Assembly: GCA_951406725.2 (NCBI GenBank)
Contig: OX597827.1
Span: forward strand, 59,706,001 to 59,770,000
DNA: 64,000 nucleotides
Direction of reading: 5' to 3'
Origin: Octopus vulgaris
Lineage: Eukaryota
Below, one piece after another: positions 1-64,000 of this stretch (position 1 is the stretch's first letter; each line of letters opens with the position of its first letter). The translations under genes were made by a program, and so were the position numbers. Under the pieces are notes generated by a model. That model was not told where the DNA came from. It searched no databases and was given only the letters and a program-made list of their open reading frames with translations.

Positions 1-158
1 CGAAGGAGTCAACAGAAATTCGCCATTACCTTCTGCCAGAGCCGTGTAGAGCTTAGGTGTTTCGCTCATAAACAGACACATCGCCTGGTTTGCGATTCGA
101 ACCTGCGATCCCTCGACCGCGAGTCCGCTGCTCTAACCACTAGGCCATGTACATCAAC
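1..158 (-). mobile_element. tRNA-derived SINE, family D variant (5' part)
   Basis: Reverse complement TGGCCTAGTGGTTAG (A box) ... GGTTCGAATC (B box). Homologous to 49249-49538. Confidence 0.8.
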
Positions 159-244
159 ACAGACCTGCATAAAAGAAAACAAGTCTCCAATTTTTTTCTC
201 ATCTGCTGCAATCATTACGGCAATAGAGTTCCATGACGAGTCAT

Positions 245-470
245 AGAGACTCATAGAGCCGGTTTTCCGGATTTTATGGTTCCTGTACACTTCCTTGGAC
301 AGAATACCGGTCCGTCGCAGGAGTACTCATTTTTGCCAGCTTAGTGGACTTGAGCAACATGAAATGAAGTGTTTTGCTCAAGAACACAAATGCGTCACTC
401 AGTCCAGGAATCGAAACCACAATCTTACAATCATGAGTCCAACATACTAACCACCGAACTACGCGTCCCA
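245..470 (-). mobile_element. SINE family C, diverged
   Basis: Homologous to 23190-23435 and 26864-27015 (gtgttttgctcaagaacaca, ggaatcgaaaccacaatctt). Confidence 0.8.
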
Positions 471-529
471 CATTAGAAAAGTAGAAAATATAATTATTTA
501 AAAAATGTAGTCTGAAATAACTCTCTCTA

Positions 530-736
530 CTATAGCTGCAAAGTCTGAAATTTTTGCGGGTAAGGTGACACTCGACTATATTGCCCCCCCCCCCAGTATT
601 CAACTGTTACTGATTTAATCGACATCGGAAGCATACAAAGCGAAGTCAACCTCAGCGGCATTTGAAATCAAAACTTAAAACTGGAAGAAATGCAACTAAG
701 CATTCTATTCGGCGCGATAAAGATTCTTCCAGATCG
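530..736 (-). mobile_element. SINE family A, diverged
   Basis: Degenerate match to family A (aagtcaacctcagcggcatttgaa...ctaagcatt). Confidence 0.7.
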
Positions 737-932
737 TAGCATTTATACAGTCTGATATAATGATATCCGGACGTAGGATTGAAATTATGAAATTAATGAA
801 GTTGGTACGGAAGTTGTGGTGAAAATGAAAGTTCTGGAAATTAACAGGAGTAGAAATGCTACATAGCTAAGTAAAAAATACCGGTTTATATATGTAAGTA
901 TATCTCTCTCCTCTCCCTTTCTCTCTCACTAT

Positions 933-979
<47 letters not shown>

Positions 980-1514
980 GTGTGTGCATATAACTCGGAG
1001 GATGTACAACTCTGCAGTCTCTCATTACTTCCTCTCCCTTCAGCATTTTTCTGAAGAACATATTGTTCGAAACGTTGAATTTTTCAACCAGCACGACATT
1101 TTTTACTGGAATTTTTTATCGATTATACTACATAATGTAATTCTTGCACACGCAGACCAGTATCAGCTTCTTCAGGGTCTGTTTACTGACACACACACAC
1201 ACACATGTTAAAATACGGCATATATATATATATATAAATATTATTATTTCTAAATCTCTCTAAAGGAGAATACGGCAGCAGTACTGGATATTAATAGTTA
1301 TCGCCAAGCTAACATGACAGCCCAGAAAAATAGGACGAATGCTACCTTTGATTAGCTCCAAGAGGCCATCGCTCGCCTCTAGCTGGCTTTGTGACACACA
1401 AACCTGTGCCCGTTACATTCTTCGAACAGGAACAAGAGGAAAATAAAAACAAAATCGGAAGCCCTCTGCCACAGACAGGAAAAAGAAAGGCAATAATGAT
1501 ATTGTTGTACTTAC

Positions 1515-1586
1515 AGCACTTGTAGGTTACTCAATCCTTCGAAGTCAGTCCGACGTATAATGGTAATGTTGTTGCCCTTAAGATCC
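1515..1586 (-). CDS. slit: Slit, coding exon 2 (one 24-aa leucine-rich repeat)
   Basis: Exactly 72 bp. Pyrimidine tract + TCAG acceptor (1590-1587) and GTAAGT donor (1514-1509), phase 2/2. Joins exon 1 as TT|G. Encodes (L)DLKGNNITIIRRTDFEGLSNLQV(L), cf. SLIT2 [25 protein letters not shown]. 72-bp LRR exons are typical of slit genes. Confidence 0.95.
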
Positions 1587-1690
1587 CTGATGGAAGAGAA
1601 ACAAAAGAAAGGGGTGAGATGTGAGTTTGACTGACGGATTAGAAAATATAATAGTAATAATAAAAGCAGCAGCAACAACAACAATAATAA

Positions 1691-1900
1691 TGGTTTCACA
1701 TTTTGGCACAAGGCCAGCAATCCCGGTGTAGGGGATAAATCGATTACATTGAACTCCTACCATCCCCCCCCCCAGTGTTCAACTAGTACTTATTATACTG
1801 ACCCCGAGCGGATGAGAATTAAAGTCGACTTGGGCGGAATTTGAACTCAGAACGTAAAGACGGACGAAATGCCGCTAAGCATTTTGCCCGGCGTACTAAC

Positions 1901-1903
<3 letters not shown>
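1691..1903 (-). mobile_element. SINE family A, followed by (GAT)n to about 2030
   Basis: aaagtcgacttgggcggaatttgaactcagaacgt...gctaagcattttgcccggcgtactaacgat. Confidence 0.85.
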
Positions 1904-1949
<46 letters not shown>

Positions 1950-2428
1950 GTGGTGTGTGATGATGATGATGATGACGATGATGACGATGACGATGATGAC
2001 GATGACGATGATGATGATAATGATGATGATTTCTTTTTATTATAGGGCTATATTTGAAACGAACATCACAAGGACTGACTATAGTTTCGTGGGGGGGGGA
2101 GTAGAGAGAGGGATGTTTACATAAAAGATGAAGAGAAAGACATGTAAAAGACGGTGAGACGAGATAAATGTATGCACGATATAAAAAGTATGCGATAAAC
2201 ATGAATGATGCAGTCCTCTCGATACAGGAGAAACCCCATCAAGCGCCAATCAAGGAACCTCACAGATCCAGGATTATCTTGACCACCAAAGGCCCTCGCC
2301 CTCGCCCAACCGTTGTTTTCCAGTAGACAAGCGCATGCTTAGAGCAGATCTAGCCCGACAACAAAATGATATGCAGACAGAAGAGAAATGAGAGATGTGA
2401 GCTTAGGTTGACAGCCTCGATGGTACTT

Positions 2429-2755
2429 TCTCTTTTACTTGTTTCAGTCATTTGCCTGCGGCCATGCTGGAGCACCGCCTTTAGTCGAGCAAACCAACCC
2501 CAGGACTTATTGTATTTTGATATTTATTTTTGAATAGAAGTGTTGATAAAAGTTTTTGATTGTAAAGTAATGGGTATAGAAATATTTATTTGTATGTACT
2601 GAAAAGGATGAAGATTGTATGGTTTAGCTATAGTACTTGGAAGCCTAGTACTTATTCCATCGGTCTCTTTTGCCGAATCGCTAAGTTACGGGGACGTAAA
2701 CACACCAACATCGGTTGTCAAGCGATGGTGGGGCGACAAACAGAGACACATACAT

Positions 2756-2790
<35 letters not shown>

Positions 2791-2916
2791 CATATATACG
2801 ACAGGCTTCTTTCAGTTTCCGTCTACCAAATCCACACACAAGGCTTTAATCGACCCGAGGCTACAGTAGAAGACACTTGCCCAAGGTGCCATGCAGTGGG
2901 ACTGAACCCAGAACCA
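2429..2916 (-). mobile_element. SINE family B with a ~130-bp foreign insertion
   Basis: Matches the other B copies. Interrupted at about 2512-2640 between ggacttatt and aagcctagtacttattc. Confidence 0.9.
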
Positions 2917-3180
2917 CTCCATAATAATGGTTTCAAATTTTGTCTAGTCCGCTAACGATTCTACCAGATCGCCTTCTCAAGATAAATGACTTTTGATTTA
3001 AGTACAAGGTCATTAGTTTTGAGGGGAGGGGCCTGGACGATACCATCGACCCTAGTAGTTGACTGGTATTTTATTTTGTCGGCTACCAAGTAGCATTAAA
3101 GGCAAATTTAACGTCGGCGGGATTTGAATTCGCAATATAAGGAGAGTTAACTAAATATTCAGAAATCATTTTTACGGCCC

Positions 3181-3372
3181 AGGTGGTGCTGGTGGCGCTG
3201 TAAATGGTGATGGTCATGGTGACGTTGCTGTTGGTGGTGGTGGTGGTGGTGATTGTGGCAATGTTATTTTACTGGAACTAGTTGCGGCATTAGCAGCAGC
3301 AACAGCAGCAGCAGTGGTAGTAGTAGTAGTAGTTGCAGCTGCAGCAGTAGTAGTTGCAGCAGCAGCAGTAGC

Positions 3373-3422
<50 letters not shown>

Positions 3423-3545
3423 CAGTAGTAGTAGTAGAAGTGATGGTAGGGGTAGGTGTTATGAAGGATTGCTGTTGGGAAAAAATTGTTTTTGTTAATG
3501 TACAGGGTTGGTAGGAGGGCCAAATATTTTGCTGCAGAATACATT

Positions 3546-3595
<50 letters not shown>

Positions 3596-3990
3596 CACAC
3601 GTACAACACACCCGCACGCACACACATGCACACACATACACATGCACACACACACACATGCACCCACACGTCCGCACACACATGCATACACACATTCATA
3701 CTCACACATGCGTACACACATATATACACATACATACATACATAAATACATACATGCATGCATGCATATACGTACATCACACATACATACCTACCTACTG
3801 TCCTACATACATACATTCATACATACATACATACATACATACATACATACATACATACATACATACATACATACATGCATGCATATACGTACATCACACA
3901 TACATACATACATACATTCATTCATACATACATACATACATACATACATACATACATACATACATACATACATACATACATACATACCCT
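3181..3990. repeat. Compound microsatellite (GGT/CAG/TAG)n, then (CA)n/(TACA)n
   Basis: Directly visible. Confidence 0.95.
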
Positions 3991-4199
3991 TATATACATT
4001 TACACGTGCACAGTGCTTGAACATGCATCAGACATACAGAAAGACAGACACATAAATAACCAACAAAGAATCCGACACATACACACGCACACACGTGTGT
4101 GTATGCACACACACACACGTATACATGCAGTACATACGCACAGGCTTTCTGTAAAGCAAAAGGAAGCTGCGAAAAACAAACTTTGAGTCACATACATAG

Positions 4200-4413
4200 G
4201 TATTCAGTTCTACTCTAGGCACCGGGCCTGAAAAATTTGGAGGAGGGGGGGCCAGTTGATTAGATCGACCCCAGTATGCAACTGGTACTTAATTTATCGA
4301 CCCCGAAAGGATGAAAGGTGAAGTGGACCTTGGCAGAATTTGAACTCAGAACGTAAAGACAGACGAAATGCCGCTAAGCATTTCGCCTAACGTCACAACG
4401 ATCCTGCCAGCTC
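4200..4413 (-). mobile_element. SINE family A
   Basis: atcgaccccgaaaggatgaaagg...gaatttgaactcagaacg...ctgccagctc. Confidence 0.9.
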
Positions 4414-4578
4414 AGCGTGGCTGTGTGGTAAGTAGCTTGCTTACCAGTCACATGGTTCCGGGTTCAGTACCACTGCGTGGTACCTTGGGCAAGTGTCTTC
4501 TACTATAGCCTCGAGCCGACCAAAGCCTTGTGAGTGGATTTGGTAGACGAAAACTGAAAGAAGCCTGTCGTATGTATG

Positions 4579-4637
<59 letters not shown>

Positions 4638-4850
4638 GTGTGTGAGTGTTTGTGTCTGTGTTTGCCTCCCCCCAACATCGTTTGACAACCGATGCTGGTG
4701 TTTTTACGTTCCCGTACCTAGCAGTTCGGCAAAAGAAACCGATAGAATAAGTACTAGGCTTCTAAAGAATAAGTCCTGGGTCGATATGCTCTATTAAAGG
4801 CAGTCCACCAGCATGGCCGCAGTCAAAAAACTGAAACAAGTAAAAGAGTA
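4414..4850 (+). mobile_element. SINE family B (tRNA head, internal (TA)n/(TG)n, ACAAGTAAAAGAGTAA tail)
   Basis: A box TGGCTGTGTGG, B box GGTTCAGTACC. More than 10 homologous copies in the window. Confidence 0.92.
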
Positions 4851-5715
4851 ATAGATTTTGTATGACAAAAAGTATGCTATGGAGCACAAATATTGAGGCA
4901 TACTCATACTGTATGGCAAGAAGTGTGCCATAGAGGGCAACGGTTGTGGTACACAGATTTATTTAACAAGGAAAATGTCATGGAGGACAAAGTCACACAC
5001 ACAGACACACACATACACACAAACACACACACACATACATAGACACACACACATACCCACTGCACAGCAGAGGAAAGCCATGGAGAACAAACTTTGAGTG
5101 ACATACATACACAGTGTATGGCACGAAATATGCCATGGGGAGCCAAAATCTGAAGTACACAGATTTATTTGACAAGAGAAATGCCACGGAGGATAAAGGC
5201 ACGCAAACTGAGGCACAAATACACACAAAGGCATACAAACACACACACATACACACACACATATACACACACATACACTTATACACACATACACACAAAC
5301 ACACGCATGCGCGCGAGTACACAGACACAGACACACACTGTACGGCAAAACGATCAACTGCACAGATGGCTTTCATTTTACACCGTGTTTCTCACGAAAC
5401 AGACCCTGGCCGCGGCGTGGTGTAACGTTTGTATGGCGTAGTGTTGTAATGTAGTGTTGTGTTGTGTTGTGGTGTTGTACCATGTGCGTAGGGTCGGGAT
5501 TGGGGTTGGGGTTGGGTGGGGGTGTAAGCAAGAGAGAGACGCAAAAAAAAAAAATAGGCCGAGCGAGGACGATTTGAAGGTGGTTGCAGCTGTGGTGCAA
5601 GTGGTGACGATGGGGAGGGGAGTGACGGTAGTGATGATGATGATGATCATTTGTATCTCTCTCTCTTTATCTATCTATCCATCTATACACGCGCGCACAC
5701 GCACACACACACACA

Positions 5716-5787
<72 letters not shown>

Positions 5788-5831
5788 CATACATACATGC
5801 ATGCATACATATATATACATATATACATATG

Positions 5832-5921
<90 letters not shown>

Positions 5922-6050
5922 CACACATACATATATATATATATATATATTTAAAAGAACGAAATGTCGCTAAGCATTTTACTCGGTGTGCTTACGCTTC
6001 CCCCAACTCACAACCTAATGCAGATAATAATAATAATAATAATAATAATG

Positions 6051-6153
<103 letters not shown>

Positions 6154-6882
6154 GCAGTAGGTGGTTGTTGTTGTTGCTCTTATTCATATTATTGTTGTTG
6201 TTGTTGTTGTTTTTAAAGTTGTTATGGTGATGATTGGAGTAGGAAGAGGAAAAGACAAGGGAGAGGTAAAGGATGAGGCTAATTACAAAAATTTTGCCAG
6301 GGTCCTAGTCCAATAATAATCACGAAAAATTCTGTAAGAATAAGTAAATTATAATAGAAGCAGCAACAGCAACAACAACGGAGACAATAGCAACAACAAC
6401 AACTATCACAGCATTAATGAAAACAACTGCAACAATACTGAAAATGTAACACCAACGTCTGCAATATAGCGACATCATCATCATCAGCAGCAGCAGCAAC
6501 CAAAGCAATAACAGCAACAATTCCGATAGGAATAAAATTCAACGTCGTCTACAATACGAACAACACCATCATCATCAACAACAACAACAGGAAGAAAAAA
6601 TGGCAAAAACAACGACGATGATTGATATATCAGCTTCAACAATGGCGGTTATCGTTTTGAATAAGAACGGCGGCAACGGCAAAGACAATGGAGATCAGCA
6701 AGAATAACGAGAGAACAACACTTCAAAAGCAGAAACAAAACAAATATCTGCTGCAGCTACGGAAGAAGAAAAAATGGCGGCGACGATAATAACCAATAAG
6801 ATTAATATCATCGTCGTCAACAAAATATAAAACGGAACAGATATATAATAATCAAAATTGACTTCAAGAATGACAACAACAA

Positions 6883-7393
6883 GGCGGCGAGCTGGCAGAA
6901 ACGTTAGCACACCGGGCGAAATGTTTAGCGGTATTTCGTCTGCTGTTACGTTCTGAGTTCAAATTCCGCCGAGGTCGACTTTGCCCTTCATCCTTTCGGG
7001 GTCGATTAAATAAGTGCCAGTTACGCACTGGGGTCGATGTAATCGACTTAATCCGTTTGTCTGTCCTTGTTTGTCCTCTCTGTGTTTAGCCCCTTGTGGG
7101 TAGTAAAGAAATAGGCATTTCGTCCGCCGGTACGTTCAGTGTTCAAATTCCACCGAGGTCAACTTTGCCTTTCATCCTTTCGGGGTCGATAAATTAAGTA
7201 CCAGTTACGCACTGGGGTCGAGGTAATCGACTTAATCCGTTTGTCTGTCCTTGTTTGTCCTCTCTATGTTTAGCCCCTTGTGGGCAATAAAGAAATAAAA
7301 AACGTCAGCACGCCGTCGAAATGCTGAGTGGTATTTCGTCTGCCGTTACGTTCTGAGTTCAAATTCCACCGAGGTCTACTTTGCCTTTCATCT
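6883..7393 (+). mobile_element. SINE family A tandem trimer (long-tail subfamily)
   Basis: GGCGGCGAGCTGGCAGAAACGTTAGC head, GAGTTCAAATTCC B box and gcctttcatcctttcggggtcgat core occur three times. The core resembles the MetaSINE/Sauria-type central domain (from memory). Confidence 0.92.
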
Positions 7394-7778
7394 TCATTTT
7401 TAACAATGAGGCTTTGAGTTCAAGCTACAACACAATCCATCACATTATCCTCGAAAATACCATCTGACTATGGACGTTTAACAATAAGTGCGGTGCGGCT
7501 GCAAATTGGCCCCCGATCAGTATACGAATTGTTGCCAGAGACTTCTAAGTAGGAAGTTTATTCTGGCAGATGAATCCGCCGCTGGCGAAACAACGATGTT
7601 ACTGCTAACAAAATTGCAATAAATGTTAGACTTACAGACATATGTTGAATATTTTATTTGGTCAATGTTAACTGTTTTAATGTATTTTAAATCTCTTATC
7701 TGTAAACCTGTACGCTTCGTTTGTATGTTGGTCTGTGTTTGTATGAGCGTATATATGCATGTAAGCACGTATGTGTAC

Positions 7779-7826
<48 letters not shown>

Positions 7827-8483
7827 GTATTTATACGTGTGTCTGCATGATTAACAAGTCTTGCGGATCGTGCGCTGGAGTGCGTAGCAACTTGTGCTTA
7901 CAGTCACTTCACATGGAGATGTATATATATTTATATAAACACACACACGCACGCACGCACGCACACATGTATATATATATACATCACACACATATACATA
8001 TATATACATAGATACACACACGTGTGTGTTGTGTGTATACATGTACGTATGCTTACAACAGAAACCTATTTTTATAAATCTCTGTACTAAAGAATGCATA
8101 AATATTGCATGGATAACACACACACACACACATATACACACACATATATACATACATACGCAGGCACGCACGCACGCGCACACAGACACACACTGATAGA
8201 TGATGGCCAAAATATCGTGCTGAAATATTTCAAAACCCAAGAAAAGACACGCAACGCTTCCACTTCCATCCAAAATACAGTACACACACAATCGCACAGA
8301 CATTGCATGAACAACCCTAGAATGTTTGTGGTATTACTGATATTGTTAGAGAAAGAGAAGGATAAAGATAAAAACTATATATACACACACAAGATAGAGA
8401 AACAGGGCAGACGGAGAAGAAGGGTCGCTTGCAACAAAGAAAAAAAAATAGCATAAAAAAACAATAAAAAAATATACCAAAAC

Positions 8484-8514
<31 letters not shown>

Positions 8515-8911
8515 GAGCGGACATAAAATGAATGAGGGAATGAGTTGGGGGTTAGGGAACAAAACGGGAGCCAGTAGGATTCCGTGTCTTAACTAAACCT
8601 CACAATGACGCTTAGCTCCCTTCTAAACATACCCAGCCCCCCAAACCTACGAAAAAATGTTTTGTTTAAGTTACATTGAGGTTTTCTATTGGAATGTATA
8701 TCTTATGGGACTTTGGTGAGCAGAAATAGTTTTTTTTTTTTTATTTCATTTGGTAAAGGGTTTTTTTTTGTTCTTTGGTTTATTTTTTATTATTTTTGTT
8801 TCTTGGTTGGCTTCTTGTATGTCTTAGAAGAAAGGATGTTAAACACGTAAGATTGTATGTATGTATGTATGTATGTATGTATGTATGTATGTATGTATGT
8901 ATGTATGTATG

Positions 8912-8942
<31 letters not shown>

Positions 8943-9519
8943 GTATGCATGTATGCATATATGTATGTATATATGTATGTATGTAGGTATGTATGTATGT
9001 ATGCATGTATGTATGTATGTATATATGTATGTATAGTTGTATGTATGTATATATGTATGTACGTATGTAAGTACATACATATGTATATATGAACATAACA
9101 TTAATATAAATATATGAATATGTATAACTATATCTATAAATAAACACAAACATACACATACACACACACACGCACATATTTATATTTATAATTATATTTA
9201 TATATCCATATGCATAGATATGTCTATATATATATATATATATATGGGTGTGTGTGTGTGTATAAGGGTATGAATATGTGTAGATATGTATGTATATATA
9301 TATATATATATATATGTATATGTATATACATACATGTATGTATATACATACATATATATATATATACATGTATGTATATACATACATATATATATATATA
9401 TGTATATATACGGGTAAGTATGTATAGATGTCTTGGTGGGTACAGATATGTAAAAATATAGTTATTTGTGTACTTATATAATACAATCACATACCACACA
9501 AGCATACTCAAACACACAC

Positions 9520-9597
<78 letters not shown>

Positions 9598-9615
9598 GCA
9601 TATATACATACATGC

Positions 9616-9650
<35 letters not shown>

Positions 9651-9693
9651 TATATATATACATATATATATATGCATATATATATATACATAT

Positions 9694-9733
<40 letters not shown>

Positions 9734-9776
9734 TGGCAAATAAATTCTACGAAATTTTTTGCCACCCTATATTGAT

Positions 9777-9814
<38 letters not shown>

Positions 9815-9991
9815 TATATATATATATTCATATGGGGGCGGGATTGAGAGGACAGAAGACAGACACAGAAAGCGGGAGATGGAAAAAGTATAACAGGGAG
9901 GTATATGTATACGTGTATATGTGTATGTAAGTATGTGTATATATATATATTTCTGTACATACATACGCACATACATATGTACATACATACA

Positions 9992-10044
<53 letters not shown>

Positions 10045-10214
10045 CTAACATAGGATAGAATGAAATTTAAACTTCCTACATACTTTGGAGACTTACAGCA
10101 TTCACTCAAACATAACAGACACACATCATGCACACATACACGTATATACACAAGCATACTTATACATGCGTAGACATACCCAGAAACACTCACTCACACA
10201 CACACAAACACACA

Positions 10215-10261
<47 letters not shown>

Positions 10262-11064
10262 GCGCACACATGTGGTTTTCGACTAGTTTACAATTTACTT
10301 ATCGTTTCAAAATTTTGCCCATGATTTGGGGATTGTCAAAGACGAAACAGAATGTAATTTATTATTTTTTTTTTCTCCAAACTTTTGCACTGTTAAGTGG
10401 CTTTGATTACCTTTCTGTTTACACTTTCACACACATGCAAACATATAAACATATAGACACACGTATACATAACCTCACACGTGTACACACGCATACGCAC
10501 ACACACAGATATATATAAATAGAATACTTTAAGAATAAACTTATTGTACAAGAGAACTGACAACTGGGAATATAAAGAACTCAATGGTAGGAAAGAGTAA
10601 TATTAGAGTAATATGAGAATAATACAAAAAACATTTGTAAAGCTGAAAAGATTGAGGATTATTATAAACTCTCGTTTCATCTTTCACATTATCAAACTGA
10701 AAAGTGTAACGTCTGAAAATATGTTACGTAATATATGATGATAGCTAAATGGATAGATTAAACTGCAGAGAGAATGGAAATGGTGTTGAGAAAGGGAAGA
10801 AAACAAAAAAATTAGAAAAGAGAAATGTTTGGGATGATTTACGGTGAATCAGGTGCATCGATCAAAATGGCGGAATTTAAGATATTGAGCGATGTGTGAT
10901 TTTGTTTAAATTGTTACACAACGGTTATGTTGAAATAAATCGGACCAAACCGTTTGTAAAATTAATAGCTCCTATCTATGATAAAAACGCCTGTTGAGAA
11001 AGAAACATAGTTTGTATATGTGAGTATATACATATACACACACGCACACAACGAATACACATAC

Positions 11065-11178
<114 letters not shown>

Positions 11179-11855
11179 AAAATGTGTGTATATATATATA
11201 TGTATACACATGCAAATGCATACACAAAATCATATATGTTCCATTATAATACATATACACATATATATATGCTCATATGCACATACATATACGCATATAT
11301 AAGTACATGTGCATATGTGTGTTTGTATGCATTTAAGTATACTTGTATTTATAAATGCATCTATATATAAATTATATGTGTGTGTCTGTATAATATACAT
11401 TCATACTTATACATAGATATACATATATATATATGTATACGCACACACTCACACACACATTCATATTGCTAACGTACACCCATAGCTATGCGTGCACGTA
11501 AATGTATGTATACCGTGCGTATGTTTACGTATGTGTATACGTATGTGTATACATATCAATAAATTTGAACAAGTCTACAGTGAGGTTTACAAAGATTCCT
11601 CGACCCAGATTATTATTGGCGTCAGACAGTCTGATAGATAAGCCCTGATTCCACCTCTTCTGGATAGGGACCTACGATTTCGCAGGTGACATTCATCAAA
11701 AAGATCTGATAACTACTCCTTAGAATTTGGTAGCCATAAGCGAAGCCGAAACATCTGGTCACAAATCGAAGTCCATTCTCTGACAGAAATGCTATGGCGA
11801 GTTTGGAACATGGCTTTGTGATTAAGGTCGTTGGACACATCTTAATATTGTTTAA

Positions 11856-12077
11856 CACTTTTATTACTGTATATATTTTGAGATGCTCTGTGTTTCTTTC
11901 AATCAATTTGAAATATAACAAAGAATTTAGTAAAATAACTTAGTTATCATTCAGCTAGTGTTAGGAACATAAACTGTGACTAAGGTTTGGTGGAAGATTT
12001 TAATTCAAAACTTATGAAAACAAGAAATTTGTACTATAGAGCCAGAGGCGGTTTCAGCTGGGTTAGTATCAAAAAGG
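11856..12077. mobile_element. piggyBac-like MITE
   Basis: TTAA at 11852-55 and 12078-81. Degenerate TIRs cacttttattac / gtatcaaaaagg. Confidence 0.6.
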
Positions 12078-12081
12078 TTAA

Positions 12082-12450
12082 GGCCGTGAGCTGGCAGAAT
12101 CGTTAGCACGTCGGGCAAAATGCTTCGCGGTATTTTGCCTGCCGCTACGTTCAAATTCCACCGAGGTCGACTTTGCCTTTTATCCTTTCAGAGTCGATAA
12201 ATTAAGTACCAGTGAAACACTGGGGTCGATGTAATCGACTTATCCCCTCTTTCAAAATTGCTGCCCTTGTAGCAAAATTTGAAACGATTATCGTAAGACT
12301 GTGGTCTTGATTCCTGGACTGAGCAATGTATTGTGTCTTTGAACAAAACACTTGATTTCAACTTGTTACAGTTCACTCAGCGGGTAAAAGTGTGTAATCC
12401 TACGACAGACTAACAGTCCAGGTGGAGAATATATACACCATGAACCTTTA
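12082..12450 (+). mobile_element. SINE A (to about 12288) followed by a 5'-truncated SINE C
   Basis: Homology to the other copies. Confidence 0.82.
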
Positions 12451-12596
12451 TAACCCGGGGGGAACCGTATTCAGTTTTATCTTTTGGTCATTTTTTGGTC
12501 ATAAGCCGAGTAAAAAATAAAACAGAAAAACGCATTGCTCACTTTGTGGAACATGATTGTCTAACACTTGGAGATCGCTGGACACGCGCGCGCGCG

Positions 12597-12644
<48 letters not shown>

Positions 12645-12834
12645 AACACACACACACATGCATAAGCATGCATGTGGGTGATTGTCAGAGTGTGTGTATG
12701 TGTTTAAAATTTCATGTAAGCATGTATATATATGGACGTATACATACATATATACATATATATACATACATGTGGTCACATATTAAAGCACGCCTACATA
12801 CATAAATGAAACAATATTATATGTAAATATATTG

Positions 12835-12880
<46 letters not shown>

Positions 12881-12935
12881 CAATATACATACGTATACAC
12901 ATACGTATATATATACACATACGTATACACATACG

Positions 12936-12974
<39 letters not shown>

Positions 12975-12990
12975 TTATATATGTATATAC

Positions 12991-13358
12991 TCCTTTACTT
13001 GTTTCAGTCATTTGACTGCGGCCATGCTGGAGCACCGCATTTTAGTCGAGCAAAGCCTAGTACTTATTCTATCGTTCTCTTATGCCGAACCGCTAACGGA
13101 CGGGGACGTAAACACACCACCATCGGTTGTCAAGCGATGTTGGGGAAACAAACACAGACACACAAACACACACACACACACATATATATACATATAGATA
13201 TATACGACGGGCTTCTTTAAGTTTCCGTCTACCAAATCCACTCACAAGCCTTTGGTCGACCCGAAGATATAGTAGAAGACACTTGCCCAATGTGCCACGC
13301 CGTGGGACTGAACCCGGAACCATATGGTTGGTAAGTAAGCTACTTACCACACAGCCAT
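12991..13358 (-). mobile_element. SINE family B
   Basis: Near full-length reverse complement of the B consensus. Confidence 0.92.
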
Positions 13359-13433
13359 TCATAATTATGTGTGTGTGTTTATGTATAATATAAGTATGTA
13401 TATATATATATATATATATACAAACATACATTA

Positions 13434-13492
<59 letters not shown>

Positions 13493-13752
13493 ATATATGT
13501 GTGTGTGTGTGTATCAGCAGTCAAGTGCGAAATACATTCTGTGTTTATCTAAGTTTACGGGTATTTGTGTATTTTCTGAGTATGTGTGTGTTTGTGTGTG
13601 TGCGCGTATTTATGTATATGTGCGTAACCCTATTTACCAATTAAGACATTCCGATCTGCCTGATATGTCATGGCAGCCAGAGAATAACAATTGCCTGCCG
13701 CTTCATGTTCCAGCTTAAGTCTCCCTCCATTTCTTACTCTACAATACTTATG

Positions 13753-13786
<34 letters not shown>

Positions 13787-13910
13787 TGTATGTATGTATG
13801 TATGCATGTATGTATGTATGTATGTATGTATGTATGTATGTATGTATGTATGTATGTATGTATGTATGTATGTATTTATGTATGTATTTATGTATGTATG
13901 TATGAGCATG

Positions 13911-13953
<43 letters not shown>

Positions 13954-14546
13954 TTGTACATCTATGTACATTCATATATAGACATATACTTATACATACG
14001 CATATATTAATATATATATATATAAGTATGCATATATGTTTGGGTCTGTTTGCGTATGTGTGCATAACTATACATACACACATATCTATATATCTATATC
14101 CGTGTGTTTGTGTGTATGTATGTATGTATGTATACACACACATCCATATATATATATATTTACATGTATATGTTATATATGTACATATACATATATATAT
14201 ATGGATGTATATGTGCCACTATACATACATATACGCACACATATAGTACACTTGTTTATGTGTCAGTACGCGTGTGTATAGTTGTTTAAGCGTTTGTGTA
14301 TATGTTCTTCTGTTTGCGTGTTCCCGCGTGTGTGTGTGCGTGTACATGTATATATACACATAAACATACACATTCACATATATACATACATACATATATA
14401 CATACATACATACATACATACATAAACACACACACACATATAAGAGAATTTTTCTGAATCTTCAGATTTTTCTATGTGCTTGACCACTGGTTTGAAATTG
14501 ATATTAATCAAATCAATATTCAATTTTTCACTCTTATTTATTTAAA

Positions 14547-14606
<60 letters not shown>

Positions 14607-14644
14607 CATGCATATATATATATATATATATATTGCCATGATAG

Positions 14645-14805
14645 ATTGCTAGCCACTACACATTATTTTCTCTTCTTGTTTCTTTCTTTGTTCCTTTCTG
14701 TGGAAAAGCGTAGGCTCGAAACGTTAAAGACTGTTATACTAATACATCTGTTTGTTGTCTACACCGCCTGTCTTCGTCTTTTGTTTTTTTGTGAACTCTC
14801 CCTAC
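14645..14805 (+). mobile_element. Penelope-like pLTR fragment in (TA)n, with a hammerhead-like motif at 14694-14729
   Basis: Homologous to 58610-58760 (opposite strand). CTTT-CTGTGGA-A-AAGC gtag GCTC-GAAA-CGTT-AAAG. Confidence 0.65.
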
Positions 14806-15249
14806 ATATACACATACACACACACGACAGGTTTCGATGCGCTTCCGTCCATAAGACATTGGTCAGACCGGGAAAATAGTAGAAGATTGTTGCTCAGGGT
14901 TCCACGCAGTGGGCCTGAATCCGAAATTGAAGTGGTTGCAAAGGGTGTTTCTTGACAACACAGGCAAAATAATAAAAACTTGTTCGTTATTGTTTCTGTG
15001 AGAGAACGAGTGAGAAAGAGAGAGAGGGGGGAAGAGAGAGATAAGCTGAAGTAACAAAAAACTGAGAGGAGATGGGATAAACAATACACGAAAAAAAAAA
15101 AAAACCTAAAATCTAAGCTGAAAATGGGCCAACGGAATGCCATGCTATATCGATGGCAGATAACCCCTACACGATTAAAAGCCGAGGAAACTGAACAGAG
15201 GGTAATTATATAAAGAAAAAATATTTTCCCCACTTGTTGAGAAGTGAAG

Positions 15250-15740
15250 AACTTACAGCTTAACTTGGAGGATTTTTCATTACGGCCCCAGATCAAAGCT
15301 CCCGTACCAAAAACTACCGAGGGTATTTGACGGAGCAGAAAGTGTAGGATATGCGGGAAAGGAGAACTGATCCGTTACATTGTCTCCGGTTGCTTTGCTA
15401 CGGTTAAGGAACAATACATTCATAAGCATGAATGAGTTGGAGGTACCTTTATAGTCTAGAAATCATGTTAGCATTATGAGATCCGAACAAATAGAGATTG
15501 TGTAATCATATTCCAGACAAGATCTGGTAGAACGCCAAGGTAACTATATTCTGTGAATGTAGACTGGCATATATATCATGGTAAATCGATCAAATATTGT
15601 TCTTTTCAAAATGTACATGGAGAGGAATTGCTACCTGGAGGATGTACCATACTGAACTGACGATAATGTAACTCAAAAAGATTTGGAGAAATGATCTAAA
15701 TATAAAGATCTGAAAATAGAGATAATCAGAAACAAGTTTT
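15250..15740 (+). mobile_element. Fossil RLE-type non-LTR retrotransposon (R4/Dong-like), zinc knuckle + endonuclease region
   Basis: Frameshifted translation GGFFITAPDQSSRTKNY / RKCRICGKGELIRYIVSGC..KEQYIHKHE / DNVTQKDLEK*SKYKDLKIEI matches the AQDQ-RTxNY, CRxC..HIVSGC..RHD and KxxKYxDL motifs. Confidence 0.82.
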
Positions 15741-16104
15741 TAGTCGAGAGGGACAGGATGTTTATTGCGTTTTCACGAAAGAATCTGCGTGAAGACGCGA
15801 CTAAAAGACCTCAAAACTGACACTTTCCGCTCCGATCAAACTCTCTACGATTTCCTCAAGTTAGTTCACTTGGAAAGCAAGGTGAAGGGGAAGAAATGGG
15901 AACTCGGCAACTGTAAATTTTGTTTAAAAAATGAGTGACAGTAGTAAATATGGCCCGAATAAATAAACGAGCCTATGCTATCATCCGTTGACTGGAATGG
16001 TTTCCTTCGCTAAACATTAAAAACTGCTTATTCTGATCGCTTTGGAATGGAGTCTTTCAGAGAACTTAACCAACTAATAACATTAAGCAGAGGATAATGT
16101 TGTA

Positions 16105-16595
16105 CCGTAAATCCTCGAGTATAATCCGCATTTTTTCCCCAAAATTTAAAGGTCAAAATCCCCTAGTGCGTACTATATACGAGGTTAAAAATGAAAATTA
16201 TTTTCTAAGCAACGTCCGAGTCTCTATTTGCTGTCCGGCAAAGTTTATTTAGACGCTTTTTTATGATGTCGGCGCGAAAATACCTTAAATCATCCATAAC
16301 TTGCAATAAGCAACATTTATTAAACATTATTACTGTTATTACCGTTATTTCTTTCCTTTCTGCAAACAAAATGCACAAAAAAGCTAAACGTTTGCATTAT
16401 GTTATATATACAATAATAATAAAGGACGTTACCGTATACATTTTTACAAACCAAGAACGTTATATAGACCTCCTTGACTCAAATTAGAGAACGGGGTGCG
16501 TATTATACACAAAGTTTAGGTTTTTCAGAGGTACAGACCCCTAAAAATCCCCTGCATATTATACACAAGGGCGGACTATACTCGAGGATTTACGG
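16105..16595. mobile_element. Tc1/mariner-superfamily (Tc2/pogo-like) MITE, 491 bp
   Basis: 25-bp TIR ccgtaaatcctcgagtata(a/g)tccgc (24/25), TA TSD at 16103-04 and 16596-97. Subterminal repeats of the gcgtattatacacaag type. Confidence 0.92.
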
Positions 16596-17419
16596 TAATT
16601 GTTATATCATTATATTATCTTGATCACGTTTGGGGCCCACTAACCACTTATTTTAATAACAATAACCATTTAACCATAGGCGCAGGCATTTGACAATCAT
16701 TTCAAGAGCTGGAATCAACTAGGAGGCGATATTAGCTCTTGTTAGTGAAGATAATCCTGGATCTGCAGGGTTCTTTGATTAGTCTCAGAGGACTCTATCG
16801 CACATTTATATAGTATGTATATCATTTTGTCTATTTTCCTCTTCATCCAATTTTAATGTAAACCCTTCATTCACTCCGCAATATCCACATTACTCTGTAT
16901 TCGCAGCAAATAAATGCAATAATTTATCATCGTCGTTGACGTTGTCGCCATCGTCGTCGTCGTCTTAGTCATCGTCATCGTCTTCGTCATCATCCTCATT
17001 AGCATAATATATCATTATCATCATAATCATCATAATCATCATTATCACTATTTCCCCCACCACATCGTAATAGCGATAATCCTCAATAGGCCAGGCAGTC
17101 ATAATAATCGCAAATGCAAGGAGAGGCCTTGCGTTACGTAAGCACAAATAACAAACATACATAAATCACACAAACACAAACGCACACATACACACTCAAC
17201 ACATACAATGCACCATATATTACATTAAACAAACAAAAGAAAAACAAACAAGTCAGATAAGAAATCAAAACAAACATTAAGCATAACACTAAAGATAACA
17301 ACGCCATTATAAAGAAGCTAAAGAAGGTGGCTCTGTATGGTTAATGAAAATGCTAGAAACAATAACCAAACCTCTAATTGTTAAATCTTACTTTCTTAAA
17401 AAGAAAAGAGAAAAACAGG

Positions 17420-17798
17420 ACATAACAAAAACAAAAGAAATGAAGTATTGGATAATTCAGTTTGCGAAGAGACCACGGTTCCAGAACTACGAATATATGG
17501 TAAAAATTCAGCAGCAAGCGATGGTAAGAAGAATTCTTGAAGCCTGATCAACTGGCAGGAGATCTGGAGGCAAATCATGGGCGAGATTTTTGGATAATAT
17601 CAACAGTCGTAGGAGTGGCTGTGTGGTAAGTAGCTTGCTTACGAACTACATAGTTCCGGGTTCAGTTCCACATGCGTGGCACCTAGGGCACGTGTCTTCT
17701 ACTATAGCCTCGGGCCGACCAAAAACCTTGTGAGTGGATTTGGTAGACGGAAACTGAAAGAAGCCCGTCGTTTATATGTATGTATGTATGTATGTATG

Positions 17799-17858
<60 letters not shown>

Positions 17859-18200
17859 ATATATGTATATGTATGTGTGTGTGTGTATATGTTTGTGTAT
17901 CTGTGTTTGTCCCCCCAGCATCGCTTTGTTTACTCCCTGTAACTTAGCGGTTCGGCAAAAGAGACCGATAGAATAAGTACTAGGCTTACAAAAAATAAGT
18001 CTCGGGGTCGATATGCTCGACTAAAGGCGGTGCTCCAGCATGGTCACAGTCAAATGACTGAAACAAGTAAAAGAGTAATGAGATCTCAGTTGGTTACACT
18101 TAACAATCCAGTACGGTAATGGTTGCTTCTCATAGGACTAGGAGCCTATGGCGTAGGTGTTTGAGGACTCTATCCGAACGACCCTTCCTAGAAAACTTTT
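17420..18200 (+). mobile_element. RTE-like LINE 3' remnant, interrupted by SINE B
   Basis: MVRRILEA*STGRRSGGKSWARFLDNIN resembles the RTE C-terminal GxRxRGRPxxRWxD motif. Continues after 18078. Confidence 0.6.
17606..18078 (+). mobile_element. SINE family B
   Basis: Full head-to-tail match. Confidence 0.92.
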
Positions 18201-18382
18201 GGTTACAGATATGGTGCTTCACCTTTGCTACCAGTGCTAAACAACAACAATAACATACATGCATACACATGCACGCACGCAGTTACGAATATATGCGCGC
18301 GAACACACACGTGAGCGTGTTCCCACTTAACGAAATTTATTCATATGTATGTACATTATACACTCTCATGAATTCAAATATG

Positions 18383-18469
<87 letters not shown>

Positions 18470-19559
18470 GTGTGTGAATGTATGTATTCATCAATGTGTG
18501 TAGCGTAAGGGAGATACAGGAGAAAAAAGCACTAAAGTGTTAAATAATTACACACACACACACACACATATGTATATATAAGTATACACACACACATATA
18601 CATATATAGAAACTGAGAGAGAGAGAGAAACAAACAGACGGACAGACAGATAGGCAGACAGATTGACAGACAGAGAGGCAGACCTACATACATCCAAACC
18701 CAAGGAGGATTTTACTTCCAATCCTAAATGCAATTACTTTATCCCTCAAAACTCGAGATTCGTCTAATTAGTAGAAAACACTTAATCAACACGAACAGTA
18801 AGTTTCGCGAATCGACATACAATGACATGCAAACGTTATAGTTCTAATAACATTAGTAACACAAATGACTCTTTGTTTATCCAATTCGATAATGCGAAAT
18901 TTTAGCACTCATAAAATGCGTAATTTTACCTGATAAATAGTCAACTATTGACTCTATTCTGTTACATAGTAATTACAGTCTTTCAGAACCTAGTTATTGA
19001 AGTGTCGACATTTAGTGAAGACATCTGATTTAATTTACAGCTAAAATTGTTTGTAACATATAACGAGTTATGCTTCTTACAAATTCTTTCTTTCTCCAAA
19101 TGTGATACGTAAATTTAGTGTAATAAAACTTCATTACACATCACAAGTATTAACCAGTTCGGTTTGTAGTCGTCTGGTGGTTGCATGGTATAAACTTAGA
19201 AGGAAACTGATGTATGGCTCTAACGGATTATAAATTTTCTCCTTATCTCATGTATTCAGTGAATGAATGCTCCTATTTCAACCCAGAAATTTCTCTCACT
19301 CCCTCCGTCATTTTATTGTGCACGCGCACTCGCACACACACACGTACACACCCACACACTCTCATTCACTCTGTCTATACATACATACATACATACATAC
19401 ATACATACATACATACATACAAAAAATACATATGTACATACATACATTCATACACACACACATACATACGTACATGCATAAATAGAGAAATGCAAAATGT
19501 ATGCCTCTTAATTAGTCGAAGAACTCTCCCATCAAACCAAGTCCAATACTTCACAGACA

Positions 19560-19900
<341 letters not shown>

Positions 19901-20373
19901 GATAAGCAACTTAAAGCAGGCCTTTATTTGCTCTTCACTTCTTTCATTGTTTCTTTCTTTAATTCTATTTTTTCTTTCCTCCTTTTTTTCCCTCCCTCTT
20001 TTTCTTTCTGTTCTTTGTTATCAATGACTTAGCCAACCAACCAACCAACCAACCAACCATCAGCTAGCCTTGCAACACAGCAACATTTTATGCAATAAAT
20101 GTATTAAACACGCTTGAAAACACAAAACTGAATAGCACTCCACGTAAGATTCGCCGAAGGGACACACCCGTTCTAAATTTTCTGAGCAGTGACCTTTCTT
20201 CTAAGGCTCATATATTTCCGACGTATTCTTTCGACGCACTCAACATTTAACAGAATTTCCAGCATGTTAAATAGTGACTCTGTGTGTGTATCATATACAC
20301 ACACACAAATGTACATAGGTATGCACACATTCATGCATAAGTATCTATTATATATATATACATACACATACAT

Positions 20374-20412
<39 letters not shown>

Positions 20413-20817
20413 AATGTATATTTATATATTATATATCATTTATATGTGTGTATATGTATATATATGTATATGTGTATATATATACACACACACATAAATA
20501 CACAAATATATATATATATATATATTCTATATGTATGTGTATACATATATATATATATATATATATATAAATATATATGTATGCACATGTAGGTGAGTAT
20601 ATATATATATATATATATATATACGCATGTAATTAAAAGTATTTATAAGCAAGTATATAATATATAGACATGCACATATGCATACATATATATACCCATA
20701 CGTATGCACATACACACATGTTCGCGCACATGCGTACGTTTGTGTATCTATAAACTGGCTGTGTTCATATGCATGTTTATGTCCTTGTAGGCGCTTTCTA
20801 ACGATAGAATTCCTATA

Positions 20818-21277
<460 letters not shown>

Positions 21278-22092
21278 TACAATTGTAGTTCTAGTGTGAC
21301 AGAAGCGACACAGGGCCAAACTAGACTATTCCCCTCTCTAAATGTTTACTGTCGGCCCAGGAATCGAAACCTCGATCTAAGTGATCGTGAGTGAAACACC
21401 CTAACTACCAGGCCAGGCCAGGCGACCTCAGCAGATAAGTATCATTGGTGCTATAAGTACCAAATGCTTTCATGCTTCTTACACGAAACCACTACAGAAC
21501 AATGTCCATTCTAAATATCTTCTCTTTCCAAGATTAATCCTGACATTGTTATTCTTAAAGAGACGACCTTCAGATCTTGATTTCTTCTCTTTTCTTTTCA
21601 CATTTTTTTACGTCTTTCGATTCATGACAAACTATTTTTAAATACGAAATTGTCAACGTTATATCAATGAGTCTTGATGTCTTTTTTCTCTTTAGAACCA
21701 TTAATTACTCTAATTAATCTCATCAACTCTCTACAGGTTGCCAAAACAACTTCTCATAATTGTAGTTTTCCGCTCGTGTTTCAGTGATAGAAAAAATTAC
21801 GAAACAAAAAACACGTTTATTTTTATTTTTTTTTTTTTGATTTTATTTTATTCAATAGCAGCCGACTAAGTACGAACGTCGTCACACGTTTGCCATTCAC
21901 ACCAAACAGTATTGGAAATGCGGTTTTTTTTTTCTTTATTCATTCTTTTCTTCTCATGCTTGGCTGATCACAACGAGTTTTTAACCATTTTGTTGTTGTG
22001 TCCTCTCTGAGAGACCAAAGTTTCTCATACGAGAGTGGGGGGGGGACTGACGATAAAAATGATGGAAGATAAATTGGTGTTAAACATTTTAA

Positions 22093-22325
22093 CCCTTTCG
22101 CAGCAAAATTAAATTCTTCCATTAATGATGTTAAACATCTACCAAAAGAATAGAATTCGTATCGTCTGCAAGTCACGTTGCCTCAATACACTTAACAGTT
22201 GGACATAAAAAAGTTTCAAGCACGACATTCCCCCAACAAAAGATAGTTTGGTATACAAAAGTGCTTTCCATAGTTCAGCGTAATAAAATTTTGAGTGACT
22301 CTATCTGATTCCCGCAGTAAAAGGG
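22093..22325. mobile_element. piggyBac-like MITE
   Basis: TTAA|CCCTTTCGCAGC ... GCAGTAAAAGGG|TTAA. Confidence 0.72.
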
Positions 22326-22810
22326 TTAAGCTAATCTACTATTATGACGAAATAAGAGAAATTATATAGATACAAATTCTATTTAGAGGGTTTAATTTAC
22401 TTGCATTTCGTTGAGGAAATCAGTGGAATTTCTATCGGAGACCTGCTTCTTTAACCTATTTTACCGTTTCCCAACATCTCAGAATCCTTTCTACAAATGG
22501 AATGAGTAAATTATGAACACATATTCGTCGTAAAGCAGAAGCTGTTATCTTGTGACTAACACAAAAGTGATTAGCATATTCACGTTCTGTCGTAACGTAT
22601 TAAGAATAAATAAAGAAGTCATCGTTTTTATTCTCGCTGCCCACGGAGTATATGACGGATTGGATTGGATGATATTAGCAAGGACTAGCGAACACAATGT
22701 GAGCTGAAATTATAAACAAGACACCGTCTCTTGTTTGATTCATTGGTCTGATAAGACGCATGTCAGAATACCGACCGGTGTCCAGAAATCCCTAATAAAC
22801 GGAGTGTACT

Positions 22811-23435
22811 TACTTACTCGCCCTTTCCAAGCCTAGCCAGGCTCATGGGCCCGGTTTCCCGGTTTCTATGGCGTATTATGTGTCCCCCCCGCCCGCCAGC
22901 TGGACGGGACGCCGGTCCATCGCAGCGTTACTCAAGAAACAGGAAGAGAGAGTGAGAGAAAGTTGGGGCGAAAGAGTACAACAGATGTCGCCACCACCCT
23001 CTGCCGGATAATGCGCCCTTTTAAAGCTTAGCCAGGCTCATGGGCCCGGTTTCTGTGGTGTACGTGTTCCCCGTAGCTGGACGGGACGCCAGTCCTTCGC
23101 AGCTTTACTCAAGAAACAGGAAGAGAGAGTGAAAGAAAGTTGGGGCGAAAGAGTACAACAGGGGTCGCCACCACCCTCTGCCGGAAAATGCGCCCTTTTA
23201 AAGCCTAGCCAGGCTCATGGGCCCGGTTTCCCGGTTTCAATGGCCTATGTGTTCCCCAGCTGGATGGGACGCCAATCCATCGCAGCGTTACTCATTTTTG
23301 CCAGCTGAGTGGACTGGAGCAACGGGAAATAAAGTGTTTTGCTCAAGAACACAACGCGTCGCCCGGTCCAAGAATCGAAACCACAATCTTACGATCATGA
23401 TGCTGAACCCTAATCACTAAGCCACGCGCCTCCAC
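22811..23435 (-). mobile_element. Composite SINE: C monomer + two D-body/tail units, bounded by one TSD
   Basis: TSD AAA(C/T)GGAGTGTACT at 22797-22810 and 23436-23449. The shared tail (aagcctagccaggctcatgggcccggtttc...gctggacgggacgcc) occurs three times. Confidence 0.88.
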
Positions 23436-23814
23436 AAATGGAGTGTACTACGAAGACTTATTTGTTGTAAAGATGTTCTCCTGTGACGAACACAGCAACG
23501 ATTAGCATATTTGTGTTCGAGTCTGCCGGAGAGTATTAAAACTAAATTGGCAAGTCATTGTCAGATATCAAATAGCTCCCCCGAAACTTGCCGTTAACCT
23601 TACCGCTATACTCTACCTTGCTGTCAACACACAGTTTCACTTCTTCCTTGCACTCTTTCTTTCATACATTACATTCACTCTCAATCAGTTTTTCTCTCTT
23701 ACTTTTCCTCTTTCGCATTGCTACTGTTTCTCGCTTCCTCTCACTTGCCACGTCATTTGACGCTAGTTGCATCAGATCACGATCAGACATCAACATCCGC
23801 ACGACACTTATAAT

Positions 23815-24032
23815 AATGGTTCCAGACCTTTTCGAACAAGGCCAGCAGTTTCAGGAGTAGGGGGTAAGTCGAGATTATTTCGACACCAGTTTTCAACTGG
23901 TACTTATTTTATCGCCCCCGAAAGGTTGAAAGGCAAAGTCATTTTCGGCAGTATTTGAGCTCAGAACGTAAAAACGGACGAAATCCCGCTAAGCATTTTT
24001 CCTGGCGCGATAATTATCAACCAGCTCACCGC

Positions 24033-24077
<45 letters not shown>

Positions 24078-24292
24078 CTTTTCTGCTATAGACACAAGGC
24101 GCCTGAAATTCTTGGGACGAGGGAGCAGTCGATTAGATCGGCCCCAGTACGCAATTGGTACTTATTTTATCAATCCGGAAAGGATGAAAGGCAAAGTCGA
24201 CCTCGCCGGAATTTGAACTCAGAACGTAGATTCAGCCGAAATACCGCTTAGCATTTCATCCAGCGTGCTAACGATTCAGCCAGCTCACCGCC
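23815..24292 (-). mobile_element. Two tandem SINE A copies separated and flanked by (AAT)n
   Basis: Copies at about 23815-24032 and 24078-24292. Confidence 0.88.
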
Positions 24293-24293
24293 T

Positions 24294-24374
<81 letters not shown>

Positions 24375-24698
24375 TGCATAGATATGTCCGTGTATGTGAG
24401 CGAGAGTGTAAGCGTGCAAGATAGTCTACGCATGTAAGTACAAGCCGAAGGTCGAGAGATGAGCGAAAGGAATTCTGTATGAATATGAAAAGCAAGATTC
24501 CTTTATTAGATTTACTGATTTCGGCAGTGTGTTACCATAGTAATTGATTCTGATGTGTCTTATCTTATCAGAGATCTAGTCTTCACTCTCTCCCTCTCCC
24601 CCCTCTCTCTCTCTATCTATCTATCTCTGTCTCACCCTCTCTCTCTTTCTCTCTCTCACACACAGAAGCACGCACTGCTCCTTTGTGTGCGTGTGTAT

Positions 24699-24772
<74 letters not shown>

Positions 24773-24827
24773 ATATATGATTTATGGAAAAGCGCGTAGC
24801 ATTAAAGTATTTATAAATTGCGTCCAT

Positions 24828-24870
<43 letters not shown>

Positions 24871-24872
24871 TA

Positions 24873-24910
<38 letters not shown>

Positions 24911-24924
24911 CATATATATCTGCA

Positions 24925-25185
24925 CCCATTCTGGAGCACTGCCTTTAGTCGAACAAATCGACACCAGGACTTAATCTTTGTATGCCTAGTACTTATTCTA
25001 TTGTTGTATTTTGCTGAACCGCTAAGTAACGGGGACGTAAACGCACCAGCATCGGTTGTCAAGCGATGTTGACAACCGATATATATTTATGTATATACAT
25101 ACGACAAACTTCTTTCACTTTCTGTATACCAAATCCACTCGCAAGGCTTTGGTCAGCCCGCAGCTATAGTAGGAGACACTTACCA
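24925..25185 (-). mobile_element. SINE family B, partial
   Basis: Homology to the B consensus. Confidence 0.82.
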
Positions 25186-25199
25186 TATACTGTGCTGTA

Positions 25200-25700
25200 A
25201 TAAATATAGAGAATCTTCCTGTTATTGAATAGATACACAAATATTAGGACAAGAAATACTGGTGGAACATTCCCATCAAAACATCTGTCATGTGTAAACA
25301 TAGCAAGCCGGATATTGTTTAGGACAGACGAGCAAAAGTATGTACCGTCATAGAGGTCAGCTGCCATACTGGTGTGAATATTTCTTTGAAAGTCAAAGAG
25401 AAAAAGGATAACTATGGAGAACTGCTTCGAAACCTTCAGCTTCTGCATTCAGATTATAAATTTACATTTATACCAATAATCATTGGTGCACTTGGTTTTT
25501 TTTTTTTTTTTTTTGAATGGTGAACTAGTTAAGCTAGGGTTTTCAGGAAGAGAAATCAACCAAATCGTACTTTCCCAATACAGTCAGTAAATGGAAGAGT
25601 TAAAATATGCAAGACTTTATTCAATATTTTGAAATGTGACGTTGTTTTTGTAATCGATATTCCAACGATGGAGCTTTGTATCTTTGGTTGAAACCAGCTT
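25200..25700 (+). mobile_element. Fossil RLE non-LTR retrotransposon, PD-(D/E)xK endonuclease domain
   Basis: YWWNIPIKTSVMCKHSKPDIV*DRRAKVCTVIEVSCHTGVNISLKVKEKKDNYGELLRNLQLLHSDYKFTFIPIIIGALG contains the (R/K)PD, E, KxxxY and PIxIGALG motifs. Confidence 0.85.
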
Positions 25701-25935
25701 CTTCCTCGGAGGAAGAATTTATATTATTAAAAAATAGAGGACAACATACGTATCATTCTGCATATCCATACGTATGTATGTATGTATGTATGTATGTATG
25801 TATGTATGTATGTATGTGTGTGTGTGGGTGTATATATATATATATATATCCAGACATCTATCTACCATCTATCTATTTATCTTTCTTTCTTTATATTTAT
25901 ATAAATATATCTATATATATATGTGTATACGTGTG

Positions 25936-25976
<41 letters not shown>

Positions 25977-26863
25977 CATACACACATCTATCTCTCTATT
26001 TATCTTTCTTTCTATACGTTTATATAAATATATCTATATGTATATATGTCTATATATATATATATATATATGATTATACATACACACACATATACATATT
26101 CTGTATATTAATACCTATATATACATATACTCACACATGTATAAATATAAAATATACCATATATTTGTGTGCATATACAAACACAAATACGCATATATAT
26201 TTACATACGTACATACATACCTACATACATACATACATACATACCTACCTACATACATACATACATACATACATACATACATACATACATACATACATAC
26301 ATACATACATACATCAGATGTACTTAGATGATATACACAGAAGTAGCATGCATGAAATACATATAGTTTATCTTCTCATCCATTCATAGGATCCACACGA
26401 ACGTTGACTAAATGTTTTTACATTTGTAAGAGTATTAAGGGGAGATATAGAGATACAGAGATAACAGAACATGAGGGTCAGAAACCATGCAGACTCAGCT
26501 CAGGATGATGGAGTATAATTTAAAGAGTTGGATAGCTGTCATATCAGAATATCTGTTATCTTTACCTGCTTTTACGCACCTCATGTCTCTTGTATCGCTT
26601 ACTTATTTACTTAGATTATAGAGAGAGACATACATAGTCTTCCAAACTCACACGGATACAGATATACATACATACATACATATATGCATGCATGCATACA
26701 TACATACGTACATACATGCGTGTGTGTCCATACGTAAATGCACAGAAACTAAAATATATCCATACGGAGACAAACAGACAGACAAATGTATGAATAAGAG
26801 GCATATGCCGAAAGTAAAAATTCAATTATTATATTTGCTTATGTATATATATATATGTATATG

Positions 26864-27015
26864 CGGAGGCACGTGGCTTAGTGGTTAGGGTGTCAGCATC
26901 ATGATCGTAAAGATTGTGGTTTCGATTCCTGGACCGGGCGACGCGTTGTGTTCTTGAGCAAAACACTTCATTTCACGTTGATCCAGTCCACTCAGTTGGC
27001 AAGAAGGAGTAACGT
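26864..27015 (+). mobile_element. SINE family C, 5' part
   Basis: TGGCTTAGTGGTTAG A box, GGTTTCGATTCC B box, tgtgttcttgagcaaaacact. Confidence 0.88.
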
Positions 27016-27019
27016 CCAG

Positions 27020-27220
27020 CTGTCTTATGTTTTCGGGATGCATGAGTGCGGCTAGTGTGAAAGGACTCACATTTATTGGGAAAACAATGGATTCGAGGTT
27101 TCATTGTGATATATTGCAGAAAACAATGTTGAAAAGCATCAAGGAACTAGGATAACATTCCATGTTCCTACATGATAATGACCCTAAATACACTTCAAAG
27201 ATGACAACTAAGTTTTTTAT
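27020..27220 (+). mobile_element. Tc1-family transposase fragment
   Basis: LMFSGCMSAASVKGLTFIGKTMDSRFHCDILQKTMLKSIKELG*HSMFLHDNDPKYTSK matches the Tc1 VMVWGC...FQQDNDPKHTS motifs. Confidence 0.85.
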
Positions 27221-27243
27221 CGGTAAAAATGTAGGTAGATAGG

Positions 27244-27318
<75 letters not shown>

Positions 27319-27336
27319 GATAGATAGATAGATAGA

Positions 27337-27670
27337 TATGTTTCTTTATTAGCCACACAGGGCTGAACACAGACGGGACAAATTACAAGGTAGAGCTTTT
27401 CTTTTTGGGGATAAAAAAATGGTTTGGTTTTCGATCAAAAGGGATCGTAAAAGGAAAGAAAGAGGAAAGCAAAAAAAGGGGGAGATAAAAAATAAAAGGA
27501 AAAAGAAAAAAATCGATCAATAGGGATCGTTATCACAGAAATGTCAATATAAAGTGTAAAGGGGAGGGCAGGTGAGGTTTACCCGTGGAAAGAAAAGCCT
27601 ACGGAAAAGACCACGGTAACCTCGGTCAATGAAGTCACATGTTTTATTTTTTACAAATAAGCAACTCTCT

Positions 27671-27671
<1 letters not shown>
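27337..27671 (-). mobile_element. 5'-truncated LINE 3' UTR inserted in (AGAT)n
   Basis: Flanked on both sides by (AGAT)n. 3' end ccttgtaatttgtcccgtctgtgttcagccctgtgtggctaataaagaaa resembles the long tail of SINE A. Confidence 0.65.
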
Positions 27672-27746
<75 letters not shown>

Positions 27747-27809
27747 ATACCCATTCCTTTTGTAGTTTTATATTGTAAGATGCTATTTAATATTTAGCCT
27801 TGTTTTCAA

Positions 27810-28012
27810 GGCGGCGAGCTGGCAGCAACGTTAGCACTCCGGGCGAAATGCTTAGCCTGTATTTCGTCGCTCTGAGTTCAAATTCAGCCGAGGTCGACTT
27901 TACCTTTCATGCTTTCGGAGTCAATGAATTATGTACCAGTTGCGTACTGGGTTCGATCTAATTGACTGCCCCCCCCCCACAAAATTTTGGGTCTTATGCC
28001 TAGAGTAGAAAA
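27810..28012 (+). mobile_element. SINE family A with TSD
   Basis: TSD taatattta(g/t)ccttgttttc at 27788-27807 and 28013-28032. Confidence 0.9.
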
Positions 28013-28617
28013 TAATATTTATCCTTGTTTTCGCAAAGTAGAGCACATTTTAATGTTAATGTGTTAAAATTTATTCTCCATCAGATGTTGTGAGTATACA
28101 TTTATTAATTCTTTTTTTTATGTACAGCGATCTACTTATTTTGTCGTTTGAGTCTCTTTTACACAGAAATTCAAAGTATCTACTTTATGATAAGTAGCTA
28201 ATTTATTGGAGTACTATTTGTTTGTGTTTCTTTTATAAATAAACATACACAAGCCATGTTATTACAAGTTAGTTATGTATGATAATGTGAACTTACTTTC
28301 TCCTCCGATGATTAAGTATACGACACACGAATATTTGCAATCTCAGTTCAACACACACCTTTATCTATATTATCATTTGAACCTTTAGATCATGTTGCTT
28401 TCAATATATGAAGAAATTTAGCTGTACACGCACGTGCACGGGTAGGCACACACAGATACGTGCACATACATACACATCCAGTAGGCTGGTTTTGGTATGT
28501 GTCGGCAAGACTTCTATTACATAGTATAATCGATAAAAAGTGTACAATGAACTTGCGGTGGGGAGTTGAAAACCTAACGTTTCGGAGAGAACTCCATCTT
28601 CAGGTAAAAATAGAAGG

Positions 28618-28648
<31 letters not shown>

Positions 28649-28693
28649 TTGTATATGTATATATATGTATGTTTGTACGTTTTTTTGTTTTTT

Positions 28694-29001
28694 CCCCTTT
28701 TCAAGCCTAGCCAGATTCATGGGCCCAGTTACCCGGTTTCTATGGCGTATGTGTCCCCCCCCCCCCCAGCTGGACGGGACGCCAGTCCATCGCAGCGTTA
28801 CTCAAGAAACAGGAAGACAGAGTGAGAGGAAGTTGGGGTGAAAGAGTACAACAGGGGTCTCCACCAACCCCTGCCTGAGCCTCGTGGAGCTTTTAGGTGT
28901 TTTCACTCAATAAACACACACAACGCCCGGTCTGGGAATCGAAACCGTGATCCTCCGACCGCGAGTTCGCTGCCCTAACCACTGGGCCATTGCGCCTCCA
29001 C
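28694..29001 (-). mobile_element. SINE family D, full length, with C-type tail
   Basis: Head GTGGAGGCGCAATGGCCCAGTGGTTAGGGCAGCG...GGTTTCGATTCCC. Tail gctgcgatggactggcgtcccgtccag. Confidence 0.9.
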
Positions 29002-29562
29002 CCAAACACATACACTTATACAAAAATTCATACGCATTAATGCATGCAAGCCAAGATACGTTTTACTTATGTAATGCACAATATAAGAACACATACTCTT
29101 GCAACAGGGCCTGAGTATATCCATATGTAGGAGAGAAAGTGTGTGTTAATGCATGTACTTTGTGTGCTCAGCTTGTGCATGTGTATATTTGTATCTACAG
29201 AGTGTATATGAGTCTAGGCGCCTGTGTATGCGTGCATATATGTGGGTGTTCGTGGTTTGACCGATTTGTGTGAGGGTGCTATTTAAATACCACTCCATCA
29301 AAGTGTACTTTATCTTGTGTTGCAATTCTCTTCTGACGATGTAAATGAGATGAGAGCAAGAGACGGAAAGCAACATATCATATGGAAGTGTGTGTATGTT
29401 TGTGCGTGTGTGTGTTCATACATACACACACACAAATACATACATACAGATACATAAACACACACACACACACACGTATATGCATGTATGCATATATGTA
29501 TGGATGGATGGATGTATTTATGCATGTATGTATATATATTTATGTATACACACACAGAGATG

Positions 29563-29616
<54 letters not shown>

Positions 29617-29619
<3 letters not shown>

Positions 29620-30486
29620 GGTGCGATAGGTAAATTGTCACAATTTTATTTTTTTGATTTCGCGCATTGTTTTTTTTTATTTTTGACTATACTGTATAGT
29701 AGGGTCAGTTGGGCACCGTCTGTGAGAAAAAGAGTACCATAAGACAATTCAAATTTGGAAACGACATGCTGTAATGCTTGGCATTCGCGCCGGAAGCTCC
29801 AGTACGGACAGATGGTGAACACACAGAACAACTGTTGGCTTGCTGTGTCCCCAAAAGATGTACCGAGAGTGATAAAAATTAAACATTCAGTCAACATCAT
29901 GATGTTTGGAGTGATCACTAGTGATGGCGACCTTATGCCTCCATTCATCTTCCCACACGGTCTCACACAACACGGAGGCCAACATTAAGTGCCTGGAGGA
30001 GGTAGTGCTGCCCTGGGTGAAAAGCGTGGTTACTGGAAGACTGTATCTGGCAACAGGACTTTGCACCATGCCAACCAGGCAGGAGAACTCAGTTATGGCT
30101 GTCAGACAATTTATGCAACCACAACATCCCTAACATCTGGCTACTTAAATCCGCAGACTGCAAACCCCTTGATTATTTATGCGTGGGGCGTAGTTGAGCG
30201 AGAAACCAACAAAACTTCTTGTAACACCAAAGATGAACTGAAGGCAAGGATTATGGCAGCATTCATCCACCAACCTAAACAAGGAGACCGTCCAAAAGAG
30301 TTTCAGGAGATTCCGATATCGTCTGGAGGCAGTGGTTGCGGCCAATGGCGGTTTTATTGCAAAAATTTACTCTTTAGTATTTCAAGATAATTTTATGTAA
30401 TTTGGGTAAATATATCTGTTAAAATGAGATGAAAGTGCTACTTCTATTTTAGCGTTATTTAGAGGCAATATATTCATCGCACCCTG
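29617..30486 (+). mobile_element. Internally deleted Tc1/mariner element (maT/DD37D-like)
   Basis: TIR CAGGGTGCGAT.. / ..ATCGCACCCTG with TA flanks. Frameshifted transposase MMFGVITSDGDLMPPFIFPHGL, LEEVVLPWVK, WQQDFAPC, DCKPLDY, AWGVVERETNK. Confidence 0.9.
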
Positions 30487-30518
30487 TATATCTATATCTA
30501 TCTATATATCTATATATG

Positions 30519-30618
<100 letters not shown>

Positions 30619-31228
30619 TATATATATATATATATAAATATATATAAATATATGCATATATACATACATATATGTACATGCCTATATATATACATGCATA
30701 TATGGGTACAGGACATAAAAATAAAATGTTGAACACAATGAGAAAGAGCAAGAAGGTTGAGGACAAATTGAGAAAAGAACAAAAGGATAGAAACGAACAA
30801 CGAAAACAGCAAACTACTTTTCTACTCTTGTGTCTAGAGTAGAAAAGATTACCCTAGTCTTCGTGGTGTTTGAGTGACACTCTCGCCGAGTCGGACGTCG
30901 TCAATCTATATCAGAGTTCAACTGCACACTCAACTGCAAGTTGTTACTCATCTGCAGTCCAGTGACCTGAGACAAACGGGAACTGAAAGGATTGTGCTCA
31001 GTGACACTACATACCACACATTTCATTTCAAGGTGTCAATCCATAAGCTAACGATTGATAGCCCCAATTCTCTCACCATTAGTAACAGCAATGAAAAAGA
31101 AATCATTCTTATAGAATAAAGATAGTCGGTGTCTGTTGTTCCATCTACAGCCTGGCCAGGTGTTACGACTTTTGTCTCTTCAGAGACGACGAATGTATAA
31201 CACACACGCTAGCATACACAGACACATA

Positions 31229-31276
<48 letters not shown>

Positions 31277-31411
31277 TATAACGGAGTAAAATTGGGCCCG
31301 AAATTTTTGGGGCAGTAGGCGAGTCGACTAGAGTGAAAGGAAAGAAGATTTGAAAATACAAGCAAATAAACACGCAAAAGTCTGCATACACACATACATA
31401 TACGCATATAC

Positions 31412-31453
<42 letters not shown>

Positions 31454-32010
31454 TAACATGCATACATAACTATATATGTGTATGTGTGTGTGTGCATCTG
31501 TGCATGTGCATGCACATATGGTTGTATGCGTGCGTGTATGTATATACATGCACACATACGTGTGTGTATGTGTGTGTGTGTAGGTATGTATATATAATTT
31601 GTGGTAATAATTTCATTTTGAATGGTGTACATTTGGGATTCATTCTTCTTCACGTTTGTTAAAAATTACACAGATATAAAATCATACATAGCACCGATTC
31701 CTTATTCAGACGTTGTGCACTCAGCAATGTGATTAAATATCTTGCTCAGATGACTAATATTGCACTGGCTAGTTTGGTTTCATATACGTATCGTCCCATT
31801 TCTGTAGACTTATACACACATCTATACACATCTACATATATGTATATATGCATATACATACATATGCACATACATATGCACATACACATATATACACACA
31901 TACATATACGTATACATATACATATATGCATATGTATATATATAGATAGATAGATAGATAGATAGATATAGATATATATATATAGCTGTATATATATAGT
32001 TGTATATATA

Positions 32011-32072
<62 letters not shown>

Positions 32073-32098
32073 TACCTATACATATACATATACATATA

Positions 32099-32132
<34 letters not shown>

Positions 32133-32660
32133 GATATAGATATTGATATATAGATAGATAGATATAGATATATAGATATATTATATGTATATACCTATAT
32201 CCAAATTGCGTGTGTGTATGTGTGTGTGTGTGTATGCAAGTGTGTGTCTTTCATAGCGTCTATGTGTGAGAGGTTGAAATGCAGTGAAGGCTAAAGAACA
32301 GAGCTTCGGTGAGTGTCAGTATGTTTCTGTAGTACATCTTCAAACAAAAAAACAAAAACAAAAACACACACACACACACAGCCCTGCAGTTATGAGCAGT
32401 TATCTCATGTGTAATGTCTACTGGCAGGTCATATATAATTTAATTACACCTAATTCAGCAGCATTCCATGCAGACGTAGAAGGAATCACGGCAGAAATAT
32501 ATACACATACACGCGCGCGCGCGTGTGTGTGTATGTATGTGTGTGTGTGTGCGTGCGTGTGTGTAGATTCATAGTTGTGTACATTTATACATAAATGCAT
32601 CAATACACATCTAAATACAATACATACGTATATATTTGTGTGTGTGGATGTGAGTACATA

Positions 32661-32729
<69 letters not shown>

Positions 32730-32797
32730 GTATATATGTATATGTATATGTATATATATATGTATATATATATGTATATATATATATGTATATATAC

Positions 32798-32836
<39 letters not shown>

Positions 32837-33216
32837 CATACATACATATGTGTATATATATTCACATATGCGTATATATATATATATATGTGTGTGTGTG
32901 TATGTATATATGTGTGTATACGTGTAAGAATTCAGGCTTGTAAAATATGGATACTTTGTGTTTATTGTCTTCTTGCAACATGGCCAGATGTTACCACTCA
33001 TGCCTCTTCAGAGACGACGCTTGTAATACACTTTCACACACACACACACAAATATATACAGATAACGCCTCACATATTTATAGAAGATCTGGATTTCTGT
33101 CCCACTAGCAATATTCGTGTCTTCCTATCCAAGAATATTTTTAACCTACTATTCGCACGCGACTATTTATAGATTTATGTCCTTCGAAATCCACCGTTCC
33201 AAAAAGAATTACATGT

Positions 33217-33249
<33 letters not shown>

Positions 33250-33250
<1 letters not shown>

Positions 33251-33707
33251 CTTATATAAAATCCGTTCTATCTGTCTGTCTGTGTGTGTGGCTTCTAGGA
33301 TCTCGAGCATCCTCCATTCGATCGTACTCAAATTTGATATGTAGATACCGACGGTATCAGGGCGTGTATAAGTCTTGAAAAAATTACAAAAATCGATTCC
33401 AGGGGAGAATGCGATCGATAAAGCCGTGGGAACGTGAATTTGTACGCGCAAGTACATCAGCAGTTGCGATGTACTTACTGGTACTTTAAACTCTTCGGTT
33501 GCATATTTGTGTGAATAAAATCGTTTTTCTGTGGAATAGAACAAAAGTCTATCTTTATATCTTCTTTTGCTGGTGTCTCAAATTTAGGTTAAATCAGTGT
33601 TTCTCAAAGGGGAGGACTATGGGCCGGTCGGACAAGTTGTTTTGAGAAAATTTGGTTTAAATGTTTCACAACTCAGCACCGTCCATTGGACGGGAACGTT
33701 TTGCTCG
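33250..33707 (+). mobile_element. Non-autonomous Helitron-like element
   Basis: Starts A|TCTTATATAAA with (TCTG)n near the 5' end. 3' hairpin CCGTCCA-T-TGGACGG (33679-33693), 10 nt before CTCG|T. No TSD. Confidence 0.72.
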
Positions 33708-34005
33708 TATATATATATAAAACATATATAGTTCATTATTATCATACATGCATATTATATACAGCATATTATATAGTTCACTTCGAGGATGGTCAAATGG
33801 ACGGATCCTGATGAAGCTGCACCGACGATGCTGCAAGAGATCACTTAATTACGGATCGGAAGAATTCATGGAGTGACTAACAACTAAATGAAGCCAAGGC
33901 CGTTAAACACTGATCATTGAGGCTAGCCATTAACTGGAGCTTAACTGATAGCTAATGCGGTCTTTGCCCAGATAATATATCCCTCCAAACTCCCTTTTAA
34001 ACTCA

Positions 34006-34063
<58 letters not shown>

Positions 34064-34064
34064 T

Positions 34065-34225
34065 AGGCATAGCTGTGTGGTAAGAAGCTTGCTTCCCAAC
34101 CACATGGTTCCGAGTTCAGTCCCACTGCGCGGCGCCTTAGGCAACTGTCTTCTACTATAGCCTCGGGCCGACTAAAGCCTTGTGAGTGGATTTGGTAGAC
34201 GGAAACTGAAAGAAGCCCATCGTAT
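34065..34225 (+). mobile_element. SINE B, 5' half
   Basis: Match to the B head through gaagcccatcg. Confidence 0.88.
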
Positions 34226-34278
34226 ATATATATATATATAGTATTACTGGACGCTCAGGAAGGAAGGGAAGAAGGAGG

Positions 34279-34313
34279 GTTTAACGTTTCGAGCGGAGCT
34301 CATCGTCAGAAAC
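34279..34313 (-). ncRNA. Minimal type I hammerhead ribozyme within a Penelope-like fragment (about 34243-34382)
   Basis: Reverse complement GTTT-CTGACGA-T-GAGC tcc GCTC-GAAA-CGTT-AAAC: intact core, 4-bp stem I, 4-bp stem II, palindromic loopless stem III. Confidence 0.7.
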
Positions 34314-34414
34314 ATAGGAAAAGGAAAGATCCAGAGAAGAGAAGACGGAGGAAAAAAATCGCCAACGGTACACACGCGGTCATATACATATGTATACATA
34401 TATTTATATGTATG

Positions 34415-34463
<49 letters not shown>

Positions 34464-34634
34464 GTTTTAATTTGTCCATGTGTTAATTTTGCCAAATTAA
34501 CACATGGACTATATATTCCTTCTTCACTTGTTTATTAGTGTTCTTATTCTAACTCATGTCCTTTGTCCGTAAATCTCAGTATCACTTTCCGTCCTTGTAT
34601 GTGCTCTTGCTCCGCTTAGTCCATTCTGTTCTTT

Positions 34635-34665
<31 letters not shown>

Positions 34666-35156
34666 AATCTCCGTTTACCAAATTCACTCATAAGGCATTT
34701 GTTGCCACGGAGCTAAAGGAAGACACTTGCCCCAGGTTCTGTGTAGTGGGGCTGAAATCAAGACCACATGTTCGGCAAGCGAACGTCTTCCCACTCAACC
34801 ACGCCTGCGCCTGTAGAGATGAAAATATACGCACGAACACACACATATATAAATATATCCACATATTGTATAAACATATGTTAGCGTGAAATATCAAATT
34901 AACAAACGGCAGATATCAACAACCATTGAAAAATAACACTTTTTTTGTTGAAAAAAATCTGTCATAATTGAGTTCTGTGTATTTATAGTACGCGTGTGCG
35001 CGTGTCTGAGTGTGTGTGTGTGCGTGTGTGTGTTTGTATGTGTGTGTATGCAGAGCGTGTGTGTCTCTTTCTCCCCCTCCCTCTCTCTCTCTCTATATAT
35101 ATACGGAAACATGCCTAATTATGTTTATACATTTCATATGTATAATAAATACACAC

Positions 35157-35195
<39 letters not shown>

Positions 35196-35204
35196 TGCGT
35201 CAAA

Positions 35205-35256
<52 letters not shown>

Positions 35257-35963
35257 CATACATATATACATACATACATACATACATATATACATACATA
35301 CATACATATCTACATACATATATACATATATACATACATATATACATATATACATACATATATACATATATACATACATATATACATATATACATACATA
35401 TATACATATATACATATATATATATATACATACATATATATATATATACATATACATATATACATATATATATATATATACATACATACATACATATATA
35501 CATATATACATACATATATACATATAAGCATAAAACAAGTATATTTAGGAATTTATATATGTATGTCTGCATAAGAATGAATATATACGTATGTGTTAGT
35601 GAATGTCTGTGCGTGAATGCATGTTTACATGCACATTCCAATATGCACATGTATGTGTGTGCGTGTGTGTGTGTATGTATCCGTACATGTGTGTGTGGGA
35701 GGCGTACGTGTGCCTGTGTGAGTGAGCGTGTGCACTTAATTTGTTGGTTAACAAGACTACCATTGGTTTCATGCGGTCAGTCCTCAGCAATTATCTCGAC
35801 TTTCTTATGGGACGTTGGTGCTTGTCTCTATTTTGGTATTCTCATCCAAAATGGAGACAGGTAGCGCAACGTTCCATTTTCATACATTCTCACTGTTGCA
35901 TATTAGTGTCGCTTCCTAAACATATCATCTGCTAAGTTTCACTGCACGGCGCCTTGCTCAGTT

Positions 35964-35995
<32 letters not shown>

Positions 35996-36208
35996 GCATG
36001 TACGTCACTGTGTTCGTTTTCGCCCGCAACCACCGCTTGACAACTGGTATTGATTTGTCTGTTTCCTTGTAAAATAGCAGTTACGCAAAAATGGCCGATA
36101 GAATTGTAACCAACCTTAAAAAAATTTCCACTAAACCTTCCTGGGCGGTGCCCCAGTATTTCTGCGGTCTAAAGACGATAGCAAGTAAAGGGTTAAAATA
36201 TATGTGAT

Positions 36209-36319
<111 letters not shown>

Positions 36320-36383
36320 TATATGTATGTATATATATATATATGTATGTATATATATAAGTATATATATATTTATGTATGTA

Positions 36384-36419
<36 letters not shown>

Positions 36420-37107
36420 TGTATGTATCTATCTAGCTATCTATCGATCGATCGATCGATGGATGGATGGATGAGATGAGATGAACTTTTGAATGACTAC
36501 GGAACGAGAGTTAAGGGGGAGAAATAGAAGAGGGGAGAGGAAGAGAGGAAGGGAGAGAAAGGGAAAGGCTCAGAGACGAAGGGACAGGATAGGTGAGAAA
36601 GAGGGAGAGGAAAAGCCTGTGGTAGAGATAGATGGGTAGAGTGAGAAAGAGCAAGAAGGTTGAGGACAAATTGGTAAAGGTAATGTGAATAACCGCAGGA
36701 GGATTGAGTAAAGGAAAGAGAGGCAGAGAGAGAGAGAGGGGGGAAAGAGAGAGTGTGTGTGACAGAGAGAGGGAGGAGGTGAAGCAATGATGATAAATTA
36801 GAAACGAAGGGAAATAGAAGCTACAAGCAACTAGGTTAATATACTTATCGAAATTTTTACATCCTTGTGTGTGTATGTGTGTATGTGTGTGTGTATGTGT
36901 GTGTGTATGTGTGTGTGTATGTGTGTGTGTATGTGTGTATGTGTGTGTATGTGTGTATGTGTGTATGTGTGTGTGTATGTGTGTGTGTATGTGTATGTAT
37001 GTGTGCGTGTATGTGTGTGTATGTGTGTGCGTGTATGTTTGAGCGTGCGCAGGTATACGCGTATGGCTTTGTGCGCGTTAGTGTATGTGTGTGCACATAC
37101 ATACACT

Positions 37108-37184
<77 letters not shown>

Positions 37185-37299
37185 GAACGAAGAGGGACAA
37201 GAGAAAGACGGATAGAAAGAGAGAGAGAGAGATTTTCAAACTTCCCCACGCACACACATGAATATATAGATAGATAGATATATATATAGATAGATATAT

Positions 37300-37332
<33 letters not shown>

Positions 37333-37493
37333 AATAGAGGTGGGGAGGAAAATGTATATATATTTCCTTGTGTATATTTGTACATGTGCACAGGTTTCAA
37401 CTGTACTTGTCAGGTTTCTAGCAGTATATCTCCACCACCACATGCACAAACACTTTTTGCATATACACATACACACACTCACATATATTCAAG

Positions 37494-37568
<75 letters not shown>

Positions 37569-37672
37569 CCGTATAAATATAGTGCAATTGACTTGTTAAT
37601 CGTACCGGATATATAATCTACACAGATAGAATGGATACCGGCAGAAAGACGGATACCCAAAGCGCATGCACG

Positions 37673-37749
<77 letters not shown>

Positions 37750-38017
37750 ACACGAAAACACACAAACGCACACACACACACAGGTACACACACTCATGTC
37801 TTCACTGCTCCACATTTTCTACTTTACTAACACTCACACCCATAACACCCCCATAGTACCCGTCCTTCGCTCTTACTGATAAACATCACATGCCCTGCCA
37901 ACCAGTTTTCTTGTTGGAAGTTACCCTGGGGCTGGGTTAACAAATGAAGACAGTACTCATACTAAAACCACCATCTCTTTGCCAATTTATTACATATATA
38001 CATATATACATATATGC

Positions 38018-38281
38018 ATGGAAGCACTCCGTCGGCTACAACGACGAGGGTTCCGGTTGATCCGAATCAACGGAACAGCCTGCTCGTGAAATTAACGTGT
38101 AAGTGGCTGAGCACTCCACAGACACGTGCACCCTTAACGTAGTTCTCGGGGATATTCAGCGTGACACAGAGAGTGACAAGGCCAGCCCCTTGAAATACAG
38201 GTACAACAGAAACAGGAAGTAAGAGTGAGAGAAAGTTGTGGTGAAAGAGTACAGCAGGGATCACTACCATCCCCTGCCGGA
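38018..38281 (-). mobile_element. 5'-truncated SINE D body with a second tail type
   Basis: Shares gtgagagaaagttgtggtgaaagagtacagcaggg with D. Distinct 200-bp tail ending gacggagtgcttcca. Confidence 0.78.
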
Positions 38282-38325
38282 ATACATATATACATGCATA
38301 CACAAACACACATACGCACATATAT

Positions 38326-38745
38326 GTTTCTTATTTCTTTACTGCCCACAAGGGGATACACACAGAGGGGACAAACAAGGACAGACAAACGGATTAAGTC
38401 GATTATATCGACCCCAGTGCGTAACTGGTACTTATTCAATTGCCCCCAAAAGGATGAAAGGCACAATCGACCTCGGCGGAATTTGAACTCAGAACGTAGC
38501 GGCAGACGAAATACCTATTTCTTTACTACCCACAAGGGGCTAAATACAGAGAGGACAGACAAGGACAGACAAACGGATTAAGTCGATTATATCGACCCCA
38601 GTGCGTATCTGGTACTTATTTAATCGACCCGAAAGGATGAAAGGCAAAATCGACCTCGGCGGAATTCGAATTCAGAACGTAACGGCAGACGAAATACTGC
38701 TACGCATTTCGCTCGGCGTGCTAACGTTTCTGCCAGCTCACCGCC
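38326..38745 (-). mobile_element. SINE A dimer (long-tail subfamily)
   Basis: Same unit and internal junction as 6883-7393. Confidence 0.92.
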
Positions 38746-38756
38746 TCACACATATA

Positions 38757-38789
<33 letters not shown>

Positions 38790-38791
<2 letters not shown>

Positions 38792-38955
38792 GAGCAGGTG
38801 TGGTTGTGTGGTAAGGTGCCTGCTTCCCAACCACACGGTTCGGGTTCAGTCTCATTGCGTGGCACCATCTACTATAGAGTTTTCTACTATAGCCTCGGGT
38901 CGACCAAAGCCTTGTGAGTGAATATGGTAGACAGAAACTTAAAGAAACCCGTCGT
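38790..38955 (+). mobile_element. SINE B, 5' half
   Basis: Homology. Confidence 0.82.
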
Positions 38956-39151
38956 ATGTATTTATACATATATATCTGTATGAGTTAGAGGTTAAGAAAC
39001 CATCTAAGAGGTATTAAATATCCAATATACTACTGGATGTGTACATAATTATTTCTAACCAAATGCTTACTATTGCATGGCGATATCGCAATTGAATACT
39101 AGGTATGGTTGGGGATAAATCAGAAATTTTCTTATTTGCCTCATATATATA

Positions 39152-39458
39152 TATCACGTGATCACGTGACCGACCAGGCTATCAGCTGTTGCTACACATC
39201 GCTGATCACAATGCGCTTCGCATTGTTTTAGCCTTCAAATGACGCCACCACGCTGGCTAAGCGAGCAGGCCAACAGAAGAAAGAGTGAAAGTTGCGGCGA
39301 AAGAGTACAGCAGGGATCACCACTACCACCTGCTGGAGCCTCGTGGAGCTTTAGGCGTTTTCGCTCAATAAACACTCACAATGCCCGGTCTGGGAATCGA
39401 AACCGCGATCCTACGACCGCGAGTCCACTGTCCTAGCCACTGGGCCATTGCGCCTCCA
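39152..39458 (-). mobile_element. SINE D with a third tail type ending in TCACGTGATCACGTGA
   Basis: D head and body. The tail also occurs alone at 46487-46605. Confidence 0.88.
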
Positions 39459-39972
39459 TACACACAGAGTGGGGGGGCTTTTTCCCCACCATCCTTTGGC
39501 AAACGAAATTGGTGTGTTCACGAACACTTAACGGTTCGGCAAAGGGATCGATAGAATAAGTACCAGACTTTAAAAAATTAGGTACTGAGTATCTGCATGT
39601 ATGTGTACAATTCTGTGAGTGTGTATGTACTTGTGTGTTCATGGGTGTTTGTGTGCGAGCGGGTATGTGTGCGCGTATGTGTACGTATATGTAAGCGGGA
39701 ATAGTGAGTGTGTGTGTGTGTGTGTGTGTAAAACATATATATACGTGCGTGTGCGAAGGTATGCATATATGTATGTATACAAATGTACCTGTGAGTGTAT
39801 GTATACATCTCTATGTCTATATGTCTATATATATATATAAGAATACAAAAAATGGGACAAGAACGTGACAGGCGACAACAAAACATCCAGACAGTTGAAT
39901 GATACAAAAAGGGACATGAAAAAATAAGATCAGGTCATTCGGAGTTCCAGATTATCTTTGCAGTTTCGACTG

Positions 39973-40062
<90 letters not shown>

Positions 40063-40418
40063 TTTTATTCGTAATGAGATAAAAAACGAAGGCTGTGTAG
40101 ATTTTAGAACATTTATAAATAAAATGTCTTACAGCTGTTTCAAGGATTTTATATCCCTTCGTCATGTATGTATGTATGGAGAGAGACTCTGTGTGTGTGT
40201 GTGAGTGAGTGAGTGAGAGAGAGAGAGAGAAAGAGTGAGAGAGAAAGAGAGAGAAATCTTGAAAGCTGAAGACTTTTGGATTCTAACACTGATGTTTAAA
40301 GATGCCGATTAGTACTCACACGTTTAAGACGAATTGCTTGAAGAACCGACAACGTGGAACACAAAGCCACCACAAATGAAGCCTTGGCTTCTAATCGTAT
40401 ATACATACAAACTTTCTT

Positions 40419-40458
<40 letters not shown>

Positions 40459-40665
40459 TAGTCCTGGTTTGGTCGTTTGTAAACACAGACATTCCTCAAA
40501 ACACCACAGATGCACACACACACGCACACACAAACATACACTGACGCCTATATACTAATGTATACATATACATACATGTTCATATTTAAGGAAAAGTATA
40601 TACGGTTCTGTGTATATATTTAAATGATCTCTCTTTCTCTCTCTTTATCTCCCCCCCTCTCTCTC

Positions 40666-40708
<43 letters not shown>

Positions 40709-41601
40709 ATATAAACATAAATAGATATATGCATATGTATATATATCTATGTATACATACATACATACATACATACATACACATGTGTACGCACATAGGT
40801 CCGCAGTGCCATTCATATACACATGTGTATATGCGTGTATATATGTGTGTGTATGAATGTGTGTGTGTCCCCATACGTATTCGTGAATGTGAATATGCCT
40901 TTAGTTTAGAACCATATATACACTCATGTGGTCTCAGCCTGCATTTGTACGCATACGTTTGCGAGTGTATACATATAGGGAGATATGTGTGCATGTGTAT
41001 ATATGTTTGTGTGTGTGTCTGTGCGTGCCTGTGTGTCTGTGTTTGTGTGTGTGCGTGTATATGTATGTATGTATATACATTTGTATATATATATGTGAGT
41101 GTGTGTATATATATATACGTGTGTGTGAATGTGTGCATATATATATATGCAAACATATGTGCACATGTGTGTGTATTTATGTAGGCATGCATGCATATAT
41201 GTATCCAAACCTCTTAATAGATAAACCAGAGTAGAAAAGTCTGGGTGTAAATATACCCTCCCTTTATACATATTTGTACATACATACATGCATACATATA
41301 CGTACATACATACATTTGTGTGTATGTGTTTGTAGGCATATGTGCATAGAAAGGAAGAAACCATTACGTTTATATATTTATATGTATATATATATGAGTG
41401 TGTATTTGTGTGTGTTTGCGTGTGTGTGTTCGTGCGCGCGCGCATATGTGTAAAGCTTTGAGTGTATGGAAGAGACTGTGTGTTTATGTCTTCGAAAAAT
41501 TTTGTATGCTAAGGCTTGTTGCGTAGCCGTTTGAGTGAAGAAAATTTCATTCAACTGTATATATAAACTCATTTACACACATACTCATACACTCTCACAC
41601 A

Positions 41602-41663
<62 letters not shown>

Positions 41664-41722
41664 TAAGTAAACATACATACAAGCCTCACACTCACAACAC
41701 ACACGCGCTCACACACACACAT

Positions 41723-41756
<34 letters not shown>

Positions 41757-41799
41757 GTTAATATATAGATCCGCGTATGTATGTATGTATGTGTATATA

Positions 41800-41871
<72 letters not shown>

Positions 41872-43544
41872 CACACATATATACACGCACACATACACAT
41901 ACACACAGAGACACATGCGTTTTTAATTATATTTTTATTCATCAAATTCAGTTTTTCTTTAAAAAGTTGACCTGATATTGAAACGGGTAGCAACAGTATC
42001 TTATAATATAGAGAAATCCCATTTCGTTAAAACACCGAAATGAAGCCGTTCCTTGCTGTCACCAAGATCTTTTTTGCTTTATTTCGTAAGCAGAGAACGT
42101 TAAGTTAATCTTGTAATAAAGACACGACGCTCCTAAAAGCGGTTGATAAGTTCAGTGTTAGAAATGAAGAATATAACGTTTCTAGGCCCTGAATTGCCTA
42201 GCTATAACAGCGCCACTTTGTACCGTTGTTACACTAGTTGTTTAACCATATGCTATTTCTTATCTAAAAGATATCTCATTAAAGGCGTTGCAGCGTTGAC
42301 TATCCCTGTTCTTTTCTTTTTGTGAAATGCGGTATCTTAAGGCCACGTTAGGACCACGTTGGGGTCATTTTAGGGCCCATTCTTGCCCCATACGTTCGTC
42401 TAGTGCAGGACGTTATCTTTCAGGTTAGTATACAGTTGCAGCGAGGATCTTATGGGATTAAGCATAGAAGTTAAGACGGCATGCTGAAAATAATTGATGC
42501 TGTTGTTTCATGAAAGTGCGCAGCTTAGTGGTTAGGTTGTTGAATTCACGATCATAAAGTAGCAGGTTCAATTCTTGGCTCGAATTCTCGAGGAAGGCAT
42601 ATGATTTCGCGTGATCCGATTCTACTCAGCGGAAATGAGCACCAGCTCAGTGTTTGTACAAACTCCCTCCATCACCAACTATCACATTCTGGTCGTTCCG
42701 CTGGATCACCAGTGAGAGGGCAGAGAAAGAGTTTATGTCTACTCGCGACTACACAGAGACTATAAAACAATTAGCAAAGCGTGGTACAAGCCACTATGTT
42801 ATACATGCAAACAACCGACAGTTATAGTTCGTGGGTGTTCTGTACAACAACAGACTACACTGATAGAACAAATCTAAAGAACGTAAATCATTTGTCAGCT
42901 ATTGCAATCGATGTTTATTTGGTATCAGATACCTCTTCGCTAACGTTTAGGTGCAGTATATTTGGCGTCGTTGATTCGACGCTGACTTATTTGACATCAG
43001 TCGTTTTAATGCTCCTCTCGTGTTAATGTTTCTCTCATTCTCCCTCCTTAACCCCCTCTTTCTCTGCCTCTCTCTCTCTCTCTCTCTCTCTCCCTGTCGT
43101 CTTATGTGTGTGAGCATATTTCTCTTTAAGTTATACATAGAAGTTACACATAGAAACATAACTAGATGTTCACTTATAGAAGTAGCGAAAGAGATTATAA
43201 TCCCACAGAATAAGTACCACACTTAAAAAATAAGAATCGGGGTTGAGACCAATCACTGAAACAAGCAAAGATTGTTATATAATTGATATTAGATATTATA
43301 GATATTAATTTATATCAGTCTGGAGACACACGTCCACGGACAGGACTTGAACTATGTACGTTATTGCTCACTAATGACTACGTTACTGGCTACGTAATAA
43401 ATAGGCTTTCCTTGTTTTTTTCATGGCTTAGTGGCGACGTAGAGCTTGGGACGTTATGACATCCAGAGGCGCTCCAAGACTATTGAGATCGATAAGGTCA
43501 ATTTGAACATGTGAAAAGTTACACCTCAAGAAGATAACTTTTAC

Positions 43545-43963
43545 CTGTTACTTCTTTCAGTCATTGGAGTGTGGCCATGCTGGATCACTGTTTTGAAAGG
43601 TCAGTCGAGCAAATTGACCCCCAGGACTTACTTTTAAAGTCTGACAATCATTCTATCGCTCTCTTTTGCTAATTTGCCGGGTTGCGGAGACGCTATACAA
43701 ATCAACATCGGTTGTCAAGCGGTGATGTGGGACAAAAAGACAACACACTTATACACATACATACATACATACATACATACATACATACATACATACATAC
43801 ACACTTTACGTAGTAGATGTAAGCGTGGCTGTGAGGTAAGAAGTCTTCTTCCCAACTACATGGTCCTGGGTTCAGTCCCACTGTGTAGTACCTTGGCCAA
43901 GTGTGAGTTGATTTGGTAGAGGGAAACTGAAAGAAGTCAGTCGTATTAGTGTGTGTAAGTGTG

Positions 43964-43996
<33 letters not shown>

Positions 43997-44335
43997 TTGT
44001 GTCTGTGTTTGTCTCCCACTATTACTTGACGGCCGGTGTTGGTGTGTTTGCGTCCCCGTGGTTTGGGGGTTCATCGAGGGAGACCGATGGATTAAATACG
44101 AGGCTTAGGAGAAAAAAATGAAAATAAAGTTAAGTACCGGGGTCGATTCAACAAAACATTCTATTTATGCAGAAAAAGCTTCCACAAAATTTTCGTCTAC
44201 CAAATTCACTCACGAGGCCTCGGTCTGCCCGAAGCTTTAGCAGAAGTAGACAATTACCCGAGGTACTCTGTACGGTGGGACTGAACCAGAAACCACGTGG
44301 TTTCTAAGCGAGCCTCTTCAGTGCAGAACCAAGCA
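43545..44335. mobile_element. Cluster of three old SINE B pieces (-,+,-)
   Basis: About 43545-43740 (-), 43820-44150 (+), 44185-44335 (-). Confidence 0.8.
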
Positions 44336-44810
44336 TGCGCAACATAAATACGGCAATTTGTGTCCTTTCTCATTAGGCTTTTGTTTTGTTCTAAAGACCT
44401 GACAAAGAAGTTGGAACTTTTGTAGGTCATCATCTCTAAAGCAAGAAGTCGCTCTCAGTGGAGCAAGACCGCGAAACAGCTAAAAGCCGTTAAAATTCCT
44501 TGCATGAATGAATCTATACTGCGTTGATGACTTTCTATTTAATCCTTCGTAGACATATCTGTGTATGGGCAAGAAGCTCCCTTTGCAACCACAAGATCTC
44601 GCGTTCAGCCCTATTGTGCAGCACTTTGGGCCGCACTACAGGACTCACAAGGAGACACTTGTCCAAGGCACTACTCAATGGAACTGAACCCAGGACTATG
44701 TGGTTGGGAAACAAGCTTCTTACCAACGTCTGCATCTACTATGCAACATGTGTATGTGTGCATGTATGTATGTATGTTCTCTATTATGTTATGTCTACTA
44801 AATTCACATA

Positions 44811-44841
<31 letters not shown>

Positions 44842-45553
44842 CCTATATATACATACATATATATATATATATACATATATATAACTATATATATATATAA
44901 ATAACTATATATATATATATACATATACATAAATATATATATATATATAACTGCATGTACGTCTGTATACGACATGGTTCCTTAGAATTTCTACCTACAG
45001 AATTGACACACAAAACCATGGTCAGTCAGTAGTTGCAGCAGACACTTATCACAAATTACTGCGCAGAGGGATAGAACCGAAATCCATGTAGGTAGTGGCT
45101 AGGGGAACTTCTTAACCACTCAACTACGGGGATTATTTCAATAAGAAAAAAAAAAGTAAAATGGCGTCAGTGTCTAGTACTACACAAGTATACATCACAA
45201 TATTAGCTTTCTTTTCTTTTCATTTTTTCCCCCTTTTTTACATTCCGCTACGACACGGAACCCTCATTTTTTTTTCACCCTTTTATTCTTTCGTCTGCAT
45301 TGTGAAATAGTCTCAAAAATGAAGTAAATAAATAAATAAATAAGGCAGCATATTTCGGTGTACATCAAATGATTTAGTGAATAGAGTGTTAGACCATTGA
45401 CAACAAACTGCCTTTATCGCGAGTTCATATCTACGGCACGTGTTATGTATATTTATGTAATTTATCTTTTGTTGTGTTATTCTTTTTCTTTCTTTGGGTC
45501 TCTCTCTCTCTCTCTCTTTCTCTCCTTTTTTCTTTCTTTCGTTTGTTCTTCCT

Positions 45554-45587
<34 letters not shown>

Positions 45588-45755
45588 TTCTTTGAACAAG
45601 ATACGTTTTAGCAGATTGTGTAGGAGAAAAATGATTTGACAAGAAACACCACATAAATATATGAAAAGGATTATATATATATTTATACACATATCCACAT
45701 ATTTATATGCACATGTGTCTGTGCACATGCATATATATAGATCTACATAACAATG

Positions 45756-45802
<47 letters not shown>

Positions 45803-45937
45803 ATTTATATATATATGTATATATATATATACACACACACATGTACATAATATATATATATCTATCTATTATACATATATATATATATACATACATACAT
45901 ATATATATGTGTATGCATATATATATACGTATGTACA

Positions 45938-45994
<57 letters not shown>

Positions 45995-46144
45995 ATGTGT
46001 GTGTGTATGCATATATATATATATATACGTATGTACATGCATATACATATATATATATTGTTATATAGATGCATATTTGTATATATATATATACATACAT
46101 ATATATATTATGTACATGTGTGTGTATGTGTGTGTGTGTGTGTA

Positions 46145-46305
46145 GAAAATACAAAATGGGACAAGAACGCAAAACATCCGGACAACTAGGTGATACAAAA
46201 AGGGACAACAAATCACCCAGACAGACGATACAAAGAAAACAAGGACGGGTCATTCGAAGTTTTCTATCTTCAGTCATGAACCAGATTATCCTCGCAATTG
46301 TGGCT
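46145..46305 (-). mobile_element. (TA)n-embedded short repeat, probable Penelope-like pLTR piece; relatives at 39840-39972 and 60740-60897
   Basis: Shared aaatgggacaagaacg..acatcc(a/g)gaca..g(g/a)tcattcg..ccagat blocks. Confidence 0.6.
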
Positions 46306-46378
46306 CCCCCCCCCACCCACATATACATATATACATATACATACATACATACATATATATATATATACACACACATAT

Positions 46379-46471
<93 letters not shown>

Positions 46472-46486
46472 ACATACATATATATA

Positions 46487-46605
46487 TTGGCCTGCTCGCT
46501 TAGCCAGCGGGGTGGCGTCATTCGAAGGCTAAAACAATGCGAACGCGTTGTGACCAGCGATGTGTAACAACATCTGATGGTCTGGTCGGTCACGTGATCA
46601 CGTGA
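46487..46605 (+). mobile_element. Solo retroposon tail in (TA)n
   Basis: Inverse homologue of 39152-39272. Confidence 0.82.
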
Positions 46606-46660
46606 TATATATATATAGAGAGAGAGAGAGACAGACATACAGACAGACAGACAGGTAGAT

Positions 46661-46735
<75 letters not shown>

Positions 46736-47169
46736 GAGATTGATTGATTGATTGATTATAAATATACATGGCTACTGTGGTTCCAGCTTATTGACTCAGC
46801 TCTTTACTGCTGTATGTATATATTTTTATACAAACGTGTCTGTGCGCGCGCGAGTTTTTGTGTGTGCGTCTTTGTGTATGAATATACCTGAGCCAGTGCA
46901 TATAAGACTAATAAGCATCAAGGCATGCATGGTTAGAGAAGCAATGATTGTCATGCCCTTCCCGCGAGTGTTTGCAATGCTAGTAAAACTATCGCAACAG
47001 TGAATCGAAATCACTGTGACGATGATTCGGATCTTAAGCAGAATCTCTCTTAATTACGCACCATGGGTTCTCCATTCAAGCGCCTATCAATGTTTCGTGT
47101 GTGTATATGTACGTATGCATACAAATTACACACATACAAACACAATCATACACACATATATCTAAAACA

Positions 47170-47212
<43 letters not shown>

Positions 47213-48306
47213 ATTATATACCTACATACATACACACACAAACACACACACACACACAAATACAAATATACATACGCACATACATACATACATACATACA
47301 TACATACATACATACATACATACATACATGCAAACATACATACATACGTAGCTATGCACACATAAGCGCACAAACATACACACACAAACACTGATGTTCA
47401 GAAGATTTTTTGCTTTCACGCATCTCCTTGTCTCCTGGTGTGTGAATGATTTTGCGTGTGTACATGAGCATACATTTTTACATACACATACACACATACA
47501 TATATATATATAAATACACATAAACACACAGGAGTTTTTTCTTTCTTTTAAATAAGTAAAAAATGTTGAAAATTTACATTTTTTTACCTGTTGCTCTAAT
47601 TATAAATAATCCTCTTACGTTAACTTTCTGATATTACATGTAAAATATGCAACACCACTTCACCAAGTACCCCTACAAAAAACCGGTTATATTTATTTAC
47701 TTATTAGATTTGTGGAATCTGACCTGGAGGAGTCAAGCCTTGAAGAAAACCGAATTTTATTCTCTCTTGTTACACATTAAACAGTGTTTCACAATGAAAC
47801 CTATCATGGAAGAATGGTGATGATAGTTCTGTAGCTGGTTGAAGTAGAGACGTCGGGTTAAACCACATTCGTTTAGCCCTAGGTCAATCCATATCTAAAC
47901 ATACCACATAATGAAAGGCATCTAGTCAAGGCCATCCGATACTTTTTAAAGGAGTGGTTATTTAACTCAAGGCTGCGAGATACCGTTTCAGAGAGTCCGA
48001 TGAAGAGAGAAAGAATATTAGTAGTGAATCTTGCATGTTCTTTAACTAAATAGGCTTTACAGATTAGAATCGTTAATTAATTCTTTAGCTTTTATCTTTT
48101 ACTTGTTTTAGTCATTAGACTTCGGCCACGCGCTGGGATACCACCAAATCGACGCCAGTGCTTACCCCTCTTTTACCTTCTATATTTGAACCTGGTACTT
48201 ATTCTAACGGTCTTTTTCGTCGATCCAGTAGGTTTCGGGGATGTAAACAAGTGGTGAAGTGACGGACACAAATTCAAAGCTACTTTCACATACATATACG
48301 CACATA

Positions 48307-48692
48307 GGCGTAGAAGCGGCTGTGTGGTAAGTAGCTTGCTTACGAACCACATGGTTCCGGGTTCAGTCCCACTGCGTGGCACCTTCGGCAAGTGTCTTCT
48401 ACTATAGCCTCGGGCCGACCAAAGCCTTGTGAGTGGATTTGGTAGACGGAAACTGAAAGAAGCCTGTCGTATATATGTATATATATGTTTATATGTATGT
48501 GTGTGTATATGTTTGTGTGTCTGTGTTTGTCCCCCTAGCATTGCTTGACAAGCGATGCTGGTGTGTTTACGTCCCCGTCACTTAGCGGTTCGGCAAAAGA
48601 GACCGATAGAATAAGTACTGGGCTTACAAAAGAATAAGTCCTGGAGTCGAGTTGCTCGACTAAAGGCGGTGTTCCAGCATGACCGCAGTCAA
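48307..48692 (+). mobile_element. SINE family B
   Basis: Near-consensus copy. Confidence 0.93.
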
Positions 48693-48877
48693 TATGTGAG
48701 GAAATTTGCTGCGAATTGTCCGTGTATCTTGTTTCTGTCCTGTTTGCTGTTTGCCATGTTAATGTCCATGGTATCGCTTATGTTATGTTTTTGTCTATTT
48801 TTCTACATGTTGTGTTTTTTTTTAATTCTGCTTGTTATGTTCTTTTTGTCCTACCTTTGATTTATATATATATATAA

Positions 48878-49116
48878 AGCGGTGATGGATGACAGACACA
48901 GACACACAAAGACACACAGCCATAAAGATAAATACGTACACACACACACAAACATATACGATGGGTCTCTTTTAGTTTCCGTCTACCAAATCCACTCGCT
49001 AGACTTTGGTGGTCGGCATCGGGCTATAGTAGAAGACACTTGCTCAAGGTGCCATGCAGTGGGACTGAACACGGAACCATATGGTTGGGAAGCAAGCTTC
49101 TTACCACACAGCCACG
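48878..49116 (-). mobile_element. SINE B, 5' half, inverted relative to 48307-48692
   Basis: Homology. Confidence 0.88.
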
Positions 49117-49248
49117 ATCGTTCGATATCTCAGGTGAAATACGGCCGAGATTAATTTTTCTCTTCAAGGAGATTAAATAAAGTACCAGTTGAACACTGGT
49201 GTCATCAATTTAGTCCTTCTTCTAAATTTCCGTCCTTGTGCCAAAATT

Positions 49249-49538
49249 GTTTGTTCCTTCTTGAGCCATGCCTGGCTCATAAGGTTTCCTTGGCGTATAG
49301 GTTCCCCACCTGGACAGAACACCGGTCCGTCACAGGTGAGCTGCAAGATGCAGGAGGAAAGAGTGAGAGAAAGCTGTGGCGAAAGAGTCAGCAGAAGTTT
49401 GCCATTACCTTCTGTCGGAGCCGCATGGAGCTTAGGTGTTTTCGCTCATAAACACACACATCCCCACTTCTGAGATTCGAACATGCGATCCCTCGACCGC
49501 GAGTCCACTGCTCTAACCACTAGGCCATGTGCCTCCAC
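49249..49538 (-). mobile_element. SINE D variant inserted into the tail of an old SINE A
   Basis: 12-bp TSD TGTGCCAAAATT at 49237-48 and 49539-50. Confidence 0.9.
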
Positions 49539-49689
49539 TGTGCCAAAATTAGGAATAATTATCTATTAGAGATATACGATGCATAAAAAAACACAAAAAA
49601 AGCCATGATGGTCATGAATGGAAGTCTTTTGATCATAAATCTGATCATTCAAGGGCCGACGTGAAACTAAATGACCGCAACAAGTCATG

Positions 49690-49839
49690 ACTGTTGGCTT
49701 AAGAAAGTCGCTTTGCAACTATGTGGTTCTGGAGTTCAATCTCACCACGGGGCACATTGAGTATTTACCTCCTATGGTTGCTCCGAGATGACCAGTACCT
49801 TTGGGGTTAATTTCTTAGACGAAACTGTGTGGAAACCTG

Positions 49840-49879
<40 letters not shown>

Positions 49880-50999
49880 ATATATATGTACATGTGTATG
49901 TGTGTGTGTTGGGTTTTGTGTTTATACCCCTCTCTACCACCGCTTGACAACCGCTGTTCGTTTATTGACGTCTCCATAACTTATCGGTTCGGCAAAAAGA
50001 AACCGTTAGAGTAAGTATCAGTAAAAAATTAATACAGAAGTTCGATTTGTTTGTTTAAAACCCTTCAAGGCGATGATGCCCCAGCATGACCGCAGCCCAA
50101 TGACTAAAGAAAGCAAGAGGAAAAACCCATCATCTCTCTCTGCCACCCACAACCTAACTGTCTCGTTTTCTGTTTCTTTCTTTTAATCATTATTTACATG
50201 AGTTGCTGTGTGGTAAGTAGCTTGTTTACCAACTACATGGTTCCGGGTTCAGTCCCACTGAGTGGCACCATGGGCAAGTGTCTTTTACTATAGCCTCCGG
50301 CCAACCAAAGCCTTGTGAGTGGATTTGGTAGACGGAAAATGAAAGAAGCCTACCGTATATATATATATATATATATATGTTTGTGTGTCTGTGTTTGCCT
50401 TCACACCCAACATCCCCTGGCAACCTATGCTGTTGTGTTTACGTCCCCATAACTTAGCGGTTATGACACCCACAGAATAAGTACTAGGTTTACAAAGGAT
50501 AAGTCCTGGCGGTCGATTTGTTCGACTAAAAACCATTGCTCCAGCATGGCCGCAGTCAGATGACTGACACCAGTATAGGAATGAAAGACTAAAAGAATCT
50601 CGCATAAATGATTCCAACAGCCTAGTCTACCCGCCCAGTTTTACATCCTCTGGGTGTATTTTGCGGTATTTTGTCTACTTTTGGTAGGTGGGTTCTTACT
50701 TGCACGAGCAACGAAGTCTCCAGAGCTTTCAAACTTTCATTGCAAATTACGTGCTTCTTGTCCTTTGTTTTTCATTATAGATCTTTAATAATCGCAACAA
50801 GTGATACATGTATAATGTATGGTATATGTATGTGTGGGTGCGTATAATAATACTTTATGTATTTTATATATGCTTATATATATGTGTATGTGTGTGTGTG
50901 TGTATTTATATATATATGTGTGTGTGTGTGGTACTATTAAGTTAGACATGGCCTAACAAGATTTTAGTAACCCTATGTCTAAGCGATATCATTTCTTGT

Positions 51000-51062
<63 letters not shown>

Positions 51063-51285
51063 AGTGTGTGTGTTTGTGTGTTTCACCACACAATCGCTTG
51101 ACAACTGATGGTGGTGCGTTTACGTGCCCATAACTTAAGTCCCCATAAGCGGTTCGGTAAAAGAGACCGCTAGAATAAGTACTGGGCTTACAAAAAATAA
51201 GTCCTGGGGTCGATTTGATCGACTAAAGGCGGTGCTCCAGCATGGCTGCAGTCAGATGACTGAAAAAAGTAACAGAGTAAAGACT
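49690..51285 (+). mobile_element. Three SINE B copies or pieces
   Basis: About 49690-50120 (old), 50200-50575 and 51080-51285. Confidence 0.82.
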
Positions 51286-51290
51286 AAAGA

Positions 51291-51327
<37 letters not shown>

Positions 51328-51608
51328 TACCTATGAAATGGTTTCGCTTACACATAGGGTTACTAGTAGCATTTTATTATATATATATGTATGTATGTAT
51401 GTTCGTCTAAGTATCCATTAGTCAGAAACAAACACACAAACACACATGCATAAAAATCTATTAAAGACATGTATACATAAACCCATGCATATGTGCTGCG
51501 TGTGTATGTATGTATATTTGCGTATGTTTGTATGTATTTACGTATGTATATCTGATATATGCAAGCTTACATACATATAACTGCACATGCACATATGTAT
51601 CTATTCTA

Positions 51609-51667
<59 letters not shown>

Positions 51668-51753
51668 TATATTTATATATACAGATAGATAATAAATAAA
51701 TAGATATATACATACTTACATACATATATGTGTATATGCACGTATATCTATTC

Positions 51754-51803
<50 letters not shown>

Positions 51804-52328
51804 CTAGATAGATAGAAAGATAAATATATAGATAGAGAGATAGGATACAGATAAATACACATAAATATGTACATATATACACATATAGATATATCTGTTT
51901 GTATATATCCTTAGATGTGTATCTGTGTGTGTGTATATATACGTGTGTGTGTATGTATGTATGAATGTAAGTATGTATGTGTGTATGTATGTATATACAC
52001 AAATAGATATATCTTTTTGTATATATCTTTATATGTGTATCTGTGTGTGTGAGTGTGTGTATATATATGTATGTGTGTGTATGTATGTGTGTGTGTATGT
52101 ATGTAAGGATATATACGTGTCACTTTGGTGTAATGGATATTACGGTCAAACGATAGTCAACAGATAGTTAGTTCAATTTCTGACAGCGGCCCTGTCTACT
52201 TTTCGCCGTCATTTGCTTTCGAATGAACACTGAAATATCTTAACCGCTTTATATTGCATTACAACATGTATGTGTGTTTGTGCATGTGTTTGTTTGTCTA
52301 TATGTATATATATATATATGTGTGTGTG

Positions 52329-52386
<58 letters not shown>

Positions 52387-52391
52387 CACAC

Positions 52392-52429
<38 letters not shown>

Positions 52430-52575
52430 AGTTCCTTTGGTTTGTGTCTATGTTTTCGTTTCTCATTGTGTTCGACGTCCTTTTGGTGTCCTGTACTCAT
52501 ATATTCGTGTATATGTACATGTAGAGGTAGGTACGTACATATATGTTTATATATATGCATATGTTTTATTTTATT

Positions 52576-52620
<45 letters not shown>

Positions 52621-52939
52621 GAGAGAGAGAGAGAGAGAGAGAGTGAGTGAGTGAGTGAGAGAAAGATACTCACGCACTGTAGACACATACATTCACGCAC
52701 ACGACGCGCTCTTATTCACACACACTAACACACGAACTTATATATGCATTTTAACTTTGTAAAAATATTCTTTTCAGCCATGTCAGTCAACGAATAATCT
52801 CTCAGCACAACGAAGACGAAGCGAGGAAGTTAGGAATCGGCTATTTAATACATCCCATAAATTTCTTCTATTACAAGACACGGACATACATTGAGCACAC
52901 ACGCACACAACTATAATAGTATACACACACACGCACACA

Positions 52940-52975
<36 letters not shown>

Positions 52976-52976
<1 letters not shown>

Positions 52977-53102
52977 GCGCAGGAGTGGCTGTGTGGTAAG
53001 TAGTTTGCTTACATGGTTCCAGGTTCTGTCCCACTGCGTGGTACCTTGGGCAAGTGTCTCCTACTGAGTGGATTTGTTGATGGAAACTGAAAGAAGCCCG
53101 TC

Positions 53103-53175
<73 letters not shown>

Positions 53176-53400
53176 TATGTGTGTGTATGTGTTTGTGTGC
53201 CTGTGCTTGTTTCCCTCAACATCGCTTGACAACGGATGCTGGTGTGTTCACGTTCCCGTAACTTAGCGGTTCGGCAACAGAGACAGATAGGATAAGTACT
53301 AAGCTTACAAAGAATAAGTCCTGAGGTCGATTTGCTCAACTAAAGGCGGTGCTCTAGCATGGCCGTAGCCAAAATACTGAAATGAATAAATGAATAAAAG
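52976..53400 (+). mobile_element. SINE family B
   Basis: Head GGCGCAGGAGTGGCTGTGTGG; small internal deletions. Confidence 0.9.
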
Positions 53401-53439
53401 AACATATATATATATATATATTTACATATATATTATATA

Positions 53440-53651
53440 CGAGAGTGTGCAGAAAAATTCTTAGTTTAACGGTGTCCCGAATGGACTGGCTGGAGGGTCA
53501 ACCTTCCGAGTTCTTATTCAGGGCTTACAAAAACTGAAATGATTGCAGCGATAAGTGTGTGAATCTGAGAGGAGAATATGTTGAATAAAATGATTAGTAG
53601 ATCCTCCTGTATTTTCTTTTACCCAAAACCAGAAAATTTCAGCATCCCTCG
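53440..53651 (+). mobile_element. mariner-derived MITE
   Basis: TA|CGAGAGTGTGCAGAAAA ... TTTCAGCATCCCTCG|TA. Encodes the mariner C-terminal GLQKLK..DKCVNLRGEYVE*. Confidence 0.8.
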
Positions 53652-54086
53652 TATATGAGTGTTTGTGCGTGTGTGCATATGCACATGTATGTGTGTGTGT
53701 GTGTGTGTATGTGTGTGTGTGTGTGCGTGCGTGCGTGTGTGTATTGTACTTTTAACAAGAAGGTGACTGTGACTTCGAAGTTTCTACCTGTTAGCCTTCG
53801 ACGGACTTCGAAGTCCCAATCTTTTTGTAAAAAGTATAATAAATAGGTAAACGCGGTTTCTACAGGAAAAAAAAGTATTGAATAGTTCTCTAGTTTAATA
53901 TTAAATTATTTTCCCCAAACAATGTGCATGTGTGTGTATATATACACATATATATGCACATGTATGTATATATATATGCCATATCCAACCACAAAGATTT
54001 GGTCGGAAGTGGGACTGAACCCAGAACCATGTGGTGTGTTAGCAAGCTTCTTAACCACACAGCCACTAATACGCCTTTCACACGAC

Positions 54087-54201
<115 letters not shown>

Positions 54202-54230
54202 ATATATATATATACATATATATATATGGG

Positions 54231-54279
<49 letters not shown>

Positions 54280-54764
54280 GTGTGTGTGTGTGTGTATACG
54301 AGTGAGTGGACAAACGAAAGAAAGTGGTACTCAACACATTTGTTACGAGTAACATACAAAACATTATTTTATAACAATTTGATTCGGTTCAAAGCAACTT
54401 CAAGTTTCGCAGACTCGTCAAACGAACCCAGTTCACCAAGCTCTCTCTCTCTCTATCTCCCTCACACGCACACATGTATGTATGTATGTATGTATGTATG
54501 TATGTATGTATGTATGTATGTATGTATGTATGTATGTATGTATATGTATGTATGTATGTATGTATTCAGGTGTGGGAGACTTCTTTATATTCACTTGACA
54601 TAGTTACATACTTTTTCAAGCTGTCTTTCGTCCGTATGTGTATGTGTGTATTATACAAAAGTGAATTTTGATAGTTTCACAGTTAGACAGGAAGGCAGCC
54701 GTGAAAGAAAGTTGTGTGACATCGGAAGACAGACAGACAGATAAATAGATAGATAGATAGATAT

Positions 54765-54897
<133 letters not shown>

Positions 54898-54939
54898 CAG
54901 ACATGCAGAAGACAGACAGACAGACAGACGGACATACGG

Positions 54940-54993
<54 letters not shown>

Positions 54994-55341
54994 TGATTGA
55001 TAGTCAGATAAGGGTGATTTTAGCTGGTGCTTGATATTTTTTTAATTTTCTTCTATTTCCGCAATTAAAATATAAAAAGATATATAATCCATTTAGAATA
55101 AATATCAACATGTGGCTGTATCTTAATCTATATCTATATCTATTGTATCTATCCGTAGCTTTGTCTATATATGTGCGCGTATATGTATGTGTGTCTATGT
55201 GTATGCGTGTGTGCGTATGTATGAGTGTGTGTGTGTGTGTTTGTTCACATGCATAAGCACATTTACCTATGTATACGCATATGTATATATGTATGTGTGT
55301 GAGTGTGCGTGTACGTATGTATATGTATATATATATACACG

Positions 55342-55377
<36 letters not shown>

Positions 55378-55380
<3 letters not shown>

Positions 55381-55529
55381 GGTGTGTGATAAGTAGCTTG
55401 TTTACCAACCACATAATTCTGGGTTCAGACCCACTGCATGGCACCTTGGGCAATTGTCTTCTACTATAGCCTCGGGCTGACCAAAGCCTTGTGAGTGGAT
55501 TTTGTAGGGGGAAACCGAAAGAAACCCGT

Positions 55530-55605
<76 letters not shown>

Positions 55606-56570
55606 TTTATTTGGGTGAGCATGTTGGTGTGTCTACGTCTCCGAACTAAGCGGTTCGGTAAAAGAGATCGATAGAATAAGTTCTTGGGGCGATTTGTTCG
55701 ACTAAAGGTCGTGCTCCAGTATGGCTGCAGTCAAATGACTGAAAGAAAAGAGTAAAAGAGTAACACACACACACATATATGTATGTATGTATCTATGTAT
55801 GTATTATGTATACATGTAAAGGCGGCGAGCTGGCAGAATCGTTAGCACGCCGGGCGAAATGCTTAGTGTTATTGTCATCTGTCTTTATGTTCTGAGTTCA
55901 AATTCCGCCGAGGCCGACTTTGCCTTTCATCCTTTCGGGGTCGATAAATTAAGTACCAGTTCCGCACTGGGGTCGATCTAAGCGAGTGCTGCCCTTCCCC
56001 TAAGAATTTCAAGCCCTGTGCTTAGAGTAGAAAATGATTATGTATATATGTGTATGTATGCGTGTATGTGTATACACGGTTGTAGCTGCATTAAAGTCAT
56101 ACAAGCAGGCATAGCTATATGGTTAAGAAGCTCGATTAGTAACCATGTGTTTTCGGGTTCAGTCTCATGGCGCTGCCCCTTGGGTGCGTGTCTCCTAATA
56201 TATTTGAGGGCAGATCGATGCCTTGTTACCGGATTTGATAGACGGAGACTGTGCGCAAGCCTGCCATATGTATGTGTGTATGTATGCATGCATGTATGTT
56301 AGCATGTATATATGTGTGTTTGTATGCATGTATGTGTGTATCTTTTTATGTATGTGAGTGTCTATAGTTGAGTTTGCCCCCCCCCCCCCCATCTCCACCA
56401 TCGCTTGACGACTGTTGTTGGTTTGTTTACGTCCCCTGACATTTAGCGGTTTGGCAAAAGACACCCAGATTTGAAGCAGAAAATAAGTATTGAGGGTCGA
56501 TTTGTTCGACCGTAACTCTTTTTGGCTCTACTCTAGCGTGGCCGCATTCCAATGATTGAAACAAGTAAAA
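55378..56570 (+). mobile_element. SINE B (55378-55762), SINE A (55821-56039), old SINE B (56105-56570)
   Basis: Homology to the respective families. Confidence 0.86.
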
Positions 56571-57100
56571 GTTAACATATGCATTCACTAACACGTACCG
56601 AGACTTATGTACGCTCAGACACACACTTACACATACTTATACTCACATACATAGAGACATACACGCAATTTTCACATACCCAAACATACATAATTATATA
56701 CATACACACATACATAATACATCCATCCATACATACATACATTCATGCATACATACATCCATCCATACATACATACATACATCCATACATACATACATAC
56801 ATCCATCCATACATACATTCATGTATACATCCATCCATCCATCCATCCATCCATCCATACATACATACATACATACATACATACATACATACATAGGTAC
56901 GTACGTACGTATATACTTGTACATGTGTGTGTGTGCATTATACTTTTTGTGAGAAGGGGAATGACTGTAAATTCGAAGTTTCTGCCTGTTGACCTCCAAC
57001 GGACTTCGAAGTCCCTGTCTACCCTCTTTTTGTAAATGTATATCGGTAAATGTAGATTCTACATTAAAAAAAGCATCGAATAAATTCTTCAGTTTAATGT

Positions 57101-57187
<87 letters not shown>

Positions 57188-57203
57188 ATATATATATACA
57201 CAC

Positions 57204-57242
<39 letters not shown>

Positions 57243-57666
57243 CATATATATATACATACACACACACATATATATGGAGAGAGGGAGAGAGAGAAATAGA
57301 GAGAGATAATAGATGGATAGATAGATAGATACATACATAAGTGCATGCATACATACATACATACATGCATACATATATACATATGAATGTACATACGCAC
57401 ATACATATACAGATACCCACATACATCCAGATATAATGTTTAATTCTAGTTTAAATCATTACTCGACAGTTATTTCATCTTCTACGTTACCAGTCGTGGC
57501 ACCATAGTTTAACAATGAGAAATTCAGAGTAACCGTCAATGAAATATATATACTACTTCCAATAAATATAAAGTTCTAGAGCATACTTGCTCTACTATAT
57601 TCAACACTTATTCTACAATTTTCCACCGTAAAGCACACATACGTCTTTTTACGAAATTGTCCTACT

Positions 57667-57782
<116 letters not shown>

Positions 57783-57989
57783 TCATAATGCGAGCGCGTG
57801 AGGCGGGTGGGGTGGGGAGGACGGAGACACATTTGAACAGATAGGTGATAAACCAGGTGCAGTATTAGGCTTCTAATATCAATGGCAGAGCAAAATATTG
57901 TTGATTTGTGGAAACTATGGAAACTGAAAAACTTCAGGAAATGATACTTCTATCTGCTGACCGCTTACATAAAACTAGTAGTAACAGGT

Positions 57990-58760
<771 letters not shown>

Positions 58761-59569
58761 ATATATATGTACGTGTGTATGTATGTATATATATACATAT
58801 ATATATATATGGTATTCTTTCGTTATAACCCCTGTATGTACGTATGTATGTACCTATGTATGTATGCATAGACACATATATGCATCGATGTACACACATA
58901 CACACACACACACACGTAAGAGATAAATATACTTCGAGACATGTGTGCGCAAGTGCGTGTGCATGTATATGCTTGCTAGAATAAGCGAGATAAATACGAC
59001 GGTTTTACGAGAGTTTCGTGTATGGCACTTACGAAACCGATAATATTAATTATTCTATAGGTACAAGGCCTGAAATTCTGGAGAGGCGGCTTGTCCATTA
59101 CCTTGACTCCAGAATTCAACAACCGATACTTATTTTATCGAACCTGAAGGGACAAAAGGCAGAGTTAACCTAGAAAGAATTTGAACTCAGAATGTAAAGC
59201 TGGAATAAACGTTGCAGTGCATTTTGACCGTTTCATGAAAGTTAAGATGTTAATCGAAGCGAAAATATCCGAGCACCAAATGGTGAAGGTAATTTATGAG
59301 ACGTGTTTTTTTACACTCATTGAAACATAATATTACGGCCCGGATTAAAGGCTATATATACATATCTGTCACGTTGATTATCATTAGCATTCCTCCATTT
59401 CGCGGTCTCTTTCATTCAGATAGACGATAATGTCACAGCGCTGATGAATTAATATTTAATTCATGAGCAACAACTTATGTGTGAAGTATTTCGTAGTTAG
59501 ATTATTTGAGATCTGTATATTATAATCGTCCTATATGTAGGACCACCACACTAACGTGTGTGTGTATGC

Positions 59570-59612
<43 letters not shown>

Positions 59613-59883
59613 TAAGAAGTTTGCTTCGCAGTCACGTGGTTTCGAGTTCCGTCTCATTACGCGGCACTTTGGGCAAGTGCCTGCTACCTCCTCGGTCTAT
59701 AAATACGTTGTGAGTGAATTCAGCGGACGGAAACTATGCAAACCGCATACATACATACATACATACATACATACATACATACAAACATACATACATACAC
59801 ACACATACATACATACATACATACATACATACATACATACATACATACATCCATACATACACACACATACATACATACATACA

Positions 59884-59915
<32 letters not shown>

Positions 59916-60060
59916 CATACATACATATACACACATACATACATACATATATTTATATACATGTGCATGTGTGTGCACGCGCCTGCACAGTGTCTGCATG
60001 CGTCTGTGATTATTCGTGACAATGGATATGTTTGTGTTGCGTGTGTGCGTGTTTATATGC

Positions 60061-60095
<35 letters not shown>

Positions 60096-60468
60096 ATGTA
60101 GTCGTTCACGTCTTAGCAATATAGAGTACTAATAGTTGTGAAAGAAATGGTCACTCTCTGACTAGCCATAACCAACGACCACAAAACATAGTAAGGCTCA
60201 AAAATATTAGCAGACTTATGAACGACTGACCGATCTGTACGTGTGTGAGTGTGTGTAATTTTACACACATCTTTTCCGTTTCAGTGTATTCAGGATTTCC
60301 TTTCTCCGTTCTATTTTCCCTCATAAAACATTTCTGTCTAAACTTGTAATTCTTAATTAGCTACTAGATACTTTCAGTAAATACTTCTTCGGGTATCGAT
60401 ATGACTTGCGAAGCCCATATGTATTTTACACTCATACGCCAGCACACACATGTATATAGGTGCATGGG

Positions 60469-60549
<81 letters not shown>

Positions 60550-60678
60550 ATATTTATACATACATACATATATATATACATACATACATACACCCATATA
60601 TATGTACACATAAACACAAACACACGCACATACATATACAACACATACATCATACATGTATATATGTTGCAATACACT

Positions 60679-60743
<65 letters not shown>

Positions 60744-60896
60744 CAGTAGGAGACAATAAAAGATCCGGACAGATAGACGATAAAAGTCGGACAGGAAGAA
60801 CAACAATGAGAAGGACAGGAAAATTAAAAGGACGGATCATTCGTGGGTTTCTTTCGTCAGTCAAGTTACCAGATGTCCCTACAGTTTCAGGCAGTC

Positions 60897-60984
<88 letters not shown>

Positions 60985-61299
60985 GACACTGTATAAATAA
61001 TGGTCATTACATATTTTACCTTTATTAGAATAGATTTGGCTTATACACACACACGCACACACACACACATATATATACATATTTATTCTCACATACACAT
61101 ATATGTGTATGTATGTATGTATGTATGTATGTATGTATGTATGTATGTATGTATGTATGTAGTTACATATACGTGTGTGTACATATAGATATAATTCATA
61201 CAGTGTAGTGGTTAACACATGTGGTTTACAACCGATGCGTTGTTCGAATCCCGAAAGACGATGTTACAACTTTTTTTCATCTACTTAAGCTGTTTGAAA

Positions 61300-61461
61300 T
61301 TATACATACATACATACATATATAAATAAACATATATACATATATATATATACATATATACATATATATACATACATATATATATTCATATATATATACA
61401 TACATATATATATTCATATATATATACATACATACATATATATATATATATACATACATTC

Positions 61462-61501
<40 letters not shown>

Positions 61502-61664
61502 ATAGACATACATTCATATATATACATACATATATATATATAGACATACATTCATATATATATACATACATACATTCATATATATATATACATACATTCA
61601 TATATATATATACATACATTCATATATATATATACATACATTCATATATATATATATACATACA

Positions 61665-61710
<46 letters not shown>

Positions 61711-61720
61711 TATCTACATA
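61300..61720. repeat. Minisatellite, unit about TACATACATTCA(TA)n
   Basis: Around 10 visible iterations. Confidence 0.85.
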
Positions 61721-62229
61721 TACATTACGTTACATACATTAATACTTATATATAAGCCTAGCAAAGCCGTGTTGTTAACAAGTTCTGTTTACAGGCTTGT
61801 TACTCTTGGTTCGATCCCGCAACACGTTAAAACTTATTTTTCTACTTTAATATCAGGTTTAGGAATGGTGCGCAGAAACTGTACAGAAGCCTGTCATAAA
61901 TGCGTATCTTCCTGTATTTATGCTTACCAATACAAACAAACCTGCTTAATTTACCTGCTTCTATCAAAAACGCTGATTTAGCATTTCGCTATATAGATAT
62001 CGATAAAAAATAAGTAGTGGTGGTGGGGAGGTGGATATGTATGTCTCTAGTGCAATGCTTGATGCCAGCAAAACCTGCCTCTAGCTTACAGGTCCAGAAG
62101 GCTGGAGGACATTCGTCGATTTCAAAGCGTTTAGGGTGTGGGACAACCACCTTCCTGAACGGGGCGACAGTTCATCGGAGGTTTAATTCACAAATAACAC
62201 CGATGATTTAATCAAATTTCAGTCGAGTA

Positions 62230-62535
62230 CACTTGGTGCGTGTTCAAGGATACGACATGCCACCCGACCAGAGAATCGAAATCTACTTCCTAACGTTCGT
62301 TAGTCCTGCACTTCTAACCATCAGGCCACGCACCCCAATACGAAACAAGTGAAAATTTAAAAGGAATAATAATAATAATAATAATTATAATAATAATGTT
62401 TTCTATTGTAGGCACAAGGCCTGGCATTTTGTGGATGGGAGTAAGTTGATGACATCGACCCCAGTACTTGACTGGTACCTTATTTATCGATCCCGAAGGG
62501 AGGAAAGGCAAAGTTGACCTCGGCGGAATTTTAAA
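62230..62535 (-). mobile_element. Old SINE C (62230-62335) and SINE A (62395-62535)
   Basis: Homology. Confidence 0.75.
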
Positions 62536-62773
62536 TAACCATGTCGCGCACATATGGTTGAGATGTATGAGCTTGGTGTAGGTACCCTTATCAGACGGGT
62601 AGTCCATGATGGGTCTGTTGGGCTTCGTATATTTGTACCTCAGTGCCACTTTGATGGCATGCGCTACTCTCTCAATAATAATAAAAATAACAACAATAAC
62701 AACAACAGCAACAACATCAACGACGACAACAACAACACTAATAATAATAATAATAATAATAACAAGTACTTAC

Positions 62774-62976
62774 AATCTCTTTGTGTCCTTGGGTATATCA
62801 CTCGGTACATATTGCAGATTCCGAAAGCTACAGTCCACAGTGGTTCCAATGCATGAACAACTAGTCGGACAATTGCGGCCCGTGCTGAAACCGTTGTACA
62901 TTCTCATGGCCAGTCCGTAGCGGGCATCGACCTGTGGTAAAGCCAAGGTTAACATGAACACTAGTAAAAAGCGCAT
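62774..62976 (-). CDS. slit: Slit, coding exon 1 (signal peptide + LRRNT cap)
   Basis: ATG at 62976 gives MRFLLVFMLTLALPQVDA (hydrophobic signal peptide), then CPTSCSCIGTTVDCSFRNLQYVPSDIPKDTKR-L, matching the Slit LRRNT (cf. SLIT2 [33 protein letters not shown]). Ends AGA TT|GTAAGT (donor 62773-62768, phase 2). Confidence 0.93.
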
Positions 62977-63085
62977 TGCCGACGGGTGACAACCAAAGTG
63001 GCGACCACCGGAGGAAGTTGGGCCAGAGAGCGAGGAGGCCCCAGAGAACGAAGATTTAATTCCAGTCGTCGACGACATCATTGCA

Positions 63086-63123
<38 letters not shown>

Positions 63124-63573
63124 TTTGTTGTTGTTTTTCGTAGTAACTAGTTGATCCCGTGTCGATAATATTGATGGAGGTGGTGGTGGTGGTTGTAGTG
63201 CTGATGATGACAATGACGACGACGACGATGAAGCTGGTGATGGCGATGATGGTGACGGTGGGAATAGCGGTAATGGCGCCGACGTTGGCGCGTGTGAAGG
63301 GATGGGTACGGTGACTGAAGTTGAAATGAGGGGCGATATGACGGAAGCAGACAAAGGAGTAGCAATAGTAGTAATAGTAGTATTATCCGTTGCAGTTGTA
63401 GTAGTAGTAATATTATTATTATAATTATAATAATTATTATTATTATTAGTAGTAGTAGTAGTAGTAGTAGTAGTAATAGTACCACGTGAAGAGGGCATAA
63501 AACACGAAGTTGTTTTTTCAGGTGTTTTACTAGTTGTTGTTGTCACTCGAACCATCATCGCCGTTTTCGTCAT
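62977..63573 (-). CDS. Possible in-frame N-terminal extension of Slit (Thr/Asn/Ser/Pro-rich), or 5' UTR
   Basis: First in-frame ATG is at 63573 (MTKTAMMVRV...). The frame is open from the TAA at 63747-63745 to the exon 1 donor. The ORF-track start at 63636 is TTG, not ATG. Confidence 0.4.
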
Positions 63574-64000
63574 CGCTGTTGTACCGATGTTGTTGTTGTA
63601 GTTGTAGTTGTTGTTGTGATCTTTTGCGATTGCCAATATTGGAATTGTCGACGGTTTTTTTTTTTTTAGTGTAGCAATTGTTATTGTTGTTGTTGTTGTT
63701 GTTGTGGTAGTGGTAGTGGTTGTTGTTAGTGTTGTAGTTTGTAGTTAGTTGTCGATGGAGTTAAAAGAGATGGATTTTTTTGGGGGGGGGTGAATTTTAT
63801 CGGTGTTGTTGTGTTGGAGGTGTTAAAATTGTAAAAATTGAAAAAATTTGTAACTGTTGCTGTTGTTGTTGTTGTTGTTATTGTTGTTGCTGTTGTTGTT
63901 GTGGTGGTGTTGGTGTTGTTGTTGTTCTTGTTGCTGTTGCAGCGTGTTTCAGGAGCACGTAGATCATCTGTCGGCTCCGAAGGTGAAAAAACTACTGACA

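Follow-up and report, generated by a model that had tools for sequence, protein, structure and literature searches.

An A-to-G tract in an octopus intronic SINE as a probable cDNA record of RNA hyper-edited by ADAR before germ-line retroposition

A-to-I RNA editing is usually seen as lasting for the lifetime of a single RNA, but the principle that ADAR edits can enter DNA through reverse transcription has precedents in retroviruses and in cultured cells. In avian retroviruses, the accessible text of PMC12925331 describes editing of double-stranded RNA that is recorded in DNA, with about half of the adenosines changed, and a 2024 bioRxiv study (PMC11702581), in the portion available, reports clustered editing-type changes in inverted repeats in 3 of 235 pseudogene insertions that human L1 produced in cell culture. 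A related phenomenon on the DNA side is that of the APOBEC "DNA-edited" LTR retrotransposons, which carry G-to-A changes and for which PMC4866542, as far as its accessible text goes, describes a screen with 19 invertebrates as negative control; a further account, likewise available in part, is given in PMC2873906. For octopus itself, the accessible part of PMC5625713 documents both the depletion of G upstream of ADAR sites and strong hyper-editing of RNA. In the literature covered, most subscription papers lying outside its scope, we found no account of SINEs that are fixed in a germ line and hyper-edited from A to G.

Here, we analyse a 64,000-nt stretch of octopus DNA (the window; C14:59,706,001-59,770,000, genome 2.8 Gb) in which a SINE copy carries a dense tract of A>G changes (Table 1). 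Our results support, with high probability, a model whereby this tract derives from the cDNA of a SINE RNA hyper-edited by ADAR before its germ-line retroposition. The SINEs sit in an intron of a host gene that we take to be slit-like, between its first coding exon and the next exon found. In order, the tract-bearing copy consists of a 5' half (43814-43946) with a 35-nt deletion, (GT)n, and a 3' half from 44001 that belongs to an older subfamily, and the final ~50 nt of the family tail are absent. Both mismatches between the two candidate target-site duplication copies are transitions, and paralogous contigs continue into a microsatellite at 44178; together with the arrangement of the flanking arms, this suggests that the copy inserted mid-way into another, older member of the family lying in inverted orientation. 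Around the copy Rfam returned no family of note, and no RNA data set is listed as carrying the stretch. The copy is probably neutral intron sequence and shows no sign of function. Upstream of the host signal peptide (62976-63744, minus strand), the frame remains open for ~250 codons and contains Thr/Asn/Ser/Pro repeats.

Table 1. Positions in the window of the edited SINE copy, its surroundings and the host gene exons.
Feature	Position	Strand	Basis or remark
A>G tract, 5'-G A spared 3/3	44031..44089	+	letters and subfamily consensus
SINE copy bearing the tract	43814..44163	+	comparison with the family; end points placed from flanking repeats
Left copy of likely target-site duplication	43805..43813	+	7/9 letters match 44164-44172; weak alone, supported by position at both ends
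Right copy of likely target-site duplication	44164..44172	+	near-repeat of 43805..43813
3' half and microsatellite of older inverted copy of same family	43545..43804	-	A>G excess not significant on either strand
5' half of older inverted copy	44173..44340	-	likely split off by insertion of the edited copy
First coding exon of slit-like LRR host gene	62773..62975	-	signal peptide and cysteine cap; start approximate
72-nt leucine-rich-repeat exon of host gene	1515..1586	-	best matches are LRR proteins generally; SLIT2 only at E 0.012

Measured against the consensus of 43 other copies of the older subfamily, 10 of the 14 adenosines in the 59 nt from 44031 to 44089 read G on the plus strand (44031, 44032, 44050, 44060, 44061, 44065, 44076, 44078, 44079 and 44089). 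Against the same consensus, four changes of other types remain in the tract, those at 44073-44074 being recent. The adenosines left unchanged are 44077 and three preceded by G, giving 0/3 changed after G versus 10/11 elsewhere in the tract (Fisher p = 0.011, with only three 5'-G sites). Across the whole half-copy T>C was found at 1 of 35 sites, and G>A at 1 of 25 non-CpG sites in the copy, which does not fit the sense-strand G-to-A pattern of APOBEC-type editing. The letters of the copy are as given in the initial annotation, and the sparing of adenosines after G described there is borne out. Its count of 11 of 15 adenosines changed alongside five other substitutions is correct relative to the young family consensus and gives way to 10/14 when the copy is compared with its own older subfamily. 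The G at 44036, which had been read as an edit, was rejected as such because it is, like T44039, a marker of the older subfamily (44 of the 162 B halves with a letter there have G); as 44036 was the sole changed adenosine following a G, dropping it makes the 5'-neighbour argument stronger. With only one of the eleven changes being such a marker, the concern that the Gs are diagnostic of a common subfamily is largely dispelled.

The family consists of two halves, 5' (169 nt) and 3' (194 nt), separated by a microsatellite, and its head carries what we take to be box-A- and box-B-like motifs followed by a CORE-like motif. In a 1.064 Mb sample we found 198 and 183 halves, which scales to ~500,000 copies in the genome, and an unedited 25-mer has 30,375 genome matches. 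In these head motifs and in its very high copy number, the family resembles the octopus tRNA-derived CORE-SINE OR2 named in the accessible part of PMC4758252, and it may correspond to OR1 or OR2. Family-wide, the mean rates of A>G and T>C are 0.045 and 0.044; an overall drift of the family from A to G was therefore rejected, and the equality of the means implies that edited copies form a rare tail.

This tail was reached with sequence motifs. Sense-strand motifs with three to five required A>G changes gave 2, 4, 8, 9 and 21 genome matches (44 in total, a few loci being matched twice) versus 0, 0, 0 and 3 (three in total) for mirror motifs with T>C changes; the best-matched pairs gave 9 versus 0 and 21 versus 3, and the three mirror matches have at most one T>C each beyond the motif. 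The possibility raised at the outset that A>G clusters are no commoner than clusters of other substitution types is at odds, for T>C, with the 44 to 3 matches. Outside the motifs, 17 of the copies found in this way changed A to G at 154 of 1,286 sites and T to C at 20 of 1,248, counts that include one 5'-half site that is a subfamily marker and that is masked in later counts. Their A>G rate varies with the preceding base, from 0.20 after T and 0.17 after A to 0.06 after C and 0.04 after G (9/250 after G versus 145/1,007 at other sites), against a flat background of 0.04-0.05. A further 18 loci obtained through the 5' half show A>G at 65 of 1,147 sites versus T>C at 18 of 1,160; here the effect of the neighbour is less pronounced (8/217 after G, 57/930 otherwise). 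From the pooled counts we dropped duplicate fetches of one place, L212, which has edits and other changes in common with L139, and L152, which is near-identical to L145.

In total, the targeted searches yielded 31 more copies of the kind seen in the window: at least eight A>G changes are present in the 3' half at 25 of the 34 loci examined, and at least ten in the 5' half at six further loci. The edited copies lie on at least two subfamily backgrounds and their patterns differ, from which we conclude that most of them are separate events; as a rough inference from the unbiased sample and the motif counts, edited copies make up 0.1-1% of the family. An editing bias for the 3' half was considered and rejected as an effect of the query, the 5'-half motif recovering copies whose edits lie mainly in the 5' half. 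In most edited copies the edits are restricted to a single half, 5' or 3' (L252-L271, L210-L239), the microsatellite seemingly bounding the duplex. Clear target-site duplications were recovered by a strict exact search at 4 of 34 edited copies, three of them AT-rich, and no partner LINE of the family was found among the loci examined. At one locus (L222:1685-3059), eight or more 5' halves are repeated in tandem upstream of a heavily edited 3' half with 20/51 A>G, and an old 5' half at L042:6852-7010 with 10/31 A>G is possibly an old edited copy.

The class extends to a small lineage. A motif with four A>G changes matched 12 loci, eleven of which, together with L236, have five 3'-half A>G changes in common, none of them after G, within unrelated flanks (L240-L251, L236); each of the five occurs in at most one of 24 parent-subfamily copies. 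These patterns make it likely that a single edited copy turned into an active source and founded a 12-member subfamily. Separately, the members of the pairs L139/L212 and L145/L152 have edits as well as other changes in common in different flanks and are possibly daughters of edited sources.

Two loci with a duplicate elsewhere in the genome allow an edited copy to be set against its source. L052 (C22:50.596 Mb) is an inverted SINE pair, both arms of which are changed on one physical strand. The spacer of this pair recurs on C2 (203.48 Mb) at 98% identity, where the source is unedited, has a full-length inverted arm and lies just upstream of an exon that matches alpha-catenin; this 38-residue exon was identified through solved structures and was missed by Pfam. 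The edits are on the sense strand of the alpha-catenin gene and are confined largely to the hairpin arms, with 65 of 138 adenosines changed in the arms versus 4 of 308 outside. Again sites after G are depleted (5/23 changed versus 59/114 others, p 0.011), and sites followed by G were changed at 22 of 28, a 3'-G preference that differs from the accessible text of PMC5625713, in which octopus is among the species with reduced 3'-G preference. The copy on C22 is 2.19 kb long; 5' truncation makes it begin within the first arm, it extends up to a (GAT)n repeat tail, and no target-site duplication was seen at the locus. L052 thus looks like a retrocopy of a hyper-edited intron hairpin, its ends pointing to an origin by reverse transcription, and it is the locus that bears most directly on the proposed route. 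A search with its T>C-rich arm found 29 other loci, the best with 7/42 T>C (L194) and the rest with at most 4, while the corresponding sense search, with a longer and more edited query that makes the two not strictly matched, found at least eight A>G at 18 of 29 loci. With only L194 reaching 7/42 among the 29 loci, lone antisense-edited copies were rejected as a class, L194:1395-1588 itself being a lone 3' half that is possibly antisense-edited.

The second locus, L133 (C6:12.14 Mb), duplicates 2.15 kb of another C2 locus (51.68 Mb) with 98.9% identity in its unique part, and both of its arms are edited. Its source locus is without the sense SINE (L133/L171 versus L172), which a simple retrocopy does not explain; L133 could stem from a polymorphic source haplotype or from write-back in place. 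Both L052:1136-1643 (C22 ~50.597 Mb) and its C2 source also contain a full U6 snRNA (Rfam RF00026, 96 bits) fused to a SINE 5' end, and this chimera lies within a short inverted-repeat element that bears an 8-bp duplication and that we take to be hAT-like.

In our model, ~60 nt of the SINE RNA would have formed a duplex, either with an inverted copy at the source locus or with antisense SINE RNA, within which ADAR would have converted A to inosine. Inosine is read as G by reverse transcriptase, and the reverse transcriptase of a LINE, reading the edited RNA in this way, would have copied it into germ-line DNA. Its entry as a single unit into the interior of the older inverted copy, in the intron of the slit-like gene, would predate the split of organisms A, B and D (see below); the near-repeats on either side and the interrupted older copy point to this step. 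The parts of the model that we infer are the enzyme (ADAR), the RNA partner of the window copy, the order of events and a LINE as the writer. An adenosine-deaminase domain (PF02137) is found above cut-off at four genome loci, a family that presumably also takes in ADAT1 and ADAD. Among the best 40 of 1,007 and the best 40 of 4,091 candidates, there was no source locus for the window copy.

Several other explanations deserve consideration. Chance transitions, or a minor subfamily descended from a rare unedited source, would gain from the one subfamily marker among the eleven changes first listed, from the frequency of G at 44050 (15%) and 44032 (12%) among old copies, and from the copy having been chosen as the most striking in 64 kb. 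In the unbiased sample, moreover, nine C>T changes within 60 nt occur in two half-copies and nine A>G in one old 5' half, so that clusters near the size of the tract are not peculiar to A>G, the base rate of C>T being 2.4x higher. Against this, the window copy is the strongest outlier among 381 half-copies and 12 substitution types (4,572 tests in 1.064 Mb; p = 5.6e-7, ~0.003 after correction), the next-best p is 1.8e-4 and none of the other 380 half-copies reaches p < 1e-4 for A>G. In simulations, at least ten A>G in any 60 nt arose at a frequency of ~5e-6 under the old-subfamily rate and of 2.6e-4 when the rate was 0.10. The best 40 matches include no copy that has these ten G, and neither chance nor a rare source accounts for the 5'-neighbour bias and the family-wide class; we regard this explanation as very improbable. 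Even less credible is an assembly artefact such as polishing with edited RNA reads, an idea suggested by the heavy hyper-editing of octopus RNA (PMC5625713, accessible part). All ten G are kept in contigs of X1 and X2 (both organism A), X5 (organism B) and X11 (organism D), which addresses the call for checks in genomic DNA and at the orthologous locus in relatives, the three organisms being up to ~4% apart. The DNA label of these runs is a guess (X4 and X11 have no such label), and the contig of X1, which spans 44000-44708 with one difference, may come from the source of the assembly. However, the contigs of X2, X5 and X11, from other studies and including two other organisms, cross the tract with its flanks and have zero differences at the ten sites; all 20 differences of X11 in 461 nt are listed and none falls on them. 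The artefact is thereby refuted for the window copy; L052 and L133 were read from the assembly. The cluster is older than the split of organisms A, B and D, and since insertion and edits are both present in every relative examined, the editing is not datable separately from the insertion. X4 is labelled as organism A yet has the same listed differences as X5 of organism B (44000-44708), and labels may not track species. The family G at 44073 is found in all four of these runs, indicating that the AT at 44073-44074 arose recently in the window copy.

Two further explanations accept that a deaminase acted but place its action at the resident locus. A plus-strand transcript of the resident SINE might have folded on its inverted neighbours and been edited, a cDNA patch then overwriting ~60 nt; a patch from another edited copy would look identical. 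The nesting of the copy in an inverted copy, which makes fold-back possible, the short and sharply bounded tract, three same-strand changes at 43679-43684 in the facing arm, and L133, with both arms edited and a source that is without one of them, are in line with such a conversion. However, the facing arm (43545-43736) has A>G at 4-5 of 41-42 sites on the same strand versus 4-5 of 52 on the opposite strand, at a background rate of 0.063; the three changes, noted at the outset as signs of an edited neighbour, are real, but neither arm of the older inverted copy has an A>G excess on either strand, and an edited neighbouring arm was rejected. The 5' half of the window copy likewise has 0/27 A>G with an inverted partner 240 nt away, the known transcript at the locus is from the minus strand, and conversion in place should hit sense and antisense SINEs equally, in contrast to the 44 to 3 observed. 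We consider it improbable, if less so than the other alternatives. The host gene being on the minus strand, editing of its pre-mRNA would read as T>C on the plus strand, and host pre-mRNA was rejected as the source, as the initial annotation had argued. That annotation left the choice between retroposition and cDNA-mediated conversion of edited RNA: the genomic Gs and the 44-to-3 bias uphold the edited-RNA origin, while conversion in place fits less well. Because editing of the adjacent inverted arm is unsupported, and because of the unedited 5' half and the strand that host editing would mark, editing before insertion is favoured. The gene orientation does predict the direction of the changes if ADAR deaminated the plus DNA strand in an R-loop with the minus-strand RNA of the host gene. 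ADAR activity on the DNA strand of DNA:RNA hybrids is known, and a published study reportedly concerns RNA editing by ADAR in such hybrids. R-loops, though, predict no bias for the SINE sense strand and do not account for edits confined to hairpin arms in L052 with an unedited source, and we view this route as a long shot. Reverse-transcriptase error and GC-biased conversion were rejected by reasoning, as they predict neither hairpin confinement, nor sparing of adenosines after G, nor strand bias.

Retroposition of a previously edited RNA is therefore our preferred reading of the window tract, and the wider class makes it tempting to speculate further. On balance, we lean towards the view that in this lineage ADAR has repeatedly mutated the germ line by way of retroposition, affecting roughly 0.1-1% of a SINE family of 500,000 copies as well as host intron RNAs, with edited copies able to become source genes. 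If so, RNA editing would directly create SINE subfamilies, and the edited copies would be dated fossils of RNA that was double-stranded in the germ line. The copies described here point to a route by which A-to-I editing yields inherited mutations in an animal whose RNA is very heavily edited. Genome sequence alone could then be used to probe the action of ADAR on germ-line retroelement RNA, past double-stranded RNAs, and the role of editing as a seed of subfamilies versus a means of disabling copies.

The octopus copies share features with each of the described systems. Like the edited avian retroviruses in the accessible account, they suggest ADAR-type editing that passed into DNA via reverse transcription with about half of the adenosines changed, but those viruses are exogenous and known as single isolates, and are not host-fixed non-LTR elements. 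The L1-made pseudogene insertions, as described in the available portion of that study, show edits of reverse-transcribed cellular RNA that are limited to inverted repeats, and L052 has the same anatomy; whereas those insertions are somatic and follow induced L1 expression, the octopus copies are germ-line, fixed and mostly lone SINEs, with one likely subfamily founder among them. Finally, the APOBEC-edited retrotransposons, in the parts of the accounts available, are likewise strand-biased, hypermutated, fixed copies found by comparison with a consensus or with sister copies, but there the changes are G to A, result from cytidine deamination of cDNA and occur in vertebrates, while in octopus they are A to G, lie in a SINE and follow the neighbour pattern of ADAR.
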